Shown: one piece after another, positions 1 to 42,992 of the stretch
Layout: each line of letters starts with the position of its first letter
How positions within the stretch are numbered: position 1 is the stretch's first letter
IMG/VR virus record: IMGVR_UViG_3300022665_000250
Coordinates: 1 to 42,992 of that record
Length of the DNA: 42,992 nt
Origin: a virus
Strand: one strand, 5' to 3'
Notes under the pieces: model-generated
Seen by the model: only the letters and a program-made list of their open reading frames with translations
Told to the model about the DNA's origin: nothing
Database searches by the model: none
Translations under genes and position numbers: made by a program

Positions 1-903
1 CTGGTTGAGATGATGCCGTTGTACGAATCTCAACTTGATGTCGTCGAAACTAATCAAGATCCCACATCAGAGGATTTCGGTCAGCCGAAAATGTATCAAT
101 TCAGCGGAGGAGTGGCAGGCACGCGGAATGAAGAGGTCAACAGGACATTCAACATCCATCCGTCACGCATTGTCATTGCATCAGAAGGCGCTGATAACGG
201 ATTTATTTACGGCGTATCATCACTAGAGGCTGTCTACAATTCACTGATGGATTTGCGGAAAATTGCTGGTGCTGGTGGTGAGGGATTTTATAAAAACGCG
301 GCGCAATCAATAGTATTTGATTTAAAAGATGCCGCGAGCGCAAAAAACAATGCAACTTTGTTGGATGAATTCAGCGAAAGCTATGATGATTTCGCTCAGA
401 ACAGAGCGCGACGGGCGATGTGGACGCCGGGATTAGAGGCCAAAGTGCTTGAGTCTTCTCTCTCTAATCCTAAAGAATTTTTCATGAATTCGCTAAATGA
501 TGTGGCTGCTGGCACCTCGCCTCCTACGCCTGCGACTATATTGATTGGTCAACAGACCGGACGATTAGCGAGCAACGAGGATTCAAGACAATTTCTATCG
601 GGTGTACAGTCAAGGCGTCTTAATTTCATGACATCAATGCTACGAGATGTCATTGACTGGCTAATCCTATTCGGGATTCTCCCTGCATCTGAATATGAGG
701 TTGAATGGGATGATTTGCTGGCGCGATCGGATGAGGAGAAATTGTCCAATGCTGATAAAATGGCGTCTGTGAACGATAAGCAGTTTAAGTCTGGCGGCGG
801 TGAAATCTTTGACGAAAATGAGATCCGTGAAGCTGCTGGATTTGAGGCTTTGGAAGATTTGCAGATTGAGAGTGAGGAATTGCCGGAAGAAGAGGACGAA
901 TGA
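1..903 (+). CDS. portal protein, 3' part (DUF1073-type); the 5' part of the same gene is at 42402..42848 because the contig is circularly permuted
   Basis: The frame of ORF 10..903 is open to the window edge. Nt 1-144 equal 42849-42992, where the same frame is open back to ATG 42402. The gene sits directly downstream of the terminase genes. Sequence looks like DUF1073 portals (recalled, not searched). Confidence 0.8.
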   Translation: MVEMMPLYESQLDVVETNQDPTSEDFGQPKMYQFSGGVAGTRNEEVNRTFNIHPSRIVIASEGADNGFIYGVSSLEAVYNSLMDLRKIAGAGGEGFYKNAAQSIVFDLKDAASAKNNATLLDEFSESYDDFAQNRARRAMWTPGLEAKVLESSLSNPKEFFMNSLNDVAAGTSPPTPATILIGQQTGRLASNEDSRQFLSGVQSRRLNFMTSMLRDVIDWLILFGILPASEYEVEWDDLLARSDEEKLSNADKMASVNDKQFKSGGGEIFDENEIREAAGFEALEDLQIESEELPEEEDE

Positions 904-989
904 TGGATGAGATTATAGTTGCGCTAGTGTTGATCGTTGCTGTTTCTGTCGTAGTATTAATTAACATCACGTTACACCGACACAAGTAA
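903..989 (+). CDS. 28-aa hydrophobic micro-ORF (MDEIIVALVLIVAVSVVVLINITLHRHK), single predicted TM segment
   Basis: Its ATG overlaps the portal stop (TGATG) and its stop overlaps the next start (TAATG). It exactly fills the portal/head-morphogenesis gap. It is below the 60-aa cutoff of the ORF track. Confidence 0.35.
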   Translation: MDEIIVALVLIVAVSVVVLINITLHRHK

Positions 990-1918
990 TGGCGCGTAAG
1001 ACAAAAGAGGATCCAACGGGCCAAGCGCGCAACCGTCAGAAAGGTGCGCGGGCCCTTGTCCGGCGGATTAATAGAGCAGAAATTCAAGTTAAAAAACTGT
1101 TCAGGGCGATACCCAGAGAGCGCAGACGAAAGGTTTCTATTGTCAATCAGGAAGAAACCGTTATTTATGATTACGATATCGACGACCAGGGATTAAGCTC
1201 ATTAGAGATGAGCGTTCTGTTCATTCTCAGCCTTGAATTGCTCCAGACTCAGATAGGCGTTATGCCGTTTGACTGGTTTTGGAAAAAACACATTGAGCCG
1301 GTGTACAGGCAGGGGACAGCGGAGGAGATAAGCCGAATAAATAGACTGATCAATGGCGTGATTGTCGATGGATTGCCGGTGCCCAAAGTGCCCATTGAAT
1401 CAGTATTGCTATCAGAGCCATATCGACAAGCGCTGAACAAGGCGCAGGTGTCTAATTTTTCGTCAATCAAAACATTGAGTGATCGGACCGCGGCCCAGGT
1501 TACGCAACAGCTAAACCTTGGCATTCAGGCTGGCAATACACCGACGGAGATAGCTGGCGTCATTACTGAGCGTTTCGACGTGTCTCGATCCAGTGCTGAG
1601 CGCATCGCTAGGACGGAGGTTAACAAAGCGTATAATGATGCTAAATTGAATGCCGTTGATGTTGCTGCTGAGCAAACTAAGCTTAGGGCGGGGGTAATAC
1701 ATATTTCTGCGTTAATACCGACGACTAGGTCTACACACGCAGCCAGGCACGGCAACGCCTATACTACAGCGGATCAAATGAAATGGTGGAATGAGGGGGC
1801 CAATCGAATAAACTGCTTGTGCAATACTGAGTCAGTATTGATTAATAGGGCCGGAAAAGTGGTTCAAAGCGAGTTTCAAGACAATATCAAATCACAAAGG
1901 GTGTTTTTTGATAATTAA
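989..1918 (+). CDS. head morphogenesis protein, SPP1 gp7 / Mu F family
   Basis: 309-aa ORF after the portal. Contains SAERIARTEVNKAYN and TRSTHAARHGN motifs typical of the Phage_Mu_F domain. Confidence 0.8.
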   Translation: MARKTKEDPTGQARNRQKGARALVRRINRAEIQVKKLFRAIPRERRRKVSIVNQEETVIYDYDIDDQGLSSLEMSVLFILSLELLQTQIGVMPFDWFWKKHIEPVYRQGTAEEISRINRLINGVIVDGLPVPKVPIESVLLSEPYRQALNKAQVSNFSSIKTLSDRTAAQVTQQLNLGIQAGNTPTEIAGVITERFDVSRSSAERIARTEVNKAYNDAKLNAVDVAAEQTKLRAGVIHISALIPTTRSTHAARHGNAYTTADQMKWWNEGANRINCLCNTESVLINRAGKVVQSEFQDNIKSQRVFFDN

Positions 1919-1935
1919 CAGGTTATATTACAGTA

Positions 1936-3300
1936 ATGATAGTCAATAAATCCAACCGGATTATGATCCAGTGTACGACGGTCGTCGCTCGTGATGCTGT
2001 CCGTCGCGAAAATATCAACGGCGTTGAGCATATAATCATTAGCTCGTTCACGCTGCCCGATAACATCGTTATGAATGGCGGGCTGTATCCTGCTGATGAA
2101 ATTGACAAATCATTTGAGACATTAGAGTTATCACTATCCCCCATCGAGCACCCAACAGATTCAAGCGGCAACTTCATTTCCGCTAAAGACCCTGACGCTA
2201 TTAATAATTTTTATGTCGGGGCATACAATAAAAACGTGCGGAAAGAAGGCAAGCGGGTACGTATTGACAAATATGTCAACGTGCAAGAGGCGCTGAAGAC
2301 AGACAAAGGCCATCGTCTGTTAGACCGCATTAAAGAAATCGAGACAAATGAAAAAGCCCGTCCTATTCACACATCTGTCGGCGTATTTTTACTCGTTGAG
2401 GATCTGGACGAGCCGCAAACTAACGCAGACGGCCAGGAATTCACATGGATTGCTCGTGACATGGTGTTTGACCATGATGCCATTCTGCTAGATTCCGTTG
2501 GCGCTGCTCAGCCTCACCAGGGCGTAGGCATGGCGGTGAATGGTCAGGATGATCCGTGTGAAGTCCAGACATACGTATTAAACTCAGACGATCATGATGA
2601 TGTCGTAAGGGCGAGAGATAGCACTACATGCAGCGATCACGGCCTATCCTTTGGCGAATTGCACAATGCAATATCAGAGGCGTTGGAACGTAGCGCTATA
2701 AATTTTGATTGGATCGAAGAAGTATTTCAAGACGAAGTAATCTTTGTTTCACGCGGGGACCTATTCACGGTCCCGTATCTATTAGACACAGAAAACGACA
2801 GAGTAACTATTGTTGGCATTCCGCTGCGTGTTGAGCGTAATGTAACATTTACCCCGAAAACAAACCGGAAAGGTGATTACGTGAAGGATGAAATCATTAA
2901 GGCATTGAAAGATGCTGCTATTGAAACGGATGGACTGGATGAAACCCAGTTGTTCGCTAAATACAATGAAATGCTTCAGGCGAATAAATCTAATGGCTCA
3001 GGCGATAGCGATGAATCGGCGGAACTTGCTGAAGTAGTCGCCAATGCCATAAAGCCATTGACAGAAAAGATTGATGGTCTGGAGGCGAAAATTAATCAGT
3101 CAGGTGAAACTGAGCTTGCTAGCTTAGCTGAACTGATCGGCAACAGTGATAAGTATCCTGGGATTGATGCCGATGCTGCCAAGCTTTTAGGCATTGAGAC
3201 ACTAAAGGGCATGGTGGCTAATTGCCAAGAGTCCTACGGCATTCCCAATTTCCATGTCGTTAACAATCAACAGTCGGTAGCTACCGACATGCCTGACTAG
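1936..3300 (+). CDS. DUF2213-like protein, putative prohead protease/scaffold fusion
   Basis: 454-aa ORF between the head morphogenesis and capsid genes. The N-terminal part resembles DUF2213 proteins that accompany DUF1073 portals. The acidic helical C-terminal part is scaffold-like. Confidence 0.5.
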   Translation: MIVNKSNRIMIQCTTVVARDAVRRENINGVEHIIISSFTLPDNIVMNGGLYPADEIDKSFETLELSLSPIEHPTDSSGNFISAKDPDAINNFYVGAYNKNVRKEGKRVRIDKYVNVQEALKTDKGHRLLDRIKEIETNEKARPIHTSVGVFLLVEDLDEPQTNADGQEFTWIARDMVFDHDAILLDSVGAAQPHQGVGMAVNGQDDPCEVQTYVLNSDDHDDVVRARDSTTCSDHGLSFGELHNAISEALERSAINFDWIEEVFQDEVIFVSRGDLFTVPYLLDTENDRVTIVGIPLRVERNVTFTPKTNRKGDYVKDEIIKALKDAAIETDGLDETQLFAKYNEMLQANKSNGSGDSDESAELAEVVANAIKPLTEKIDGLEAKINQSGETELASLAELIGNSDKYPGIDADAAKLLGIETLKGMVANCQESYGIPNFHVVNNQQSVATDMPD

Positions 3301-3308
3301 GAGGTCAT

Positions 3309-3770
3309 ATGTCGTTATTAGGTAAAAGAGTTATTTGGGTCGGCCCTGCTGACGGGTCAAATGCTAAGCCGCTGAATATTGAGGGTGTGGCTGTAGCAGC
3401 TATTGCGCCAGGCACTATTTTAAAACGCACGGCTGCAGGTCTGGACGCAAACGATGTAGCGGCGACCACATTCGGCGAGCAGTTAATCATCGCAGACAAA
3501 GATCAGCAGCGCTCATTGAGCGTCGATGACGCATGGACCATCAGCGAAAACATGGTTGGCATTGCGCTGAGGTCAGGCGAGTTTGCGAACGCATTGGTTG
3601 CTACTGGTCAGACATTGATCAGCGGTGATCCGTTATCAAGAAATGGCGCTGGTTTGCTTAAATTGGCGGTTACTCCGGCGACTGTTGGCGCGACTAGTGA
3701 AGAGATCGTCTGTTTTGCTGACGAAGCAATCACTACCACGGCAACGACATTAGTCCGCATCCGCAAATAG
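3309..3770 (+). CDS. small capsid-associated protein (decoration/auxiliary, DUF2190-like position)
   Basis: 153-aa Ala/Gly-rich ORF immediately upstream of the capsid gene. Assignment is positional only. Confidence 0.35.
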   Translation: MSLLGKRVIWVGPADGSNAKPLNIEGVAVAAIAPGTILKRTAAGLDANDVAATTFGEQLIIADKDQQRSLSVDDAWTISENMVGIALRSGEFANALVATGQTLISGDPLSRNGAGLLKLAVTPATVGATSEEIVCFADEAITTTATTLVRIRK

Positions 3771-3782
3771 TAAGGTGAATTT

Positions 3783-4838
3783 ATGATATTTTCAAAAAGT
3801 ATTATTGGCAATCAGAGATGTGGCGCTGATCAATGGAAAGACGTGATAGCTCTGCGGCTATCCTCTAGTCAGCATTCTATGTCGCTAAACGCAATGGCAG
3901 GCATACGTGTTAATGATGGCTTAATCCCTCGCGATGTATTTGTCGAGTTTGACAATACGACAGTCGAGCGTATGCGATCAGACGACGGAGACACATATCT
4001 GAATGATTTGTTGGCGCTGTCTAGCTCTGTGAGTATCGGTAAATTGGTGCATAGATTTCGCCAGGCTTCAGATGCGGGTGTGGCACAGACATCAATGACG
4101 GGTCAAACAGGCGTGAAAATGGATCAGGTTGAGTTCTCTTTTGATGGCTCTATCATCCCGATTCACGACGCAGGGTTTAAGCGAAATTTCAGAGAAAAGG
4201 AAGCTATGAGTTCTGAAGGTTTTGACGCTTTGATCGATGATCAGCGCGAAACCGTTGCTACTGTTCGACGCAAATTGGCTGACAATTTCCTTGATGGTCA
4301 CACTGATGTCGATGGAAATATCATTGTTGTAGACGGCGTAAGCTGGTCTGGAATGCGGAATGATAGCCGGGTTGCTCAGGTTAACCTTGGCGCGGCCGGT
4401 ATTAATTTCGATTTTACCGACACGACTAAGACCGGCGCTGAAAATAAAAACGCTTTTATCCAGGTTCGAGATATTCTTTTCATCACTAACAAGTGTGAGC
4501 AGGATGCGACTTATTATGTTAGTCGAGAAATCATGTCAAACTGGGAGCGTAAGTTTAGCGCGCAATATGACGCTAAATTGATTTCTCAAGAGCTTGCTCA
4601 GCTAATGGGTGTTGCTGCTATTAAAGTTAGCTCAAAGCTCACAGGTAACGAGCTAATGGCATTCCCGCTCGACCGAAACAGGATTAGACCTGTTGTGGGA
4701 ATGGGCCTAAATACTGTCGCAATGCCGCGGACCGCTTACAACTCCGATCACATGTTTGTAACATGGGGAGCTATTGGCTTTGAGGTTCGAGCCGATTTTG
4801 CCGGTAACACATGCGCATTGTTTGCTGACGTAACTTAA
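3783..4838 (+). CDS. major capsid protein (DUF2184-like, HK97 fold expected)
   Basis: 351-aa ORF with AAGGTG 6 nt upstream of the ATG. Size and position within the portal/DUF2213/capsid module fit a capsid gene, and a terminator follows the next small gene. Confidence 0.65.
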   Translation: MIFSKSIIGNQRCGADQWKDVIALRLSSSQHSMSLNAMAGIRVNDGLIPRDVFVEFDNTTVERMRSDDGDTYLNDLLALSSSVSIGKLVHRFRQASDAGVAQTSMTGQTGVKMDQVEFSFDGSIIPIHDAGFKRNFREKEAMSSEGFDALIDDQRETVATVRRKLADNFLDGHTDVDGNIIVVDGVSWSGMRNDSRVAQVNLGAAGINFDFTDTTKTGAENKNAFIQVRDILFITNKCEQDATYYVSREIMSNWERKFSAQYDAKLISQELAQLMGVAAIKVSSKLTGNELMAFPLDRNRIRPVVGMGLNTVAMPRTAYNSDHMFVTWGAIGFEVRADFAGNTCALFADVT

Positions 4839-4849
4839 AGGGATACATC

Positions 4850-5188
4850 ATGGCATCGCAGAAAAAAGCAACACACATTATGGTCCACAAGAACCAGTAC
4901 ATGGCTATTGGTGGCAAGATGCAGCGTATTCCTGTTGGCACTGAAGTGACATTGACAGGCGCCACGGCTAAGGCAATGGAATCGAAGGGCAGAGTCCGGA
5001 AAATCGGCGACCAGAAAGCTGTTGATCTGACGCCTGATCCTGAAGCCATTGAGCGGGCGGAACAGTCGGAGAAAACGGCCATTGAGCGCGCGGAGTTGGC
5101 AGAGAAAACCGCTAAAGAGGCCATTGAACGGGCTGAGTTGGCCGAAAGCACATTGGAAGAATTGACGGCTAACACTTCGAAAAAGTAA
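4850..5188 (+). CDS. hypothetical coiled-coil protein with three AIERAE(L/Q) repeats
   Basis: 112-aa ORF containing AIERAEQSEKTAIERAELAEKTAKEAIERAELAE. It is the last gene before terminator 5208..5230. Confidence 0.6.
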   Translation: MASQKKATHIMVHKNQYMAIGGKMQRIPVGTEVTLTGATAKAMESKGRVRKIGDQKAVDLTPDPEAIERAEQSEKTAIERAELAEKTAKEAIERAELAESTLEELTANTSKK

Positions 5189-5207
5189 TTCAATGTTGTA
5201 AATGACA

Positions 5208-5230
5208 GGGCTGCTTATGCGGCCCTTTCT
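5208..5230 (+). terminator. rho-independent terminator after the capsid block
   Basis: GGGCTGC-ttat-GCGGCCC forms a 7-bp stem with one G.T pair, followed by TTTCT. It starts 20 nt after the stop of 4850..5188. Confidence 0.6.
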
Positions 5231-5245
5231 AATGTCGGATATATA

Positions 5246-6949
5246 ATGGCTGATACGCTGAGCAACATAGAGATACCTACAAAAGATTGGGTTGATCTAT
5301 ATGATTTATCGGGTCTACAGGTAGGCACAAGAATATCAGTCGAGAACATTAGCGTTTGTGATATCTATCTAGCTGTCCAAGAAACACAACCGGCAGTTGA
5401 TCATGATTCCTTTACGATTATTCAACGTGACAATGGGTTGGTATTTACTACTGGCCCGGGCGCTGCTGGGCTATGGGCGTTTTGTAACAATGACGGCGCT
5501 AAAGTAAATGTTATTTTTGAGGGATTGGTCAAAGATGAGCCGTTAACATCATTTGGCGAAAGATCCGTTGCAGAAAATACGCCGGTCGCTCAGATCAGCG
5601 CAGAATATGGGATATTGGAAAAAGCGGAACCAATAACCATTTTGACAGGCAATGTCAGCCCTGACGGGTCATTATTCGTTGCTTCGACTGGCATTGACCC
5701 TAACGCATTTGCTCTAATATTAACGCGTCATCAAGTTAAATATAGACCAGGACAAGGACTGCTAGGCAGAGTTGATGCCATATTTGATACACCTCAGATT
5801 GATAGCAATCAGGAAGCCGGGTTAATAATAACCACTGATCGGATGTGTTTTGGATTCAACGCGGCGGGTGTTTTTGGCATCATATATAAACACAACGGCG
5901 AAGCTGAAATACAAGAATTAACTATCACCACGCCTGCTACATCTTCCGAATCTGCAACGATTACCGTTAATGGCACGGCGTTAACAGTCCCATTGACGGC
6001 AGGAACGGTTAATCATAATGCATTTGAGATATCGGTATCGCTGAACAGCCAAGTTGCTGATTATGATTTTTCATCAAATGACAATCAAGTTGTTGCCAGG
6101 TCATTAGTTGCCATTCCTGCTGGGGCTTTTGCATTTAGCAGCTCAACGGCAGTAGCTACATGGGCACAAATAGAAGCGGGCGTTGAACCTTTAAATTCAT
6201 CTATTGTTCAAACAGATTGGAATATAGATAAACGACCTGATTTGGACCCGTTTAAAGGCAATGTTTATCAAATCAATTATATGGGATTCGGCGCAATAGA
6301 TTTTTCGATTGAGGATAATGAGACAGGGAAGTTAGTTCTTGTCCATCGCATTAAATTTGCGAACACTTCAGTGATTCCGTCAATTGGAAACCCTACATTT
6401 CGCGTTGGATGGCTCACTTTCAATGAAGGCAATACTACATCTGTCAGTATCAAAGGTTCATCAGCTGCCGGGTTTATTGAAGGCAAAGTGGTGCATACTG
6501 AAGCGCCTAGAGCGGATAAAAACACTAATACTTCAGTACCTGCTTCCCCTAGTTCGCCTGTTAATCTACTAACTTTAAGAAATCGGTTTGTATTCGGTAC
6601 AAGGCGAAATCGCGCTGAAACTTTCGGCATCAGTCTGACTGCGGCAACAGACAGCAATAAGGCGGTTCTTGTTGATGTATTAACAGGCGCCGTTATTTCG
6701 GGTGATTTGGATTTCCAATATATTGACAAAGCGAATTCGACGACTGAGGTGGCCAAAGATGGTGGCGAGGTAACAGGTGGGCGTCTTGTTGCCAGTATTA
6801 CTATTCCGCCGGATGGCGGCGAACCATTCAATCTAGAACGACTTTCATCATTGATTTTACCGGGTGAAACTGTGACTATAAGTGCCGTAATGGTCGCTGG
6901 CGCAGCGTCTTCGGTGACCGTAACCATAGTTTTCCAAGAGGATTTGTAG
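5246..6949 (+). CDS. large virion-associated hypothetical protein (567 aa)
   Basis: Long ORF in the structural block between the capsid terminator and the connector genes. No recognisable motif. Confidence 0.55.
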   Translation: MADTLSNIEIPTKDWVDLYDLSGLQVGTRISVENISVCDIYLAVQETQPAVDHDSFTIIQRDNGLVFTTGPGAAGLWAFCNNDGAKVNVIFEGLVKDEPLTSFGERSVAENTPVAQISAEYGILEKAEPITILTGNVSPDGSLFVASTGIDPNAFALILTRHQVKYRPGQGLLGRVDAIFDTPQIDSNQEAGLIITTDRMCFGFNAAGVFGIIYKHNGEAEIQELTITTPATSSESATITVNGTALTVPLTAGTVNHNAFEISVSLNSQVADYDFSSNDNQVVARSLVAIPAGAFAFSSSTAVATWAQIEAGVEPLNSSIVQTDWNIDKRPDLDPFKGNVYQINYMGFGAIDFSIEDNETGKLVLVHRIKFANTSVIPSIGNPTFRVGWLTFNEGNTTSVSIKGSSAAGFIEGKVVHTEAPRADKNTNTSVPASPSSPVNLLTLRNRFVFGTRRNRAETFGISLTAATDSNKAVLVDVLTGAVISGDLDFQYIDKANSTTEVAKDGGEVTGGRLVASITIPPDGGEPFNLERLSSLILPGETVTISAVMVAGAASSVTVTIVFQEDL

Positions 6950-6951
6950 CG

Positions 6952-7359
6952 ATGGCTGCTCGAGTCACATCAACAGAAGTACGGGTTATCCTCCCGACGT
7001 CCACGACATTGACAGACGCGCAGATTGATGGTGCTATTGCTGGCGCCACATGTGTTGTCGATCAAGCGGAATTGGATTGTTCATCGCATTTGACCGAAGA
7101 TTGCTTGAAGCAAGTTGAGTTGTATTTATCGGCTCATTTTGCGGCGGTGACTGAGAATACTCTAGCTCTAGTATCAGAGACTGACGCATGCACGGGTAGC
7201 AATGCGGTTTATGCCTTTAAGTTTGGTGATGGTGTCAAAGGCACACCATTTGGTATTGTGGCTAATACGATATCTGGCGGCTGTCTAGCCGAACAAGACA
7301 AACAACCTATCAGTTTTAATTCCATTGGAACACATGGCGATGACTCTGCTTGCGCATAG
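6952..7359 (+). CDS. head-tail connector/adaptor (DUF4054-like)
   Basis: 135-aa ORF. The N-terminal TxxEVRxxLP and LYLSAHF motifs resemble DUF4054 head-tail connector proteins, and the position fits. Confidence 0.5.
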   Translation: MAARVTSTEVRVILPTSTTLTDAQIDGAIAGATCVVDQAELDCSSHLTEDCLKQVELYLSAHFAAVTENTLALVSETDACTGSNAVYAFKFGDGVKGTPFGIVANTISGGCLAEQDKQPISFNSIGTHGDDSACA

Positions 7360-7699
7360 TCTAGCCAAATGCGGCCAGGACATTACCCTACAGAATAGGA
7401 ACATCAAGCCGCCTGTGTTTGGTTCTGTTGATGCAGGAATGACCTTTTCAGGTGACAATACTGTCCAAGCAATTGTTAAGACTGAACGTGGTAAAACACT
7501 GTTTGACGGCGTATCAATAGATCAAGTCATCACCCATAGAATCACCTTAGAATTCATTGTAGGCGTCACCGCCGAGACATGGATACTGTTTAATGGCCGT
7601 CGATTTGATATTCTCGATGTTGAAAATTGCGGCGAGAAAGATGAAGTTTTAATTCTACGTTGCAATGATCGCGGCACCCAAGAATCGAGCAAAGCCTGA
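7334..7699 (+). CDS. head closure / head-tail joining protein (Phage_H_T_join-like)
   Basis: The C-terminal ...GRRFDILDVENCGEKDEVLILRC is typical of head-tail adaptor proteins. The ORF track starts at TTG 7325; I prefer the first ATG at 7334. Confidence 0.55.
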   Translation: MAMTLLAHSLAKCGQDITLQNRNIKPPVFGSVDAGMTFSGDNTVQAIVKTERGKTLFDGVSIDQVITHRITLEFIVGVTAETWILFNGRRFDILDVENCGEKDEVLILRCNDRGTQESSKA

Positions 7700-8160
7700 T
7701 GGCTGATGGCATTGAAATAGTTGGCAGAGAGGCATTAATTAAAGCTCTAAATATTGGTCCCATTACTGCAAGAGCGGCTGAACGTGCGTGGTGGTTTTCG
7801 GGCCGAGACTTACGGAAAGCTGCTAGTGATGAGATATTACGCAAACCTAAAAGCGGTCGCTTATACATCACCCGTGATAGGGCAGGCAGACGCCGACGGC
7901 ATGTAGCATCCGAGGCTGGAGAGACCCACGCTAATTTTTCCGGCGCATTGAGGCGCTCGATTGATTTTAAGGTTAGAGGATCTAAGCAATTAGAATTTGG
8001 ATACGGAATTACTAAAGGCAACGCGCCGGAATACGCTCCATTTGTTGAATTTGGCACTCAGCGTATGAAGGCTAGGCCCAGCCTGCAAAATGCAATAAGG
8101 GCATCCAGACGAAACATTATTGCGAATTTTAACCGCAGCATCAGGAATGCGTTCGAATGA
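7699..8160 (+). CDS. HK97 gp10-family tail/neck component
   Basis: Contains the APEYAPFVEFGTQRMKARP motif characteristic of the HK97 gp10 family. ATGA overlaps at both ends. Confidence 0.75.
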   Translation: MADGIEIVGREALIKALNIGPITARAAERAWWFSGRDLRKAASDEILRKPKSGRLYITRDRAGRRRRHVASEAGETHANFSGALRRSIDFKVRGSKQLEFGYGITKGNAPEYAPFVEFGTQRMKARPSLQNAIRASRRNIIANFNRSIRNAFE

Positions 8161-9251
8161 TTGCTCAAGAAATAGTTAATCAGTTAGCGGCCATATTGCC
8201 TTCATTGGTTGATGATTTCACTGATTCCAATGCTGTCAGTAGTTTGACAAGATCTGGAACCACGGTCACAGTGACCACATCAGCAGTTCATGGTTTATCA
8301 GTCGGCGAAGCCGTTAATATTACCGGGGCAATTACGCCGATAACTATTAGTAGCCTGACACGAGTTGGTATTGTTGGGACGCTGGTGACTGCAGCTGATC
8401 ATGACATGACTGAAAACGCTGGTTTTTCTGTCGTAATAGAAGGCGCGACGGAATCAGAGTTCAACGGTACTTTTGAATTATTGAAAGTCACAAACCGTCG
8501 AACAATCACCTTTGAAATGCCTGACAGCGGGGCGACAACTGCGACAGGCACGCCGTTATTAACTAGCGGGTCTAGTCCGTTACAGAGCTACAACGGACTG
8601 CAGGACGTCACCGCGACGCCCACAACAACATCGTTTGAATATGAAGTTTCCGATTCAACATTATTTACGCCGGCAAGCGGGACTATTGTTGCCAAAACAG
8701 CACCCAGGATATCCGCAGCGGTTGACATTGATCGAGTTTTTGACGCATACACAAAACAAACTATAGACGATGCTTGGTTATTTGTTGTTCTTGGTGACGG
8801 TGTTGCCAACAAAAATAAAAACATTGACCTTGACGGCGTGAACAATTTGCAACGCGGTCAATTTTTTGATCAGCGAGTTATTCAGGGTGTTAGCGTTTAT
8901 TTATTCCTGCCTACTGCCGATCAGATATTAGCGCGTAATGCTAGGGACCGGGCCCAAGAATTATTAAGGCCGATTTGCCGGTCAATATTAATGGGAAAGT
9001 TTGAAACTCAACTGGCCGAAGGTGTACAAAATCCCCTGCAATTCACTGGGCATGGTTTTCAGGCGTACAATACGGCAATATATGTCCATCGATATGACTT
9101 TGAAGCGTTAGAGCAATTGACTCAGGATGATATATTTAATCCTACTGACGATGTGGCGTTTAGGGATATCAGCGTAAAAAGTATACTGGACATTGATACG
9201 CAGGTTGAAACCATTGAAACCGAGATTGATTTAGACGAGGAGCCATTATAG
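8157..9251 (+). CDS. putative tail terminator/completion protein (Mu gp37 position) with inserted beta-domain
   Basis: 364-aa ORF two genes upstream of the sheath gene. Residues ~32-134 carry a repeat domain that is also present twice in baseplate J (17481..19034). Confidence 0.4.
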   Translation: MIAQEIVNQLAAILPSLVDDFTDSNAVSSLTRSGTTVTVTTSAVHGLSVGEAVNITGAITPITISSLTRVGIVGTLVTAADHDMTENAGFSVVIEGATESEFNGTFELLKVTNRRTITFEMPDSGATTATGTPLLTSGSSPLQSYNGLQDVTATPTTTSFEYEVSDSTLFTPASGTIVAKTAPRISAAVDIDRVFDAYTKQTIDDAWLFVVLGDGVANKNKNIDLDGVNNLQRGQFFDQRVIQGVSVYLFLPTADQILARNARDRAQELLRPICRSILMGKFETQLAEGVQNPLQFTGHGFQAYNTAIYVHRYDFEALEQLTQDDIFNPTDDVAFRDISVKSILDIDTQVETIETEIDLDEEPL

Positions 9252-9418
9252 TGAAACTCAAAATAAACAACGTGAAAGGTTACCGATTGGGCCAGGTGGT
9301 CACTGTACAAACAGACGGTGACGGCATACCATTAGACAAATTTTGGCGTCGTCGTCTCAAAGATTCTAAAATTGACAATTGTGTTGAGGCCGTCCAGCCG
9401 AAAAAGGAGCATAAGTAA
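9251..9418 (+). CDS. small protein, Mu gp38 / DUF2635-like
   Basis: GTG start overlapping the upstream stop (TAGTG) and a TAATG overlap with the sheath start; 55 aa. The motif DGDGIPLDKFWRRRLKD matches the pattern of the short protein preceding Mu-type sheath genes. Confidence 0.45.
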   Translation: MKLKINNVKGYRLGQVVTVQTDGDGIPLDKFWRRRLKDSKIDNCVEAVQPKKEHK

Positions 9419-10971
9419 TGCCAACCACCATTTTACAGCCGAAAGTAACAGTTAGCATTGTTAATGCTTCCGAAGCTGTCGAAAATGCAGATCAGAAAAT
9501 TTTATTCGTCGGTCAGAAAACATCTGCAGGTTCAGCCACTGCTGGCGCTTTAGTTGAGAGCATTTCCAATGGTGGCGCTGAAGATGCGTTATTTGGCAGT
9601 GATTCTATGCTTGCAACTATGATCCGGGCCAACAAGGTCAGAAATCAGCAAATTCAGATTGATGCAATTTCACTGGACGATGATGGGTCAGGTGTTGACG
9701 CTACAGGGACAATGGCTGTCACTGGTACGGCTACTGAGGACGGCACCCTGACTATAATTACGGGATCTGAAAAAAATCATAAATTTAGTATCGCAGTTAC
9801 ATCGGGCGATACTGCGACTGTTGTTGGCGATGCGATCGCGGCTGCTGTGAATGCTGATCTCGATGCGCCAGTTGATGCTGCGAATGTTACTGGCACTGTC
9901 ACCATGACAGCAGTCAATGCGGGCACTTATGGAAATAGCATTGGCTTGGAAATTAGAGGAGAAGTTGCCGGGCTGAGCACTGCCGTCACCGCAATGACTA
10001 GCGGCGCTACTGATCCGACATTAACCGGCGTTTTTGATGTAATTGGTGCTAGTCGTTATCAATCTATCGTGTGGCCTTATCCTGACGAACTGACCGAACT
10101 GACTGGCCTGCTTGATCCACGGTTTAATGCTGATGGCGCGGTACTTGACGGCGTTGGATTCACGGCAAAGACTGATACAGTTGCCAATTTGAAAACATTA
10201 GGTTCGGCGCCCAATAGTCAAAGTTTGGTTATTTTCGGTGATAAAACCGAATCTGAAACCGATTACAAAGGCCCGTCTATCGTTGAGATACCTATGGTCA
10301 AGGCTTCTCAGTTTGCAGGTTTCCGCGCTTTACGTTTAGATTCTGGTGGCTTCAGTATTGCTGATCTTGTTATCACTACCAACGGGCCATTAGACAGTTT
10401 TGGTGGCCCAGCACTAGCATCAAAACCATATTTCAACATGCCTTTTGCTAGTTTGTTACCCATTAAATCAGGCCGAGGCTTTGATGATTCAGAGATTGAA
10501 GACCTGAAAGATAACGGGATTACAGTGATGGGTAATAACCCGGCTGACAACACCGTTATCACCGGAGAAGTGGTCACGACTTACCTAACAGACAGCGCTG
10601 GCAATCCTGATGTGACATTCACGTTCTTGAATTTTGTGGATACGGCGACCCAATCCAGGGAGTACCGTTTCAATAACTACCGAGCACGGTTTGGACAATC
10701 ACGACTGACGGAAGGTGATGTGATAAAAGGTCGGGACATGGCTAACGAATTGGTAATTCGATCATTCAGCAAGCGGTTGTTTCAAGATTTAAGCGGGCCT
10801 GATTTTGTACTGTTCGAGGCCGGTGAAGATGCACTAAACTTTTTTGATGAAAACTTAGTAATCAGTATTGATAAAGCGTCTGGCACCGTTACTATTCAAA
10901 GCACTGATCCAATAGTCACTCAATTGCGCGGACTGACTGTCACTAGTAAAATAACATTCAGCATTAATTAA
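9418..10971 (+). CDS. contractile tail sheath protein
   Basis: 517-aa ORF with GGAG upstream. Size, position before the tube gene and Mu gpL-like N-terminus support the call. Confidence 0.8.
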   Translation: MPTTILQPKVTVSIVNASEAVENADQKILFVGQKTSAGSATAGALVESISNGGAEDALFGSDSMLATMIRANKVRNQQIQIDAISLDDDGSGVDATGTMAVTGTATEDGTLTIITGSEKNHKFSIAVTSGDTATVVGDAIAAAVNADLDAPVDAANVTGTVTMTAVNAGTYGNSIGLEIRGEVAGLSTAVTAMTSGATDPTLTGVFDVIGASRYQSIVWPYPDELTELTGLLDPRFNADGAVLDGVGFTAKTDTVANLKTLGSAPNSQSLVIFGDKTESETDYKGPSIVEIPMVKASQFAGFRALRLDSGGFSIADLVITTNGPLDSFGGPALASKPYFNMPFASLLPIKSGRGFDDSEIEDLKDNGITVMGNNPADNTVITGEVVTTYLTDSAGNPDVTFTFLNFVDTATQSREYRFNNYRARFGQSRLTEGDVIKGRDMANELVIRSFSKRLFQDLSGPDFVLFEAGEDALNFFDENLVISIDKASGTVTIQSTDPIVTQLRGLTVTSKITFSIN

Positions 10972-10985
10972 GGGGCTATCAGGTA

Positions 10986-11375
10986 ATGGCTACACAATTA
11001 AACGACCTCACCATTTTAGTCAATAATCAGCAGATTGCATATGCGGCTGATTCTCTGAGTTATAAAGATGGATTTGGTGAATACAAGGTTAGGAATGCTG
11101 TCGTTGGCGGCGGCGAGACTGAACAAGTGTTCAGCAAAGACCTAGCGACTAAATTTGGAATGGTTAAATTCTCTATGCCATCGACAAAGGAGAATGACGA
11201 TAATAAACGTGTTTGGAAAATTAACGACAATAACAACGTTGTTGAACTGATCGGCCCTGGCGGTTCAGGATTTACTAAGATATTTACCCAAGCATCAATT
11301 CTTGAAGATCCTGAGACAGCAGTATCGCAGGACGGAAACATTGAGGTTGAGTTTAATTCAAATCCTGCACAATAA
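10986..11375 (+). CDS. tail tube protein
   Basis: 129-aa ORF directly after the sheath gene (Mu gpM position). Confidence 0.65.
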   Translation: MATQLNDLTILVNNQQIAYAADSLSYKDGFGEYKVRNAVVGGGETEQVFSKDLATKFGMVKFSMPSTKENDDNKRVWKINDNNNVVELIGPGGSGFTKIFTQASILEDPETAVSQDGNIEVEFNSNPAQ

Positions 11376-11377
11376 TC

Positions 11378-12008
11378 TTTCGGAATGCCTTAGATTATGG
11401 CAGTGAATATTGCTGACAAATAACCCTTGAATCTATATGTACTTATCCTTATTCTTACTAGACATAACCACTTGAGGAATCCGTTAAGTCGGGCTTCTCG
11501 CAGAATAAAATACCTATTGTACGGCAAGAGCCTAATTACCTCTTGCCGCCGACATAAGTTTCGTCCATTTCGACAATGCCGCTTAGGAGTTCGCCCTGAT
11601 AGACCATAGCGTCACGTATCTTCATACTAATCCGCCAGGCAGTGTTCTTGTTGATATCAAGGTCACGAGCTAGCTGGCGAGCCGACAAACCCTTCTTGGC
11701 ATTCAAAATTAGACTGATTGCTAAGAACCATGTTTGAATCGGTATGTGGGTGTGATGAAATATTGTGCCCACGGTGACGCTAAATGAATTATTGCAGTTA
11801 TTACAATGATAACGCCTGCTGTTCTTCATCGGTGTTTGATTCGTTGATTTGCAGTACGGACAAATAGGATGATTGTTCCATCTGACGCTCTCTAGATGAT
11901 CTATACAGTCAGATTCATTGGGGAATTTATTGATTATCTGTATAATGTTCATAAGATAGTATTATCTCTTAATTTGGTTTTACTATCTTAAACTAATACA
12001 TTCCGAAA
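11378..12008. mobile_element. mini-IS-like insertion bounded by 10-bp perfect terminal inverted repeats, carrying a truncated IS1595-type transposase gene
   Basis: TTTCGGAATG at 11378-11387 is the reverse complement of CATTCCGAAA at 11999-12008. The segment sits exactly between the tube gene stop (11375) and the chaperone gene start (12029). It contains one antisense ORF. Confidence 0.5.
11536..11952 (-). CDS. IS1595-family transposase, N-terminal zinc-ribbon + HTH part only (no DDE domain)
   Basis: 138 aa with CPYC...CNNC zinc ribbon, LSARQLARDLDINKNTAWR HTH, and an end at VEMDETYVGGKR. Full-length ISXO2/IS1595 transposases begin their DDE domain at that point. Confidence 0.75.
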   Translation of the reverse strand: MNIIQIINKFPNESDCIDHLESVRWNNHPICPYCKSTNQTPMKNSRRYHCNNCNNSFSVTVGTIFHHTHIPIQTWFLAISLILNAKKGLSARQLARDLDINKNTAWRISMKIRDAMVYQGELLSGIVEMDETYVGGKR

Positions 12009-12013
12009 AGCAA
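11985..12013 (-). promoter_or_regulatory. candidate sigma70 promoter for the IS1595-like gene
   Basis: On the minus strand: TTGCTT, 17-nt spacer, TAAGAT. The -10 lies inside the 9-bp inverted repeat AAGATAGTA(11953-61)/TACTATCTT(11981-89). Confidence 0.35.
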
Positions 12014-12028
12014 TATAGTGGGGTCACT

Positions 12029-12466
12029 ATGAGTGAAGTAATTACAGAACTGAAAGACGGTTTTAGCTATGCATTTAAAGGCGAGGAACAAAACGCAACG
12101 TTTATTACTCTTTTGCCGCCAACTTTCAAACAAATTGATAAGATCGCTCCATTAAAACAGGCGTTTGTTTGCGCTATTAATGAGATATCACAAGATGTCC
12201 AGCAATCTGCTGATGATGTTGAAGAATCTGCTGATGACAGTATTACTGGTCCGCAAATCTTAGTATTGTTGTACCGATCTACCTGTGATATGACTAAAGT
12301 TTTCCTTCATGCTAAAGATTTATTTAACTCTGGTGCTGCGCTGGTTGACGGTGAAACTAAATTAACTATACCGTTGATGGAAAAAATGAGTGTGCCTGAT
12401 TTTGAAAAATTAGTGGGGGATTATCTGGCAAATTTTATCGCACCATCCCTGATGGATGGACTATAA
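12029..12466 (+). CDS. tail assembly chaperone (G-like, Mu gp41 position)
   Basis: 145-aa acidic ORF between the tube and tape measure genes. Confidence 0.6.
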   Translation: MSEVITELKDGFSYAFKGEEQNATFITLLPPTFKQIDKIAPLKQAFVCAINEISQDVQQSADDVEESADDSITGPQILVLLYRSTCDMTKVFLHAKDLFNSGAALVDGETKLTIPLMEKMSVPDFEKLVGDYLANFIAPSLMDGL

Positions 12467-12627
12467 AAAAACACAGGCTTGAACTATGTAAGCTTGCCTT
12501 TTTTTATGAAGGCGGAATTCCATATGATTCTTTGGTGGCAATGCCATTAGATGAATTTTTTGCAGTGGTAGATTGTGCTAATGAGATAGCGGCGCAAAGA
12601 AAGCGGGAAGCGGAAAAGCATGGCTAA
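12029..12627 (+). CDS. tail assembly chaperone G-T fusion made by -1 programmed frameshift near 12436
   Basis: The -1 frame is open from 12406 to TAA 12625-27 and encodes ...FFYEGGIPYDSLVAMPLDEFFAVVDCANEIAAQRKREAEKHG, which resembles P2 GpE-type tails. A slippery heptamer lies in the correct phase. The stop overlaps the tape measure start. Confidence 0.5.
12430..12436 (+). promoter_or_regulatory. -1 frameshift slippery heptamer A_AAT_TTT
   Basis: The zero-frame codons GCA AAT TTT give an X_XXY_YYZ pattern. This is the only such site inside the 60-nt overlap of the two open frames. Confidence 0.45.
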
Positions 12628-14239
12628 TCAAGTTTCTTTTATTGTCAGACTGCAAGACAAATATAGTGCTGCTGCTGCTAATATTTCCCGCGCAACCGAT
12701 AAAATTAATCGGAAAATGGGCAGCTTGAGTAAAAAAATCAACCAAGTCCAAAAAGATTTCCAAAAATTCGGCAAGAAAGCAGTTAAAGCAGGCGCTTTAA
12801 TAGTTGCTGCATTCTTTCCTGCTAATTTGGCAATGGCGAAAACTGTAAAACAATCGATAGCAATGGAAGACGCAATGTCTGATATTGGTCGCGTTGTTAC
12901 AGCAACATCAGATCAATTATTAAAATTTGAAAACAAACTCGAATCTATGAGCGAGCGCCTTGGAAAAAGCAAGGTTGGTCTTGCGGAAATGGCATTTGAG
13001 GGAGGAAAGCTTGGCATAGCTTTAAAAGATATGGAGCCATTTTTGGATCTTGTATCAAAAACAGCTATTGCTTTTGATCTGCAAGATCAGGAAGCCGGTA
13101 GATCGATAGGATCAATAAGAGCAAAAATGGGGTTAATGAACGATGACGTTAAAATTTTACTAGATAGTATAAATTTTCTTGCCGACAACACGTCAGCCAG
13201 TGGGGCAAGAATGATAAATATTATTGAAAGAATATCAGGAACGATGTCAATATTGAAAATCCCTCCAAAAGCAACGGCCGCTCTTGCTGGATTTGCAGAT
13301 CAATTAGAGGTGACAGGCGAACTTGCTGCTAGCGGGATAAATATGTTTATTTCCAGGATGCAAAGAATGCCAGGGATGACAACAAAATTAATGGCAGATC
13401 CGTTAGGCACCGTCCAGGAAATGCTGGAAAGAATGGCCAAAATGGGGCCGGAACTTCAGAGTAGATTTATAAGAAAGGCGTTTGGCGATGAAGCTGGTCG
13501 GTTTGTTAAGAAAATGGTTGCTAATGTCGATCTATTTGGAAAGACAATTGATTCCGCATTTTCTACAAAAGCTGTTGGATCAATGCAGCGAGAGCTTGAA
13601 AACCAGTTAAAAAGATCAAGCAAAGTGTTTCAGGTATTTGAACAGACATCGACTAACACGATGGATTCTATCGGCGATGCAATTAAGCCACTTGTAGTAT
13701 CCATTGCAAGATTGGTAACTCCGCTGATAAATGGATTGGGAGAGTTCGCCAAAGCTAACCCGAAACTCGTTAAATTTTTGGCCGTTTTCTCGGCAATTGC
13801 CACGGCTGTGGGAGTAATGACGATTGTCATAGGCGGCTTGGCAATTGCTATTGGATTAGTATCTGCACCGATACTAATTGTAATGGCTGCTATTGCCGCA
13901 TTATCAGCCACAATTGTATTCTGGGAAGATTTCAAGTCGGCAGCAGTCAGCGCTGTCAATGCAATAATTTCGGTTTTGAATAACTTGCTCAAGCCATTAA
14001 ATTTCGTTCTTGAAACGATAGGATTTGATGCCATCAAAATACCTGAGATCAAAACTTCTTCATCAGTTGTTATTGATGAGTCACCTGCAGCCCCATCTGC
14101 ACCTATAAATAATGGTGGCGGGTCAATTAACGGCGCAATCACTGTCAGTGCGACAGAGGGTGCCAAAGTCGAAAAAACGAAGATGCAGACCAAAGGTGCA
14201 GGGCTTAATTTCGGTATGAATATGGCAGAGGCGTTGTAA
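12620..14239 (+). CDS. tail tape measure protein
   Basis: 539 aa with a TP901-type core (DIGRVVTATSDQLLKFENKLESMSERLG), a hydrophobic C-terminal segment and the expected position. Confidence 0.8.
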   Translation: MANQVSFIVRLQDKYSAAAANISRATDKINRKMGSLSKKINQVQKDFQKFGKKAVKAGALIVAAFFPANLAMAKTVKQSIAMEDAMSDIGRVVTATSDQLLKFENKLESMSERLGKSKVGLAEMAFEGGKLGIALKDMEPFLDLVSKTAIAFDLQDQEAGRSIGSIRAKMGLMNDDVKILLDSINFLADNTSASGARMINIIERISGTMSILKIPPKATAALAGFADQLEVTGELAASGINMFISRMQRMPGMTTKLMADPLGTVQEMLERMAKMGPELQSRFIRKAFGDEAGRFVKKMVANVDLFGKTIDSAFSTKAVGSMQRELENQLKRSSKVFQVFEQTSTNTMDSIGDAIKPLVVSIARLVTPLINGLGEFAKANPKLVKFLAVFSAIATAVGVMTIVIGGLAIAIGLVSAPILIVMAAIAALSATIVFWEDFKSAAVSAVNAIISVLNNLLKPLNFVLETIGFDAIKIPEIKTSSSVVIDESPAAPSAPINNGGGSINGAITVSATEGAKVEKTKMQTKGAGLNFGMNMAEAL

Positions 14240-15435
14240 TGGCTGACGAATCGGCAATCATTGACGGCACATACCGAGGCATCCGAATACGAATTGCTTC
14301 AGGGTCTGTCACTGGCGGACGAAAAGTATCAATCAAACGTTTCCCAGGTCGTGACACAAATGCTATTGAAGACTTGGGCGGTGTCCCGCGATCCTACCGA
14401 CTTGAGATCATTGTTTCTGATTTGCAGGGGCAGGACTATTTCTCTTACCGTGACAGCCTGATTGCTGCACTAGAACAAAAAGGCCCGGCGATTCTTGAAC
14501 ATCCGCTTTACGGTCGGATTGAGAACGTTGTATGTACAACATTTAGCTTCAATGAAAACTTCAGTGAGTTCGGTCGAACCATTGTTTCAGCATCGTTTGA
14601 AATCGATGAAAACACAGGCATACCACAGCAGACTATTACTGCGCTATCTCAAATCACCGCAGCCCAAACAGCGGTGATCAGTGCGGTCAACAATGACGTT
14701 GCTGATAATTTCTCAGTTACTACCAAATTCACTAATAACTTCGGCACTGCAGTAGATAAAGTTAATGCGATAGTTGATTCCGCCAAATCAGCCACATCAT
14801 TTGTCGGTGATGCTGCCACAGATATCAATCAGATCAGCGCAATTATTGGCGAATTGTCTAGCAATGTGAATTCATTGATCACCGCGCCACAGTCACTAGC
14901 TGATGCGATTGAGAATGTATTTTCCAATATCAATGGGTTGATAGGTACTGTTGAAAATACAGCCAAAACAATGGCGGCATTTTTTGGTTTTGGCGATGAT
15001 GCTGCTGTACTGGCAAAAACAACAGCAGGACGTACTGAGCGGGCAAATAATGACGTCATACTGAATGCGGCTGTTAATATCCCAGCGTTGAGTTATGCGT
15101 ATACAAACACCGCACAGTCAGCATTTGAAACCGTTGAGCAAATCGACGTAGCAGCCAATGAATTAGAGACACAGTATCAACGAGTAATTCAAAGTGATTT
15201 CAATCAGGCAGCAAAAGACGCATTAACCGATCAAAGAGTAATCACGCAGCAATTCTTCGACGAACAACGTTTGACCCTTCGCCAAGTCATTGATGTGTTC
15301 ACACCTACCACCAGCGTTAGATTATTAAGTTATCAGTACTATGCCGAATCGGAATCAGGCGAAGATATAGCGCTGTTGAATAATGTTGCCGATGTGTCAT
15401 TTATTGAAGATGATGTGAGGATATTGACAGCATGA
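14239..15435 (+). CDS. DNA circulation protein-like tail/baseplate protein (Mu gp43/N family)
   Basis: The N-terminus (YRGIRIRIASGSVTGGRKVSIKRFPGRD...IEDLG...) is typical of the Mu DNA circulation N-terminal domain. Confidence 0.75.
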   Translation: MADESAIIDGTYRGIRIRIASGSVTGGRKVSIKRFPGRDTNAIEDLGGVPRSYRLEIIVSDLQGQDYFSYRDSLIAALEQKGPAILEHPLYGRIENVVCTTFSFNENFSEFGRTIVSASFEIDENTGIPQQTITALSQITAAQTAVISAVNNDVADNFSVTTKFTNNFGTAVDKVNAIVDSAKSATSFVGDAATDINQISAIIGELSSNVNSLITAPQSLADAIENVFSNINGLIGTVENTAKTMAAFFGFGDDAAVLAKTTAGRTERANNDVILNAAVNIPALSYAYTNTAQSAFETVEQIDVAANELETQYQRVIQSDFNQAAKDALTDQRVITQQFFDEQRLTLRQVIDVFTPTTSVRLLSYQYYAESESGEDIALLNNVADVSFIEDDVRILTA

Positions 15436-16520
15436 GACTGGAAGTTAAAGGCGTTCAGTACGACAATTTCATATCAGCCAGTTGTGAGATTAGGCTGGAT
15501 GCTTTGTCGAATACTTTCAGTTTTGAAGCGTCATTGCCGGAAGGCGAGCCGTTACCATTCAAAGGCGGAGATCCTGTCAAGGTACTGGTTGACGGCGAAC
15601 TGGCGCTCACTGGTAGCATTGAGATCATAGAGGTCACCTATAATGCTGATAACCACGTAGTTACAGTATCCGGACGGGATAAAACGGGTGATCTGCTGGA
15701 CAGTAGTATTGACGCGTTAGCAGATTTGCGTGCCGATAATCTCACATTGAAGAACGTGATTGAGACGATTATTGATAATATAGGCGCAGACATAACGGTA
15801 ATTGATAATGCGAATCCTGAACCATTCAATCCGGCCGAAGATATCGCCAGTCCTGAAGCGGGTGACAATGCGTTTGCGTTTATTGAAAAATTCAGCCGGA
15901 AACGTCAAGTCCTATTGACCTCTGACGCCAATGGCAATGTTGTCATTGAAACCAATAGGGGTCAAACGGCTGAGGGCTCGATTCAACACATTATCGGCGC
16001 ATCTGACAACAATGTATTAGCGTCAGAATTTAGATTTGACACTACAGGGCGATTCAATATCTATAAATTCGCTTCACAGTTAAACCCCGCCGCTCTGAAT
16101 TCTGCTGGCGATACTGACCCCACATCTATAGTAGATCAGAGCGGCGGGGTATCTGATGCTGAAATTAGAGCAGGGAGACAACTAATTCTAGTTGCTGAGT
16201 CGCCATTCTCATCGACTCAGGATGAAAAACGTGCCAAATGGGAATTGGATATCAGAAGAGCTCGTGGGCTGATTTATTCAGCTACAGTGCCAGGCTTTAG
16301 GGTTGGCGGTGATACTGGCGACTTATGGAAAATAAACAGGTTGTATCAAATTGTTGATGACTATTTGGGCAAACAAGAACCAATGCTAGCAAACTCAATC
16401 ACGTTTAGTATTGATGTTGATAACGGGCGACAAACTGCCATCGGGTTTGTTGACGAAAAGTCATATAGTCTGAGTTTAGCTAAACCAAAAACCAGCGAGA
16501 CGGCCACCGATGTTGTTTAG
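15432..16520 (+). CDS. baseplate hub protein (Mu gp44/P family)
   Basis: 362 aa, in Mu gene order, with ATGA overlap to the upstream gene. Confidence 0.7.
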   Translation: MRLEVKGVQYDNFISASCEIRLDALSNTFSFEASLPEGEPLPFKGGDPVKVLVDGELALTGSIEIIEVTYNADNHVVTVSGRDKTGDLLDSSIDALADLRADNLTLKNVIETIIDNIGADITVIDNANPEPFNPAEDIASPEAGDNAFAFIEKFSRKRQVLLTSDANGNVVIETNRGQTAEGSIQHIIGASDNNVLASEFRFDTTGRFNIYKFASQLNPAALNSAGDTDPTSIVDQSGGVSDAEIRAGRQLILVAESPFSSTQDEKRAKWELDIRRARGLIYSATVPGFRVGGDTGDLWKINRLYQIVDDYLGKQEPMLANSITFSIDVDNGRQTAIGFVDEKSYSLSLAKPKTSETATDVV

Positions 16521-17025
16521 AAATACAAATAGATGGGCCAGGATCACTAAAGCGGGCAGTGATGATAAACAATTCGCTACCCAACAGCTGGAATACATGG
16601 GTAAAGTTGCCGATGCTTTGATGGTTTTCCCCTATGGATTCCACGCAAATATTTCGCCAGATGCTTTGGTGTTAATGTCTGCCATTGGCGACGATCCAGA
16701 GAATAGGGCGGCTATCGGAGGGGCGGCAAAAAACCGACCTACGCTTGCTGAGGGTGAGGTTGCATTTTATCATCCGCCTACGGATGCATTTATAATCTGG
16801 AGGGATAACGGTGATTTAGAGATAGAAACAGGTAACGGTGGGACTGCTGATATCAATATCACGACGACGACAATAAACATAACAGCAGATGTCAATATCA
16901 TAGGTAATACTACGTTTACAGGTGAGGTGACAGCTAACGGTAAGGATATCGGTGATACTCATGGTCACGCGCAAGGTTCTGATTCTAATGGCGACACACA
17001 AGCTAACATCAGCGGGGTGACATAA
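16510..17025 (+). CDS. baseplate spike / assembly protein V (Mu gp45 family)
   Basis: 171 aa with a C-terminal GDTHGHAQGSDSNGDT metal-binding-like apex motif. Position fits. Confidence 0.65.
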   Translation: MLFRNTNRWARITKAGSDDKQFATQQLEYMGKVADALMVFPYGFHANISPDALVLMSAIGDDPENRAAIGGAAKNRPTLAEGEVAFYHPPTDAFIIWRDNGDLEIETGNGGTADINITTTTINITADVNIIGNTTFTGEVTANGKDIGDTHGHAQGSDSNGDTQANISGVT

Positions 17026-17480
17026 TGTCAGCTGAACTAGATGCGGTATTAACTGTTGATACAACAACTGGTCTATTCGACATATCAATCGACAGCGATG
17101 GTGATATTTTAACTGATGATTTTTTCGACACCGCTATTCTTTATAGTTTGTTTGGCGAACGTCGTGCGTCATCGTCTGAAGTATCTGAAGCAAGGTTGCG
17201 TCGAGGTTGGATAGGTAGCGAATTCTCAGATTTTGAAAATGGCTCAAAACTATGGTTGCTGAGCCAAGCGCGAATAACCAGGACAATCTTGTCAAGAGTT
17301 GAAGATGAAGCGGCAAAAGCCTTACAATGGTTAGTAGATGATGGTTTAGCAGTTGCTATATCAGACGTGACGGCCACGGTCAGCGATGGTAATGTTGAAT
17401 TAGAGTTAACAATAGAACGCAGTACTGACAACGTTGAGCGACGATTTTTTGAATTGTGGCAAAATACTGGAATTCGATAG
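17025..17480 (+). CDS. baseplate protein GP46 family (T4 gp25-like)
   Basis: Contains RRGWIGSEF...GSKLWLLSQARIT....AAKALQWLVDDGLA, the Mu gp46 signature. Confidence 0.8.
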   Translation: MSAELDAVLTVDTTTGLFDISIDSDGDILTDDFFDTAILYSLFGERRASSSEVSEARLRRGWIGSEFSDFENGSKLWLLSQARITRTILSRVEDEAAKALQWLVDDGLAVAISDVTATVSDGNVELELTIERSTDNVERRFFELWQNTGIR

Positions 17481-19034
17481 ATGACAATTGAAATACCTGA
17501 TTCGGCGTTAGAGGTTGATAATCGGTCAAAAGCTGATGTTCAGCGTGAGCTATCTGCATCCAATCCGTTTTTAAAAAATAGCTGGTTAGGCGCTTTGATC
17601 ACTTCAACAGCTAATCGTATATTTGATTTTTATCTACAATTAACAGAAGCAATTCGTCAAAACTTCCCTGACACTGCTACTGAAGATTTTCTAATAAGGT
17701 GGGCCGCAATATGGGGCAAGGAGAAAGCAGCTGCCACTGATGCGACAGGCAATGTGGTTGCTACTGGTACGGCGGCCGCAATAATACCATCAGGAACAAT
17801 ACTGACAGGTAGCGAAGGAAACTATCTAACAACGTCAAGCGCCACAATTTCAACTCAATCAATCAGTATTTCGGGAATAGTCAGATCAGGACAGACGGCC
17901 ACGGTCAGTACGGTCAGTGATCATGGACTAGCTAACAACGTGCCTATGACTATATCCGGCGCTGACCAGACGGCATACAATGTGTCCGCCGCTGTCATTA
18001 CTGTCACAGGATTAAACGCATTTGAATATCAGGTTGCAGGTACGCCGGTCACGCCCGCGACAGGCACTATTCTTGCCGCGTTTACTTCAGCCAGTGTGCC
18101 TATCATTTCTGATGATTTTGGGGCTGATATCAATCTTGATACAGGTGAAGAAGTATCACTGCAAAGCCCCATAGTTAATGTTGATGATACATTAACGGTT
18201 GATTTTGGTGCTGTTGGTGGCGGGACTGATCAGGAAACGGATGCTAGTCTTAGTATTCGTATGTTGGATCGGATTCAAAATCCTGTAGCACATTTTAATG
18301 CTGCTGATATTATCGACAAGGCGAAAGAAGTTGCAGGTGTCACCAGGGTATTTGTGCAGGAAGCCGGGTTTGAAATTGGTACAGCGGCGATTACATCCAT
18401 TATTCGATCAGGTAACGTTGCCACAGTTACACTCACTGCATCTGCTGATTTTCAAAGCGGTCAGACTGTCACGATTACAGGGGCAAATGAATCAGATTAC
18501 AATGTCACTGACGCGCCCATACTGGTAGAAAGTACAACTGTATTTCACTATATCGTAGCTAACACACCCACGACGCCTGCAACGGGAACGATCATATCAA
18601 CTGTCACCGTATCGATCGGTCAAGTGCGTGTATTTTTCATGCGAGATAATGATGATAGTTCAATTCCTTCAGGATCTGAAGTGGCTGTCGTTCGTGCTGA
18701 GATTGAAACAATTTTGCCAGCAAATACTGACGAAGCTAATGATTTGTTCGTACTAGCGCCAACGGCGGTCACCACCGATTACACTTTTACAACATTGGTC
18801 CCTGATACATCAACCATGCGTGCTGCTATTATCGCAAACTTACAGGCGTTCTATGCTGATAATACATCAGTAGGTGTCGATATAGATCAAGATGCATACA
18901 GAGCGGCAATATTTAACACCGTGGATACAGAAACAGGCAGTCTCGTGCAGTCTTTTGATTTAAGTACACCTATCACTGATATCACAATTGAATCTGATGA
19001 AATAGGCGTATTGGGTAACGTGGTGTTTAGTTAA
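17481..19034 (+). CDS. baseplate J-like protein (Mu gp47 family) with two inserted repeat domains
   Basis: 517 aa at the expected position. The internal duplicated ~80-aa segments end in TPVTPATGTILA and TPTTPATGTIIS. Confidence 0.75.
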   Translation: MTIEIPDSALEVDNRSKADVQRELSASNPFLKNSWLGALITSTANRIFDFYLQLTEAIRQNFPDTATEDFLIRWAAIWGKEKAAATDATGNVVATGTAAAIIPSGTILTGSEGNYLTTSSATISTQSISISGIVRSGQTATVSTVSDHGLANNVPMTISGADQTAYNVSAAVITVTGLNAFEYQVAGTPVTPATGTILAAFTSASVPIISDDFGADINLDTGEEVSLQSPIVNVDDTLTVDFGAVGGGTDQETDASLSIRMLDRIQNPVAHFNAADIIDKAKEVAGVTRVFVQEAGFEIGTAAITSIIRSGNVATVTLTASADFQSGQTVTITGANESDYNVTDAPILVESTTVFHYIVANTPTTPATGTIISTVTVSIGQVRVFFMRDNDDSSIPSGSEVAVVRAEIETILPANTDEANDLFVLAPTAVTTDYTFTTLVPDTSTMRAAIIANLQAFYADNTSVGVDIDQDAYRAAIFNTVDTETGSLVQSFDLSTPITDITIESDEIGVLGNVVFS

Positions 19035-19636
19035 TGGTTCTTTTTGCTCGCAGAGATCTGGAACAGTACACTGATAGTTTGGCTAACTATTTACCGGGTG
19101 GAATTCTATTTGCATCAAAACGGATTAGTGATAGTAATTTCCGCAAGTTACTACGAGGTATGGCGGGAGAATTATTCAGAGTTAATGGCTTACTAAAAGA
19201 ATACAGCGAGCAAATTATTCCAGATCAAACGGTTAAATTTATCAGCGAATGGGAAAAAACGCTTGGTATCCCTGATGATTGTTTCAGCGGATCAGGTGAT
19301 TTAGACGATAGGCGTCGTGATGTGCTAGTTAAACTGTCTGCATTAGGGGTTCAGACTCAGCAGGACTTTATAGATTTAGCGTTATTATTTGGGATTGAAG
19401 TCCAGATCACAAGCGGTACTGAGACGGCCATGTTCCCTATTACATTTCCTTTCTTGTTTTTCAACTCGTTAAAAGAAGCGCGGTTTACTATTGTTATAAC
19501 ATTCACAGTGGCAGCATCAGAACGTTTTGAGTACACTTTTCCTATATTATTCGGTGGAGAAGAAATTGGCATACTTGAGTGTCTATTTGGCAAATTAAAA
19601 CCGGCAAACTGCAAAATAATATTCCAACAAATTTGA
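19034..19636 (+). CDS. baseplate/tail protein DUF2313 (Mu gp48, P2 gpI-like)
   Basis: YLPGGILFASKRISDSNFRKLLRGMAGEL...ISEWEKTLGIPD is typical of DUF2313. Confidence 0.75.
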   Translation: MVLFARRDLEQYTDSLANYLPGGILFASKRISDSNFRKLLRGMAGELFRVNGLLKEYSEQIIPDQTVKFISEWEKTLGIPDDCFSGSGDLDDRRRDVLVKLSALGVQTQQDFIDLALLFGIEVQITSGTETAMFPITFPFLFFNSLKEARFTIVITFTVAASERFEYTFPILFGGEEIGILECLFGKLKPANCKIIFQQI

Positions 19637-19643
19637 GGGCGGC

Positions 19644-20717
19644 ATGAGAGATCTAAACGACAAAACAACGGGATCAACTCTTCTCGCAATAGAATGGAAT
19701 GATCTTCCGTCTGAGTTGCAGAACATCATTGAGGCGCTGGGAATAACGCTTTCATCAAGCGATTTAAACCAACTCGGCAAAGCGATTGCCGGGTATGTCG
19801 CTAACGGCTTGTTCTATAGTGATAGTGGCGCGGCAAACGCCTATGTGTTATCTGTTATCGGGTCCAAACAATCAGTAACTGGATACACTGATGGAATGGT
19901 AGTGACTTTCGTAGCTGGGAATACAAACACAGCCGCTTCTACTGTCAATGTTGCTTCTCTCGGCGTTAAAAATATCAAATTATTAAGCGGGGATGACCCG
20001 GCTGCCGGGTCTATTAACGGGAATGTCAGGTTGAAATTCGACGCGTCGAATGATCGATTTGAACTGGATAGATCAGGACAGGTTGTAACAACGATCGTCG
20101 AATCATCAACGTCATTTACCCCTGCGCCGGATACAAAAACGATTAAGTTTACTGCTATTGGTGGTGGTGGGGGTGCTGGTGGTGTTGATGGCCAGGGAGC
20201 GGGTACTACCGCCCTGTCACCAGGCGCAGCTGCGGGATCCGTGGTGATTAAAACGATATCGATTATTGACTCAACATACACTATCACTATTGGCGCAGGA
20301 GGTGTTGGAGGTTTATCAGGCGCTAATGCTGGCACTCAAGGCGGGACAACTATTGTTCTATCGACAAATGTATCAATTAACTCAATAGGCGGTTTAGCTA
20401 GCGTAGGAATAACCGGGAATGCAGGGACAGGTTCATTTAATGGGGCCAATGGGGTGGTCCCAAACGGGGGCGATATTAACATACGGGGTTCAGGCGGGTC
20501 TATTTCCACTATCGTCAATGGAGACCCTGTTTTGTATGGAGACGGCGGACAATCATTTCACAATTCTTTTGCATCGGCGCCTATCATAAGCAGCATAGGC
20601 TTAATTGGCGCTACGTATGGCGGAGGGGCCAGTGGGTCTGCATCGATAGATGTTGCGACTAATTTTGCTGGTGCTGACGGTGCTGACGGTGTAGTAATTG
20701 TTGAGGAGTTTATATAA
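19644..20717 (+). CDS. tail fibre protein with glycine-rich C-terminal domain
   Basis: The N-terminus (LLAIEWNDLPSELQNIIEALG) is typical of fibre shoulder domains. The C-terminal half is Gly-rich (GGGGGAGGVDGQGAG...). Confidence 0.65.
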   Translation: MRDLNDKTTGSTLLAIEWNDLPSELQNIIEALGITLSSSDLNQLGKAIAGYVANGLFYSDSGAANAYVLSVIGSKQSVTGYTDGMVVTFVAGNTNTAASTVNVASLGVKNIKLLSGDDPAAGSINGNVRLKFDASNDRFELDRSGQVVTTIVESSTSFTPAPDTKTIKFTAIGGGGGAGGVDGQGAGTTALSPGAAAGSVVIKTISIIDSTYTITIGAGGVGGLSGANAGTQGGTTIVLSTNVSINSIGGLASVGITGNAGTGSFNGANGVVPNGGDINIRGSGGSISTIVNGDPVLYGDGGQSFHNSFASAPIISSIGLIGATYGGGASGSASIDVATNFAGADGADGVVIVEEFI

Positions 20718-21223
20718 TGCGAGTATTTAAAGTTGTGGATGGGGTTGTTACTCAAAGTGCGCTTTTTGATTTAATCGAAGACGGATGGGTCGCATCACAG
20801 GAAGGCGCGGGAATAGGCTGGATAGATAACGGTGATGGTACGTTTTCAGCGCCTGACGAAGATGAAATCAGCTTAGAGGACGCCCAGGCTACTCGACATG
20901 AATACGTAAATAATGCACGGAATCAGGCTATTATCTCCGGGGTCACTTACGGTGTTAATGTCTATGATAGTGATGCGGTCAGCCGAGAAAATATAACAGG
21001 TCTGCAGGCGGCCATCAGTAACGGTTATACGTTACCTGACAATTTCACCTGGCGCACTGCCGACAATACAGATGTTTCTTTTTCTCAAACTGATATTAAT
21101 GCCCTGTCCTATATCATGCTTGATCACGTCAATGATCAATATGTCATCAGTTGGGGATTAAAAGATAATATCGACGCAGCAACAACGGCAGCCGCAGTGA
21201 ACGCAATAACATGGCCTGTATAA
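20717..21223 (+). CDS. DUF4376-type tail fibre assembly/accessory protein
   Basis: 168 aa directly after the fibre gene. The central segment (YVNNARNQAIISGVTY...DSDAVSRENITG) is DUF4376-like. Confidence 0.55.
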   Translation: MRVFKVVDGVVTQSALFDLIEDGWVASQEGAGIGWIDNGDGTFSAPDEDEISLEDAQATRHEYVNNARNQAIISGVTYGVNVYDSDAVSRENITGLQAAISNGYTLPDNFTWRTADNTDVSFSQTDINALSYIMLDHVNDQYVISWGLKDNIDAATTAAAVNAITWPV

Positions 21224-21237
21224 TATGGGAGCGTTAG

Positions 21238-21642
21238 GTGTATAAACTATCACGAAAATCGCTATACAACATATCAAAAATCGACAAAAGACTGATAGAA
21301 ATCAGTCAATTAGCTATTACGCTGACCTTAGTTGACTTCGGTCATGGTAAATATGCCGGAAAACGATCAGCAAAAATGCAGCACGGTTTATATGTTTTGG
21401 GGAAATCTCAATGTGATGGTTACGACAATATCAGCAAACACCAATCAGGTTTAGCATTAGATTTTTATGCGTATGTTAACGGCAAAGCTAGCTGGGAAAG
21501 GCATCATTTGGCAATGGTGGCGGCTGCGGTTTTACAAGCCGCTGGCATTTTAGGTTATATAATATCATGGGGCGGATTATGGCGGTCTAAGCGGTCGAAA
21601 ATGTATGGCTGGGACATGCCGCACGTTGAGTTGATAGAATGA
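21238..21642 (+). CDS. endolysin, peptidase M15 (L-Ala-D-Glu / D-Ala-D-Ala peptidase type)
   Basis: GTG start with GGGAG 6 nt upstream. Contains HQSGLALDF and DMPHVEL zinc-ligand motifs of the M15 family. Confidence 0.75.
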   Translation: MYKLSRKSLYNISKIDKRLIEISQLAITLTLVDFGHGKYAGKRSAKMQHGLYVLGKSQCDGYDNISKHQSGLALDFYAYVNGKASWERHHLAMVAAAVLQAAGILGYIISWGGLWRSKRSKMYGWDMPHVELIE

Positions 21643-21854
21643 GTGCGCCGTTAAGAAAAACCCGCCGCCGCATTGCGTATTGGGTCATGACATTAATTAC
21701 CATGATAATTTTTTGGATGATGTTGCCCGGCGACATAGGGCAAATTGAACAGGCGTTGGCGTTGGTTGTTGTCCCATCATTGATTGCCATTGTGGTGGCG
21801 TTTATCACCGGGGAAACGTACTCAGATCATTCTGAGAGGAATAGCAAGCAATGA
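21639..21854 (+). CDS. membrane protein, holin candidate (2 TM)
   Basis: 71 aa with a basic N-terminus and two hydrophobic segments. ATGA overlap with the endolysin gene. Confidence 0.45.
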   Translation: MSAPLRKTRRRIAYWVMTLITMIIFWMMLPGDIGQIEQALALVVVPSLIAIVVAFITGETYSDHSERNSKQ

Positions 21855-22297
21855 TTGATACGCTAATGACGATCATGAGTTCTTCTGGCGTAGGTGCCAT
21901 CACTGGCGGAATATTTGGATGGTTGAATCGTCGTGAGGATAGAAAGGCTCAAAAGGACAATCAAGATTTTCAAATCAAAATGATAGGTGTGCAATCAACT
22001 GCTGACATTGGAGCCTCGGAGGCCAGAGCATTTGAGGAATCCCAAAAAACACTTAGCAAATTCGGTGACGCTATCAAATCCGCAGTCAGGCCGCTTATCA
22101 CTGGCATGCTGCTGTATATGGTGTGGGGCATCCTGCAGGGCCTTGAAGACATCACGGGTGGCCTGGTCAGCATGGATGCGGATACAGCGGCAGTATTGTA
22201 TCGGGACATCACATTGAATATAATCAGCCTAACAGCAACCGCCGTAAGCTGGTGGTTTGCAAGTAGACCAACATCAATTACTAAACTTCGGGGATAA
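21851..22297 (+). CDS. membrane protein, 3-TM holin-like
   Basis: 148 aa with an N-terminal TM, a charged helix and C-terminal TMs, resembling GTA-type 3TM holins. Overlapping start. Confidence 0.45.
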   Translation: MIDTLMTIMSSSGVGAITGGIFGWLNRREDRKAQKDNQDFQIKMIGVQSTADIGASEARAFEESQKTLSKFGDAIKSAVRPLITGMLLYMVWGILQGLEDITGGLVSMDADTAAVLYRDITLNIISLTATAVSWWFASRPTSITKLRG

Positions 22298-22303
22298 ATT
22301 ATA

Positions 22304-22384
22304 ATGGCAACTAAACCAGCACCTACACCACCCAGGAAGAATGCAGGCGGACGCGGCAAGCAGCGAGTTAAAAAACCGAAATGA
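22304..22384 (+). CDS. 26-aa very basic micro-ORF (MATKPAPTPPRKNAGGRGKQRVKKPK)
   Basis: Fills the gap between two lysis-cassette genes. Its stop overlaps the next ATG (ATGA). There is no other support. Confidence 0.2.
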   Translation: MATKPAPTPPRKNAGGRGKQRVKKPK

Positions 22385-22845
22385 TAACCACTGTCCTGCT
22401 TACAATTATAGCGCTCACCGTTTTGATTCAGCCGAACGCACCACGGTTATTTGCTGCTTTGTTGTTTGTAGGATTGACGCTAATTCATGAATTTTTCATG
22501 TCAGATCTTGATGGATTGGCGTATTACGGAAGTGCAGCGTTGTTAGACTTAGGGATAATCATACTAACAAGCGGGATCACACCAGTTCCTAAAATGGTTA
22601 TCGATTTGCATCGAATATGTATGGTATCAATATTGATTAATTTTATTGGTTGGTTAATTTGGCTAGCATATCTACCGCCCGCCGCTTACGATTCGGCTTT
22701 TGTTATACTTTACTTGTGGGCAGTATATATACTCATAAACAAGGACAGCGCTGATGTGGGAGGTTTTACAATGGGCGGCTGGGAGTCTTGCTTTCATTTC
22801 AATACTTACTCACGCATCAGCGGTATTGATCGCAACGGTGACTAA
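22381..22845 (+). CDS. multi-pass membrane protein
   Basis: 154 aa with about four hydrophobic segments, in the lysis cassette. Confidence 0.5.
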   Translation: MITTVLLTIIALTVLIQPNAPRLFAALLFVGLTLIHEFFMSDLDGLAYYGSAALLDLGIIILTSGITPVPKMVIDLHRICMVSILINFIGWLIWLAYLPPAAYDSAFVILYLWAVYILINKDSADVGGFTMGGWESCFHFNTYSRISGIDRNGD

Positions 22846-22847
22846 AA

Positions 22848-23099
22848 ATGAACGTCAAAGAAATAGCTCACGAGATAATAAACAGTCCGAAAGTTGCAAC
22901 CATTGTGGTGGGTTCAACTGCGGGAACCGGTGCAGGGTCAATTCTTGACTGGATACCTGATGACATTGGCAAACTTGCGGTATTGATCAGTATCATATTA
23001 TCAATGGTATTGATACCTGTCCACTTGGTGAAATTAAAGAAAGAACGCCTTGAGTTGAAAATCCTGAAACAGAAGTCGGCTAACCAACGCGAGGATTAG
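22848..23099 (+). CDS. small membrane protein (holin/antiholin-like), last late gene
   Basis: 83 aa with two hydrophobic segments and a charged C-terminal tail (KLKKERLELKILKQK). Confidence 0.5.
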   Translation: MNVKEIAHEIINSPKVATIVVGSTAGTGAGSILDWIPDDIGKLAVLISIILSMVLIPVHLVKLKKERLELKILKQKSANQRED

Positions 23100-23172
23100 G
23101 GAAAATACTTAAAGAGATACTGATCTACTTACCGCCTCCTACTTTGTGTATAACCAAATCAAAAATATGATA

Positions 23173-23195
23173 CACAAGCTGTCTTGTGGTTGTTT
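23173..23195 (+). terminator. weak terminator candidate at the end of the late operon
   Basis: CACAAG-ctgt-CTTGTG followed by GTTGTTT, located in the convergent intergenic region. Confidence 0.3.
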
Positions 23196-23281
23196 CGTCA
23201 GCGTCTAAAGCCAATGGTGATTTTTTTTGCGCCTACAATGTAGGCGGAGAAAATCAACGTTGCTTGACTTGCCCTTAATGG

Positions 23282-23644
23282 TCATTTTTCACAAATACTT
23301 AAAGACTTGCTGTGGATGTTGCCTATTACCTTAATCTTCAAGCGCCTATTGACTATGTCGAATAAAGGGATAAATGATTTTTCAGTTTGTTCAATTCCGG
23401 TTCGTTCAATGGCCCACATGAAATCCACCATTTTTACAATGCCGCGAATTTCCCAATCGTAATCAGCGTCAAAGTGGCTGTTTGAATATGGCTCTTCACT
23501 CCACACAAAGCATTCGTCGTTGCCATAAATCTCGACGCCATCAATATCGGTGAGTCCTGTAAAGATCGCAATGTGCCCGGAGACTGCAAGGGGCTTCATA
23601 ACTTTATACTTTGCGTCCCATGATCTTAGTTTTATTTCGTTCAT
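23282..23644 (-). CDS. YopX-family protein
   Basis: N-terminal KLRSWDAKYKVM and C-terminal KVIGNIH motifs are typical of YopX. Confidence 0.7.
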   Translation of the reverse strand: MNEIKLRSWDAKYKVMKPLAVSGHIAIFTGLTDIDGVEIYGNDECFVWSEEPYSNSHFDADYDWEIRGIVKMVDFMWAIERTGIEQTEKSFIPLFDIVNRRLKIKVIGNIHSKSLSICEK

Positions 23645-23648
23645 ATGA

Positions 23649-23894
23649 TTACCAATCTATTTTGCCGAAGCCGATTTCTTTTTTGCACTTCGGGCAATCA
23701 AAAACTTCATCCGTGCCATCACATCCAAATCCATCCTCACCTAGCAGTATCTCGTATATATAGCCGTCGTCATTTAATGATGTGATGTCAAATAAGTTAA
23801 AATAATGGTCACAATGAGGGCACGATACATTCGCAGTTATCTGCAACGTACCGTCAACTTTCTTCAATTCACTCATCTGCTCACCTGATCCCAA
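23649..23894 (-). CDS. zinc-ribbon protein
   Basis: 81 aa with CPHC...CPKC cysteine pairs. Confidence 0.5.
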   Translation of the reverse strand: MGSGEQMSELKKVDGTLQITANVSCPHCDHYFNLFDITSLNDDGYIYEILLGEDGFGCDGTDEVFDCPKCKKEIGFGKIDW

Positions 23895-24079
23895 CTATGT
23901 ATTTCAAGCGCATCAAACACAATACACTCACGTATCCATCCCTCAATATCGCCCGTGGATAGCGTCACGCCTTTGCTTGCGTAGACCACCTTTTTGATTT
24001 CATCAATTGATTTTCCCTCTCGAAAACAAGCGATAACTTGATCGGGACTGAAACTTTTCCCGGCCGCGATGTAATTCAA
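23873..24079 (-). CDS. hypothetical protein
   Basis: 68-aa ORF, co-oriented, with overlapping junctions on both sides. Confidence 0.45.
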   Translation of the reverse strand: MNYIAAGKSFSPDQVIACFREGKSIDEIKKVVYASKGVTLSTGDIEGWIRECIVFDALEIHSWDQVSR

Positions 24080-24324
24080 TTGTTGTCTCCCTGCATCCTC
24101 TCAATTAAATCAATTAAATCCTGCACCGTGACAATCTTTTTGAGATCCTCGTCCGCAATCATGTCTAAACCAAGGTCATCTTCGACGCCCATGATTATTT
24201 CAACGAAATCAAGGCTGTCCGCTCTAAGGTCTCCACAAATTCTATCCGTTGTCGCAGGGAATTCAGGCAAATCGAGTTGCTTCGCAATAGAAATTAATAC
24301 GCTTTTTTCGACAGTTAATGTCAT
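24076..24324 (-). CDS. acyl carrier protein (phosphopantetheine-binding)
   Basis: 82 aa. DLRADSLDFVEIIMGVEDDLGLDM...TVQDLIDLIE aligns with the canonical ACP motif [21 protein letters not shown], including the DSL serine. Confidence 0.75.
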   Translation of the reverse strand: MTLTVEKSVLISIAKQLDLPEFPATTDRICGDLRADSLDFVEIIMGVEDDLGLDMIADEDLKKIVTVQDLIDLIERMQGDNN

Positions 24325-24506
24325 TTTCTCGCCTCAAGTATTTCTTCTTCCTGGACAATGCCGTTAGTTGTTATATAGCTCATAGTGTATGGGTGGAATT
24401 TGGAATTTCCCATCACGTATTCTATTCTTGATATCAACAGTTTTTGGCCTTCCATATGTCTGACCCAGTATCCAACTTTGTATTTAGGTTTGTCGCTCAT
24501 GATCAT
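24321..24506 (-). CDS. hypothetical protein
   Basis: 61-aa ORF with ATGA overlap to the ACP gene. Confidence 0.45.
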   Translation of the reverse strand: MIMSDKPKYKVGYWVRHMEGQKLLISRIEYVMGNSKFHPYTMSYITTNGIVQEEEILEARK

Positions 24507-24657
24507 TCTCGGTTAACGTGATAATTGAATCTGCCGCTTACTATCTTGTCTGAATTTTTTCCAAGTCATCCGTCTATAGAATTTATCTGACGGTAAATAG
24601 TTCCAGTAGCCACCTATTCTTCTCAAGCCTCTTCGACGAGGGCTTTTGTTCCCTGTG

Positions 24658-24840
24658 TTATTCATCCTGGGTATCGGGTGTGCTGGTGTCAATGTGCGGT
24701 GTGAATGCCAAGAAATCTGTCATCGTCCTAAAGCGTTGAAGCTTTTCTAGCAGCATGTCCGAGCCTGATTTGAGTTTTTTGTTCTCCAACTTAAGGGCCT
24801 CTAACTCTTTAACAATTTCATCCATCTGTGGGCCTGTCAT
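24658..24840 (-). CDS. hypothetical coiled-coil protein
   Basis: 60-aa ORF with ATGA overlap to the upstream gene. The C-terminus is STPDTQDE. Confidence 0.45.
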   Translation of the reverse strand: MTGPQMDEIVKELEALKLENKKLKSGSDMLLEKLQRFRTMTDFLAFTPHIDTSTPDTQDE

Positions 24841-25028
24841 GATTCTGATTCCTGGGTATCGGGTGTGCTAATAATGGGTAGCTCGGGCATGGGCATCCAG
24901 TGGGTTACTTCGTCTTCCCAGTCGCCGTCTTTCTTTTCCGAAAACATACCGCCATATTGTGTCTTACCATTGACCTTAACCCTGACTTCATACGGCCGTT
25001 CGCGTTCTGGGTGGTAGATAATTGACAT
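24837..25028 (-). CDS. DUF551-like protein
   Basis: VTHWMPMPELP is the DUF551 C-terminal signature. The C-terminus is STPDTQESES. Confidence 0.6.
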   Translation of the reverse strand: MSIIYHPERERPYEVRVKVNGKTQYGGMFSEKKDGDWEDEVTHWMPMPELPIISTPDTQESES

Positions 25029-25037
25029 ATTAATTGC

Positions 25038-26144
25038 TCAGTAACTAATATAAACGTTATCGATTATTTTTTTTGCGATAATTGTAATTACTTCCTTCGC
25101 AATCTCTCCGTCTATTCCATTAGCCACTAAGCCATCGACCGCGTCATTGTGAACTTTTGCTCTGCGTTTTTTGTTGCGCTCTCTTTTCTCGGTCTCAAGA
25201 CGGACACACTTAGCTTTCTCTTCGGCTTCGCGCTTCACCCTGGCCTCTGCGTCTATAACCGCCTGTTTTTTCTCTTCTACACGACGCGCTTCCAATATCA
25301 CCGCTTCTTTCTTTGCCTGTTTTTCTCGCTCAACAGCCTCTTTCTTTGCATTTTCAGCTTCACGTTTTGCTATTGCCTCGCGCTCGATAGCCTCCTGCTT
25401 TTCTAGTTCGATACGTTCGGCTTTATCTTCAGCCGCTATGATATCATCTTTCGCCTTTTGCTCAGCCGCCTTGATTTTGAGTTCTGCTTTTTGCTCGGCT
25501 GCCACCCTGGCATCTTCGGCGATCCTCTCTTCACGTTCTTTTTGATCCCTGGCGACTTGTTCTTTTCGCAAGCGTTCTAGTTCGGCTTTCTCTGATTCCG
25601 CCTTCTCTGCCTGCGTGAGAGCGTCCTGGAGATATTGCATCGATATCTTGAATTCACGAGTAGCTTCGGCCATGTATTCGTCGAAAGAATCGTCAGGCTC
25701 AAGATTTTTCAGATCCTCAATGTGATCTTTTATCAACGCGATAGGTGCTGCGTGTAGTGTGATCTGTCTAATGCCGACAATCTCATCGAACCTTTCTTCG
25801 ATTGCGGCCTTCCTTGATTTTTCTTTTTCTTCGATAGCCTTTAACGGCGCGGCGTGGACTTCGATCATTTCTTCAACTTCTGATATGATTTCCCCTGCTT
25901 CAGAATCAACCCGCCTGCCGTAATCCAGACTCGACTTTTTCTCATTTTTCCGCGCGTTATCTATTGCTGTTTTTGTTTTCCGTAGTTGATACACATGAGA
26001 CCTGGCGTCTTTGTTGCCTTTGTCATCTGAGTAATCGAAAACCATACTTGAATTATGTTGTTTTAGTTCGGCCAATTGCGCTCTGAATTTGTCGTAAGCC
26101 GCTATTGGTCGATCAGAATCTATTTGTAGTTCACTCATTTCCAT
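25038..26144 (-). CDS. coiled-coil protein (DUF1351-like), recombination-module associated
   Basis: 368 aa with a long E/K/A-rich helix. It sits next to the exonuclease/annealase pair, as DUF1351 proteins do. Confidence 0.4.
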   Translation of the reverse strand: MEMSELQIDSDRPIAAYDKFRAQLAELKQHNSSMVFDYSDDKGNKDARSHVYQLRKTKTAIDNARKNEKKSSLDYGRRVDSEAGEIISEVEEMIEVHAAPLKAIEEKEKSRKAAIEERFDEIVGIRQITLHAAPIALIKDHIEDLKNLEPDDSFDEYMAEATREFKISMQYLQDALTQAEKAESEKAELERLRKEQVARDQKEREERIAEDARVAAEQKAELKIKAAEQKAKDDIIAAEDKAERIELEKQEAIEREAIAKREAENAKKEAVEREKQAKKEAVILEARRVEEKKQAVIDAEARVKREAEEKAKCVRLETEKRERNKKRRAKVHNDAVDGLVANGIDGEIAKEVITIIAKKIIDNVYISY

Positions 26145-26745
26145 ACCCTAATTCTTTAAGTTGATGCTTTTTTTCTGACATTTTGTCGGTGAAATTTTGT
26201 ATCGCCGCTGATAATAGAGAGATGTATTTGCCATCTCTATTAACTCTGATAATCATTGGCTCAAGAACAGGGTGATATGAAATGAAATCGAACCAATCTC
26301 GCTCTGTTATCCAAAGTGCTCCTTGCACCTGTGGCACATATGTCGATGGTATTTTGTCCGCCATTAAATATTTGACATGGATGCCTGGTTTTGGACATTT
26401 TATTTCTATTCCTCCATCGTCGCCGACCAATCCATCCGGGCTGCACCCTGCAAAGTCGTTAGTAACAAAACCGACCTGATCAACGTCAACATTTTTCTTC
26501 ATCTCGTAAAATGTCCTCGCGCTTTCCTCCAATTCGTGTCCGCGTTCTGTCCACATGTTGCCCTCCCATGACTCCAGGGGCTCGCCCGCCATCCATTCAG
26601 CCAGCAGAGTATTCATGTAGTCGGCAGATTGTGTGGACGCCTTGCCAGTGCTCGTTATTATTTTGCTAAATTCTGATGCCGTCGGAATAGCCAATCTCAG
26701 ATCAAGCCATTCTGGTGAATTTTGTTCAACGTCATGTATTTTCAT
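26131..26745 (-). CDS. YqaJ-type (lambda Exo-like) recombination exonuclease
   Basis: The N-terminal QNSPEWLDLRLAIPTASEFSKI and the PD-(D/E)XK core (DG..GIEIKC) support the call. Confidence 0.8.
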   Translation of the reverse strand: MKIHDVEQNSPEWLDLRLAIPTASEFSKIITSTGKASTQSADYMNTLLAEWMAGEPLESWEGNMWTERGHELEESARTFYEMKKNVDVDQVGFVTNDFAGCSPDGLVGDDGGIEIKCPKPGIHVKYLMADKIPSTYVPQVQGALWITERDWFDFISYHPVLEPMIIRVNRDGKYISLLSAAIQNFTDKMSEKKHQLKELGYGNE

Positions 26746-27485
26746 GATTTTTTCTTCCGTTTTGAAATTAAATCCATCGCACTTTTAAAATAACCCTCTT
26801 GCAAATCCGCCACAGAATTAATTTTGTAATGCTTTAACCACCTGGTTTCATCGATTTCGTGCTCATCTAGCACGGCCACTAGGCTCAACCTTTGCGCTTC
26901 CGATATCATTTTTACGGGATCAGAGCCTCTGCCATCATCATCACTATCCGCCGATGCAAGTCCAGTTGCTGCTAATAATGTGTATCTTTGGAGATAAGTG
27001 ACGGTTGACCCGATAGCCTGTATGCTGTTTTTCCCGCCTGATTGATCGTCATTAGCGCGCATTGATACGCTTTCAGAGTGCCCTAGAGAGTGAGTTACAA
27101 TGCAGGTCACTGTGATAGCGCTATCTTGATTTATGTCCCATCTAAATGACAACCCGTGCTTCGCCATGCCATCACTAATAGCATTAGCAACATGATCTAG
27201 GCTGGCGTGATTGTATTCCGTTTTCCCTTTGTTGGTTTTAAATGAGACATGTTTGTTTTTTCTAATAACAGGCGGGGCGGCTTTAAACGCTGTCATTGCT
27301 ACCACAAAAGCTTTCCTGGCCTCGTTTTTCTCCCATCGTTCCTGCAGATCCATGAGTTGCTGCATTTGCTCTAAGCTCGCGCCTTTATCGATTGCTGTTT
27401 GCAGCATTAACATCGGCGTTACTGTCGGCAAATTGCCATCAGATTTGATCTCTGCCGTTACGATTTCTTTCATTTGCTTGCCCAT
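26742..27485 (-). CDS. ERF-family single-strand annealing protein
   Basis: YNHASLDHV....GLSFRW...VTCIVTHSLGHSES....IQAIGSTVTYLQRYTL follows the ERF pattern. It is paired with the exonuclease gene. Confidence 0.7.
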   Translation of the reverse strand: MGKQMKEIVTAEIKSDGNLPTVTPMLMLQTAIDKGASLEQMQQLMDLQERWEKNEARKAFVVAMTAFKAAPPVIRKNKHVSFKTNKGKTEYNHASLDHVANAISDGMAKHGLSFRWDINQDSAITVTCIVTHSLGHSESVSMRANDDQSGGKNSIQAIGSTVTYLQRYTLLAATGLASADSDDDGRGSDPVKMISEAQRLSLVAVLDEHEIDETRWLKHYKINSVADLQEGYFKSAMDLISKRKKKS

Positions 27486-27622
27486 TTGTCCCTCTCAATT
27501 AGTAGCTCAAAACAACGCTTCATCGCTCTGGTTCGATTGCTTGATTCGCCCAAGCAGAGCACCCCAGATTTATGTCGGTAGCTGGCGCAATAAATCCCGT
27601 CTGATTTTTTCGTGATTTTCAT
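27470..27622 (-). CDS. 50-aa hypothetical protein
   Basis: ATGA overlap with the upstream gene stop and a 16-nt overlap with the ERF start. It fills an otherwise empty 133-bp gap. Translation was checked codon by codon. Confidence 0.4.
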   Translation of the reverse strand: MKITKKSDGIYCASYRHKSGVLCLGESSNRTRAMKRCFELLIERDKWASK

Positions 27623-28017
27623 GATTTTTGCCTTTGTAGATTTATTGCGGTATTTAAGCCGTTGGACAAAGAAAACAGTTGCAAATCAGGTGCTTTATAG
27701 TTTGAGTTTAAATTTTCAAATATCCAGATTGACCCAGCCGGTGAATTTTTTGAATAAATTTTATGGTCTAAAAAATAAATATCGCCTTCAAGTACATCAA
27801 AGACAATCCCATCCATCGTCCACGCATCCATCAATATAGCAACAATAGACTCAGGCTCATGGACGTACAGATTTTTCAAAAATCTCAATAAAGCGGTTGC
27901 TTCTTCGCGCCTGGCAGCCGCTTCATGTTCTGCAGCGTCTTCCTCGAGTTTTTCTGCGCGCTCGCGATCATCTTGATGATCGTCTGAAAGTTGTAGTTCG
28001 TATGTCGCCTCGCTCAT
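27619..28017 (-). CDS. hypothetical protein with acidic N-terminus
   Basis: 132-aa co-oriented ORF. Confidence 0.5.
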   Translation of the reverse strand: MSEATYELQLSDDHQDDRERAEKLEEDAAEHEAAARREEATALLRFLKNLYVHEPESIVAILMDAWTMDGIVFDVLEGDIYFLDHKIYSKNSPAGSIWIFENLNSNYKAPDLQLFSLSNGLNTAINLQRQKS

Positions 28018-28035
28018 TTGATAATTCCTTTTTTA

Positions 28036-28290
28036 TTAGCCGTCGCCGGAGCCGTCGCCGTAGCCGGAGCCGTAGCCGGAGCCGTCGCCGTAGCCGGAGC
28101 CGTCGCCGTAGCCGGAGCCGTAGCCGTCGCCGTAGCCGTCGCCGTCGCCGGAGCCGTAGCCGGAGCCGTCGCCGTAGCCGGAGCCGTAGCCGTCGCCGTA
28201 GCCGTCGCCGTAGCCGGAGCCGTAGCCGTAGCCGTAGCCGTCGCCGTTATGCAGGCTCACATCAAAAGCGCATAAACTAATTGACTTCAT
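28036..28290 (-). CDS. dipeptide-repeat protein: 15-aa head + G(XG)34, X = Asp(11)/Tyr(14)/Ser(9)
   Basis: The ATG has GGGAG 9 nt upstream and overlaps the end of the upstream gene by 14 nt. It is co-oriented with the operon. Gly is always GGC and X is always GAC/TAC/TCC. Confidence 0.55.
   Translation of the reverse strand: MKSISLCAFDVSLHNGDGYGYGYGSGYGDGYGDGYGSGYGDGSGYGSGDGDGYGDGYGSGYGDGSGYGDGSGYGSGYGDGSGDG
28039..28245. repeat. 34.5 tandem hexamers GCCGNN (NN = TC/GA/TA) on the plus strand
   Basis: Read directly from the sequence. All six frames lack stops, so the ORF track reports ORFs in several frames. Confidence 0.95.
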
Positions 28291-28657
28291 GTATCGGCGC
28301 TCCCTGAATCGATAATCTCGCCATTTCTGTTATGCTTAAAATCTCGCAAGATTCAGGCAATACTACCGTCTGAACCGACGCGGGAATCTTTGATTTATCA
28401 TGCACAATGCCATTTTCAGCGACACCAGATAGGCTATGAGAGTTATTTGCACATTTCCAATAGTAGAGCCTCCGCGAATTAGTTAATACTACCTCGCGCC
28501 CCTCGTAGCTCTTCAGATATCCGGCATGAACACCAGCATCACGACATCGAACAATGACGTATTCTCCGATCATCTCTTTTTCTTTCGGCTGCGGCTGTTC
28601 GGATTTTTCGTCGTCTATAAGCATCATTATTAACCTTTCTAACAATTCTGTTTTCAT
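28277..28657 (-). CDS. conserved phage protein of unknown function (SRRLYYW...LSGVAENG type), first gene of the early-left operon
   Basis: 126 aa. The motif order VIVRCRDAGVHAGYL...EVVLTNSRRLYYW...SLSGVAENG recalls a widespread phage DUF. Confidence 0.6.
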   Translation of the reverse strand: MKTELLERLIMMLIDDEKSEQPQPKEKEMIGEYVIVRCRDAGVHAGYLKSYEGREVVLTNSRRLYYWKCANNSHSLSGVAENGIVHDKSKIPASVQTVVLPESCEILSITEMARLSIQGAPIHEVN

Positions 28658-28684
28658 TTTTGCGATCCCAGTTGATTACTCGAT

Positions 28685-28712
28685 TTGTGGATATACATTA
28701 GCATCGTAAAAT
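28685..28712 (+). promoter_or_regulatory. candidate rightward early promoter
   Basis: TTGTGG, 16-nt spacer, TAAAAT, about 80 nt upstream of the Cro-like gene. Confidence 0.4.
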
Positions 28713-28723
28713 CAACAATGCAA
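28695..28723 (-). promoter_or_regulatory. candidate leftward early promoter
   Basis: On the minus strand: TTGCAT, 17-nt spacer, TAATGT. It is interdigitated with the rightward promoter. Confidence 0.4.
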
Positions 28724-28739
28724 TACCATATGTTGCATT
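28717..28739. promoter_or_regulatory. operator-like inverted repeat AATGCAA-N9-TTGCATT
   Basis: Perfect 7-bp arms. It covers the leftward -35 and the rightward transcription start region. Confidence 0.4.
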
Positions 28740-28794
28740 TATTTTAAAAGTCTGTAAGATTAAATCATCAGTAAAATCACGGAAATACTTACAT

Positions 28795-28998
28795 ATGCGC
28801 ATGACATTGAAAAATTACCTGGATATGGATGGCGTTACTATTAACGCAACGGCACAAACAATGGGGACTACTCGCGAATCTATACGGCGATGGCGTGACA
28901 ATAAAAACCTAGATGTGCTTGTCGTGTTCGATCCTGCCACGGACAAAATATCTCATATTGAGTTAAACCAAACTAAAATCATCAAGGCGAAATCATGA
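28795..28998 (+). CDS. small HTH DNA-binding protein (Cro-like)
   Basis: 67 aa and the first gene of the rightward operon. Contains INATAQTMGTTRESIRRW, a helix-turn-helix-like segment. Confidence 0.55.
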   Translation: MRMTLKNYLDMDGVTINATAQTMGTTRESIRRWRDNKNLDVLVVFDPATDKISHIELNQTKIIKAKS

Positions 28999-29408
28999 CT
29001 AGAAAAGTGCTGTGGAGAGGGCAAACGGATTACGATGACGCGGATGACGACGACTGGGTATACGGGTCGCTAGTAGAGTATTACGGCGATTATAGTATTC
29101 GACAACCCAAATATAATTATGACATCGCTGTTAAATCATCGACCATCGGGCAATTAACTGGCGAGAAAGACGGCGGAGGCAATAGTATTTTTGAGAACGA
29201 TGTTCTGTGCCTTGAGGAGGATTTCAAGCCTCTCTATACAGTCGTGTGGCGCAGGGCAAAAGGGGCGTGGATGGTGATCAATAAAAAAGCAGGAGGGCGG
29301 CCATTCTACCTATGCGATTTCCTGCGTATCAATTCCAGTGCCGTCAATATCGTTGGCAACACCAGCGAGCCAAAATATATTGATTTAATATCAGAGGATG
29401 AGAAATGA
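28995..29408 (+). CDS. YopX-like protein
   Basis: Contains IGQLTGEKDGGGNSIFENDV and a C-terminal IVGNTSEP, following the YopX pattern. This is the second copy in the genome. Confidence 0.6.
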   Translation: MTRKVLWRGQTDYDDADDDDWVYGSLVEYYGDYSIRQPKYNYDIAVKSSTIGQLTGEKDGGGNSIFENDVLCLEEDFKPLYTVVWRRAKGAWMVINKKAGGRPFYLCDFLRINSSAVNIVGNTSEPKYIDLISEDEK

Positions 29409-29590
29409 AAATAGAAATTAACGAAAGGGTGTTGGCCGCGCACAAGAAATACATGGAGGCAAGGAATGAGTATGCGGATTCCATAGGTCTTGAGAATATG
29501 GATAGAGCTTTCAAGATTTACTCTGAAGCCTCGCGTAATTTTGCCATGACCATCGCTCCTTTCGTTGAAGAATCCAACGAGGCAGTATGA
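29405..29590 (+). CDS. hypothetical protein
   Basis: 61-aa ORF with ATGA overlap. Confidence 0.45.
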   Translation: MKIEINERVLAAHKKYMEARNEYADSIGLENMDRAFKIYSEASRNFAMTIAPFVEESNEAV

Positions 29591-29670
29591 ATATGGGGGG
29601 TATCTACGATTAAGTGGATAAATCTCTTAAAATAATTGCCATTAACAACTGATATCAAACAAGGATTGTT

Positions 29671-29847
29671 ATGAAACTTATCGTCAATAAAAAAGAAATT
29701 GAAATTATAGTAGCGCGGCATCTATCCAAGACATACGGGGACACGATGATTTTTATTCATACCAAATTTGATGAGGCCGGGGAGAATATTGTGGTTGATT
29801 TGAGCGACGTATCGATTGCTGACGAGATAATTACCCGGAGGGATTAG
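29671..29847 (+). CDS. 58-aa hypothetical protein
   Basis: ATG with AAGGA 5 nt upstream. Below the ORF-track cutoff. The antisense ORF 29518..29721 was judged spurious. Confidence 0.4.
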   Translation: MKLIVNKKEIEIIVARHLSKTYGDTMIFIHTKFDEAGENIVVDLSDVSIADEIITRRD

Positions 29848-29851
29848 GCGC

Positions 29852-29895
29852 ATTACCAATAAATTACCAGTAAATTACCAGTAAATTAAGGGTGA
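29852..29895 (+). repeat. array A: 11-bp phased tandem repeats ATTACCA(A/G)TAA x3 plus a degenerate unit ATTAAGGGTGA containing the SD
   Basis: Read directly; units start at 29852, 29863, 29874 and 29885. A related copy, ATAATTACCCGG, is at 29827. Confidence 0.9.
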
Positions 29896-29900
29896 GAAAT

Positions 29901-30308
29901 ATGAAGGAATCAGAATTAGAGATACTTGAAAAGTTTGTTAAAGAGGAACGAGAACGAATAACGATTGAAGAAAAAGAAGCCTATGAAGCTGGGCCTCATA
30001 AATCTTTTTCGCTGGGGGATTGGGTCACAGACGGAGAAATCATAGGAACTGTGCACTATTGCGAAGAAGTTGGCTATCTCCATATTAACATCAAGAATAA
30101 AAATGGCGGGCTACTCGGCCAGACTCGGTCCGATAAATACGTTCTTGTTGATGATGAAGTGAGAGATTATTACACGCAAGAACACGAACTGGTTGTTTTT
30201 CTCACCGGAGAGGATATCGAAGCTATACTCAGGAAGCTAGGGCCGAGGAATTATAATCCAAGTAAATCAAAAGATAAATTATTGGATGCTCTAGAAAAAC
30301 TACGTTAA
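29901..30308 (+). CDS. hypothetical protein
   Basis: The ORF track starts at GTG 29892. I prefer ATG 29901, which has AAGGGTGA 5 nt upstream. Confidence 0.55.
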   Translation: MKESELEILEKFVKEERERITIEEKEAYEAGPHKSFSLGDWVTDGEIIGTVHYCEEVGYLHINIKNKNGGLLGQTRSDKYVLVDDEVRDYYTQEHELVVFLTGEDIEAILRKLGPRNYNPSKSKDKLLDALEKLR

Positions 30309-30319
30309 GAGGAAACGAG

Positions 30320-30384
30320 ATAATTACCGGATAATTACCGGATAATTACCGGATAATTACCGATAAATCACTGATAAATTAAGG
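30320..30384 (+). repeat. array B: 11-bp phased tandem repeats ATAATTACCGG x3 plus three degenerate units ending ATAAATTAAGG (SD)
   Basis: Read directly; units start at 30320, 30331, 30342, 30353, 30363 and 30374. Confidence 0.9.
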
Positions 30385-30391
30385 ATGTAAT

Positions 30392-30619
30392 ATGAAAACA
30401 TTTGAAATGAACCAAACACAAATGGACGCGCTAATGGCTGCATGTAAGCCTGTGGCGATGATTGCATTGCAATGCCGTACGCCATCGTCTCCCCAGGAAA
30501 ACGCTAATAATGCATGGGAGAAATTAGGCCAGGAGATGGGATTTGACCACATGACGGTGCGGCCAATTTCAGGGAAATCACAGCTTTTCTTTACTGCTGA
30601 GTGTAAGAGTACACCATAG
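30392..30619 (+). CDS. hypothetical protein
   Basis: 75-aa ORF with AAGGA 6 nt upstream. Confidence 0.55.
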   Translation: MKTFEMNQTQMDALMAACKPVAMIALQCRTPSSPQENANNAWEKLGQEMGFDHMTVRPISGKSQLFFTAECKSTP

Positions 30620-30740
30620 ATGGTATGATCAACTTCGCGGCGCCCGGTTTCAGCCTGATCCCTGTTTCTGGTCCTCATTCCTAAACCCTCGGGGTGTCGC
30701 GTTTATTTTTAAATTAGGGGTATAAATTAGGAAAATTTTA

Positions 30741-31355
30741 ATGAGTTTTGAAGCGGCCGCTTGGGCCATAAAACAAAAAACAAACAGGCCTATTGAAAAA
30801 TTAATTCTTATCGCTTTATGCGACTGCTATAACAAAAACAATTCAAGATGTGACCCGTCAATAATTTATCTCTCGGAAGTGGCGATATGTTCCGAGCGAC
30901 AGGCGACTAGATCTATCAACCAATTAGTTATCCAGGGATTTATATCTGCCTGTAGAAAAACAGGCAGGAGAACCAATTACAATATCAACTTAACCCCTGA
31001 CTCACAGTCACCCCACCCCCGACTCACAGTCACCCCCACCCCTGACTCACAGTCCAAAACCCCTGACTCACAGTCACCCGAACCAGTAAGAACCATTAAT
31101 TTAACCAGTAAGATACCGATACCAGATTTTATTGATAAAAAAATGTGGTCTGATTTTTTGGAGATGCGGGGAAAGAAAAAGAACTCGGATGTTTCTTTGA
31201 AGCGGATCATCAACGAACTAACGAAATTTGAAGCTAAAGGGATGGATGTGAACCAGGTGCTCAATAACTCAATCATGAGCTCATGGATCGGTGTCTTCCC
31301 AATAAAAGAATTCAAATTAGACAATCAACCACCTGCGAGGATTGTAGGCCGATGA
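30741..31355 (+). CDS. replication initiator (lambda O-like, N-terminal winged-HTH) containing the origin iterons
   Basis: The N-terminus (AAAWAIKQKTNRPIEKLILIALCDCYN...IYLSEVAICSERQATRSINQL) looks like HTH_36-type replication proteins. It lies upstream of DnaB with an ATGA overlap and has an internal 4x repeat. Confidence 0.6.
   Translation: MSFEAAAWAIKQKTNRPIEKLILIALCDCYNKNNSRCDPSIIYLSEVAICSERQATRSINQLVIQGFISACRKTGRRTNYNINLTPDSQSPHPRLTVTPTPDSQSKTPDSQSPEPVRTINLTSKIPIPDFIDKKMWSDFLEMRGKKKNSDVSLKRIINELTKFEAKGMDVNQVLNNSIMSSWIGVFPIKEFKLDNQPPARIVGR
30994..31113. repeat. putative origin: four ~20-bp iterons CCCCTGACTCACAGTCACC(C) at ~22-bp spacing, then AT-rich DNA with 2x AACCAGTAAGA
   Basis: GACTCACAGTC cores at 30999, 31021, 31044 and 31065, each with GACT/AGTC dyad symmetry. 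AACCAGTAAGA occurs at 31081 and 31103. The architecture resembles ori-lambda inside gene O. Confidence 0.55.
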
Positions 31356-32572
31356 TTCTAAACATTGAAAAACAAGTCTTGTCGACGGTCATGTGCGAAT
31401 TCAATCCGATCCCGCTCGATCTCAACCCTAATCACTTTTCGACATCTGAGGGCCAGAAAATATACAGGGCCGCGCTCGATGTCGCTCACGATGGACTGAT
31501 CACCAATGTTTTTTCTGTCGCTGAGAAATTGTTCGATGCAGACAAACAAACCGATTGGCAACCGATCATTGCTTCAATCGTTTTGGAAAACCCTGCTAGC
31601 AATGTCAACATCGAGTCCTATGTCAACATCGTAAAAAACGAATATTACCAGCGCAAATCCGAACGTGCCGCTAAAATCTATCTGAACAAAGTTGTCGACA
31701 GGGACGCTAGCGCGTTATCTGGATTGCTGGGATCGATGGGTGCGGATGTCAACTACCACGCAAATCAAAAAGAATCACTGAAATCTGTATTTGATCGACT
31801 AGACGAGATTTCCAACGGCGGGCTGCCTGCAGTGAGCACGGGGCTGAGAAAATTGGATGATTTGCTGGGTGGCTGGCAGGATTCACATTTGATTGTTTTG
31901 GCCGCTAGGACGGGCGTGGGCAAAACCGCTGCGATGTGTAATTTTGCGCTCAGTGCTGATTGCTCAGTTGGGATTATTTCTGCTGAGCAGAGCCATCGGG
32001 AATTGATGCAACGGATGCTCGCTATTCACAGCGGCGTGTTCGGGTCAAAATTCAGAACCGGCGCTATGAGTGTAATGGATTTTAATCTGCTATCAAAAAG
32101 CACCGAATATATATCTGAGCGGAAAATCAGGTTTTATGACAAAGGGATGCCGAATATCGACGCGGTTGTGAACGCTGCGATACAAATGAAGCATCAAGAT
32201 GACATCAAGATTCTGTTCGTAGATTACATTCAATTCATAAAGTCTGACGTTGGATTTTCCAGGCACGAAAATATTGGAGATATTACCGGGACTCTCAAGT
32301 CGCTAGCAAAGCAATTGAAAATACCTGTTGTGGCCTTGGCTCAAGTTGGTCGACAAGCTGAGGGGCGAATGCCGATGCTTTCGGATTTGCGCGAATCGGG
32401 ATCAATTGAGCAGGATGCTGATGTTGTTATTTTTTTACATCGAGAGGCGATGACTAATCAGACATCAAATCCAAATCACATGGACGTCAACGTGGCAAAG
32501 AACCGGCACGGCCCAACGGAAATCATTGCTGTGCAGTGGATCAAGGATTTAATGAGGATAGCAGACCTATGA
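31352..32572 (+). CDS. dnaB: replicative DNA helicase DnaB family
   Basis: Walker A (ARTGVGKT), LFVDYIQ Walker B region, SDLRESGSIEQDADVV motif. I prefer ATG 31352 (ATGA overlap) over track start 31283. Confidence 0.85.
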   Translation: MILNIEKQVLSTVMCEFNPIPLDLNPNHFSTSEGQKIYRAALDVAHDGLITNVFSVAEKLFDADKQTDWQPIIASIVLENPASNVNIESYVNIVKNEYYQRKSERAAKIYLNKVVDRDASALSGLLGSMGADVNYHANQKESLKSVFDRLDEISNGGLPAVSTGLRKLDDLLGGWQDSHLIVLAARTGVGKTAAMCNFALSADCSVGIISAEQSHRELMQRMLAIHSGVFGSKFRTGAMSVMDFNLLSKSTEYISERKIRFYDKGMPNIDAVVNAAIQMKHQDDIKILFVDYIQFIKSDVGFSRHENIGDITGTLKSLAKQLKIPVVALAQVGRQAEGRMPMLSDLRESGSIEQDADVVIFLHREAMTNQTSNPNHMDVNVAKNRHGPTEIIAVQWIKDLMRIADL

Positions 32573-33039
32573 TCACCTCAAAACCTACGCGCTACAACGG
32601 GATTGTTTATCGATCCAGGCTTGAGGCTAAATGGGCGGCAATGTTTGATCTTTTAGATATAAAATTTGAATATGAGCCAGCCCATTACATGACATCGATC
32701 GGTGGATATTTGCCCGATTTTCTTCTTGACGGGAAATTGATTGTTGAGATTAAGCCGATTATCCCGACAAGTGATGAGTTTACAAAGCTTTGTGATGTTG
32801 GTAATCAGACCGATAAGACCTGTATTTTTCTTTGTGGTTTTCCCTTGTCTGCAGATGCAGAATGCGTGTATCTACTCAACAGACAGACGACAAGTTTTTT
32901 GGGTATTTTTGGCGTTAGTGTAATCCAAGAGCATAGGATTAATTATTTCCTTTCTGCTGTGAGAAACAAATTTAAGACCAGAAGGGTCATGGATATTTTA
33001 AAAGAAATCACCGCGAAGTTCAGGAACAGCTATGGATAA
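32569..33039 (+). CDS. PD-(D/E)XK nuclease-like protein
   Basis: YRSRLEAKWAAMFDLL...FEYEP...YLPDFLL...IVEIKP gives a D..E.K motif. The start was chosen at the ATGA overlap with dnaB. Confidence 0.55.
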   Translation: MITSKPTRYNGIVYRSRLEAKWAAMFDLLDIKFEYEPAHYMTSIGGYLPDFLLDGKLIVEIKPIIPTSDEFTKLCDVGNQTDKTCIFLCGFPLSADAECVYLLNRQTTSFLGIFGVSVIQEHRINYFLSAVRNKFKTRRVMDILKEITAKFRNSYG

Positions 33040-33178
33040 ATTATCACGCCCCTGGGATTGTATTTATTCGCCGTTTGAGCTGGAGATAGCGCGCAGATGC
33101 CGGAAGACTTTGCCGGATGAGGATTATGCTGTTAAAGCTCTTGATATTGAAATGACACAGATTAAAGTTGAGGAATGA
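33032..33178 (+). CDS. 48-aa hypothetical protein
   Basis: Overlaps both neighbours (an 8-nt overlap upstream and an ATGA overlap downstream). Below the track cutoff. Confidence 0.35.
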   Translation: MDKLSRPWDCIYSPFELEIARRCRKTLPDEDYAVKALDIEMTQIKVEE

Positions 33179-33429
33179 GTATGGAAATTGTAATTGGCAT
33201 TGGGGCATTTTGGATCTTATGCGGGGTTTTAGATTACGGAATTATGCTGGCTTATTTTCAACGAGAATTCCCAGTTATTGCCGAGTTCATGTTTGAGGAA
33301 GATAGAAGAGATTCGATTTCATTTTTTGCTTTAGGCCCAATATCACTCGCCGACGATCTACTATCTGGCTATGGAAAGCACGGCCTGATGTTCAGAAATC
33401 CACACAAAAGGAATGAAAATGAGACATAA
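33175..33429 (+). CDS. small membrane protein
   Basis: 84 aa with an N-terminal hydrophobic segment. Confidence 0.45.
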   Translation: MSMEIVIGIGAFWILCGVLDYGIMLAYFQREFPVIAEFMFEEDRRDSISFFALGPISLADDLLSGYGKHGLMFRNPHKRNENET

Positions 33430-33607
33430 ACTGGAAAAAGGCACTGCAACGGTGATTCTGGAAATTGCCCTTTCGTTGACGTTAAAAGACAAGATCCGGC
33501 TTGAGTCGAAAAAATACGGTATGAACATGAGCGAATACGTTAGGGAGACCGTGTTGCACAGGATTGATGTGGATAATTTTACGGATAGTGAAGAATCTTT
33601 GAAGTAG
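33413..33607 (+). CDS. ribbon-helix-helix (CopG/Arc-like) protein
   Basis: Contains LTLKDKIRLESKKYGMNMSEYVRETVLHRI, an RHH pattern. Confidence 0.5.
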   Translation: MKMRHKLEKGTATVILEIALSLTLKDKIRLESKKYGMNMSEYVRETVLHRIDVDNFTDSEESLK

Positions 33608-33672
33608 GGCTTGAATCATCCGGGTGATTGGACTATAGTGGGGCATATCAACGCAAAACAGGGATCAAGAAA

Positions 33673-34032
33673 ATGGAAGTATCACTAACAAAAGAGCAAG
33701 CGATCGAGATTGCAACTAACGCAATCAATGCTTCGGCCCCGATGGGTATGGGTCGTATTCACTTCGAAGATAAGAACTACACACAAGACGAAGTAGCAAA
33801 ATCATTCGGAAATGATGACCAAGCATCATTCGATTACTACCACGGAAGAATGGTAAAACTTCATTTCTTCAAATCTCCCAATGGAGATTACATATTCCCC
33901 TCTCTTGTCGACGTTGAATACCAATCCTGGGCTGGAAAGTACCCGACCTATGAGGATTTAATTTTGTCGGTTGTGCCTGATGCCACTTTTGAGGAGATAG
34001 CATCAACAACCGAGACCGCCAGGAGAGACTGA
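33673..34032 (+). CDS. hypothetical protein
   Basis: I prefer the ATG at 33673 over the TTG track start at 33628. Confidence 0.5.
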   Translation: MEVSLTKEQAIEIATNAINASAPMGMGRIHFEDKNYTQDEVAKSFGNDDQASFDYYHGRMVKLHFFKSPNGDYIFPSLVDVEYQSWAGKYPTYEDLILSVVPDATFEEIASTTETARRD

Positions 34033-34181
34033 CACTGAATTTACGAGCAGCGGCTAAACGTCATAGGGCCAGCATGAGGTTCCGACTCTGACCGGTTGAA
34101 AAGGGGAAGGGCCAAGCAATAGTGCATACTCGGGGGCGTGACTTGTAGGAGAGACTACTACCAATTTAGAGAGAGGACGAA

Positions 34182-34397
34182 ATGTTTAGCACCAGTCAAA
34201 AGCAGAAAATTTCACAGAATATTCAAGACATTCTGAGAGAGACAAATCATCCTGAACTGCCAAATAGCGAGATTAAATTCACTATTCGAATCGAAGGTGC
34301 TGAATCATGGTCATGGGCCGAAATACAAAACAACGGTGCTTATGATGGAAAGCCTGGAAATCCTTTCAATGAATTGTATAAATCTACAAGGAGATGA
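34182..34397 (+). CDS. hypothetical protein
   Basis: 71-aa ORF with GAGAGGA upstream. Confidence 0.5.
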   Translation: MFSTSQKQKISQNIQDILRETNHPELPNSEIKFTIRIEGAESWSWAEIQNNGAYDGKPGNPFNELYKSTRR

Positions 34398-34574
34398 TTT
34401 CAAGTGGCGGCGGCGTGGTAATGGATCGTACATGCCGTAGAGTCAGCACAACAGTCGGCTCTCCGTTAAATACCAAGCAGGGAAACGGCCTGCTCAATGG
34501 ACGCATTAAGCCCAGTGGGAGACAAAACGTTAAAGCCAGAGTAGCGCCTGGCCCGCCACTTAAAATGATTTCAA
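34394..34574 (+). ncRNA. 171-bp insertion-like element / candidate structured RNA
   Basis: The 10-bp direct repeat ATGATTTCAA occurs at 34394 and 34565. A terminal inverted repeat AAGTGGCGG(c)GGCG (34402-15) pairs with CGCC(tggc)CCGCCACTT (34545-61). There are internal helices, including AGCAGG-N7-CCTGCT. The overlapping 68-aa ORF looks non-protein-like. Confidence 0.35.
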
Positions 34575-34599
34575 AAATGAGAAACGAAGGGATAAAATA

Positions 34600-34944
34600 A
34601 TGAAACCAGAAACAATGATGATTGATGATGTGAAATACGTGCGCGAAGACTCAATAAAAGTATTCGCGCTGCCTGATGGAGATTTTTCTCCTTGGGAAAC
34701 AGGCGAGGAATATCACATCGAAACAGCAACTAAGTATTATCTCGGAAGATTGATACTGGTCACAGACAAGGAATTAGTTGTTGACGGTGCTTCATGGGTG
34801 GCCGATACAGGTAGATTTAACGAGTACCTGAGCGGAAGCAACCCAAGCGAGAATGAACCCTACCAAAAAGGATCGGCGCTGATAATTAGTAGAGGCGCAT
34901 TGGTCTCGGCAGTTAAACGCGAAATCATAATTGAGGTTATCTGA
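34600..34944 (+). CDS. conserved phage protein of unknown function (ASWVADTGRF type)
   Basis: 114 aa. YYLGRLILVTDKELVVDGASWVADTGRFNEYLSG...EPY recalls a widespread phage DUF. Confidence 0.6.
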   Translation: MKPETMMIDDVKYVREDSIKVFALPDGDFSPWETGEEYHIETATKYYLGRLILVTDKELVVDGASWVADTGRFNEYLSGSNPSENEPYQKGSALIISRGALVSAVKREIIIEVI

Positions 34945-35180
34945 TGAACGCCGTGATGCTGCGAGAAGGTTATTTAGGGTCTGGGTCTAGGTCTTGGTCT
35001 TGGTCTGGGTCTAGGTCTGGGTCTAGGTCTGGGTCTAGGTCTGGGTCTAGGTCTTGGTCTGGGTCTGGGTCTGGGTCTGGGTCTAGGTCTGGGTCTAGGT
35101 CTGGGTCTAGGTCTTGGTCTGGGTCTAGGTCTGGGTCTAGGTCTTGGTCTTGGTCTGGGTCTGGGTCTAGGTCTGGGTAA
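34944..35180 (+). CDS. dipeptide-repeat protein: 11-aa head + (XS)33-G, X = Gly(17)/Arg(11)/Trp(6)
   Basis: The ATG overlaps the upstream stop (TGATG), with GAGG 7 nt upstream. It is co-oriented with the operon and followed by a terminator. The frame choice remains uncertain because other frames are also open. Confidence 0.5.
   Translation: MNAVMLREGYLGSGSRSWSWSGSRSGSRSGSRSGSRSWSGSGSGSGSRSGSRSGSRSWSGSRSGSRSWSWSGSGSRSG
34977..35177. repeat. 33.5 tandem hexamers NGGTCT (N = G 17, A 11, T 6, C 0)
   Basis: Read directly from the sequence. Four consecutive GGGTCT units at 35061-35084 form a G3N3 quadruplex motif on the plus strand. Confidence 0.95.
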
Positions 35181-35183
35181 ACG

Positions 35184-35210
35184 AAAAAGCCCCAAATTAA
35201 TGGGGCCTTT
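35184..35210 (+). terminator. rho-independent terminator
   Basis: AAAAA-GCCCCA-aattaa-TGGGGC-CTTTAA, starting 4 nt after the stop of the repeat ORF. Confidence 0.55.
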
Positions 35211-35318
35211 AAGTTGCAATTGAGGTTAATCAAGTGCAGTATGTCGAGTAACGAACTAGAACACGAGAAGAATCATACTGATGTTCTTTCAGTATATCAA
35301 CAAAAATTTCTTATCGTG

Positions 35319-35346
35319 TTCAAATTCGCTGCACAGTGGCGATAAT
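35319..35346 (+). promoter_or_regulatory. candidate promoter for the tRNA-like gene
   Basis: TTCAAA, 16-nt spacer, GATAAT, ending 17 nt upstream of the acceptor stem. Confidence 0.4.
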
Positions 35347-35362
35347 TGCGCGTCCAATGTTT

Positions 35363-35437
35363 AAAGGAGAGTGCACAACGGTGGTAGTGCAGCGGGGCGC
35401 ACCCGTACTGGAGGTTCGAATCCTCCCTCTTTTTCCA
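35363..35437 (+). tRNA. tRNA-like gene with canonical acceptor, D and T arms and encoded CCA, but a truncated anticodon arm (possible pseudogene or decoy)
   Basis: Acceptor AAAGGAG/CTCTTTT (one G.T pair). D arm TGCAC-N10(GG)-GTGCA. T arm GGAGG-TTCGAAT-CCTCC. Discriminator T followed by CCA. The anticodon region CGGGG-CGCA-CCCG is about 4 nt too short for a 5-bp stem plus 7-nt loop. Confidence 0.45.
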
Positions 35438-35495
35438 AAAAATTGCAGAGTAAAATTGATAGGTTAAAAGCAAATGCAAAGTAAACGGAGAGATT

Positions 35496-35720
35496 ATGAT
35501 CAATAAAGAATACTTTAGATGCGGCAGTGCTATCAGAATTTTATCTTCAGATGAAGACGGGGAAAAATTCTGGGTTCAAAAAAAATTCACATCTATCAAC
35601 GCAGCTAAACGGACATCGCGAAAGATTCAGGCGGAAGGAAAAAAACTTCGTTGCGTAGATGCTTTCCCGAAAACGCCGGATCTTAAAGAAATATCGGCAG
35701 AAGATTTGTTAGCGTCTTAA
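35496..35720 (+). CDS. hypothetical protein
   Basis: 74-aa ORF with GGAGAG upstream. Confidence 0.5.
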   Translation: MINKEYFRCGSAIRILSSDEDGEKFWVQKKFTSINAAKRTSRKIQAEGKKLRCVDAFPKTPDLKEISAEDLLAS

Positions 35721-35722
35721 CC

Positions 35723-36163
35723 ATGGATTTTGTAATTCAGCCGAATGAACTCAGGGAAAGTGTAAAACGCAACGTGTGCGCTCACATAGACGCCCTGGAG
35801 GCCGATAAGCCTTGGCTGGTAACTGTCTCTAGGTTAGTCAAGCAACGCTCAGGATTGCAACGAAAGGCCTTGTGGGGCGTTGCTTACAAGGTCATCTGCG
35901 ACGAAACGGGTTACAAAGATCAGGATTTGCATGTTTTGTTGTGTGGTGAGTACTTTGGCTGGCAGGTTAAAGACATGTTCGGGAACAAAAAACGAGTGCC
36001 AGTGAGGACGACGACACAGGATGAGGCCGGCAATCGGGATGTGATATCTCGCCAGGAATGCGGCAAATATTATGACTTTATACAGAGATTTGCGGCTGAA
36101 TACTCGGTTGACGTTCCTGATCCTGATCCAGCATGGAGATTCAAATCTAAAGGTGATGAATAA
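35723..36163 (+). CDS. NinB/Orf-family recombination protein-like
   Basis: KQRSGLQRKALWGVAYKVICDETG resembles the NinB RS..QN..LW motif. Confidence 0.5.
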   Translation: MDFVIQPNELRESVKRNVCAHIDALEADKPWLVTVSRLVKQRSGLQRKALWGVAYKVICDETGYKDQDLHVLLCGEYFGWQVKDMFGNKKRVPVRTTTQDEAGNRDVISRQECGKYYDFIQRFAAEYSVDVPDPDPAWRFKSKGDE

Positions 36164-36483
36164 TGGATTATTGGAAAGAATGCATAGAGGAAGCTTTCGA
36201 AGATTCTGGAATTGTTGCAACAGAATCTCAGATAGAAAATGTAATTTCTGCGGTAAAAGGCGCGCATGAGAATTACGGAACGGCGACTGGCGAGGAATTA
36301 ATATCTAATCCTGTCGAATTGCAGGCAGATAAAGATCTTCGCAATCTCCAGCGGGAAATTGATCGGCGAGAAAAGTGGGAAAGGGACACTCAAGTATGCC
36401 CCGTATGCATGACGACAGGGAGTTCGCTAGGTTCCATTATTTGCTATAAATGCAGTGGTAAAGGCAGGATTATTAGAAGCTAA
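36163..36483 (+). CDS. hypothetical protein with C-terminal CxxC...CxxCxGxG zinc finger
   Basis: CPVCMTTGS...CYKCSGKGRI is a DnaJ-type zinc-finger pattern. ATGA-type overlap with the upstream gene. Confidence 0.5.
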   Translation: MDYWKECIEEAFEDSGIVATESQIENVISAVKGAHENYGTATGEELISNPVELQADKDLRNLQREIDRREKWERDTQVCPVCMTTGSSLGSIICYKCSGKGRIIRS

Positions 36484-36495
36484 GAGGCGAAGTAG

Positions 36496-36747
36496 ATGAT
36501 AAATGAAGCAACTGCGAGAAATTATAGTCTAGATGAGATGGTGAGGATAAACGAGCCGTGGTGCGCTACTGAGATTTATAGGCGACTGCAGGAAGAACCT
36601 AATATTGTTGTGGATGTGTCTGGATATTACACTCAGGATGAATACGAAGATGCAGGTCTTGACGAGTATGATCGCGGGATACGAGAGGGATATAGCGAGG
36701 GATACAAAGACAAATCTGACGGCAAGAAAAACAGGGATGAGTTTTAA
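36496..36747 (+). CDS. hypothetical acidic protein
   Basis: 83-aa ORF. Confidence 0.45.
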   Translation: MINEATARNYSLDEMVRINEPWCATEIYRRLQEEPNIVVDVSGYYTQDEYEDAGLDEYDRGIREGYSEGYKDKSDGKKNRDEF

Positions 36748-36749
36748 TC

Positions 36750-36941
36750 ATGGAGTGGGGACCAACGATACGCGGGCCATCAGGCGGGATCAAAAGGATG
36801 CCTCAAACCAAGCACAATATCGTGATATTGGTGCGTGATCCGGGCTATATCGACCGCACTCGCTCCAGGGAGCCGCTTTCTAGTAATCAGACGCGACTCG
36901 CTCTAGAAAGGCAACGAGATAGGGCTTTGAATGGAAAGTAA
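36750..36941 (+). CDS. hypothetical protein
   Basis: 63-aa ORF. Its 3' end (LERQRDRALNGK) is duplicated at the 3' end of the HD hydrolase gene. Confidence 0.4.
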   Translation: MEWGPTIRGPSGGIKRMPQTKHNIVILVRDPGYIDRTRSREPLSSNQTRLALERQRDRALNGK

Positions 36942-36968
36942 AACAATTCGCCGAACGAGGATAGCTGG

Positions 36969-37516
36969 ATGAATTCAAAATTGATTGAAAAGCCCTTATT
37001 TATGCTACTGCGGCTCATCAAGCGGTCGGGCAGCTAAGGAAGTACACAGGTGCGCCGTATATTGTTCATCCGATTGAAGTATCTCGCATTGTTGAGGATG
37101 TCGGCGGCACAGAAGATATGATTTGTGCTGCTCTACTACATGATGTCGTCGAAGACACGAAAATAACCTCAAGACAAATATGGGAACAATTCGGGTCAAA
37201 TGTTTCCAACTACGTTTACTGGTTGACTGACAAGTCAAGGCCTTCGGACGGGAACAGGAAGGTGCGCAAGGAAATAGACAGAGATCATATTTCTAGCGCT
37301 CCGGCGGAAGCAAAAACGATCAAGCTTGCTGATTTGATTTGCAACACAAGGTCAATTGTTGCTCATGACCCGAAATTCGCAAAAGTTTATTTAGAGGAAA
37401 AAGGGTTGCTATTAAATGTATTGAAAGAAGGCAATGCTCATCTATATGAGCTTGCTCGTAATACTTGGTTGCGTGGGCTTGAAGGACAACGGGATAGGAG
37501 TTTGGATGCAAAGTAA
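36969..37516 (+). pseudogene. SpoT/Mesh1-type HD-domain (p)ppGpp hydrolase (small alarmone hydrolase) interrupted by a 1-nt frameshift at 36988-36991
   Basis: ATG 36969 encodes MNSKLIEK and then runs into a stop at 37035. The -1 frame continues ALIYATAAHQAVGQLRKYTGAPYIVHPIEV...AALLHDVVEDT...KLADLICN, the full HD_4 motif set. One extra A in the A4 run would fuse the two frames. The ORF track reports only the truncated 37118 start. Confidence 0.75.
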
Positions 37517-37853
37517 AAATAATGCGCCGAATGTGGCTCAAAAGCGGTGGCGAGAGGAGGTCAGGGGGCTGGGCAGCATAGTTTCTTTGAGTGGTTATTA
37601 TGGCCGGACGGTAATTCACCACCCGGTCGGCCAGTCGGCAAAAATAAAAGGGGTTGGCAACATTGGCAACTGGTGGGTCATTCCGTTGACCGAGGACCTC
37701 CATGAGGATCTGCACAACGGCGAAAAGTTCGGCTTTGAAACTCGGAAGGAGTGGGAAAAATATATGTTTGCCGATGTGATGAAGAAATTATATGGTCATC
37801 CAGATTCGCCAAGCGACGAGGTTTTGGCTGCGATCAGAGATTATAGGCGGTGA
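37506..37853 (+). CDS. HNH/His-Me-finger-like protein (Ref/DUF968-like)
   Basis: I prefer ATG 37506, which has GGAG upstream. VIHHPVGQS...NWWVIPLTEDLHEDLHNG is only a weak family resemblance. Confidence 0.35.
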   Translation: MQSKNNAPNVAQKRWREEVRGLGSIVSLSGYYGRTVIHHPVGQSAKIKGVGNIGNWWVIPLTEDLHEDLHNGEKFGFETRKEWEKYMFADVMKKLYGHPDSPSDEVLAAIRDYRR

Positions 37854-38194
37854 ACCAGGCAGAAACCCTATTAAAAATTCATCTAACGGAAGAAAAAATC
37901 CCATTTGAAACAGAGGTGGAGCTTGTAGATAACCGAAAGTTTCGATGGGATTTTGTCATAGGCAAACTGGCGGTCGAGATTCAAGGCGGTATCTGGCGCA
38001 AGAAAGGGGCGCACAATACCGGGTCAGCTATTATGCGTGATTGTGTGAAATGCAGATTGGCCGTAAATGCTGGTTATATTCCGGTTTTCTTTGTCACTTC
38101 TGAGGTTTTGGACGGCACGGCAATTAAGTGGATTAAGAATTATCGTGAGCATAGATGGGATTTTGTTGCCGGCCAGTCACTTTTCGTCATCTAA
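37850..38194 (+). CDS. PD-(D/E)XK endonuclease (Vsr/DUF559-like)
   Basis: FRWDFVIGKLAVEIQGGIW...D..K pattern. It is the last gene of the early-right operon. Confidence 0.5.
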   Translation: MNQAETLLKIHLTEEKIPFETEVELVDNRKFRWDFVIGKLAVEIQGGIWRKKGAHNTGSAIMRDCVKCRLAVNAGYIPVFFVTSEVLDGTAIKWIKNYREHRWDFVAGQSLFVI

Positions 38195-38219
38195 CGAGCA
38201 AAAGTGCTGTTTTTGGCGT

Positions 38220-38248
38220 TTGTGTAAAATTGACGACAACGGTAGAAT
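38220..38248 (+). promoter_or_regulatory. candidate promoter for the late/packaging operon
   Basis: TTGTGT, 17-nt spacer, TAGAAT, in the 325-bp gap before the small terminase gene. Confidence 0.3.
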
Positions 38249-38364
38249 GGGGGCTGTAGAGGATTGAGTGCCAGTATTCACGGGTTTATATAAAAGTAAT
38301 CTCCCCTTAGTTGATTTCGATGAAATATGATAGAATTAGCTAATGACGATAAATAATTATCAAA

Positions 38365-38520
38365 GTGAATGCCTATTTGTACAGCTACAAGGGCGAGCCG
38401 GTAGAGGTAATTGCCCAGTCAGATAAAGTTGATCTTATCCAGATCGGCGACAGGGTTGTGCTCGTCAAAAAAGAATCCAAAAAATCACCTAAATTGAGAT
38501 TGATTAAAAAGGCAACATAA
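38365..38520 (+). CDS. 51-aa hypothetical protein (GTG start)
   Basis: The frame is open and ends in a TAATG overlap with the small terminase start. There is no SD, so support is weak. Confidence 0.25.
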   Translation: MNAYLYSYKGEPVEVIAQSDKVDLIQIGDRVVLVKKESKKSPKLRLIKKAT

Positions 38521-38918
38521 TGCCCGCAGGAAGACCGTTATTAGAGATAACCCCAGCGCTATGCGAAAAAGCTGAAACCCTTGCTGGTAAAGGGTTGACT
38601 ATTAATCAGATAGCACTATCACTCGGAATGGGTAAGAGCACACTGTATGATAAAAAGGCTGAATACGTGGAGTTCTCGGATGCAATAGAGAGGGGTAGAG
38701 CAAAAGGGATAGAAACTATCACGAATGCCCTATTTAAAAACGCTTCTGAAGGCGACACAGTGGCCCAGAAATATTATCTCAACAACAGGGATAATGATAA
38801 CTGGAAAGACCGGATACATAGCAACACTGAGCACACAGGGGAAGTCACCCATGTTGTTATGTCGGCAGATGAATACAAAAAAGCTCGTGAAGAAATGCTA
38901 AATGACGATGAATGCTAA
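38520..38918 (+). CDS. terminase small subunit
   Basis: 132 aa with an N-terminal HTH (GLTINQIALSLGMGKSTLY). It lies immediately upstream of, and overlaps, the large terminase gene. Confidence 0.7.
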   Translation: MPAGRPLLEITPALCEKAETLAGKGLTINQIALSLGMGKSTLYDKKAEYVEFSDAIERGRAKGIETITNALFKNASEGDTVAQKYYLNNRDNDNWKDRIHSNTEHTGEVTHVVMSADEYKKAREEMLNDDEC

Positions 38919-40398
38919 GCATGTTTTTGCTAGGCGCGCTGAGTGCGCAGAAGACGGGTTGTATTTCAATCGGTATTTCTTCAAGCAGCGATTCGGCACG
39001 AAAATGGTCATTGGACGACATCATGTCGTTATTCAACGCGCACTTGACCGGACAATGCTGCCTCCTGACCACCCTGATTTTATATCCCGATTAATAATCA
39101 ACGTTTCTCCCGGCTATTCAAAAACCGAACAGTGCTCAATTAACTACATGGCCAGAGGGCTGGCTATTAACCCAATGGCTCGTTTCCTGCATTTGTCCTA
39201 CTCAGACAGATTAGTAATGTTAAACAGCAGCACAAGTCGAGAGATTGTAAAGTCATCAGATTTTCAGGGCATGTGGCCTGTCGGCATTAAAAACGACACT
39301 GATAGTAAAAAGATTTGGCACACTGATGACAATGGCGGCATTACGGCAACGGCTGCAGGCGGGCAGGTGACAGGCTTTAGAGCCGGCCATATGGATTACA
39401 GCAAGTTTACTGGATCTTTGATCATTGATGATCCAGTAAAGCCTGATGACGCATACAGTGAGACTATCAGGAAGGCAGTCAATAACGCTTACAATGAGAC
39501 AATAGCTAGTCGATTGGCTATTGAGACGATACCGATCATTGTCGTCATGCAGCGGATACACTGGGATGATTTGAGCGGTTATTTGTTAAGAGGCGGATCG
39601 GGTGAAGATTGGTATCACCTCAATCTCCCTGTGATTATTGATAACAGGGAAAAATATCCAAAAGAATATACCCACGGTATCCCCATAGATCACGGTCTTG
39701 AAGACGGCTGGTTGTGGCCCTTTAAACATAACGCAAAACATGAAAAAGCGCTAAAGTCTCACCGACGCCGGTATGCTGCACAATACAAACAAAAACCGAT
39801 TAAACGCGATGAAGAAACGAGTTTATGGCCAGAAAAGTTAATCGCCAAGGCCAGGGCTTTGGATATCACTACGCAGCCCATTAGGACGATTGTCGCTGTT
39901 GACCCTGCAACTACAAATACTGAAACATCTGATTATCACGGCATTATTGTCGGCAGTGAATATCCTGACAATAAATACAGCATCGACGCTGACTACACAC
40001 GCAAAGGATCGCCGCTGACCTGGGCTGAGGCGACGATTGCCGCTGTTGATCAACATGATGCTGATGCAGTGGTCATTGAGACCAATCAGGGCGGCGACAT
40101 GTGCGAATCGAATCTGCGTAACGCCGGATATACTGGGCGCGTGATTAGAGTGACAGCAAAAAAAGGCAAAACGCTACGCGCTGAACCGGTTGTCGCGTTG
40201 TATGAGTTGGGGCTTGTAAAACATAAAGCGGGATTGTCAGCGACTGAAGACGAAATGATGGATTTTGACCCTGTAACACAGAAATCAGGCGGAGAATCCC
40301 CTAACAGGGTTGATGCGGCAGTCTATGTACTGTCTGAGTTGTCAGGTGTAGACTCAGACCTCGGAACATTACTGAAAATGGCAATGGGGGCGAATTAA
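38902..40398 (+). CDS. terminase large subunit
   Basis: 498 aa with the Walker A-like VSPGYSKTE, Walker B LIIDDP and a C-terminal RNaseH-like nuclease region (AVDPA...VIETNQGGD). Confidence 0.85.
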   Translation: MTMNAKHVFARRAECAEDGLYFNRYFFKQRFGTKMVIGRHHVVIQRALDRTMLPPDHPDFISRLIINVSPGYSKTEQCSINYMARGLAINPMARFLHLSYSDRLVMLNSSTSREIVKSSDFQGMWPVGIKNDTDSKKIWHTDDNGGITATAAGGQVTGFRAGHMDYSKFTGSLIIDDPVKPDDAYSETIRKAVNNAYNETIASRLAIETIPIIVVMQRIHWDDLSGYLLRGGSGEDWYHLNLPVIIDNREKYPKEYTHGIPIDHGLEDGWLWPFKHNAKHEKALKSHRRRYAAQYKQKPIKRDEETSLWPEKLIAKARALDITTQPIRTIVAVDPATTNTETSDYHGIIVGSEYPDNKYSIDADYTRKGSPLTWAEATIAAVDQHDADAVVIETNQGGDMCESNLRNAGYTGRVIRVTAKKGKTLRAEPVVALYELGLVKHKAGLSATEDEMMDFDPVTQKSGGESPNRVDAAVYVLSELSGVDSDLGTLLKMAMGAN

Positions 40399-41675
40399 TG
40401 GCAATGCAGCGAAGCATGTTGGAATCGATGGTTGCGCCAATGTTAGTCAGTTTAAAAGACGGTATACTGGTGCCTATTCTCAGAATGCCGTTGATTAGTG
40501 ATCTATCATTAGCTCGTGGTGTCGGCGTCGCTGCTTTCACCAGATCAACAATTGGCACGTTTGTTGATCTGGATGATGGATTAGTTAAAACAGCAGCTAT
40601 TGATGAGGCTAGATTTGAGACTAACGGAGTGCTGATAGAGGGTGTCAGTACTAATATATTGACACGAAGTGAAGAGCTTGATAATGCAGCTTGGAGTAAA
40701 TTTAATCTATCTATTTCTGCTAATGTTTCAACTGCTCCTGATGGATTATTAACAGCAGATAAAGTAATTCCTTCTGCAATTAATAATACTAAGTTTTTAC
40801 GTCAACTTTTTACTCCAACAGCGGGAGTTGACTATACGCAATCTTTATATGCTAAGTCTAACGGGTATGATTTTATACAGATAGCTTTTGGGGGCGCATT
40901 CACTTCGGCCATTGACTGGGTCAATATTAACTTATCAACAGGTGAAATTGGTAATATAGGCGCTGGATTAATAGGAAGGGTAACCATTCAATCACTGGGG
41001 AATGGATGGTTCAGAATATCAGCTACTTCAACTGCTCAGGTAACAACGTTAGATGGATTGCAATTGCAGGTGTTACCTACAGACATAAATTCTAGAAATC
41101 CTTCGTTTATAGGTGATGGCACGTCAGGTGTTGACATGTGGGGACTGCAACTAGAAGAACTCCCATTTGCTTCTTCTTACATCGCTACAGCAGCTACCTC
41201 AGTAACTCGTACAGCCGACAATCTCAGTATTGACGCGGCTAATATTCCAGCGCCTGCATTGGCTTACAGTGTTAGTGCTGATGCTGATTTGATTGGACTT
41301 GGTGATGCTGATCAATTCGGCCGAGCGCTCTACAATATGGCAGGTGAAAGTTTCAGATTAATTAGAGTTTGGGAAAATTCCACTAATCTTCCAAGATCAT
41401 TTCACGGCAATAATCCATCAAACGATTTTATAAATGGTGGGATTTCAGATCCAAACACGCTTGTAAAATATGCTGTTACTTTTAACTCAATCCAAAGTGA
41501 GTTGTTTCAGGATGGTTTATCACAAGGTATAAATATCCCTGGTGGCCCGCCTGTAGGAACAAAATCAAGCATACAAATAGGTAAGGCGATTTCTACCGAT
41601 TTTCTATTCGGACATGTTAAAGATTTACGTATTTACGACGTAGCATTGACAGATAGTCAGGTGGCATCACTATGA
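40398..41675 (+). CDS. LamG/concanavalin-like domain protein (putative carbohydrate-binding virion accessory protein)
   Basis: ARFETNGVLIEGVSTNILTRSEELDNAAWSK...APDGLLTADKV, plus a C-terminal VKDLRIYDVALTDSQVASL typical of LamG domains. TAATG overlap with the terminase gene. Confidence 0.5.
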   Translation: MAMQRSMLESMVAPMLVSLKDGILVPILRMPLISDLSLARGVGVAAFTRSTIGTFVDLDDGLVKTAAIDEARFETNGVLIEGVSTNILTRSEELDNAAWSKFNLSISANVSTAPDGLLTADKVIPSAINNTKFLRQLFTPTAGVDYTQSLYAKSNGYDFIQIAFGGAFTSAIDWVNINLSTGEIGNIGAGLIGRVTIQSLGNGWFRISATSTAQVTTLDGLQLQVLPTDINSRNPSFIGDGTSGVDMWGLQLEELPFASSYIATAATSVTRTADNLSIDAANIPAPALAYSVSADADLIGLGDADQFGRALYNMAGESFRLIRVWENSTNLPRSFHGNNPSNDFINGGISDPNTLVKYAVTFNSIQSELFQDGLSQGINIPGGPPVGTKSSIQIGKAISTDFLFGHVKDLRIYDVALTDSQVASL

Positions 41676-42046
41676 TTGATTACGTGATTAAAATATTGGA
41701 CATTACGGCTTTTCGTATCGCTCTGAGAAATGAAATTAGCTCTTATGCGTATTTAGATGATCAATACAACCCGAAACACAACCTTCCGATCACCGGCGTG
41801 ATTCCGTCAATGGATAATGTTACGGTTGCAATTTGCCGTTTAGATTCTGAACAGTATGTCTGGCTGATGTCGCTGCCTCACGTTAAAGAGTTAGGGTCTG
41901 GCAATCCGTATATCAAAGAAATGTCAGATATAACATGGGTTGAGTCAGGCAAAGAGGCATATCATGCTATTTATGACCAGAGCCCGTATGATGTAGACGG
42001 CGAGACTGTTACACCTCCATTATTACATTGCGTATTAGCAAGCTAA
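41672..42046 (+). CDS. hypothetical protein
   Basis: 124-aa ORF with ATGA overlap. Confidence 0.5.
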   Translation: MIDYVIKILDITAFRIALRNEISSYAYLDDQYNPKHNLPITGVIPSMDNVTVAICRLDSEQYVWLMSLPHVKELGSGNPYIKEMSDITWVESGKEAYHAIYDQSPYDVDGETVTPPLLHCVLAS

Positions 42047-42055
42047 GGAATTGAT

Positions 42056-42352
42056 ATGTCATCAGGACAGATATTAGTAGACGGCGCAACAGATTTTCAG
42101 GCTGTCAATCAGAACGGGGTTCATTTGGCAATGACCGGAGATTTTGGCGGCGGTACTATTGCTGTCCAACATGAAGTTAATGGCACAACTACTCCTCTGC
42201 TCAGTGATGGTGTTGCTATCACGTTTACTGCTGATGCTGATGTTCGTTTGAACGTCCAGATAGGTGATAAAATACGATTAAACACGTCAGGTGCAACAAG
42301 CCCCGTTGTCAATTTCAATATTGCTGGCGCGAGTCTAATACGTGAAATCTAA
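42056..42352 (+). CDS. hypothetical protein
   Basis: 98-aa ORF with AAGGA upstream. Confidence 0.5.
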   Translation: MSSGQILVDGATDFQAVNQNGVHLAMTGDFGGGTIAVQHEVNGTTTPLLSDGVAITFTADADVRLNVQIGDKIRLNTSGATSPVVNFNIAGASLIREI

Positions 42353-42401
42353 AGCGCAGTTATTGATAGATGCAAAGTCCAGGCGCAAATCTGACGCTGA
42401 T

Positions 42402-42992
42402 ATGTACACAGCGGAACAGGTACAGCAGTTAGTCGATAACATGCGAGCCAATAGCCACACTGACTCAAGCATACGCAGTCGTATAGGAGCTATCATCAGT
42501 GGAGGCTATGACGCTGCGGACACTTTGCACAACATCTATTTAGATTTTGGCTATCCCTGCACGCTCAATTTCCACAATTATTGGAACATGTATCGCCGGT
42601 TTGGCATTGCTAAAAATGTTGTCGAGTTGGCGCCCAATACTGGTTGGAGCACATCGCCAGAAATTATCGGTACTGACCCATTCAACAGTGACTTTGAAAA
42701 GATGGTTAAATCCGTTGATTTTTGGACTAGGATGAAGGGGCTTGATATTCGTCAACGCGTTGGCCGTTATGCTGGCATTTTCATGCGGGTCAAGGACGGC
42801 CAACAACCAAGCGAGCCTATTGACGGGACTTTGTCAGGTATTAACAGTCTGGTTGAGATGATGCCGTTGTACGAATCTCAACTTGATGTCGTCGAAACTA
42901 ATCAAGATCCCACATCAGAGGATTTCGGTCAGCCGAAAATGTATCAATTCAGCGGAGGAGTGGCAGGCACGCGGAATGAAGAGGTCAACAGG
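42402..42992 (+). CDS. portal protein, 5' part (continues at nt 145 via the duplicated end; full gene = 42402..42848 + 1..903, about 449 aa)
   Basis: I translated this frame by hand with no stop through to the window end. It joins the frame of ORF 10..903. An alternative GTG start at 42342 overlaps the upstream stop. The ORF track misses it because it has no in-window stop. Confidence 0.8.
   Translation, partial: MYTAEQVQQLVDNMRANSHTDSSIRSRIGAIISGGYDAADTLHNIYLDFGYPCTLNFHNYWNMYRRFGIAKNVVELAPNTGWSTSPEIIGTDPFNSDFEKMVKSVDFWTRMKGLDIRQRVGRYAGIFMRVKDGQQPSEPIDGTLSGINSLVEMMPLYESQLDVVETNQDPTSEDFGQPKMYQFSGGVAGTRNEEVNR
42849..42992. repeat. 144-bp exact duplicate of nt 1-144 (circular-assembly overlap or terminal redundancy)
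   Basis: Compared base by base; the two copies are identical. Confidence 0.95.

Follow-up and report, generated by a model that had tools for sequence, protein, structure and literature searches.

Proteins of the Sm/LSm fold carrying low-complexity extensions have been described in several settings. In Borg extrachromosomal elements, Sm ribonucleoproteins carry fast-evolving, perfectly in-frame amino-acid tandem repeats that form disordered regions (PMC9879509), and the Hfq of Acinetobacter has a Gly-rich, repetitive C-terminus (PMC5663733). Eukaryotic SmD1, SmD3, SmB and LSm4 likewise appear to bear cationic tails built on Gly-Arg repeats, which may mediate multivalent contacts and assembly. 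In phages, the T4 GoF/MotB.1/Frd.2 family comprises early proteins recognised as LSm-like only through structure prediction, with a suspected RNA role (PMC12152347), and in a plant glycine-rich RNA-binding protein (RRM fold, not Sm) the Gly-rich tail contacts its own RRM (PMC4117745). Here we analysed a 42,992-nt phage sequence (IMGVR_UViG_3300022665_000250, hereafter the window), in which a 126-aa gene is followed by an overlapping ORF of strictly alternating Gly-X, and found that this arrangement is a widely conserved gene pair whose first member is predicted to have an Sm/LSm fold.

In eukaryotic Sm proteins the tail appears to be fused to the core, cationic, short and evolutionarily stable, whereas the phage polymer is a separate, coupled ORF that is anionic (A type) or cationic (B type), 35-158 aa long and hypervariable, and the phage cores lack Sm1/Sm2 motifs. 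The extension of Hfq is fused and is not a strict dipeptide repeat, and we found no sequence similarity between the phage partner and Hfq. The Borg repeats are N-terminal fusions of 4-17-aa units in archaeal elements whose Sm proteins retain the canonical motifs, while the unit here is 2 aa, in a separate ORF of bacterial phages. No repeat polymer partner is described for the T4 GoF family, and there is no sequence relationship to it. Among repeat polypeptides outside the Sm fold, the Ser-Asp repeats of staphylococcal Clf/Sdr adhesins, to which polymer B gave weak NCBIfam hits, seem to be stalks inside large LPXTG-anchored surface proteins rather than free 8-kDa cytoplasmic polypeptides. The C9orf72 hexanucleotide-encoded dipeptide repeats, which include Gly-X and Arg-containing species, probably arise from aberrant, non-canonical translation, and the Gly-Ala repeat of EBV EBNA1 is probably internal to a large protein; neither is paired with an Sm-like gene.

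Table 1. Features of the two cassettes in the window
Positions	Strand	Feature	Properties
28277..28657	-	Partner gene A	126-aa DUF6948 protein, predicted Sm/LSm-like small beta-barrel; first gene of the leftward gene block
28036..28290	-	Polymer gene A	84 aa; 15-aa head MKSISLCAFDVSLHN and (Gly-[Tyr/Asp/Ser])34.5; net charge -11, 7,996 Da, pI 4.05
28037..28247	-	Hexamer array A	(GGC-KMC)x34.5; GC 0.758
28300..28304	-	Shine-Dalgarno-like GGGAG	9 nt upstream of the polymer A ATG (28290..28288), inside the end of partner gene A
28658..28794	.	Intergenic region	Between the leftward block and the divergent HTH gene 28795..28998(+); presumed early regulatory region (inferred)
34600..34944	+	Partner gene B	114 aa, no Pfam family, conserved WVADTGRF motif, predicted Sm/LSm-like fold; net charge -8
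34944..35180	+	Polymer gene B	78 aa; head MNAVMLREGYL and ([Gly/Arg/Trp]-Ser)34; net charge +11, 7,975 Da, pI 12; ATG overlaps the partner's stop (TGATG)
34977..35178	+	Hexamer array B	(DGG-TCT)x34
35189..35206	+	Terminator-like hairpin GCCCCAAATTAATGGGGC	9 nt after polymer gene B; consensus scan only

We first re-examined the array itself, and the first-pass annotation, which had described a short head followed by 69 residues of alternating Gly-X, proved correct in every detail. All 35 Gly codons of polymer gene A are GGC, and X is encoded by TAC (14), GAC (11) and TCC (9). TRF detected both arrays, with scores of 282-285 for array A. A six-frame scan of all 42,992 bases for runs of at least 8 dipeptide repeats revealed only arrays A and B, and array A forms a sharp GC island in a window of GC 0.442. 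The polymer ORF overlaps partner gene A by 14 nt in its +1 frame. Since five of the six frames are open across the array, the sequence alone cannot indicate which frame, if any, is used, and we turned to related loci to settle this question. HTH hits to the divergent gene were weak, a strict sigma-70 and terminator scan found nothing around cassette A, including no promoter in the intergenic region, and Rfam and ARAGORN found nothing in the window.

The partner of polymer A was assigned to Pfam DUF6948 (PF22253, E 1.2e-27, 96.3 bits against a cut-off of 27; relatives score 72-117 bits), and has 677 homologues, clustered at 90% identity, none with an informative name. The first-pass annotation had proposed asking whether homologues of this gene are regularly followed by Gly-X ORFs. 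As it turned out, a DUF6948 gene is followed directly by one or more Gly-X ORFs in 44 of 46 informative related loci, comprising 16 IMG/VR contigs (14 distinct sequences), 12 GenBank phage records and 18 of 20 informative MAG/genome contigs from many phyla. The two remaining genome contigs are L033 (L numbers denote related loci), where the genome collection masks the stretch with N but Gly-X flanks remain, and L039, which keeps a 12-aa remnant. X is Ser, Tyr or Asp in about 85% of cases.

Notably, only the Gly-X frame is conserved among these loci, while the nucleotide unit is not. The repeat is GGC-TAC/TCC/GAC in the window, GGA-TAT/TCT/GAC in L001 and GGT-based in L025; the dominant Gly codon is GGC in 33 loci, GGA in 4 and GGT in 3. 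Degenerate arrays (L002/L010, L007 and L012) keep Gly-X while mixing all four Gly codons and losing DNA periodicity. Across arrays X is Ser 530, Tyr 423, Asp 364 and Phe 76 times, but Ala only 10 times of about 1,500, although GCC is one mutation away from both GAC and TCC, and Ser is encoded by TCC, TCT and AGC. All 36 A-type polymers are net negative, with a median charge of -8 and a median length of 70 aa. These data indicate that selection acts on the protein. They also bear on the published reading of an array of the identical kind in Iodobacter phage phiPLPE, (KMGCCG)35 at 46,046-46,255, which was described as a GC-rich repeat and speculated to be a novel att site (PMC3391216). The GC island and the arithmetic openness of five frames would suit a non-coding attachment site, recombination hot spot or iteron-like array. 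However, the ORF begins at the partner's stop, apart from Ralstonia phage NK-7 and L043, which have a gap and their own ATG; in the window it has an SD motif and ends in a stop right after the array; and the cassette occurs in phages with no integrase nearby. We therefore consider a non-coding DNA repeat very unlikely.

The hexamer period had led the first-pass annotation to suggest that slippage would change the array length without breaking the frame, and this prediction holds. Eight Pectobacterium/Dickeya phages carry arrays of 162 to 270 nt that all differ by multiples of 6, with the same head, tail and frame. Ymer, Amona and Taid have 99.7-100% identical partner DNA but arrays of 222, 204 and 258 nt with a different order, and L004 and L005 also differ from each other. 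The array grows, shrinks and reshuffles by hexamer slippage or recombination without leaving the frame, and selection keeps the composition (Gly, Ser, Tyr, Asp; net negative charge) but not the order, although the rapid reshuffling could be neutral. Megablast of the region against GenBank phages gave no match.

The same comparison speaks to whether the array acts as RNA. The repeated mRNA could be a platform bound by the Sm-like protein, in the manner in which TRAP binds spaced GAG/UAG triplets or Hfq binds (ARN)n, with translation being incidental, given that Sm-fold proteins typically bind single-stranded RNA. Both array types carry GG every six bases, and the array A mRNA is less structured than all 200 shuffles (z = +6.07), so it would be accessible as single strand. 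Some features hint at nucleotide-level constraints: only C-ending codons are used in an AT-rich phage, and in B arrays 90% of X codons are NGG, so that R/G/W is exactly one codon box. On the other hand, Gly is kept through three codons in A arrays, and Ser/Tyr/Asp through TCC/TCT/AGC, TAC/TAT and GAC/GAT; in B arrays Ser is kept through TCN and AGC, which share no bases. In addition, the charge sign of the encoded polymers is invariant, B polymers have a conserved non-repeat N-terminal peptide, and the A and B RNAs have opposite folding behaviour. A function at the RNA level hence seems unlikely.

The first-pass annotation also took the array to be an expressed, translationally coupled gene rather than an intergenic simple repeat. 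The comparison supports this reading, and we regard a real coding gene in a conserved pair as highly probable, although expression is inferred and not observed, and independent, coupled translation is only plausible, on the basis of the SD motif and the overlap. Gene callers treat the ORF inconsistently; it is unannotated in phiPLPE, and the Gly-Arg frame was called in L029. Alternatively, the polymer could be appended to the partner as a C-terminal tail by programmed frameshifting in the overlap, since it is out of frame with the partner in 29 of 30 loci and low-complexity tails on Sm proteins have precedent (PMC9879509). Nevertheless, the required shift is +1 in 22 loci and +2 in 7, NK-7 and L043 have a gap, an SD motif precedes the ATG in the window, and no slippery heptamer is evident in the overlap. 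No natural fusion of partner and polymer was found when we looked among long homologues, and none exists among hundreds of proteins, making this explanation highly improbable.

To gain insight into the partner, its predicted structure was compared with known folds. The AF2 model of partner A (pLDDT 94.6) has the strand order b1-b3, an insert, then b4-b5, and its 50 best Foldseek PDB matches are all Sm/LSm (E 1e-3 to 8e-3; TM normalised to the target of 0.45-0.73, to the query about 0.4). The similarity is at the fold level only. No Pfam LSM or Hfq hit was obtained at E <= 0.1, single-sequence and profile searches of PDB sequences gave no credible match (the only hit was ribosomal protein L21 at E 0.14), and the only trace in sequence is a sub-threshold Pfam SM-ATX hit (E 0.034) in the Ymer homologue. 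A BFVD fold search returned only DUF6948 and uncharacterised phage proteins. An Sm-like fold of the partner is accordingly likely but rests on a predicted model.

Interestingly, the window holds a second, mirror-image cassette, which the first-pass annotation had not seen. Partner B gave no Pfam hit, but its AF2 model (pLDDT 83.3) has Sm/LSm proteins as top Foldseek PDB hits, with TM normalised to the target of 0.7-0.8. Its family has 1,920 representative clusters at 50% identity. In at least 70 of 79 related loci it is followed by (X-Ser)n with X = R/G/W and a conserved head, MNAA[IV][LM]RTGFD, with Ser kept through TCG, TCA, TCT and the unlinked AGC codons, and all 78 B-type polymers are net positive. 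Homology between partners A and B was not established by sequence, as pairwise BLAST found nothing and hhalign gave 3% probability; only the shared predicted fold and shared N-terminal modules link them. The polymer type follows the core domain and not these interchangeable N-terminal modules, which argues for a specific core-polymer relationship. B is not an obligate companion of A, since no B-type array was found in the whole genomes of the A-type phages phiPLPE, IKEMa6-1 and Setonix.

The statement of the first-pass annotation that no function was known for such a protein also holds. Literature searches found no papers on DUF6948 and no description of this cassette, and the Ymer-genus paper does not mention the repeat. 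PHROGs, NCBIfam and PADLOC gave nothing useful for either cassette, and Pfam hits of polymer A itself (TrAA12, KRTAP) are compositional and below threshold. Recombination genes (RecT, Sak, ERF, YqaJ, PD-(D/E)XK and NinB) recur within 2.5 kb downstream of A cassettes, frequently but far from universally. A Gly-rich RiPP or microcin precursor such as McbA is not supported, because the neighbouring genes are the Sm-like partner, an Erf protein, a YqaJ exonuclease and small unknown ORFs, and no modification or export enzymes were found in 58 downstream proteins from related loci and the window.

The first-pass annotation had offered a silk-like beta-sheet or an acidic disordered polymer. Strict Gly-X alternation, with 35 consecutive alternating Gly, recalls what is probably the defining feature of the crystalline region of Bombyx fibroin; the NK-7 homologue was annotated in GenBank as 'fibroin heavy chain-like protein', and the 14 GYG triplets resemble motifs that may characterise FUS-type hydrogel-forming domains. 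However, about a quarter of X residues are Asp, giving a net charge of -2 to -22 in all 36 polymers, and like charges on one sheet face oppose packing at neutral pH. Ala, apparently the main X residue of fibroin, is almost absent, the head has no signal-peptide features, and length and order are unconstrained. A structural cross-beta polymer is thus improbable, and polymer A is more probably disordered, a single-sign polyanion with about one aromatic 'sticker' per seven residues.

The acidic polymer could instead be a stand-alone decoy that blocks a host restriction or defence protein or nuclease in the manner of Ocr, ArdA or Gam, with the Sm-like protein only stabilising or chaperoning it. 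Its place with the first gene of the leftward early block, where anti-restriction and host-takeover genes might be expected by analogy with lambda and T7, its charge, the variation between near-identical phages expected of an arms race, and the very wide host range would fit. Known DNA mimics, however, are folded, sequence-specific scaffolds, whereas this polymer is 42% Gly with a scrambled order; no PADLOC, PHROG, NCBIfam or Pfam link to defence or anti-defence was found, and the idea does not explain the cationic sister cassette. We regard it as unlikely.

Taken as a whole, our preferred explanation, which remains tentative in its full form, is that the repeat is the coding body of a genuine phage gene forming an obligate two-gene module with the gene upstream. 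The functional part of this model is a more doubtful inference: the pair may work as a 'split Sm protein plus low-complexity tail', in which the Sm-like core, perhaps an oligomeric ring, is the docking or nucleic-acid-binding part, and the polymer is a multivalent flexible partner that mimics, or competes with, single-stranded nucleic acid, or drives higher-order assembly. Tandem two-domain relatives of partner B (proteins P0179, P0190 and P0307) are compatible with oligomeric rings but do not prove them. The pair would act on RNA/ssDNA transactions or on host nucleic-acid-binding proteins right at the start of infection, just upstream of the Erf/exonuclease recombination genes of the phage, and the second cassette would be the cationic, nucleic-acid-binding counterpart of the same design. 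A more speculative and improbable possibility is that phages encode a previously unrecognised class of genetically hypervariable, sequence-defined polyelectrolytes, each escorted by its own Sm-fold protein. Polymers A and B, similar in mass and opposite in charge, would then be a matched pair that neutralise each other or co-condense through Arg/Trp-Tyr/Asp contacts, building or dissolving an intracellular condensate, or timing an activity, as the two operons are expressed.

These pairs would add a widespread, wholly uncharacterised gene-pair architecture to phage biology, with hosts ranging from Proteobacteria to Patescibacteria and culturable carriers in the Pectobacterium Ymer group, Iodobacter phiPLPE and Ralstonia NK-7. 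They have been missed because annotation pipelines skip these ORFs or call them in the wrong frame and one genome collection masks the stretch; moreover, neither polymer would be seen by tryptic proteomics, as polymer A has no Lys or Arg after residue 2 and polymer B would be cut into di- and tetrapeptides. The finding corrects the published reading of the phiPLPE repeat as a possible att site. It provides a natural example of proteins selected for composition and charge rather than sequence, evolving by in-frame slippage, and suggests that phages use Sm-like cores with detachable low-complexity partners, in parallel with Sm tails in eukaryotes and tandem-repeat Sm proteins in Borgs.

Inspection of the ORF singled out in the first-pass annotation confirmed that it encodes MKSISLCAFDVSLHN followed by 69 residues of strictly alternating Gly-X, in which all 35 Gly codons are GGC and X is TAC (14), GAC (11) or TCC (9), giving 34.5 hexamers. 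TRF scored the array at 282-285, and a six-frame scan of the whole window revealed only this array and one other of the kind. A GGGAG motif lies 9 nt before the ATG, and the ORF overlaps the upstream gene by 14 nt. However, five of the six frames are open across the array, so the sequence alone cannot tell coding from non-coding.

The window is a complete 42,992-bp JGI contig of a tailed phage, in which the 126-aa upstream gene is the first of a leftward block (coordinates of all features are collected in the table). Behind it come the polymer ORF, a 132-aa acidic ORF, a 50-aa ORF, an Erf-type annealing protein and a YqaJ-type exonuclease, and an HTH gene is transcribed divergently. The earlier assignment of the ORF to an early-left operon is thus a reasonable inference from the layout rather than a demonstrated fact; a strict promoter scan found nothing. 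Three sets of short direct repeats lie in the rightward early region, and the 23-mer array among them lies inside an ORF with an HTH_36 domain, just upstream of the DnaB-type helicase gene, in an iteron/origin-like arrangement. The same phage also carries two YopX-domain genes on opposite strands.

Coordinates of the repeat cassettes and neighbouring features in the window and in related loci
Sequence	Coordinates	Strand	Feature
Window	28036..28290	-	Polymer ORF A (Gly-X)
Window	28037..28247		Hexamer array A
Window	28277..28657	-	Partner gene A, 126 aa, DUF6948
Window	26742..27485		Erf-type annealing protein
Window	26131..26745		YqaJ-type exonuclease
Window	from 28795		HTH gene, divergent from the leftward block
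Window	28995..29408 and 23282..23644		Two YopX-domain genes
Window	29852..29888, 30319..30377, 30993..31079		Three sets of short direct repeats: an 11-mer x3.4, an 11-mer x4.5 and a 23-mer x4
Window	30741..31355		ORF with HTH_36 domain
Window	34600..35206		Second cassette: partner gene B, polymer ORF B and terminator-like hairpin
Window	34600..34944		Partner gene B, 114 aa
Window	34944..35180	+	Polymer ORF B (X-Ser)
Window	34977..35178		Array B
Window	35380..35432		tRNA-like fragment
Window	35410..35426		T-arm of the tRNA-like fragment
Iodobacter phage phiPLPE	46,046-46,255		(KMGCCG)35 array
L017 (phiPLPE locus)	1164..1409		ORF unannotated in GenBank
L033	1526..1629		Array masked as N
L029	3376..3525		Gly-Arg frame chosen by a gene caller
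L029	4097..4156		Extra array
L040	4878..5159		Extra array
L043	2828..4459		Tandem Gly-X genes
L012	3264..4669		Degenerate Gly-X copies
L002	4371..5091		Degenerate Gly-X copies

To examine whether the pairing is conserved, we searched for relatives of the upstream gene, which belongs to Pfam DUF6948 (E 1.2e-27) and has 677 homologous clusters, none with an informative name. Three sets of loci were collected: 16 IMG/VR viral contigs (14 distinct sequences); 12 GenBank phage records, comprising Iodobacter phiPLPE, eight Pectobacterium/Dickeya phages of the Ymer group, Ralstonia NK-7, Vibrio IKEMa6-1 and an uncultured podovirus; and 21 genome/MAG contigs from Alpha- and Gammaproteobacteria, Chloroflexota, Binatia, Patescibacteria, Cloacimonadota, Fibrobacter, Planctomycetes, Bacteroidales, Acidobacteria and Gracilibacteria. 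Of 46 informative loci, 44 have one or more Gly-X ORFs starting at or just after the partner's stop; the first-pass annotation had proposed to check whether homologues are regularly followed by such ORFs. In the genome contig L033 the collection masks the stretch with N, but the flanks read ...DNG / GYGDG, and in L039, next to a HigB/HigA pair in a bacterial chromosome, only a 12-aa remnant is left. Some relatives carry several polymer genes: locus L043 has eight tandem Gly-X genes, each starting MATNRGYG, loci L002 and L012 have three to six degenerate ones, and L040 and L029 have extra arrays 0.7-2 kb downstream. The possibility that the polymer is appended to its partner by a ribosomal frameshift is very unlikely, being weakened by the polymer lying in the +1 frame in 22 loci and +2 in 7, by its own ATG after a gap in NK-7 and L043, and by the absence of fusions among the homologues examined.

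Comparison of these loci indicated that the array is very likely protein-coding in the Gly-X frame. The nucleotide unit is not conserved: the dominant Gly codon is GGC in 33 loci, GGA in 4 and GGT in 3, Tyr is TAC or TAT, and Ser is TCC, TCT or AGC. Divergent loci mix all four Gly codons within one ORF and barely register as DNA repeats, yet they keep Gly at alternate positions. Over all arrays X is Ser 530, Tyr 423, Asp 364, Phe 76, Thr 29, Asn 26, His 17, Cys 15, Glu 12 and Ala 10; Ala, Asn and His are one mutation away from the common codons but are rare, which shows selection on composition. All 36 polymers are net negative, with a median charge of -8 and a median length of 70 aa, whereas the alternative frames (Ala-Thr/Pro and Arg-Leu/Arg here; Met/Leu-Asp and Trp-Ile in the related locus L001) are not conserved. 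Notably, the array of phiPLPE, which has exactly 35 Gly codons as here, was listed as a GC-rich repeat and speculated to be a novel attachment site (PMC3391216), and the above data essentially exclude such a non-coding DNA element. Databases treat these ORFs inconsistently: one genome collection masks the array, one gene caller chose the Gly-Arg frame and GenBank leaves the phiPLPE ORF unannotated.

The first-pass annotation had also pointed out that slippage would change the length of the array without breaking the frame, which proved correct. In the Ymer group the partner gene is 89-100% identical at the DNA level, but the polymer ORF is 162, 204, 222, 222, 222, 252, 258 or 270 nt, and all differences are multiples of 6. 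The head (MSKLIKPEKYG) and tail (GEG) are constant, while the order of S, Y, D and F is scrambled. Ymer, Amona and Taid have 99.7-100% identical partners yet different arrays, and the related loci L004 and L005 also differ.

An AlphaFold2 model of the partner built on 65 homologues (pLDDT 94.6) gave Sm/LSm chains as all of its 50 best PDB matches, with E 1e-3 to 8e-3 and TM normalised to the target of 0.45-0.73, and a large insert sits between strands 3 and 4. At the sequence level there is no LSM or Hfq signal, although one relative gives a sub-threshold SM-ATX hit, and the viral structure library returned only DUF6948 and unnamed proteins. We therefore describe the partner, with good though not full confidence, as having a predicted Sm-like fold and not as an Sm family member.

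Interestingly, the other array found in the six-frame scan belongs to a second, mirror-image cassette. Its polymer ORF has the head MNAVMLREGYL followed by ([Gly/Arg/Trp]-Ser)34, encoded by (DGG-TCT)34, and its ATG overlaps the stop of a 114-aa gene. The 114-aa protein has no Pfam family but belongs to a large family with 1,920 representative clusters, 243 IMG/VR loci and a conserved WVADTGRF motif, and its model (pLDDT 83.3) again hits Sm/LSm first, with TMt 0.7-0.8 and rmsd 1.4-3 Å. In at least 70 of 79 related viral loci it is followed, usually through an ATGA overlap, by an ORF with a conserved head MNAA[IV][LM]RTGFD and (X-Ser)n, and SD-like motifs precede 31 of 55 of these starts, against a 20% background. 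Depending on the tally, X = R, G, W is 504, 460, 426 or 612, 512, 530. The Ser codon is TCG, TCA, TCT or AGC depending on the phage; these are two unlinked codon families, so Ser is selected as an amino acid. In the window all variation is synonymous in the +1 frame, which reads as a perfect (Gly-Leu)34, but that frame has no start codon and changes to Gly-Gln/His, Gly-Arg or Gly-Ala in other phages. All 78 polymers are net positive, with a median charge of +8, and the related loci L027 and L028 share flanks but differ in the array. About 230 nt downstream of array B lies a tRNA-like fragment with a perfect T-arm (GGAGGTTCGAATCCTCC), which ARAGORN and Rfam do not call as a gene; it could be a tRNA remnant or an attP core. 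No integrase was identified among the ORFs scanned.

The two cassettes appear as variations on one design, although sequence homology between the partners is not demonstrable (BLAST found nothing and hhalign gave 3% probability). The partners share the predicted fold as well as interchangeable N-terminal modules: MKPETMMIDDVKYVRED occurs on the window's B partner and on bona fide DUF6948 proteins (loci L023, L025 and L026; Pfam E 1e-20 to 1e-30), and MNIxDLTIGQxKE occurs in both families. The polymer type follows the core domain and not the N-terminal module, which argues for a specific core-polymer relationship. Some relatives of partner B (P0179, P0190 and P0307) are tandem duplications, with two Sm-like cores in one chain of about 210 aa. 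Partner B is acidic (-8 here, family mean -3.2) and its polymer is basic, while partner A is roughly neutral. In this window the two polymers are near mirror images, with 84 aa, -11 and 7,996 Da against 78 aa, +11 and 7,975 Da, and both would escape tryptic proteomics. The whole genomes of phiPLPE, IKEMa6-1 and Setonix carry only the A type, and B is therefore not an obligate companion of A.

A role at the RNA level keeps some weight but is unlikely. Both arrays carry GG every 6 nt, and in B arrays (loci L061-L139 and the window) 90% of X codons are NGG, so that R/G/W is exactly one codon box. Array A uses only C-ending codons (GGC, GAC, TAC and TCC) against the genome's bias, giving GC 0.758 in a phage of GC 0.442, and the preference for GGC in 33 of 40 related arrays holds whatever the genome composition. 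The mRNA of array A folds worse than all 200 shuffles (z = +6.07), whereas array B folds far better than shuffles (z = -5.37).

DUF6948 is already catalogued, and one annotator labelled a homologue of the polymer 'fibroin heavy chain-like'. No description of the gene pair, its conservation, the Sm-like fold, the cationic sister family or any function was found in the literature. As the only ties to known systems are a fold-level resemblance and analogies, we consider the cassette to lie outside known kinds, while its function is still a hypothesis. Precedents for an RNA-binding core with a low-complexity region include Hfq C-terminal domains (PMC5663733), Borg Sm proteins with tandem-repeat disordered regions (PMC9879509), T4 LSm-like early proteins (PMC12152347) and plant glycine-rich RNA-binding proteins whose Gly-rich tail contacts its own RNA-binding domain (PMC4117745); the Arg-Gly dipeptide tails of SmD1, SmD3 and SmB, and LSm4, would be a further case.

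Taken as a conserved and very likely coding gene pair, the cassette has as predicted products a small Sm-fold protein and a single-sign, Gly- or Ser-spaced polymer with about 14% aromatic residues, on which selection acts through composition and charge and not through order or length. We infer that the two genes are translationally coupled and that their products act together. With 42% Gly, no hydrophobic core and a scrambled order, the polymer is expected to be disordered. A silk-like or amyloid scaffold is unlikely; a stand-alone anti-defence decoy is likewise unlikely, though less so. In an extended chain the X side chains should lie about 6.8 Å apart on one face, probably close to the phosphate spacing of single-stranded nucleic acid, and an Asp/Tyr/Ser polymer is therefore a plausible mimic or competitor of ssRNA or ssDNA, while an Arg/Trp polymer is a plausible binder. 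The frequent neighbourhood of RecT, Sak, Erf, YqaJ, PD-(D/E)XK and NinB genes fits the model proposed below but does not prove it. We tentatively propose that the pair works as a 'split Sm protein plus low-complexity tail' acting on RNA/ssDNA transactions or on host nucleic-acid-binding proteins at the onset of infection.

Follow-up and report, generated by a model that had tools for sequence, protein, structure and literature searches.

In this study, we show that the genome of a tailed phage carries two versions of a widespread and so far undescribed two-gene module, in which the gene of a small predicted Sm-like barrel protein overlaps the start of a downstream gene that encodes a strictly alternating dipeptide repeat, and that the two versions are autonomous modules, which occur mostly independently of each other and are not an obligate matched pair. 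The window, by which we mean the whole stretch of 42,992 nt that was analysed, represents a complete tailed-phage genome of ~43 kb from a metagenome, the host of which is probably a gammaproteobacterium. A literature search found no description of a module that combines an Sm-like protein with a dipeptide repeat. The two cassettes are set among early replication and recombination modules, in two divergent operons as the preliminary description had stated (by ORF layout, cassette 1 points leftward and cassette 2 rightward), and comprise the following features.

28036..28290, minus strand: acidic Gly-type repeat gene of cassette 1, 84 aa (leader, (Gly-X)34-Gly and stop codon TAA)
28036-28038, minus strand: stop codon TAA of the Gly-type gene, directly after the array
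28039-28245, minus strand: (Gly-[Tyr14/Asp11/Ser9])34-Gly array, from the translation
28246-28290, minus strand: leader MKSISLCAFDVSLHN, 15 aa, N-terminal part of the Gly-type gene
28277..28657, minus strand: partner 1, 126 aa, DUF6948 (Pfam PF22253), first gene of the leftward early operon
28658..28794, no strand: divergent intergenic region of 137 bp between partner 1 (leftward) and an HTH gene (rightward), from the ORF layout
28795-28998, rightward: gene of a 67-aa HTH protein, its HTH matches in Pfam being weak
34600..34944, plus strand: partner 2, 114 aa, of an unnamed family, with the N-terminal hairpin motif MKPETMMIDDVKYVRED and then a predicted Sm-like barrel
34944..35180, plus strand: basic Ser-type repeat gene of cassette 2, 78 aa (leader, 34 X-Ser units and stop codon TAA)
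34944-34976, plus strand: leader MNAVMLREGYL, 11 aa, N-terminal part of the Ser-type gene
34977-35177, plus strand: 34 [Gly17/Arg11/Trp6] positions alternating with Ser, from the translation
35178-35180, plus strand: stop codon TAA of the Ser-type gene, directly after the array
35189..35206, plus strand: terminator-like GC-rich hairpin GCCCCAaattaaTGGGGC with a T-rich tail, from a pattern scan only

Because the divergent region directly precedes partner 1, cassette 1 is the first in its operon, which by the ORF layout it opens leftward, and the region itself is presumed to be a putative early promoter region. Cassette 2 ends a block of the rightward operon just 5' of the terminator-like hairpin, which begins 9 nt past the stop of the Ser-type gene. 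The repeat ORFs had been described as overlapping upstream genes of ~115-125 aa, and they do so, by 14 nt in the case of the 126-aa partner 1 and by 1 nt in the case of the 114-aa partner 2, where the ATG of the Ser-type gene overlaps the TGA of its partner (TGATG). The translations also bear out the residue counts given earlier: each array has 34 variable positions, which in the Gly-type repeat are occupied by 14 Tyr, 11 Asp and 9 Ser, with no Lys or Arg, and in the Ser-type repeat by 17 Gly, 11 Arg and 6 Trp, with no Asp or Glu, so that the repeats carry net charges of -11 and +11. Tandem Repeats Finder (TRF) placed array 1 at 28037-28247 (period 6/12/30, score ~285; GGC + GAC/TAC/TCC units on the minus strand) and array 2 at 34977-35178 (period 6, 33.7 copies, score 285; NGG + TCT units). 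The Gly-type homologue of the Ralstonia phage NK-7 has been annotated as 'fibroin heavy chain-like protein'.

Both partners are predicted to be Sm-like barrels, at modest Foldseek E-values (1e-2 to 1e-3). Partner 1 belongs to DUF6948 (PF22253; E 1.2e-27, 96.3 bits against a cut-off of 27), has 677 homologous clusters at >=90% identity, and was modelled by AF2 with a pLDDT of 94.3 as an N-terminal helix followed by five strands; its top matches in the PDB are Lsm2-8 and the archaeal Sm protein 1i8f (E 1e-3; TM 0.6-0.7, normalised by target). Partner 2 gave no match in Pfam and PHROG searches, has 47 close homologues and a family of 1,920 clusters at 50% identity (E<=1e-3), and its AF2 model (pLDDT 83.3) likewise has Sm/LSm chains as top matches in the PDB (E 1e-2; TM 0.7-0.8, normalised by target). 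The structural comparison of the partners that had been proposed thus gave the same predicted fold, with Sm/LSm as the best match for each and with DUF6948 proteins at ranks 2, 8, 21 and 44 when partner 2 was searched against BFVD. Each family has an insertion of its own, W-Y-W-K...L-S-G-V-A in DUF6948 and W-[VI]-A-D-T-G-R-F in partner 2, the conserved columns of which also include I-x-R-G in the beta4-beta5 loop. The partner-2 family has a homologous family of 88-aa proteins, A3 (hhalign 98.6%, E 1e-15). Neither partner has a sequence match to Pfam LSM or Hfq, and no fusion of an Sm-like domain with a repeat was seen among the longer homologues inspected. The preliminary description had noted a loose motif order shared by the partners and had proposed, as a hypothesis, duplication and divergence. 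A weak hhalign alignment does span G-x-L ... E-[LV]-V-[LV] ... W, but it is not significant (probability 2.6%, E 0.018) and BLASTP found no match between the two; sequence homology of the partners is not supported.

Surveying ~290 loci, we found a strict correspondence of Sm-like family and repeat chemistry: DUF6948 occurs with the acidic Gly-[Tyr/Ser/Asp] type, and the partner-2 family and A3 occur with the basic Ser-[Arg/Gly/Trp] type. A Gly-type array came next after 60 of the 63 DUF6948 genes surveyed, a Ser-type array after 36 of 43 partner-2-family genes and 27 of 29 A3-family genes, and cross pairings of partner family and repeat type were absent from the surveyed loci. Some 25-28 of the 32 loci found by the protein alone also carry a Ser-type array, and these, as independently ascertained loci, count in support of the module. 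The leader class tracks the partner family as well. The opposite charge noted for this phage turned out to be a property of the families at large (the net charge is positive in 78 of 79 Ser-type arrays and negative in 62 of 66 of the Gly type), with Asp at 24% in the Gly type and Trp at 28% in the Ser type. As many as 13 repeat ORFs may follow a single Sm-like gene (L017, L078), and tandem paralogues keep the leader and vary the core (L017, L078, L032, L045, L067).

Comparison among the lineages shows the two repeat ORFs to be genuine conserved coding genes, apparently kept by selection on amino-acid composition. In relatives, the overlap at the start is retained, as are the leader and a stop directly behind the array. 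The start overlaps the end of the partner gene in 28 of 36 loci of the partner-2 family, 57 of 60 of DUF6948 and 13 of 27 of A3. Read in the predicted frame, 77% of Ser-type arrays and 48% of those of the Gly type have a stop no more than 3 codons from their end, as against 15-26% in other frames, and the open stretch upstream of the arrays has a median of 23 codons in the predicted frame versus 5-8 in the others. Close relatives of the Ser-type gene (L001, L008, L009, L010) share the ATGA/TGATG overlap and a leader of the consensus MN-x-x-h-L-R-x-G-[FYL]-[DG], with TCA or TCG as the Ser codon and not the TCT of the window; relatives of cassette 1 (L006, L002, L004, L131-L133, L045) share its overlap and kind of array, with synonymous array codons (GGA/TAT/TCT versus GGC/TAC/TCC). 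Within most arrays the small residue has one codon throughout, and the choice of this codon varies by lineage (the dominant one is TCG in 34, TCT in 30 and TCA in 14 arrays for Ser, and GGC in 54, GGT in 7, GGG in 4 and GGA in 1 for Gly), although some arrays mix synonymous codons, AGT included. The arrays turn over fast, via slippage or unequal recombination, and differences between lineages are synonymous in the predicted frame only, which alone is always open and chemically constant. Degenerate, non-periodic relatives (L007, L268, L265) retain the composition.

These observations bear on the view that the hexamer arrays function at the level of DNA or RNA, as a G-quadruplex, an R-loop, a long GU-rich hairpin or an mRNA array bound by the Sm-like protein, with the peptide incidental. 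Sm-like proteins bind single-stranded RNA, array 2 RNA is predicted to form a long hairpin (z = -9.05), a canonical G4 motif lies at 35061-35081, each residue has just one codon in most arrays, and changes at the variable base leave the peptide unaltered both in frame +1, which reads (Gly-Leu)34, and on the reverse strand, which reads (Pro-Arg)34. However, array 1 RNA has less structure than shuffled versions of it (z = +6.42), the array RNAs of other lineages have z between -0.95 and -2.9, and the two array types have no DNA motif in common; the start overlap, leader and stop position single out one frame, the degenerate relatives hold their composition without a DNA repeat, frame +1 lacks a start codon in the window and, in TCA lineages, stops interrupt the reverse frame. 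We therefore regard this view as very unlikely, while a secondary RNA role, for example autoregulation by the Sm-like protein, may exist. RiPP-like precursors, with a leader and a hypervariable repetitive core that is modified or processed and the Sm-like protein as leader-recognition subunit, would agree with the leader-plus-core architecture, with tandem paralogues of constant leader and variable core and with the link between leader class and partner family. However, no YcaO, LanM or precursor-linked radical SAM protein was seen by the cassettes in the window, L001, L006-L009 and L045, nor were modifying enzymes seen by those of the phages Ymer (Pectobacterium), NK-7 (Ralstonia) and PhiPLPE (Iodobacter); QueD and QueE, which flank the cassette in L078, belong to 7-deazaguanine synthesis, and strict, perfect dipeptide-repeat cores of 30-130 residues are unlike known RiPP cores, which makes this reading highly improbable too.

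The two readings offered in the preliminary description fare little better. According to one, the peptides form a matched pair and bind each other, electrostatically and by cation-pi contacts (Arg/Trp with Tyr/Asp), in a complex, coacervate or fibre for which both are needed. The equal and opposite charges and equal unit numbers in the window agree with this (against the survey distributions, and post hoc, P = 0.03 for length and 0.07 for |charge|), as do the opposite charge and the contrast of Tyr with Trp/Arg across both families. Both cassette types occur together in only the window, L045 (side by side) and L258 (within 8 kb) among ~100 Ser-type loci with 5-8 kb flanks; these ~3% are well over chance for so rare a family. 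However, most genomes have one type only: none of 120 Gly-type pattern loci has a partner-2 or A3 gene, the Gly-type and Ser-type scans have no contig in common, 13 cultured-phage DUF6948 records gave no match to partner 2 or A3, and the match of the window is not repeated in L045, where array lengths are unmatched. Independent occurrence in other genomes, named beforehand as the outcome that speaks against the pair, is thus what the survey found, and since the neighbourhood is shared in so few loci and cultured phages carry the acidic cassette alone, the modules are autonomous and an obligate pair is unlikely. The other reading, a toxin/neutraliser-like pair, was considered in the form in which the repeat, especially the Arg/Trp-rich one, is a membrane- or nucleic-acid-active toxin for host takeover that the Sm-like protein, as neutraliser or chaperone, restrains or delivers. 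Peptides rich in Arg and Trp typically act on membranes, the genes are short, overlap, are translationally coupled and lie in early operons, and partner 2 is acidic (about -8, counted) while its peptide is +11. However, 4 to 13 repeat ORFs may trail one partner gene, which fits a toxin and its neutraliser poorly, the acidic Gly-type peptide is paired with an acidic partner, searches of Pfam and PHROGs gave no match of the partners or the repeat ORFs to annotated toxin/antitoxin families, and the strict repeats set the peptides apart from known small toxins; we consider this reading quite unlikely. As a whole, the preliminary description stands for the genes, their partners, the common predicted fold and the charge, but not for partner homology or obligate pairing.

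The closest known systems are Sm-like proteins with low-complexity tails. Eukaryotic SmD1, SmD3 and SmB carry RG repeats and LSm4 an RGG tail, and the subunit ring displays several tails. The phage module resembles them in joining a small Sm barrel to a basic dipeptide-repeat tail without a predicted fold, and those chains are the best matches to the models of both window partners. In the phage, however, the repeat has a gene of its own, which is translationally coupled and may be present in up to 13 copies; the repeat units are Ser-[Arg/Gly/Trp] or Gly-[Tyr/Asp/Ser] and not Arg-Gly, the setting is an early operon, and the partners have no sequence match to Pfam LSM. Bacterial Hfq has a disordered C-terminal domain, with an acidic tip in Escherichia coli and long Gly-rich repeats in Acinetobacter and Moraxella, which is regarded as a nucleic-acid mimic that regulates RNA binding. 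Both systems combine an Sm-like core and a low-complexity part that is acidic or rich in Gly, whereas the phage partners have no detected sequence similarity to Hfq and bear their family-specific insertions, and the repeat is a separate ORF of strict period 2. Low-complexity sequences that are acidic and rich in Tyr, or basic and rich in Arg, are also the classic stickers of phase-separating proteins. The phage peptides recall FUS-type [G/S]Y[G/S] and RGG/SR domains in this respect, and those of the Gly type, in which Gly alternates strictly with residues that include Ser and Tyr, recall silk fibroin; unlike these they are short (40-140 aa), have an N-terminal leader and the Asp and Trp contents given above, and are phage-encoded and tied to an Sm-like gene. 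[quoted passage not shown]

The best explanation of the data as a whole, which we put forward tentatively and at a little under even confidence, is that the two cassettes are autonomous modules in which a leader docks a disordered repeat on an Sm-like ring. The Sm-like protein would form the ring, the conserved, family-specific leader of ~10-15 aa would dock the repeat peptide on it, and several disordered tails would project from one particle; strictly alternating dipeptide repeats have no predicted fold, and up to 13 repeat ORFs per Sm-like gene do not fit a simple 1:1 complex. Partner 1 is mildly acidic (about -3, counted), and electrostatics alone therefore leaves its binding of an acidic peptide unexplained. 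The two peptides could bind each other where both are present, though not as a general mode of action. The Arg/Trp-rich version may bind single-stranded nucleic acid, and the Asp/Tyr-rich version may be a polyanionic aromatic mimic of nucleic acid or may bind basic nucleic-acid-binding proteins. The module would thus be a split-gene analogue of acidic-tailed Hfq or of the eukaryotic Sm/LSm rings that bear RG/RGG tails, and both versions would act early in infection, beside the replication and recombination genes.

Two strong hexamer arrays, at 28037-28247 and 34977-35178 (Tandem Repeats Finder score about 285 each), lie in ORFs of the window that each overlap the gene of a small partner protein. 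Array 1, on the minus strand, is built of GGC followed by GAC, TAC or TCC, and translation of ORF 28036..28290 gives MKSISLCAFDVSLHN followed by (Gly-X)34-Gly, with X being Asp 11, Tyr 14 and Ser 9 times (Gly-type). The DNA unit of array 2 is NGG plus TCT, and the product of ORF 34944..35180 is MNAVMLREGYL followed by 34 X residues (Gly 17, Arg 11, Trp 6) alternating with Ser (Ser-type). A Shine-Dalgarno-like GGAG/GAGG, read by eye, is located 9-11 nt 5′ of both repeat-ORF starts. The partner genes are as follows:

28277..28657, minus strand: partner 1, 126 aa, with a 14-nt overlap with the Gly-type ORF
34600..34944, plus strand: partner 2, 114 aa, overlapping the Ser-type ORF through TGATG

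The residue counts of the preliminary description, in which the two repeats were proposed to be a matched, oppositely charged pair, are all correct, including the lack of basic residues in one repeat and of acidic residues in the other. Calculated post hoc for the window, the probability of an equal unit number is 0.03 and that of an equal charge 0.07. A letter-for-letter match of the arrays (D/Y/S against G/R/W, forward or reversed), compared by eye, is excluded by the counts of 11/14/9 versus 17/11/6.

Five lines of sequence evidence indicate that the repeat ORFs are genes. At loci in other viral or metagenomic contigs that encode partner-2 homologues (L001, L008 and L009/L010; 47-50% identical), the ATG of the downstream ORF overlaps the partner stop, and the encoded products have a conserved leader, MN-x-x-h-L-R-x-G-[FYL]-[DG]-R, followed by Ser-[G/R/W/E/L] repeats. 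Gly-[Y/S/D] ORFs likewise follow the partner-1 homologues at L006, L002 and L004 and in the cultured phages PhiPLPE, Ymer and NK-7. In the predicted frame, and in no other, the lineages differ synonymously: Ser is encoded by TCT in the window, by TCA at L001 and L009 and by TCG at L008, and the Gly/Tyr/Ser codons are GGC/TAC/TCC in the window versus GGA/TAT/TCT at L006. The Ser codon that dominates an array is TCG in 34 surveyed cases, TCT in 30 and TCA in 14, and synonymous codons are mixed in some arrays. In the predicted frame a stop codon is found no more than three codons from the array end in 77% of the Ser-type and 48% of the Gly-type arrays, compared with 15-26% in the other frames, and the median open length upstream of the array is 23 codons as compared with 5-8. 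The predicted frame alone is open in every array and chemically constant. In degenerate relatives the periodicity of the DNA is lost and the amino-acid composition is kept, as in the three non-periodic Gly/Asp/Tyr/Ser-rich ORFs of L007 and the non-periodic Ser/Trp/Arg/Gly-rich ORFs of L268 and L265.

Other ways of translating array 2 were rejected. Frame +1 reads as a perfect (Gly-Leu)34 and the reverse strand as a perfect (Pro-Arg)34; however, in the window, frame +1 is closed by a TAG directly ahead of the array and lacks a start codon, and its chemistry is inconstant, being Gly-Arg or Gly-Gln/His in other lineages, while the reverse-strand frame contains stops in the TCA lineages. By their frames, partner 2 and its repeat could be fused through a -1 frameshift; the conservation of the ATG and of the leader, however, favours initiation of the repeat ORF on its own. 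Because a single codon is used for the small residue in most arrays (median codon entropy 0), and because L009 and L010 encode an identical partner protein (P0019) but have arrays of different length, we infer a rapid turnover of the arrays by slippage or unequal recombination.

Scans of viral contigs with the patterns (TCNNGG)x6 and (GGN-KMY)x8 gave at least 120 loci each. Most Ser-type loci contain ORFs with a leader and Ser-[R/G/W] repeats, often in tandem, with 13 such ORFs at L017, 7-8 at L078 and 4 each at L032, L045 and L067. Where the partner-2 family is absent from a Ser-type locus, a protein of 85-90 aa, here called A3, is encoded upstream, and the leaders of the repeat ORFs behind it are basic, for example MIRGKKQK. 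By hhalign (98.6%, E 1e-15), A3 and the partner-2 family are homologous. In HMM surveys, DUF6948, the family of partner 1, was followed by a Gly-type array at 60 loci, the partner-2 family by a Ser-type array at 36 and A3 by a Ser-type array at 27, with no cross pairing of partner family and repeat type, and the leader classes track the partner family. When loci in a genome collection (MAGs, many phyla) were picked by protein motif alone, about 25-28 of 32 had a Ser/Trp/Arg/Gly-rich ORF downstream. With figures that are somewhat biased by ascertainment through DNA patterns, X is R 0.34, G 0.32 and W 0.28 in Ser-type arrays, of which 78/79 are net positive, and S 0.39, Y 0.32 and D 0.24 in Gly-type arrays, of which 62/66 are net negative. 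The composition of the repeat is a property of the family. Many metagenomic contigs start or end inside arrays (L024, L027, L058, L065, L137, L143, L146, L154 and L010/L030), and modules are therefore under-counted. At L078 (604-3875), an Sm-like gene and eight tandem Ser-type ORFs are inserted between two genes of 7-deazaguanine synthesis, those for QueD and QueE.

Partner 1 clearly belongs to Pfam DUF6948 (PF22253; 96.3 bits against a cut-off of 27, E 1.2e-27, model positions 2-84/85), a family of at least 677 clusters at 90% identity. Partner 2 matched no Pfam family, DUF6948 included, and no PHROG family, and its own family comprises 1,920 clusters at 50% identity (E<=1e-3). AlphaFold2 models made from the family alignments are confident (pLDDT 94 in the case of partner 1, 83 in that of partner 2). 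In the model of partner 1, a helix at 3-17 precedes five strands; a short helix at 76-82 separates the third strand from the fourth, and residues 111-118 form a C-terminal helix. In the model of partner 2, an N-terminal hairpin is followed by five strands (37-42, 46-54, 58-69, 93-97 and 101-106), and the insertion between β3 and β4 comprises a helix at 73-77 and an additional short strand at 84-87. Each family has a conserved insertion of its own, W-[VI]-A-D-T-G-R-F in partner 2 and W-Y-W-K/L-S-G-V-A in DUF6948. The order of three long strands, a short helix and two strands is common to both models, and the N-terminal element differs, being a helix in partner 1 and a hairpin in partner 2. In Foldseek searches against the PDB, Sm/LSm chains were the top matches for both partners (TM 0.6-0.8, normalised by target), among them archaeal Sm 1i8f for both, Lsm1-7/2-8 and spliceosomal Sm proteins. 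Both partners are thus predicted from these models to have the Sm/LSm fold, a strongly bent five-stranded antiparallel sheet after an N-terminal helix, whose place the hairpin takes in partner 2. The Pfam LSM and Hfq profiles did not match partner 1, 44 members of the partner-2 family or 8 A3 proteins (E<=1), and profile searches with both partner families against PDB sequences returned nothing significant. An I-x-R-G stretch is kept in the β4-β5 loop of partner 2, which in our own reading resembles the Sm2 'RG'. Three partner-2 homologues (P0179, P0190 and P0307) contain two tandem Sm-like domains in one polypeptide, an arrangement compatible with ring builders that proves nothing. In none of the long homologues inspected is an Sm-like domain fused to a repeat; their additional sequence is made up of tandem Sm-like domains and unrelated extensions.

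It had also been suggested that the two partners arose by duplication and divergence. The predicted fold is common to both, but sequence comparison does not establish homology. BLASTP of partner 1 against partner 2 gave no match, and hhalign of the partner-2 family against DUF6948 gave a weak alignment (probability 2.6%, E 0.018), whose aligned stretch is the β1-β3 core in which the preliminary description had seen a loose common motif order; A3 aligns with DUF6948 over the same β1-β3 stretch (E 0.08). Among the viral structural neighbours of the partner-2 model, DUF6948 proteins are at ranks 2, 8, 21 and 44. In addition, the N-terminal motif MKPETMMIDDVKYVRED is present in both partner families. 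MKPETMMID[DE]VKY[VI]R[AE]D stands at the N-terminus of the partner-2 family, of some DUF6948 proteins (L002, L004 and L005), which themselves precede Gly-X genes, and of an unrelated coiled-coil ORF (L003). A portable docking hairpin and a recombination joint are two possible explanations of this motif. Its sites are:

34600-34650 of the window: partner 2
3998-4050 of L002: DUF6948 protein
135-190 of L004: DUF6948 protein
3995-4045 of L005: DUF6948 protein
976-1032 of L003: coiled-coil ORF

The window, which is the entire contig recorded for partner 2 (42,992 bases), has no close relative among 50,697 phage records, none of which was matched by megablast of the region and the structural half; its terminase has 58-60% identity to the terminases of phages of Vibrio, Pseudomonas and Klebsiella. 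The cassettes adjoin replication and recombination genes in two early operons:

Leftward operon: DUF6948, Gly-X gene, acidic 132-aa protein, 50-aa ORF, Erf-like annealing protein, RecE-like exonuclease
Rightward operon: HTH protein, YopX, O-like initiator with iterons, DnaB, endonuclease, partner 2, Ser-X gene, terminator-like hairpin, NinB, with the terminase last

Several other sites were noted in this region. The very acidic 132-aa protein (27619-28017, minus strand) is encoded between the Gly-type gene upstream and the Erf/RecE genes downstream and had no family match; in other phages, anti-RecBCD or DNA-mimic proteins occupy a position like this one. The O-like replication initiator gene (30741-31355), which adjoins DnaB, contains four direct repeats of 23 bp (ACCCCTGACTCACAGTCACCCC) at 30993-31079 that are probably origin iterons. 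Two sets of 11-bp tandem repeats, ATTACCAGTAA x3.4 at 29852-29888 and GATAATTACCG x4.5 at 30319-30377, have ATTACC in common and flank ORF 29892-30308 on either side, and could be protein-binding arrays. A tRNA-like 3′ fragment at 35385-35437, with a perfect T-arm GGAGGTTCGAATCCTCC (35410-35426) followed by CTCTTTTTCCA, may be the remnant of a tRNA or else an attP core that corresponds to a host tRNA 3′ end; no tRNA was called in the window by ARAGORN or Rfam, and no integrase was recognised.

The view that the two cassettes form an obligate matched pair is contradicted by their distribution. Among the sequences read, both types occur together only in the window (divergent operons, 6.3 kb apart), at L045 (side by side on the same strand, with 4 ORFs of the Ser type and 2 of the Gly type) and at L258. 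DUF6948 was found within 5-8 kb in about 3/100 Ser-type loci, a count that covers cassettes within that distance, and a partner-2 or A3 gene in 0 of the 120 Gly-type pattern loci listed. No contig was common to the two pattern scans among the matches listed, and in 13 phage records with DUF6948 (12 cultured phages) there was no match to partner 2 or A3. The preliminary description had itself named independent occurrence as evidence against a pair, and only one of the types is present in each cultured carrier. The cassettes are autonomous modules and for the most part not a pair. Nevertheless, a co-occurrence of about 3% is above what we would expect by chance for such rare families, and an occasional functional link is therefore possible.

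The alternative of a toxin with its neutraliser draws on the coupling of the genes, although the features of a type II-like system are otherwise absent: in Pfam and PHROGs, annotated toxin-antitoxin families were matched by neither the partners nor the repeat ORFs, and the number of repeat genes behind a single partner gene ranges from 1 to 13, in place of a 1:1 arrangement. A leader followed by a core, as in RiPP precursors, is present in the repeat products; however, no modifying enzyme was seen in the neighbourhoods inspected, whose coverage by profiles was partial. A nucleic-acid element was also weighed as a rival. The whole RNA of array 2 forms a GU-rich hairpin (z = -9.05) that is not conserved among relatives, and a canonical G-quadruplex motif, GGG-TCT four times, lies on the coding strand inside array 2 (35061-35081). 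RNA-fold z-scores were -9.05, -2.74, -1.15 and -2.91 in Ser-type arrays and +6.42 and -0.95 in Gly-type arrays, a span from -9 to +6 over which RNA structure is not conserved; an Rfam search of the window gave zero matches. A replication origin within the arrays was rejected, as the iterons are elsewhere, inside the O-like gene.

The reading that we prefer starts from the coupled genes, the strict pairing of partner and repeat, leader classes that track the partner and the early-operon context, together with a partner that is predicted to be Sm-like. The leader would dock the disordered repeat onto an oligomeric Sm-like ring, and the docked tails would give a multivalent particle, of which the Arg/Trp version may bind single-stranded nucleic acid and the Asp/Tyr version may mimic single-stranded nucleic acid or bind basic proteins. 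Sm/LSm rings with RG/RGG tails exist and Hfq has an acidic tail, and by analogy the proposed particle of ring and repeat tail would be comparable to both. In its full form, which we put forward tentatively and consider rather unlikely to hold in every part, this would be a widespread phage early module, in which an Sm-like ring carries many low-complexity tails, attached through the leader, and acts as a polycationic Arg/Trp nucleic-acid binder or a polyanionic Tyr/Asp mimic, and organises or sequesters RNA, ssDNA or host nucleic-acid-binding proteins, possibly in a condensate; the fast-evolving array length would tune valency, and in phages with both types, this one included, the oppositely charged brushes would form a complex coacervate.

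The module is not described in any paper that we found, nor in Pfam or PHROG entries. No paper was found on DUF6948, on the repeat-peptide strings or on 'fibroin heavy chain-like' together with phage, and the literature on phage tandem or dipeptide repeats and on phage Sm-like proteins gave nothing on the module. The sole related match was the T4 GoF LSm-like paper, on phage LSm-like early proteins with a proposed RNA role, the abstract of which mentions no repeat genes (PMC12152347). In deposited genomes these genes are hypothetical, 'fibroin heavy chain-like', as in the annotation of the Ralstonia phage NK-7 homologue, or not called. In Iodobacter phage PhiPLPE (NC_011142; L131, 1164-1409), a Gly-[Y/D/S] ORF right after gp84 (DUF6948) is unannotated in RefSeq.

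Judged from the cluster counts of its partner families given above, the module is encoded in thousands of phage lineages. Its repeat ORFs have been missed or mislabelled in deposited genomes, and its arrays break metagenome assemblies. Pectobacterium phage Ymer and its relatives, Ralstonia phage NK-7, Iodobacter phage PhiPLPE and Vibrio phage IKEMa6-1 are cultured carriers available for genetics. The simple design, the naturally varying array length and the small, easily synthesised products suit the study of repeat valency and charge in nucleic-acid binding or condensation in bacteria. If the proposal is true, the module would be a bacterial-virus counterpart of the eukaryotic Sm ring with a low-complexity tail, and would add a candidate class of host-takeover or anti-defence functions.

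Follow-up and report, generated by a model that had tools for sequence, protein, structure and literature searches.

A widespread two-gene module of tailed phages pairs a predicted Sm-like protein with a putative (X-Ser)n repeat microprotein

Introduction

Eukaryotic Sm and LSm proteins carry RG/RGG tails in cis, and SmD1, SmD3, SmB and LSm4 combine a small Sm-fold beta-barrel with a disordered, Arg/Gly-rich dipeptide-repeat segment. The phage locus described here likewise joins a predicted small beta-barrel to such a repeat; however, the repeat is encoded by a gene of its own, complete with a conserved head, instead of forming a C-terminal tail, its units are X-Ser with Trp instead of RG, the barrel has no Pfam LSM match, and the phages belong to uncultured hosts. 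The LSm domains of Edc3 and LSm14 dock short peptide motifs, and both are among the Foldseek matches of the protein modelled in this work.

Other known repeats resemble the locus in part. The GGGGCC repeat of C9orf72, whose pathological expansion undergoes repeat-associated non-AUG translation, is also a hexanucleotide array with several dipeptide-repeat frames and Arg-rich products, whereas the frame considered here starts at an AUG, is apparently the single one under selection, belongs to a conserved gene of bacterial viruses and is heteropolymeric at X. The Ser-Asp repeats of staphylococcal Sdr/Clf proteins and the Gly-X repeats of silk-fibroin type are also long, strictly alternating dipeptides encoded by short DNA repeats, but they occur as domains within large proteins that are secreted or structural, and the likeness is compositional only; unlike Sdr/Clf, the microgene encodes no signal peptide or wall anchor. 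The trpL and pheL leaders are also short ORFs enriched in certain codons and followed by a hairpin, with ~14-30 codons as against 78 here, where the terminator is not conserved and the product itself appears to be under selection. In Borg and other mobile elements, rapidly evolving, frame-preserving tandem repeats are selected to encode disordered segments (PMC9879509); those repeats reportedly arise independently in many unrelated genes, whereas the present ones form one microgene family with a conserved head and a fixed partner gene, inherited across many phage contigs.

Results

A hexamer array within a small open reading frame

The window, that is, the whole stretch of 42,992 nucleotides analysed, is a viral contig from a metagenome assembly. 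Megablast searches of 50,697 phage records with 2.5 kb or 25 kb of it found nothing similar, indicating a phage without a close sequenced relative. No tRNA was predicted by ARAGORN; Rfam gave a marginal tRNA-like match, and a Phe_leader match on the opposite strand that was below threshold (28 vs 55 bits).

Tandem Repeats Finder located a repeat of period 6 at positions 34977-35178 (33.7 copies, consensus GGGTCT), which a direct count resolved into 16 GGGTCT, 11 AGGTCT and 6 TGGTCT units and a final GGG-TAA. Both analyses confirmed the claim of an earlier note on this DNA that the ORF at 34944-35180 contains an NGGTCT array in which N is never C. The motif GGTCTNGGTCTNGGTCT occurred 31 times in the window, as against 0 in 100 dinucleotide-preserving shuffles. 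The number of units is possibly imprecise, given that breaks within arrays of this kind are common in related contigs.

The microgene, taken from the ORF list (34944-35180, plus strand), encodes 78 aa: an 11-residue head, MNAVMLREGYL (MNAVMLREGYLGSGS; 34944-34976, plus strand), which is conserved in relatives, and an (X-Ser)n tail of ~33.5 NGG-TCT units by direct count (34977-35180, plus strand), with the TAA stop directly at its end. The X residues are Gly (n = 17), Arg (n = 11) and Trp (n = 6). A strongly cationic peptide had been foreseen, and the predicted 8-kDa product indeed has a pI of 12.0 and a net charge of about +10.5, with 6 Trp and 12 Arg. The start overlap and ribosome-binding site that had been pointed out were also found in the sequence: the ATG (34944) overlaps the TGA (34942-34944) of a 114-aa ORF at 34600-34944, and a Shine-Dalgarno-like GAGG (34933-34936, plus strand) lies 7 nt upstream. 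The neighbouring genes in the window are replication and nin genes. Within their synonymous families, GGG, AGG and TCT each have a share of 15-18% in the long ORFs of the window, as against 100% in the array.

Other features of the region were present in the window and were not conserved among related arrays. The G+C-rich, terminator-like hairpin that the earlier note had placed 4 nt after the stop lies 8 nt past it (35189-35206), and its T-run is weak on the plus strand (CTTTAAGTTG) and stronger on the minus strand (TTTTTCGTTT), so that it falls short of a clean terminator on the plus strand. A terminator-like site was found within 110 nt in 2/64 related arrays, the next ORF being less than 70 nt away in 46/64; the terminator was consequently rejected as a part of the module and regarded as phage-specific, and the class of attenuation leader peptides was rejected on the same count, despite the hairpin in the window. 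Two minus-strand ORFs cover the array, at 34974-35219 (a perfect PR repeat) and 34970-35233 (D-P/L/Q). The (PR)n frame, open in the window as noted earlier, is open in only 44/67 related arrays, with a product that changes between PR, PA and stop-P and a TGA wherever Ser is TCA, and the D-X frame was likewise rejected as a conserved feature across related arrays. The plus-strand (GL)n frame (+2) is also open in the window, and its product shifts among relatives (GL, GR, GA, GQ, GH). The quadruplex motif is indeed present, as a G3N3 x4 run at 35061-35081 that corresponds to four consecutive GGGTCT units and occurs once in the window, but a canonical G-quadruplex motif was found in only 10/67 related arrays. 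Finally, the array RNA could form long G.U-rich hairpins (MFE z = -4.8), but its centroid fold is unstructured, and RNA self-structure was rejected as a conserved feature. Units of the NGGTCA or NGGAGC type are expected to lack self-pairing, as read from the unit sequence without folding.

Conservation and selection of the microgene in related phages

Homology to the 114-aa protein was the sole criterion for fetching a set of 79 viral contigs. In 71/79 loci a strict (XS)n ORF lay just downstream of the homologue, and the remaining 8/79 had the same head followed by a short, degenerate or truncated tail of Ser, Arg, Trp and Gly. The coupling of microgene and 114-aa gene proposed earlier was thus borne out in 79/79 loci chosen by the 114-aa protein alone, and the microgene was also carried by the 7/7 loci obtained from exact-protein look-ups. 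The comparison of homologous loci that the earlier note had suggested shows the XS frame kept throughout and a tail present at every locus; as to array length, contigs with 100% identical upstream genes differ in their arrays, always in frame. Degenerate arrays without strict periodicity still keep an open frame and the S/R/W/G composition. Array lengths among relatives range from ~4 to more than 50 units.

As in the window, X in the (X-Ser)n tails of relatives is mostly Arg, Gly or Trp. Ser is encoded by TCG (n = 1258), AGC (n = 288), TCA (n = 262) or TCT (n = 124), with one codon family per run, while the X codons are nearly always NGG (93% of Gly are GGG, and 96% of Arg are CGG or AGG). The restriction of N to G, A and T holds for the window and is a lineage quirk, since relatives encode Arg most often by CGG. 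The NGG bias fits rapid one-step interconversion around TGG and leaves room for a nucleotide-level constraint.

The heads share the consensus M-N-A-A-[IVM]-L-R-T-G-[FLY]-[DE] (MNAAILRTGFD-like), with an ATG start in 49/51 distinct heads and a Shine-Dalgarno-like motif upstream of 33/51. The third codon position of the head is the most variable (entropy 0.92, 0.72 and 1.65 bits at positions 1, 2 and 3). Among 1,727 repeat units, deviations from the modal base of the array were rare at the two synonymous sites (2.8% at position 3 and 2.7% at position 6) and reached 7.1% at position 2, whereas position 1 showed all four bases (26/32/30/12%). Because the first base varies while the synonymous sites are uniform, the amino-acid diversity at X is far above the neutral baseline, the first-base diversity being more than 20 times the synonymous one.

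The XS frame thus bears the marks of a coding gene (Shine-Dalgarno motif, start codon, synonymous change, third-position variability and indels) and appears to be translated. The view that the plus-strand XS frame is the best supported was upheld: relatives all have the identical product type, whichever Ser codon family or NGG Arg codon they use, and an ATG-started head with third-position variability. Comparative sequence evidence therefore supports this frame as the one under selection.

In some phages up to ~15 tandem peptide genes accompany one partner gene, each copy with its own start and stop. An (XS)n ORF is already present as a called CDS in GenBank MW202573.1. In searches for a cultured example, tblastn detected the XS module in metagenomic records only and in none of the cultured phages. 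The XS peptide was uninformative as a protein query because of its low complexity; its sole NCBIfam matches were weak and compositional (Ser-Asp adhesin or silk-like repeats), far below the cut-offs. Among 133 flanking ORFs, a Pfam scan revealed only scattered helicase, recombination and HNH genes, and gave no functional clue, no modification enzyme and no ParA-like gene. On these grounds two further classes were rejected: RiPP precursors, which share the head-plus-variable-tail layout and the multi-copy genes, for want of modification enzymes among those ORFs, and ParR/omega-type repeat arrays, given the lack of a ParA-like gene nearby and a unit sequence that varies while its translation is kept.

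The partner is a predicted Sm-like protein

The 114-aa partner gene (34600-34944, plus strand) belongs to a large, uncurated family: a single search returned 47 homologues, and 1,920 metagenomic clusters were counted at 50% identity (E<=1e-3). The protein has no Pfam, PHROG or NCBIfam match, none of 44 family members matches Pfam even at E<=1, and a PDB sequence search with the family profile gave nothing at E<=10. The AlphaFold2 model (pLDDT 83, pTM 0.64) depicts what would be a strongly bent, five-stranded antiparallel beta-sheet that resembles the Sm fold. The best 50 Foldseek matches of the model in the PDB are all Sm/LSm chains (TM-score by target ~0.7-0.8; rmsd down to 1.4 A over 74-78 columns), with E-values of only 2e-3 to 1e-2, and its matches in BFVD include phage proteins labelled DUF6948, 'Sm-like domain' and 'RNA binding protein'.

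In Sm proteins, the RG of the Sm2 motif occupies the turn between the last two strands. The consensus 'VIIxRGAII' of the 114-aa family places a nearly invariant Arg98-Gly in the corresponding turn, a likeness seen by eye only, with no Sm1/Sm2 profile match. The stretch W-V-A-D-T-G-R-F is conserved as well. Partner domains are duplicated in tandem in three homologues (P0181, P0192 and P0309), which is suggestive of self-association. No partner-tail fusion polypeptides were found, the longer homologues being tandem domain duplications or proteins with unrelated extensions.

A sister module with DUF6948 and an acidic Gly-X peptide

The window contains a mirror-image module at 28036-28657 on the minus strand, in which a DUF6948 gene is followed by an acidic peptide gene. 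The 126-aa DUF6948 protein (28277-28657, minus strand) matches Pfam PF22253 with 96.3 bits (cut-off 27; E = 1.2e-27), and its model (pLDDT 92.8) is predicted to have an Sm-like fold, the best 50 PDB matches by Foldseek being all Sm/LSm. The 84-aa microgene (28036-28290, minus strand), which begins inside the 3' end of the DUF6948 gene, encodes the head MKSISLCAFDVSLHN and a (Gly-Asp/Tyr/Ser)n tail made of GGC-KMC hexamers, with a pI of 4.05 and a net charge of about -11.4. The sister (GX)n arrays use common codons (GGC, GAC, TAC) and, like the XS arrays, have GG every 6 nt.

A (GX)n ORF follows DUF6948 in 53/54 viral loci, as it does in the cultured phages PhiPLPE (Iodobacter), Ymer (Pectobacterium; CDS0033/0032) and NK-7 (Ralstonia), and the sister module is also present in cultured Dickeya and Vibrio phages. 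In PhiPLPE the ORF that accompanies gp84 is unannotated, and in NK-7 GenBank names it 'fibroin heavy chain-like protein'. Pfam, PHROGs and NCBIfam searches with both peptides yielded nothing or compositional noise, and PDB sequence searches with the profiles of both partners gave nothing useful.

The models of both partners show the order strand-strand-strand-helix-strand-strand, and a dipeptide-repeat microgene follows each partner gene, although the peptide is basic X-Ser with the 114-aa family and acidic Gly-X with DUF6948. Membership of the 114-aa protein in DUF6948 was rejected, as it has no PF22253 match; the sequences of the two families were not significantly similar by BLASTP or hhalign (E = 0.017, probability 2.6%), and the link between them comes from fold comparison only (BFVD). 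The head type follows the partner: MNAAILRTGFD-type heads go with the 114-aa family, acidic heads with DUF6948, and basic heads (MIRGKKQKW, MITKRTKWRR) with a distantly related 88-aa partner family. Co-occurrence of the basic and acidic modules as a rule was rejected, since no XS module was found in the sequence covered on each side of DUF6948, up to 10 kb, in 53 loci (0/53); the two modules are directly adjacent in two loci (L167 and L175) and share one further contig.

Discussion

We consider, with moderate confidence, that the ORF at 34944-35180 is a genuine microgene of a two-gene module with an Sm-like partner, and that its product probably acts on nucleic acid. The conservation of the gene pair, the coding signature of the head and the in-frame arrays counted for this reading. 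The microgene would be translated from its own ATG, coupled to the upstream stop, as part of a module expressed from the early (replication/nin) region of environmental tailed phages. To judge from its sequence, the product is probably a disordered, fast-evolving microprotein that works with the Sm-like partner on nucleic acid, with a conserved 11-residue head and a basic tail bearing Ser at every second residue. The tail would evolve through slippage of whole hexamers, which keeps the frame and leaves synonymous sites uniform within an array while length and order change quickly, and selection would maintain the Ser alternation and the mixed Arg/Trp/Gly composition.

As to function, we infer that the head may be a short linear motif docking on the partner, which is probably oligomeric and would thereby be decorated in trans with multivalent Arg/Trp/Gly/Ser tails; these could have RNA or single-stranded DNA as ligands in early infection and perhaps also promote condensation. 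The DUF6948 and (Gly-Asp/Tyr/Ser)n pair may be the same design realised a second time, in acidic form. Up to ~15 tandem peptide genes per partner gene, as seen in some phages, would be odd for a simple 1:1 complex. A more general proposal is tentative and, in our judgement, rather doubtful: that tailed phages possess a widespread class of 'split Sm' modules, in which an Sm-like scaffold is armed in trans, via the docking head, with one or many hypervariable dipeptide-repeat microproteins, basic or acidic, forming multivalent nucleic-acid-binding assemblies or condensates early in infection. These would be the bacterial-virus counterpart of eukaryotic Sm/LSm proteins and their RG/RGG tails; selection would keep the tail composition diverse, while the length would evolve by slippage.

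The peptide could instead be a cationic, Trp/Arg-rich effector (membrane-active, toxic, or an anti-defence decoy), with the Sm-like protein as its chaperone, neutraliser or delivery factor, and its rapid turnover and gene amplification would then mirror an arms race. We regard this as unlikely. The net charge of +10.5, pI of 12, 6 Trp and 12 Arg are what such an effector would have, and the hypervariability of the array between otherwise identical contigs, the tandem paralogues (up to ~15) and the position among early accessory genes point in the same direction. However, the alternating Ser allows no obvious amphipathic helix, the locus has no signal peptide, lysis-cassette context or immunity-like membrane protein, and the acidic sister peptide (-11) shares the architecture yet cannot be a cationic membrane peptide.

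It is quite improbable that the tail is a neutral, frame-preserving microsatellite, its composition a slippage by-product of a founder hexamer, and that only the head, or translation through the region, matters. Near-uniform synonymous sites within each array, lengths spanning ~4 to more than 50 units, and X codons limited to the NGG neighbourhood are consistent with that idea. Against it, independent TCN and AGC arrays converge on X-Ser with an Arg/Trp/Gly mix, the first-base diversity at X exceeds the synonymous baseline more than 20 times, degenerate arrays retain the frame and composition, and a tail is present in 79/79 loci.

A small-protein gene beside short direct repeats is the layout of plasmid centromeres of ParR type, and the array might act as nucleic acid, that is, as a DNA centromere or operator with binding sites for the small protein beside it, a G-quadruplex, a recombination hot spot or an RNA ligand with GG at period 6 wrapping the Sm-like ring, with the ORF incidental or dual-use. 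Besides this layout, the GG every 6 nt in both XS and GX arrays and the one G3N3 x4 run in the window would agree with such a role, which is nonetheless very improbable: the unit DNA varies (NGGTCG, NGGTCA, NGGTCT, NGGAGC) while the translation is kept, the head has a coding signature, the array ends in an in-frame stop, tandem copies have their own starts and stops, only 10/67 arrays contain the quadruplex motif, and the neighbourhood contains no partition gene, ParA-like or other. That the ORF is a regulatory leader, whose 34 rare NGG codons before the hairpin couple nin-region readthrough to translational capacity, is scarcely credible, since the codon usage (15-18% against 100%), the hairpin 8 nt past the stop and the folding potential of the array RNA (z = -4.8) are outweighed by the scarcity of terminator-like sites after related arrays (2/64) and the proximity of the next ORF (46/64), the weak plus-strand T-run and unstructured centroid in the window, and the common codons of the sister GX arrays.

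The module of a 114-aa protein and an XS microgene is widespread and apparently undescribed: literature searches by motif strings, DUF6948, phage dipeptide or hexanucleotide repeats and Sm-like low-complexity proteins found neither it nor the DUF6948/GX module described anywhere. If the microgene reading is true, many phage genomes contain, as a conserved part under selection, a kind of gene that annotation pipelines usually overlook or misname, with a partner family of ~1,900 clusters at 50% identity that has no curated model. In bacterial viruses, the module would also be a natural case of a folded scaffold whose low-complexity tail comes from a separate gene, and a simple system for studying how Arg/Trp/Gly/Ser or Gly/Tyr/Asp repeats act in bacteria (nucleic-acid binding, condensation, host takeover or anti-defence). 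Since the sister module is present in cultured Pectobacterium, Iodobacter, Ralstonia, Dickeya and Vibrio phages, the idea is directly testable. The mode of evolution is unusual, combining hexamer slippage and uniform synonymous sites with apparent selection for diversity at one codon position, and contigs of viral metagenomes frequently break at such arrays.

Array and reading frame in the window

The NGGTCT array claimed in the earlier note proved to be real: Tandem Repeats Finder recovered 33.7 copies of a 6-base unit (consensus GGGTCT) at 34977-35178, a direct count gave GGGTCT 16 times, AGGTCT 11 times and TGGTCT 6 times before a final GGG-TAA, and three consecutive units (GGTCTNGGTCTNGGTCT) occurred 31 times in the window vs 0 in 100 shuffles. 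This unit count should be treated as approximate, because many related contigs end inside the array. The array forms the tail of the XS microgene (34944-35180, plus strand), which encodes the head MNAVMLREGYL followed by (X-Ser)n, a product of 8.0 kDa with a pI of 12.0 and a charge of +10.5. As claimed, the ATG shares a base with the stop codon (TGA) of the 114-aa ORF (34600-34944, plus strand) and is preceded by GAGG 7 nt upstream, and the minus-strand PR ORF and the G3N3 x4 run (35061-35081) are present over the array. A D-X ORF is also open on the minus strand. The proposed terminator hairpin also lies downstream, although its G+C stem had to be corrected to 35189-35206 and its T-run is weak on the plus strand and stronger on the minus strand.

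The window is an entire JGI metagenome contig (42,992 bases, 44% G+C) of a lambdoid-style phage without close sequenced relatives, in which genes for an O-like initiator, a DnaB helicase and an endonuclease lie upstream of the cassette and a NinB-like gene lies downstream.

Conservation of the plus-strand product

The 114-aa protein had 47 metagenomic homologues, and in all the contigs retrieved through them (7/7) the gene was followed by a small ORF with an NGG-TCN array and a similar head (MNAVMLREGYL, MNAAQMRVGYE, MNACILRTGFD or MNISALRVGLD). For a wider sample, similarity to the 114-aa protein was the sole criterion; IMG/VR gave 243 relatives, from which 79 loci were kept. A strict (XS)n ORF was found immediately 3' of the homologue in 71 of these loci, and the other eight carried the same head followed by a Ser/Arg/Trp/Gly tail that was short, degenerate or truncated by the contig, so that the gene association held in 79/79.

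Ser codons in 82 arrays were TCG (n = 1258), AGC (n = 288), TCA (n = 262) and TCT (n = 124), and some loci had all-NGG-AGC arrays (e.g. L129, L131, L142, L161, L187 and L196), indicating at the sequence level that the dipeptide is constant while the DNA unit shifts between arrays. The +2 frame product varied by array (GR, GA, GQ, GL or GH), and the minus-strand PR-type frame was open in just 44 of 67 arrays, with TGA interrupting it wherever Ser was TCA; the alternative frames are often open simply through low complexity, and their products are not conserved. The head showed the consensus M-N-A-A-[IVM]-L-R-T-G-[FLY]-[DE], an ATG start in 49 of 51 distinct heads, and a nucleotide variability of 1.65 bits at the third codon position vs 0.92 and 0.72 at the others. 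Such an ORF is already a called CDS in GenBank MW202573.1 (MNAAIIRAGLDASWSWSWSWSRSRSWSWSGSRSGSRSRSGSGS). The conserved dipeptide and coding-type head, against the unconserved alternatives, therefore show that the plus-strand frame favoured earlier is correct, and the PR and GL frames raised as caveats are by-products. The XS ORF very probably encodes a microprotein that is translated and under selection, as one member of a two-gene module.

Evolution of the array

Deviation statistics cover 1,727 units in strict (XS)n runs, each unit being compared with the modal base of its own array. Deviation was 2.8% and 2.7% at the synonymous positions 3 and 6, and 7.1% at position 2. Since synonymous sites were near-uniform inside one array, yet different between arrays, the pattern is that expected when whole hexamers slip or are exchanged unequally. 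In contrast, the diversity of residues at X (Arg 695, Gly 635 and Trp 592 in the 82 arrays) far exceeded the neutral baseline of the synonymous sites, and the Arg/Gly/Trp mix appears to be maintained by selection. Almost all X codons were NGG (Gly 93% GGG, Arg 96% CGG/AGG), a bias that fits one-step interconversion around the lone Trp codon TGG, and the minor residues (Leu, Ala, Gln, Val, Lys, Glu and Met) were mostly one-step position-2 neighbours of NGG. In the strict runs, position 1 used C/G/T/A at 26/32/30/12%, and Arg was encoded by CGG (n = 452) and AGG (n = 217) in the 82 arrays; a restriction of N to G, A or T does not extend to the relatives. The absence of C at N and the rare codons, both seen in the window and the latter previously listed as a caution, are explained by this mode of evolution and are no evidence against translation.

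Contigs with 100% identical upstream genes (L122/L123 and L125/L126/L127) differed in unit number and order, always in frame, and part of this difference may be assembly noise. Many metagenomic contigs ended inside arrays (L121, L126, L127, L132, L140, L141, L154, L183, L188, L198, L200 and L201). Assemblies thus repeatedly break in dipeptide arrays, and the array lengths that they give are unreliable.

XS genes and their partner proteins

Scanning IMG/VR DNA for five GGTCTN units yielded at least 120 contigs, in which most matches were small ORFs with a short head and (XS)n, frequently repeated as tandem genes, and a few were unrelated ORFs of giant viruses. In L002, L024, L082, L089 and L118, about 6-15 paralogous XS genes stood in tandem behind a single partner gene, each complete with a conserved head and with start and stop codons of its own. 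Many XS genes were preceded by a second partner family of ~88 aa (MKKIVTVTEVEGEGL...IVYETGAF...IESFG; L032, L042, L058, L060, L109 and L119 among others), which matched the 114-aa profile weakly (E ~1e-4 to 1e-7, in a small search space). Basic heads follow this partner (MIRGKKQKW, MKRSLKQKW, MITKRTKWRR), so head type tracks partner family.

The 114-aa family, which has no model in Pfam, PHROG or NCBIfam, comprised, at 50% identity, 1,920 clusters under a cut-off of E<=1e-3 and 1,309 under E<=1e-10, and in genome collections it occurred only in metagenome-assembled bins, from many phyla. The best 50 PDB matches of its AlphaFold2 model (pLDDT 83) were all Sm/LSm chains, with TM-scores by target of ~0.7-0.8, rmsd down to 1.4 A and E of only ~1e-2. 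Among predicted viral structures, the matches included a Rheinheimera phage protein (E = 2.7e-5), several 'DUF6948 domain-containing' proteins, one 'Sm-like domain' and one 'RNA binding protein'. W66 and G71 were invariant in the family alignment, inside W-[VI]-A-D-T-G-R-F, and the nearly invariant R98, followed by Gly, lay at the turn joining the last two strands of the model, which is the position of the 'RG' of the Sm2 motif in Sm proteins. Membership in LSM or DUF6948 was not demonstrable from sequence. The domain was tandemly duplicated in one polypeptide of ~200-220 aa in the homologues P0181, P0192 and P0309, and none of the homologues proved to be fused to an XS tail.

A sister module with an acidic tail

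On the minus strand, the GX microgene (28036-28290) begins within the 3' end of a DUF6948 gene (28277-28657, 126 aa). It encodes 84 aa (MKSISLCAFDVSLHN followed by (Gly-Asp/Tyr/Ser)n, in GGC-KMC hexamers). The model of the DUF6948 protein (pLDDT 92.8) had exclusively Sm/LSm proteins as leading PDB matches. The pair sits in the leftward early operon, adjoining the Erf and YqaJ recombination genes. A (Gly-X)n ORF followed DUF6948 in 53 of 54 viral loci picked by DUF6948 homology. Tyr, Ser and Asp predominated at X, and the Gly codon was constant within an array and GGC, GGG, GGA or GGT across arrays. With 8.0 kDa, a pI of 4.05 and a charge of -11.4, the GX peptide of the window is a near mirror image of the XS peptide in charge.

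Three cultured phages carry this module. Its (Gly-X)n ORF lacks an annotation in Iodobacter phage PhiPLPE (NC_011142.1, L348; ~1170-1410, between gp84 and gp83), is annotated as hypothetical in Pectobacterium phage Ymer and is named 'fibroin heavy chain-like protein' in Ralstonia phage NK-7 (PP919442.1, L350; 1490-1903); the PhiPLPE and NK-7 entries are likely mis- or under-annotations of one microgene family. No XS module was found in the flanking sequence covered, up to 10 kb on each side, of the 53 DUF6948 loci. The two modules directly adjoin on the same strand in L167 (2228-3600) and L175 (3001-4400), and one further contig carries both; they are not generally linked.

Proposed mechanism and alternatives

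The XS microgene is conserved, selected and coupled to a partner with a predicted Sm-like fold. The structural matches of the 114-aa model included Edc3 and LSm14, whose LSm domains are binders of short peptide motifs, and on this basis the head would dock on the partner as a binding motif. The partner would form oligomers, and early in infection the Arg/Trp/Gly/Ser tails would bind RNA or ssDNA multivalently or bring about condensation, a role likened to that of the RG/RGG tails of SmD1, SmD3, SmB and LSm4. This combined mechanism is tentative and somewhat more likely to be wrong than right.

Plausibly, the peptide could instead be a cationic effector or act against host defence, with the partner as its chaperone, although the acidic sister module is at odds with this. 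A tail that is a neutral microsatellite is disfavoured, since arrays with different Ser codon families converge on one dipeptide pattern and X is more diverse than the baseline. Against a repeat that acts as DNA or RNA, the unit is not conserved as nucleotide sequence, no partition genes lie nearby, and the G4 motif, present in just 10 of 67 arrays, is not a conserved feature. An attenuator-type leader is opposed by the terminator, which occurred in only 2 of 64 arrays and is not a conserved part of the cassette.

A full-text search, in which coverage of the literature was incomplete, returned nothing on the XS or GX module, and neither the 114-aa protein nor the two peptides fall into a curated family. 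Closest in concept are Sm/LSm proteins with RG tails, DUF6948, whose function is not assigned, dipeptide repeats from C9orf72 hexanucleotide repeats, Ser-Asp repeats of staphylococcal adhesins, and the tandem repeats behind disordered regions in Borg elements (PMC9879509). The XS module belongs to none of them, and the function proposed for it is putative.

Other elements near the cassette

A tRNA-like element at 35365-35434 (plus strand) has a perfect GGTTCGAATCC T-loop, an Rfam tRNA score of 31.3 bits (gathering score 29) and an anticodon loop of 5 nt, without an ARAGORN call. Possible readings are a phage tRNA in decay, what is left of an attachment site, or a tRNA-like structure. The top sigma-70-like promoter match of the region reads leftward at 35300-35272 (TTGATA-17-TATGAT, 10/12), and with the hairpin it could produce a short leftward RNA of ~70-90 nt that stops just short of the XS gene's 3' end. 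Short direct repeats form three clusters (29852-29888, 30319-30377 and 30993-31079), probable operators or iterons of the immunity/replication region. Two are intergenic and made of 11-mers (ATTACCAGTAA x3.4 and GATAATTACCG x4.5), and the third, a 23-mer x4, falls within the gene for the O-like initiator.

Follow-up and report, generated by a model that had tools for sequence, protein, structure and literature searches.

A predicted small alarmone hydrolase gene, one base short of an open frame, at a duplicated gene junction in an uncultivated temperate phage

The DNA analyzed here, IMG/VR virus record IMGVR_UViG_3300022665_000250 (the window, by which we mean the whole stretch of 42,992 nucleotides), is a complete lambdoid-type temperate phage genome of ~42.85 kb with 44% GC, from an uncultivated phage. 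The contig closes on itself, in that bases 1-144 are exactly the same as 42849-42992 (144 bp, inside an ORF at 10-903), and the window is thus a circularly closed contig of ~42,848 bp that probably represents a complete phage genome from a graph assembly; it is from the terminal overlap alone that we infer that the assembly was of short reads. ORFs cover 93% of the contig and encode, among others, an O-like initiator with internal repeats and a DnaB-like helicase. The gene under study, a predicted alarmone hydrolase gene, lies in the nin-like late-early region, and the landmarks of this part of the genome are as follows:

around 28.3-29.0 kb: divergent early region
35723-36163: NinB-like gene
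38520-40398: terminase genes

The large terminase is 72-77% identical to proteins on metagenome-assembled genome (MAG) contigs whose taxonomy is inconsistent; its identity to those of Vibrio and Pseudomonas phages is 58-60%. Its closest relatives (L018, L040, and L041) sit on contigs of 3-43 kb that were binned to MAGs from unrelated phyla (Phycisphaerales, 'Ca. Sabulitectum', and Alphaproteobacteria); these are probably mis-binned phage contigs that give no reliable clue to the host.

The hydrolase locus is divided between two reading frames on the plus strand, with the following features:

36957..36961, + strand: Shine-Dalgarno-like GAGGA, 7 nt upstream of ATG 36969, read directly from the sequence
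36969..37037, + strand: hydrolase 5' fragment as read from the start codon, beginning with the family-like MNSKLIEK and continuing out of frame as PLFMLLRLIKRSGS up to a stop
36987..36994, + strand: frameshift site GAAAAGCC, one base short relative to the family reading frame, with an A_AAG tetramer at 36989-36992
36989..37516, + strand: hydrolase gene body in the -1 frame, 175 codons plus the stop TAA at 37514-16, open throughout
37118..37516, + strand: the sole HD-frame ORF with a conventional start, 132 aa, beginning at Met51 of the rebuilt protein

Translation from ATG 36969-71 (MNSKLIEKPLFM...) runs for 22 codons, in full MNSKLIEKPLFMLLRLIKRSGS, and ends at TAA 37035-37. The HD frame, which is displaced by -1 (equivalently +2) relative to ATG 36969, reads KID, a stop (TGA at 36986-88), then KALIYATAAHQAVGQLRKYTGAPYIVHP and, farther on, AALLHDVVEDT and KLADLICN, ending in DAK before its own stop. 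In the numbering of the rebuilt 182-aa protein, the body carries the RKYT motif, H34, H58-D59, E62-D63, and D122...N126. Examination of 36989-37118 found no ATG, GTG, or TTG in the HD frame upstream of ATG 37118, and nothing before that ATG is a Shine-Dalgarno-like motif comparable to the GAGGA of ATG 36969. Two other candidate starts were considered and dismissed: GTG 37050 is out of frame, and ATT 36998 is in frame but lacks a Shine-Dalgarno sequence. As sequenced, the gene thus offers no uninterrupted frame from a start codon through the whole HD domain, and the recorded product of the contig (P0001) is the 132-aa ORF, without R24, K25, Y26, and H34, i.e., without the RKYT motif and the first metal-binding His. 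The earlier note on this DNA had placed the ATG 36969 start outside the HD frame, with TGA 36986 behind it and no start before Met 37118, itself downstream of the first catalytic His; on re-reading of the frames all of this holds, since the 132-aa ORF starts at residue 51 and lacks H34.

One base added within GAAAAGCC yields a rebuilt protein of 182 aa. In an alignment with 19 homologues, LIEK of the start-codon frame (residues 5-8) and ALIYATAAH of the -1 frame together rebuild, gap-free, the N-terminus typical of the family (xLVE[RK]AxxFATAAH), and the alignment positions the break between codons 7 and 9. In a tblastn comparison, residues 7-163 of one homologue (P0004) matched the -1 frame only, from 36989 on. 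The earlier note had proposed that one added A restores the family N-terminus; the single base and its position are borne out by the 19 homologues, but the base need not be an A. Missing at codon 8/9, it could have come from GAA AAA GCC (A5 to A4) or from GAA AAG GCC (GG to G), both of which give the observed sequence, so that the one-base-longer forms of the site are GAAAAAGCC and GAAAAGGCC as against the observed GAAAAGCC. Beyond the shift, the 175 codons of the hydrolase body contain no internal stop, and of the 55 columns invariant across the 19 homologues the rebuilt protein preserves 54, the exception being S80 in place of A. Since the family N-terminus can be rebuilt and all but one of the invariant columns are kept, there is only a single lesion. 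A decayed pseudogene would have several lesions or would have lost conserved residues, whereas this gene has one frameshift only. Read from its sequence, then, either the hydrolase gene is in truth intact or it was broken very recently, and as a pseudogene it would have to be very young.

By its sequence and its predicted fold, the rebuilt protein is clearly a predicted stand-alone small alarmone hydrolase (SAH) of the RelA/SpoT-homologue (RSH) superfamily. It matched Pfam HD_4 (PF13328) at 61.5 bits against a cutoff of 27.2 (E=1e-16; residues 9-135 on profile positions 1-132 of 156), phrog_990 ('metal-dependent phosphohydrolase') at 4e-39, and the first 123 positions of the RelA/SpoT model TIGR00691 at 8.6e-23. 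Among proteins of solved structure, the best sequence matches were Lmo0812, human and fly MESH1, RelSeq, SpoT, and several SAHs. Only HD_4 and HD were detected in the 182 aa, with no synthetase, TGS, or ACT domain, and no RSH match was found in the ORFs neighboring the hydrolase gene, as befits a single-domain enzyme. An AlphaFold model of the 175 window-encoded residues, for which 31 homologues were used, had a pLDDT of 96.0 and a pTM of 0.91, and its top fold matches in the PDB were MESH1 (TM 0.82-0.83, rmsd 2.0-2.2), C. glutamicum RelH (TM 0.81-0.84), and the P. aeruginosa SAH PaSAH (TM 0.75). In alignments with MESH1 and RelSeq, R24-K25, H34, H58-D59, E62-D63, and D122/N126 fall in the matching blocks, and their columns are invariant among the homologues; the Mn2+-binding residues of MESH1 are taken to be those of its published structure. 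The assignment to the Mesh1/SpoT-type family made in the earlier note is upheld by the HD_4 score of 61.5 bits, by phrog_990, TIGR00691, and the solved-structure matches, and by a MESH1 fold at TM 0.83. An intact version would be predicted to hydrolyze (p)ppGpp or (p)ppApp, or else what toxSAS toxins produce.

A protein search over 5.8 billion proteins returned 3714 relatives. Besides the window's own 132-aa product, the best of them are 60-68% identical and 165-184 aa long among the matches listed; some sit on contigs of hundreds of kb (0.3-1.1 Mb), and at this contig size those relatives are cellular genes. A comparison of orthologues had been proposed in the earlier note; in the comparison with homologues, each of the 19 aligned begins with the full N-terminus, and the other homologues are 165-184 aa without exception (119 of 119 among the matches listed), none being short like the 132-aa ORF. 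Most aligned homologues end near residue 169 of the query, ~13 residues before the C-terminus of the window protein. Relatives of the hydrolase are also encoded in 271 records of the phage collection. The product P0001 itself forms a cluster of one member on one contig, and a look-up of the exact product found no other record.

The neighborhood of the gene bears on how it came to lie where it does. An imperfect direct repeat of ~58 nt flanks the hydrolase gene, with 36903-36960 and 37478-37536 sharing ~80% identity (80-81%) at a spacing of 575/576 and with one 1-nt offset (repeat families D1 and D3). The features of the junction are:

36750..36941, + strand: orf63, the upstream neighbor, no family match
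36903..36960, + strand: left repeat copy, consisting of the true orf63 3' end (...LERQRDRALNGK, stop) and a decayed orf115 start
36931..36972, + strand: remnant mini-ORF MESKTIRRTRIAG, 13 codons, a duplicate of the orf115 start MQSKNNAPNVAQ that has decayed; the TGA of the mini-ORF and the hydrolase ATG overlap in ATGA
37478..37536, + strand: right repeat copy, consisting of the last 12 hydrolase codons (LEGQRDRSLDAK, stop) and the true orf115 start (ATG 37506, AGGAG at 37496-37500)
37506..37853, + strand: orf115, the downstream neighbor, 115 aa, no Pfam or PHROG match

The hydrolase tail LEGQRDRSLDAK mirrors the orf63 end LERQRDRALNGK and is absent from most homologues. Because the junction is duplicated on either side of the hydrolase gene, we conclude that the gene was inserted at an overlapping orf63/orf115 junction. 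Such an insertion would have duplicated ~58 nt of the junction, and it would have left the hydrolase start coupled through ATGA to the mini-ORF and the hydrolase C-terminus fused to a copy of the orf63 tail. An insertion between neighboring genes with duplication of their junction is what marks an inserted accessory gene of the moron type, and that is what is found here. Within 36300-38300, no plus-strand promoter-like site and no terminator-like site flanks the hydrolase, and the gene appears to be read as part of an operon, set up for translation in a chain of coupled ORFs. What is new at this locus is the insertion at a gene junction with a flanking direct repeat, a small new detail that the earlier note had missed.

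Relatives of the two neighbors are scarce. A search for relatives of orf63 found none, and a search of metagenome contigs found none of orf115. IMG/VR contains one orf115 relative (L017, 4001-4336), at 56% identity and with the same MQSKNNAP start, which confirms the orf115 start at ATG 37506. In L017, the orf115 homologue has another gene upstream and no hydrolase gene, and it adjoins a DNA methyltransferase-like gene instead. No homologue of the hydrolase, orf63, or orf115 was found near the terminase in 37 TerL-related loci from bacterial genomes and MAGs. We also observed a conserved pattern in orf115, KRWRE...HHPVG...WWVIPLT..H..LHNG.

How the missing base is to be read depends on whether the locus still gives rise to a product and on whether the base is missing from the phage DNA at all. 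The earlier note had offered a sequencing error, a fresh inactivation, and low-level -1 recoding; this was the right set, but recoding has to be marked down, as the site has neither a slippery heptamer nor downstream structure and is not conserved. If the frameshift is real and is decoded, some ribosomes would slip by -1 on A_AAG and give a small, possibly tuned, output of hydrolase, either as a programmed slip or as a tolerated 'saviour' slip. Re-pairing of tRNA-Lys from AAG (36990-92) to AAA (36989-91) lands exactly in the HD frame with no intervening stop, the gene is without decay, and in E. coli no tetramer shifts by -1 more readily than A_AA.G, for which 5.6% was measured in the presence of a strong pseudoknot (PMC4066793). 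That value, however, required the IS3 pseudoknot, and in the same E. coli study tetramers without a stimulator stayed near background, at 0.147% against 0.112% (Sharma et al., 2014; PMC4066793). No stimulator is apparent at the site. The X_XXY_YYZ heptamer is absent, since the site is U_GAA_AAG and a P-site tRNA-Glu is unable to re-pair on UGA; the 88 nt downstream (36993-37080) have a folding energy of -19.6 kcal/mol, where shuffles average -21.3 (z = +0.63), and fold no better than these; and a Shine-Dalgarno-like stimulator within 10-15 nt upstream is missing, the only such motif being the initiation site ~28 nt upstream. Nor is the two-frame arrangement conserved, as none of the 119 homologues is short (among the matches listed) and the 19 aligned have the full N-terminus. 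Programmed recoding is therefore unlikely, and a decoded shift of either kind seems to us improbable. A still narrower version, in which the base loss is genuine, has become fixed in the phage population, and is offset by low -1 slippage at A_AAG, eight codons after the start, that supplies just enough hydrolase to keep the gene perfect, we regard as more doubtful yet; if true, a temperate phage would be using a stimulator-free tetramer frameshift to keep very low the dose of an alarmone hydrolase that could damage its host. The chances are slimmest of all for the idea that the 132-aa ORF from Met 37118 is a real product acting as a truncated protein. No other conventional ORF of the HD frame is as long, but this one lacks residues 1-50 and with them the invariant A-H17, Q22, R24-K25-Y26-T27, and P30-Y31-x-V33-H34-P35 as well as three helices of the confident model; its ATG has no Shine-Dalgarno sequence, and the other homologues are 165-184 aa (among the matches listed), with the 19 aligned ones beginning ~50 residues earlier.

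The two remaining readings agree on the protein and disagree on the DNA. We tentatively favor, at somewhat short of an even chance, a genuine and very young mutation, by which an accessory gene was freshly inactivated and no programmed recoding site arose. A slippage deletion in the short run would have removed the base at codon 8/9, so that ribosomes initiating at ATG 36969, the only good start, would stop after 22 codons and full-length enzyme would be made only through background -1 slippage on A_AAG, expected at a level of ~0.1%. On this account, the deletion would lie in the DNA and not in the assembly. The contrary account, that the phage DNA in fact contains an additional base (A5 or GG) and carries an ordinary intact SAH gene of 182 codons, the loss being an artefact of assembly or sequencing, has in our view a substantial and only slightly smaller share of the probability. 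Such an error would look just like this lesion, one base lost from a short homopolymer or dinucleotide run; the rest of the gene is perfect, with 54 of 55 invariant columns, an open frame, and a good Shine-Dalgarno sequence and start; and the sequence is known from one contig only. Against an artefact, the 43-kb contig shows no second broken gene. In the ORF map and the families scanned, no other gene is broken; the replication initiator, the DnaB-like helicase, the terminase subunits, and the other genes scanned are full length; and 49 of the 73 long homopolymer runs (A/T of at least 6, G/C of at least 5) lie well within long ORFs whose frames are unbroken. With its long runs intact and the scanned genes full length, the assembly is not visibly prone to indels. 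To our knowledge, A4/A5 runs are not a typical failure point of short reads. A real change is favored, too, by the exact 144-bp overlap with which the contig closes, of the sort that graph assembly of short reads yields, and by the 93% ORF coverage. This indirect evidence leans slightly toward a real change.

Further copies of the locus were sought in several collections. No public sequencing run containing 36700-37700 was found; one marine sediment metagenome run (X1) had a 7% word share with the packaging region, as a distant relative would, and did not cover 36006-38677. In Megablast searches of 50,697 phage records, neither 36500-38000 nor 1-25000 had a match, and none came from an exact-pattern scan of IMG/VR and JGI metagenome contigs for TTGATTGAAAA and GCCCTTATTTATGC separated by zero or one base. 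Among the matches listed, no relative was at least 90% identical and so fit to decide between A4 and A5.

The closest relative of known activity is the PaSpo SAH of Salmonella phage SSU5 (SSU5_099, YP_006906731.1), which is 51% identical over 151 aa and has all of the motif blocks; the relation of the window protein to the PaSpo subfamily rests on this pairwise similarity to the SSU5 member (51% over 151 aa). Both are phage-borne single-domain HD_4 hydrolases with the same N-terminal start pattern (ISKAHMFAAGAH against IEKALIYATAAH). In its 103-kb phage, SSU5_099 forms an unbroken ORF of 213 aa, whereas the window gene is frameshifted at codon 8/9, comes to 182 codons when rebuilt, and has a tail borrowed from the neighboring gene. 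The SSU5 PaSpo and PVP-SE1 PbcSpo SAHs neutralized all five toxSAS toxins tested in 2020, and the authors proposed that phage SAHs bypass alarmone-based defense (PMC7229694); SSU5 PaSpo has also served as a toxSAS antidote in work on CapRel (PMC9712102). By analogy with these enzymes, the window gene may have a role in counter-defense. That suggestion, already made in the earlier note with toxSAS in mind, is reasonable but not new, given the 2020 demonstration that phage SAHs neutralize toxSAS (PMC7229694).

Closest overall among the matches listed are uncharacterized HD_4 proteins of 166-167 aa from marine and environmental bacteria and metagenomes (P0002, P0004, and P0078 among them), which are 60-68% identical over their full length. 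They have the N-terminus and all motifs in common with the window protein, and their ORFs are uninterrupted; P0078 is annotated as 'HD domain-containing protein, Alphaproteobacteria bacterium'. More distantly, MESH1/Mesh1 (human HDDC3, Drosophila CG11900), RelH, and PaSAH share the all-helical HD fold with the window model (TM 0.75-0.84 to RelH and PaSAH), and the MESH1 blocks QRRK, INHP, LLHD, VEDT, and KLADxxxN correspond to R24/K25, H34, H58-D59, E62-D63, and D122/N126 of the window protein. MESH1 and the solved SAHs are only 23-31% identical to it, and its candidate substrates are ppGpp, ppApp, NADPH, and pyrophosphorylated tRNA. As for the frameshift site, A_AAG sites of the IS3 and IS1 families have the same A_AA.G tetramer and the same direction of shift as the window (PMC4066793). 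Known functional Z_ZZN tetramer sites depend on a pseudoknot or hairpin downstream, and relatives have the site in common, whereas neither is true of the site in the window.

Phage SAHs are already known, and another homologue is a data point that brings no new concept. If the frameshift is real, the locus would show a counter-defense or other accessory gene caught just after its inactivation in a wild temperate phage, and it would also exemplify entry into lambdoid genomes via insertion at a gene junction that becomes duplicated in the process. If the missing base is an artefact, what follows is an annotation fix only, with a 182-aa protein in place of the recorded 132-aa one. Either outcome would be unsurprising to specialists.

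Elsewhere in the window, several tandem repeats were observed. An ORF at 34944-35180 (+ strand), whose start overlaps the stop of the preceding gene, contains ~34 copies of the hexamer GGGTCT (tandem repeat 34977-35178) and encodes (G/R/W)S dipeptides (MNAVMLREGYLGSGSRSWSWSGSRSGSRSG...). Many contigs from an unrelated marine sediment run matched this stretch, to the very high depth of 118x, which points to simple-repeat matches and not to homology. At 28036-28290 (- strand), between two minus-strand early genes, ~17.6 copies of the 12-mer TAGCCGTAGCCG (tandem repeat 28037-28247) read on the minus strand as a Gly-Tyr-Asp/Ser-rich repeat protein (...GDGYGYGYGSGYGDGYG...). Upstream of the replication genes lie two sets of 11-mers, at 29852-29888 (ATTACCAGTAA, 3.4 copies) and 30319-30377 (GATAATTACCG, 4.5 copies), and a 23-mer occurs four times at 30993-31079, within the O-like initiator gene (30741-31355). 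In lambda, ori lies within O, and by analogy the 11-mer and 23-mer repeats look like operator or iteron and origin repeats.
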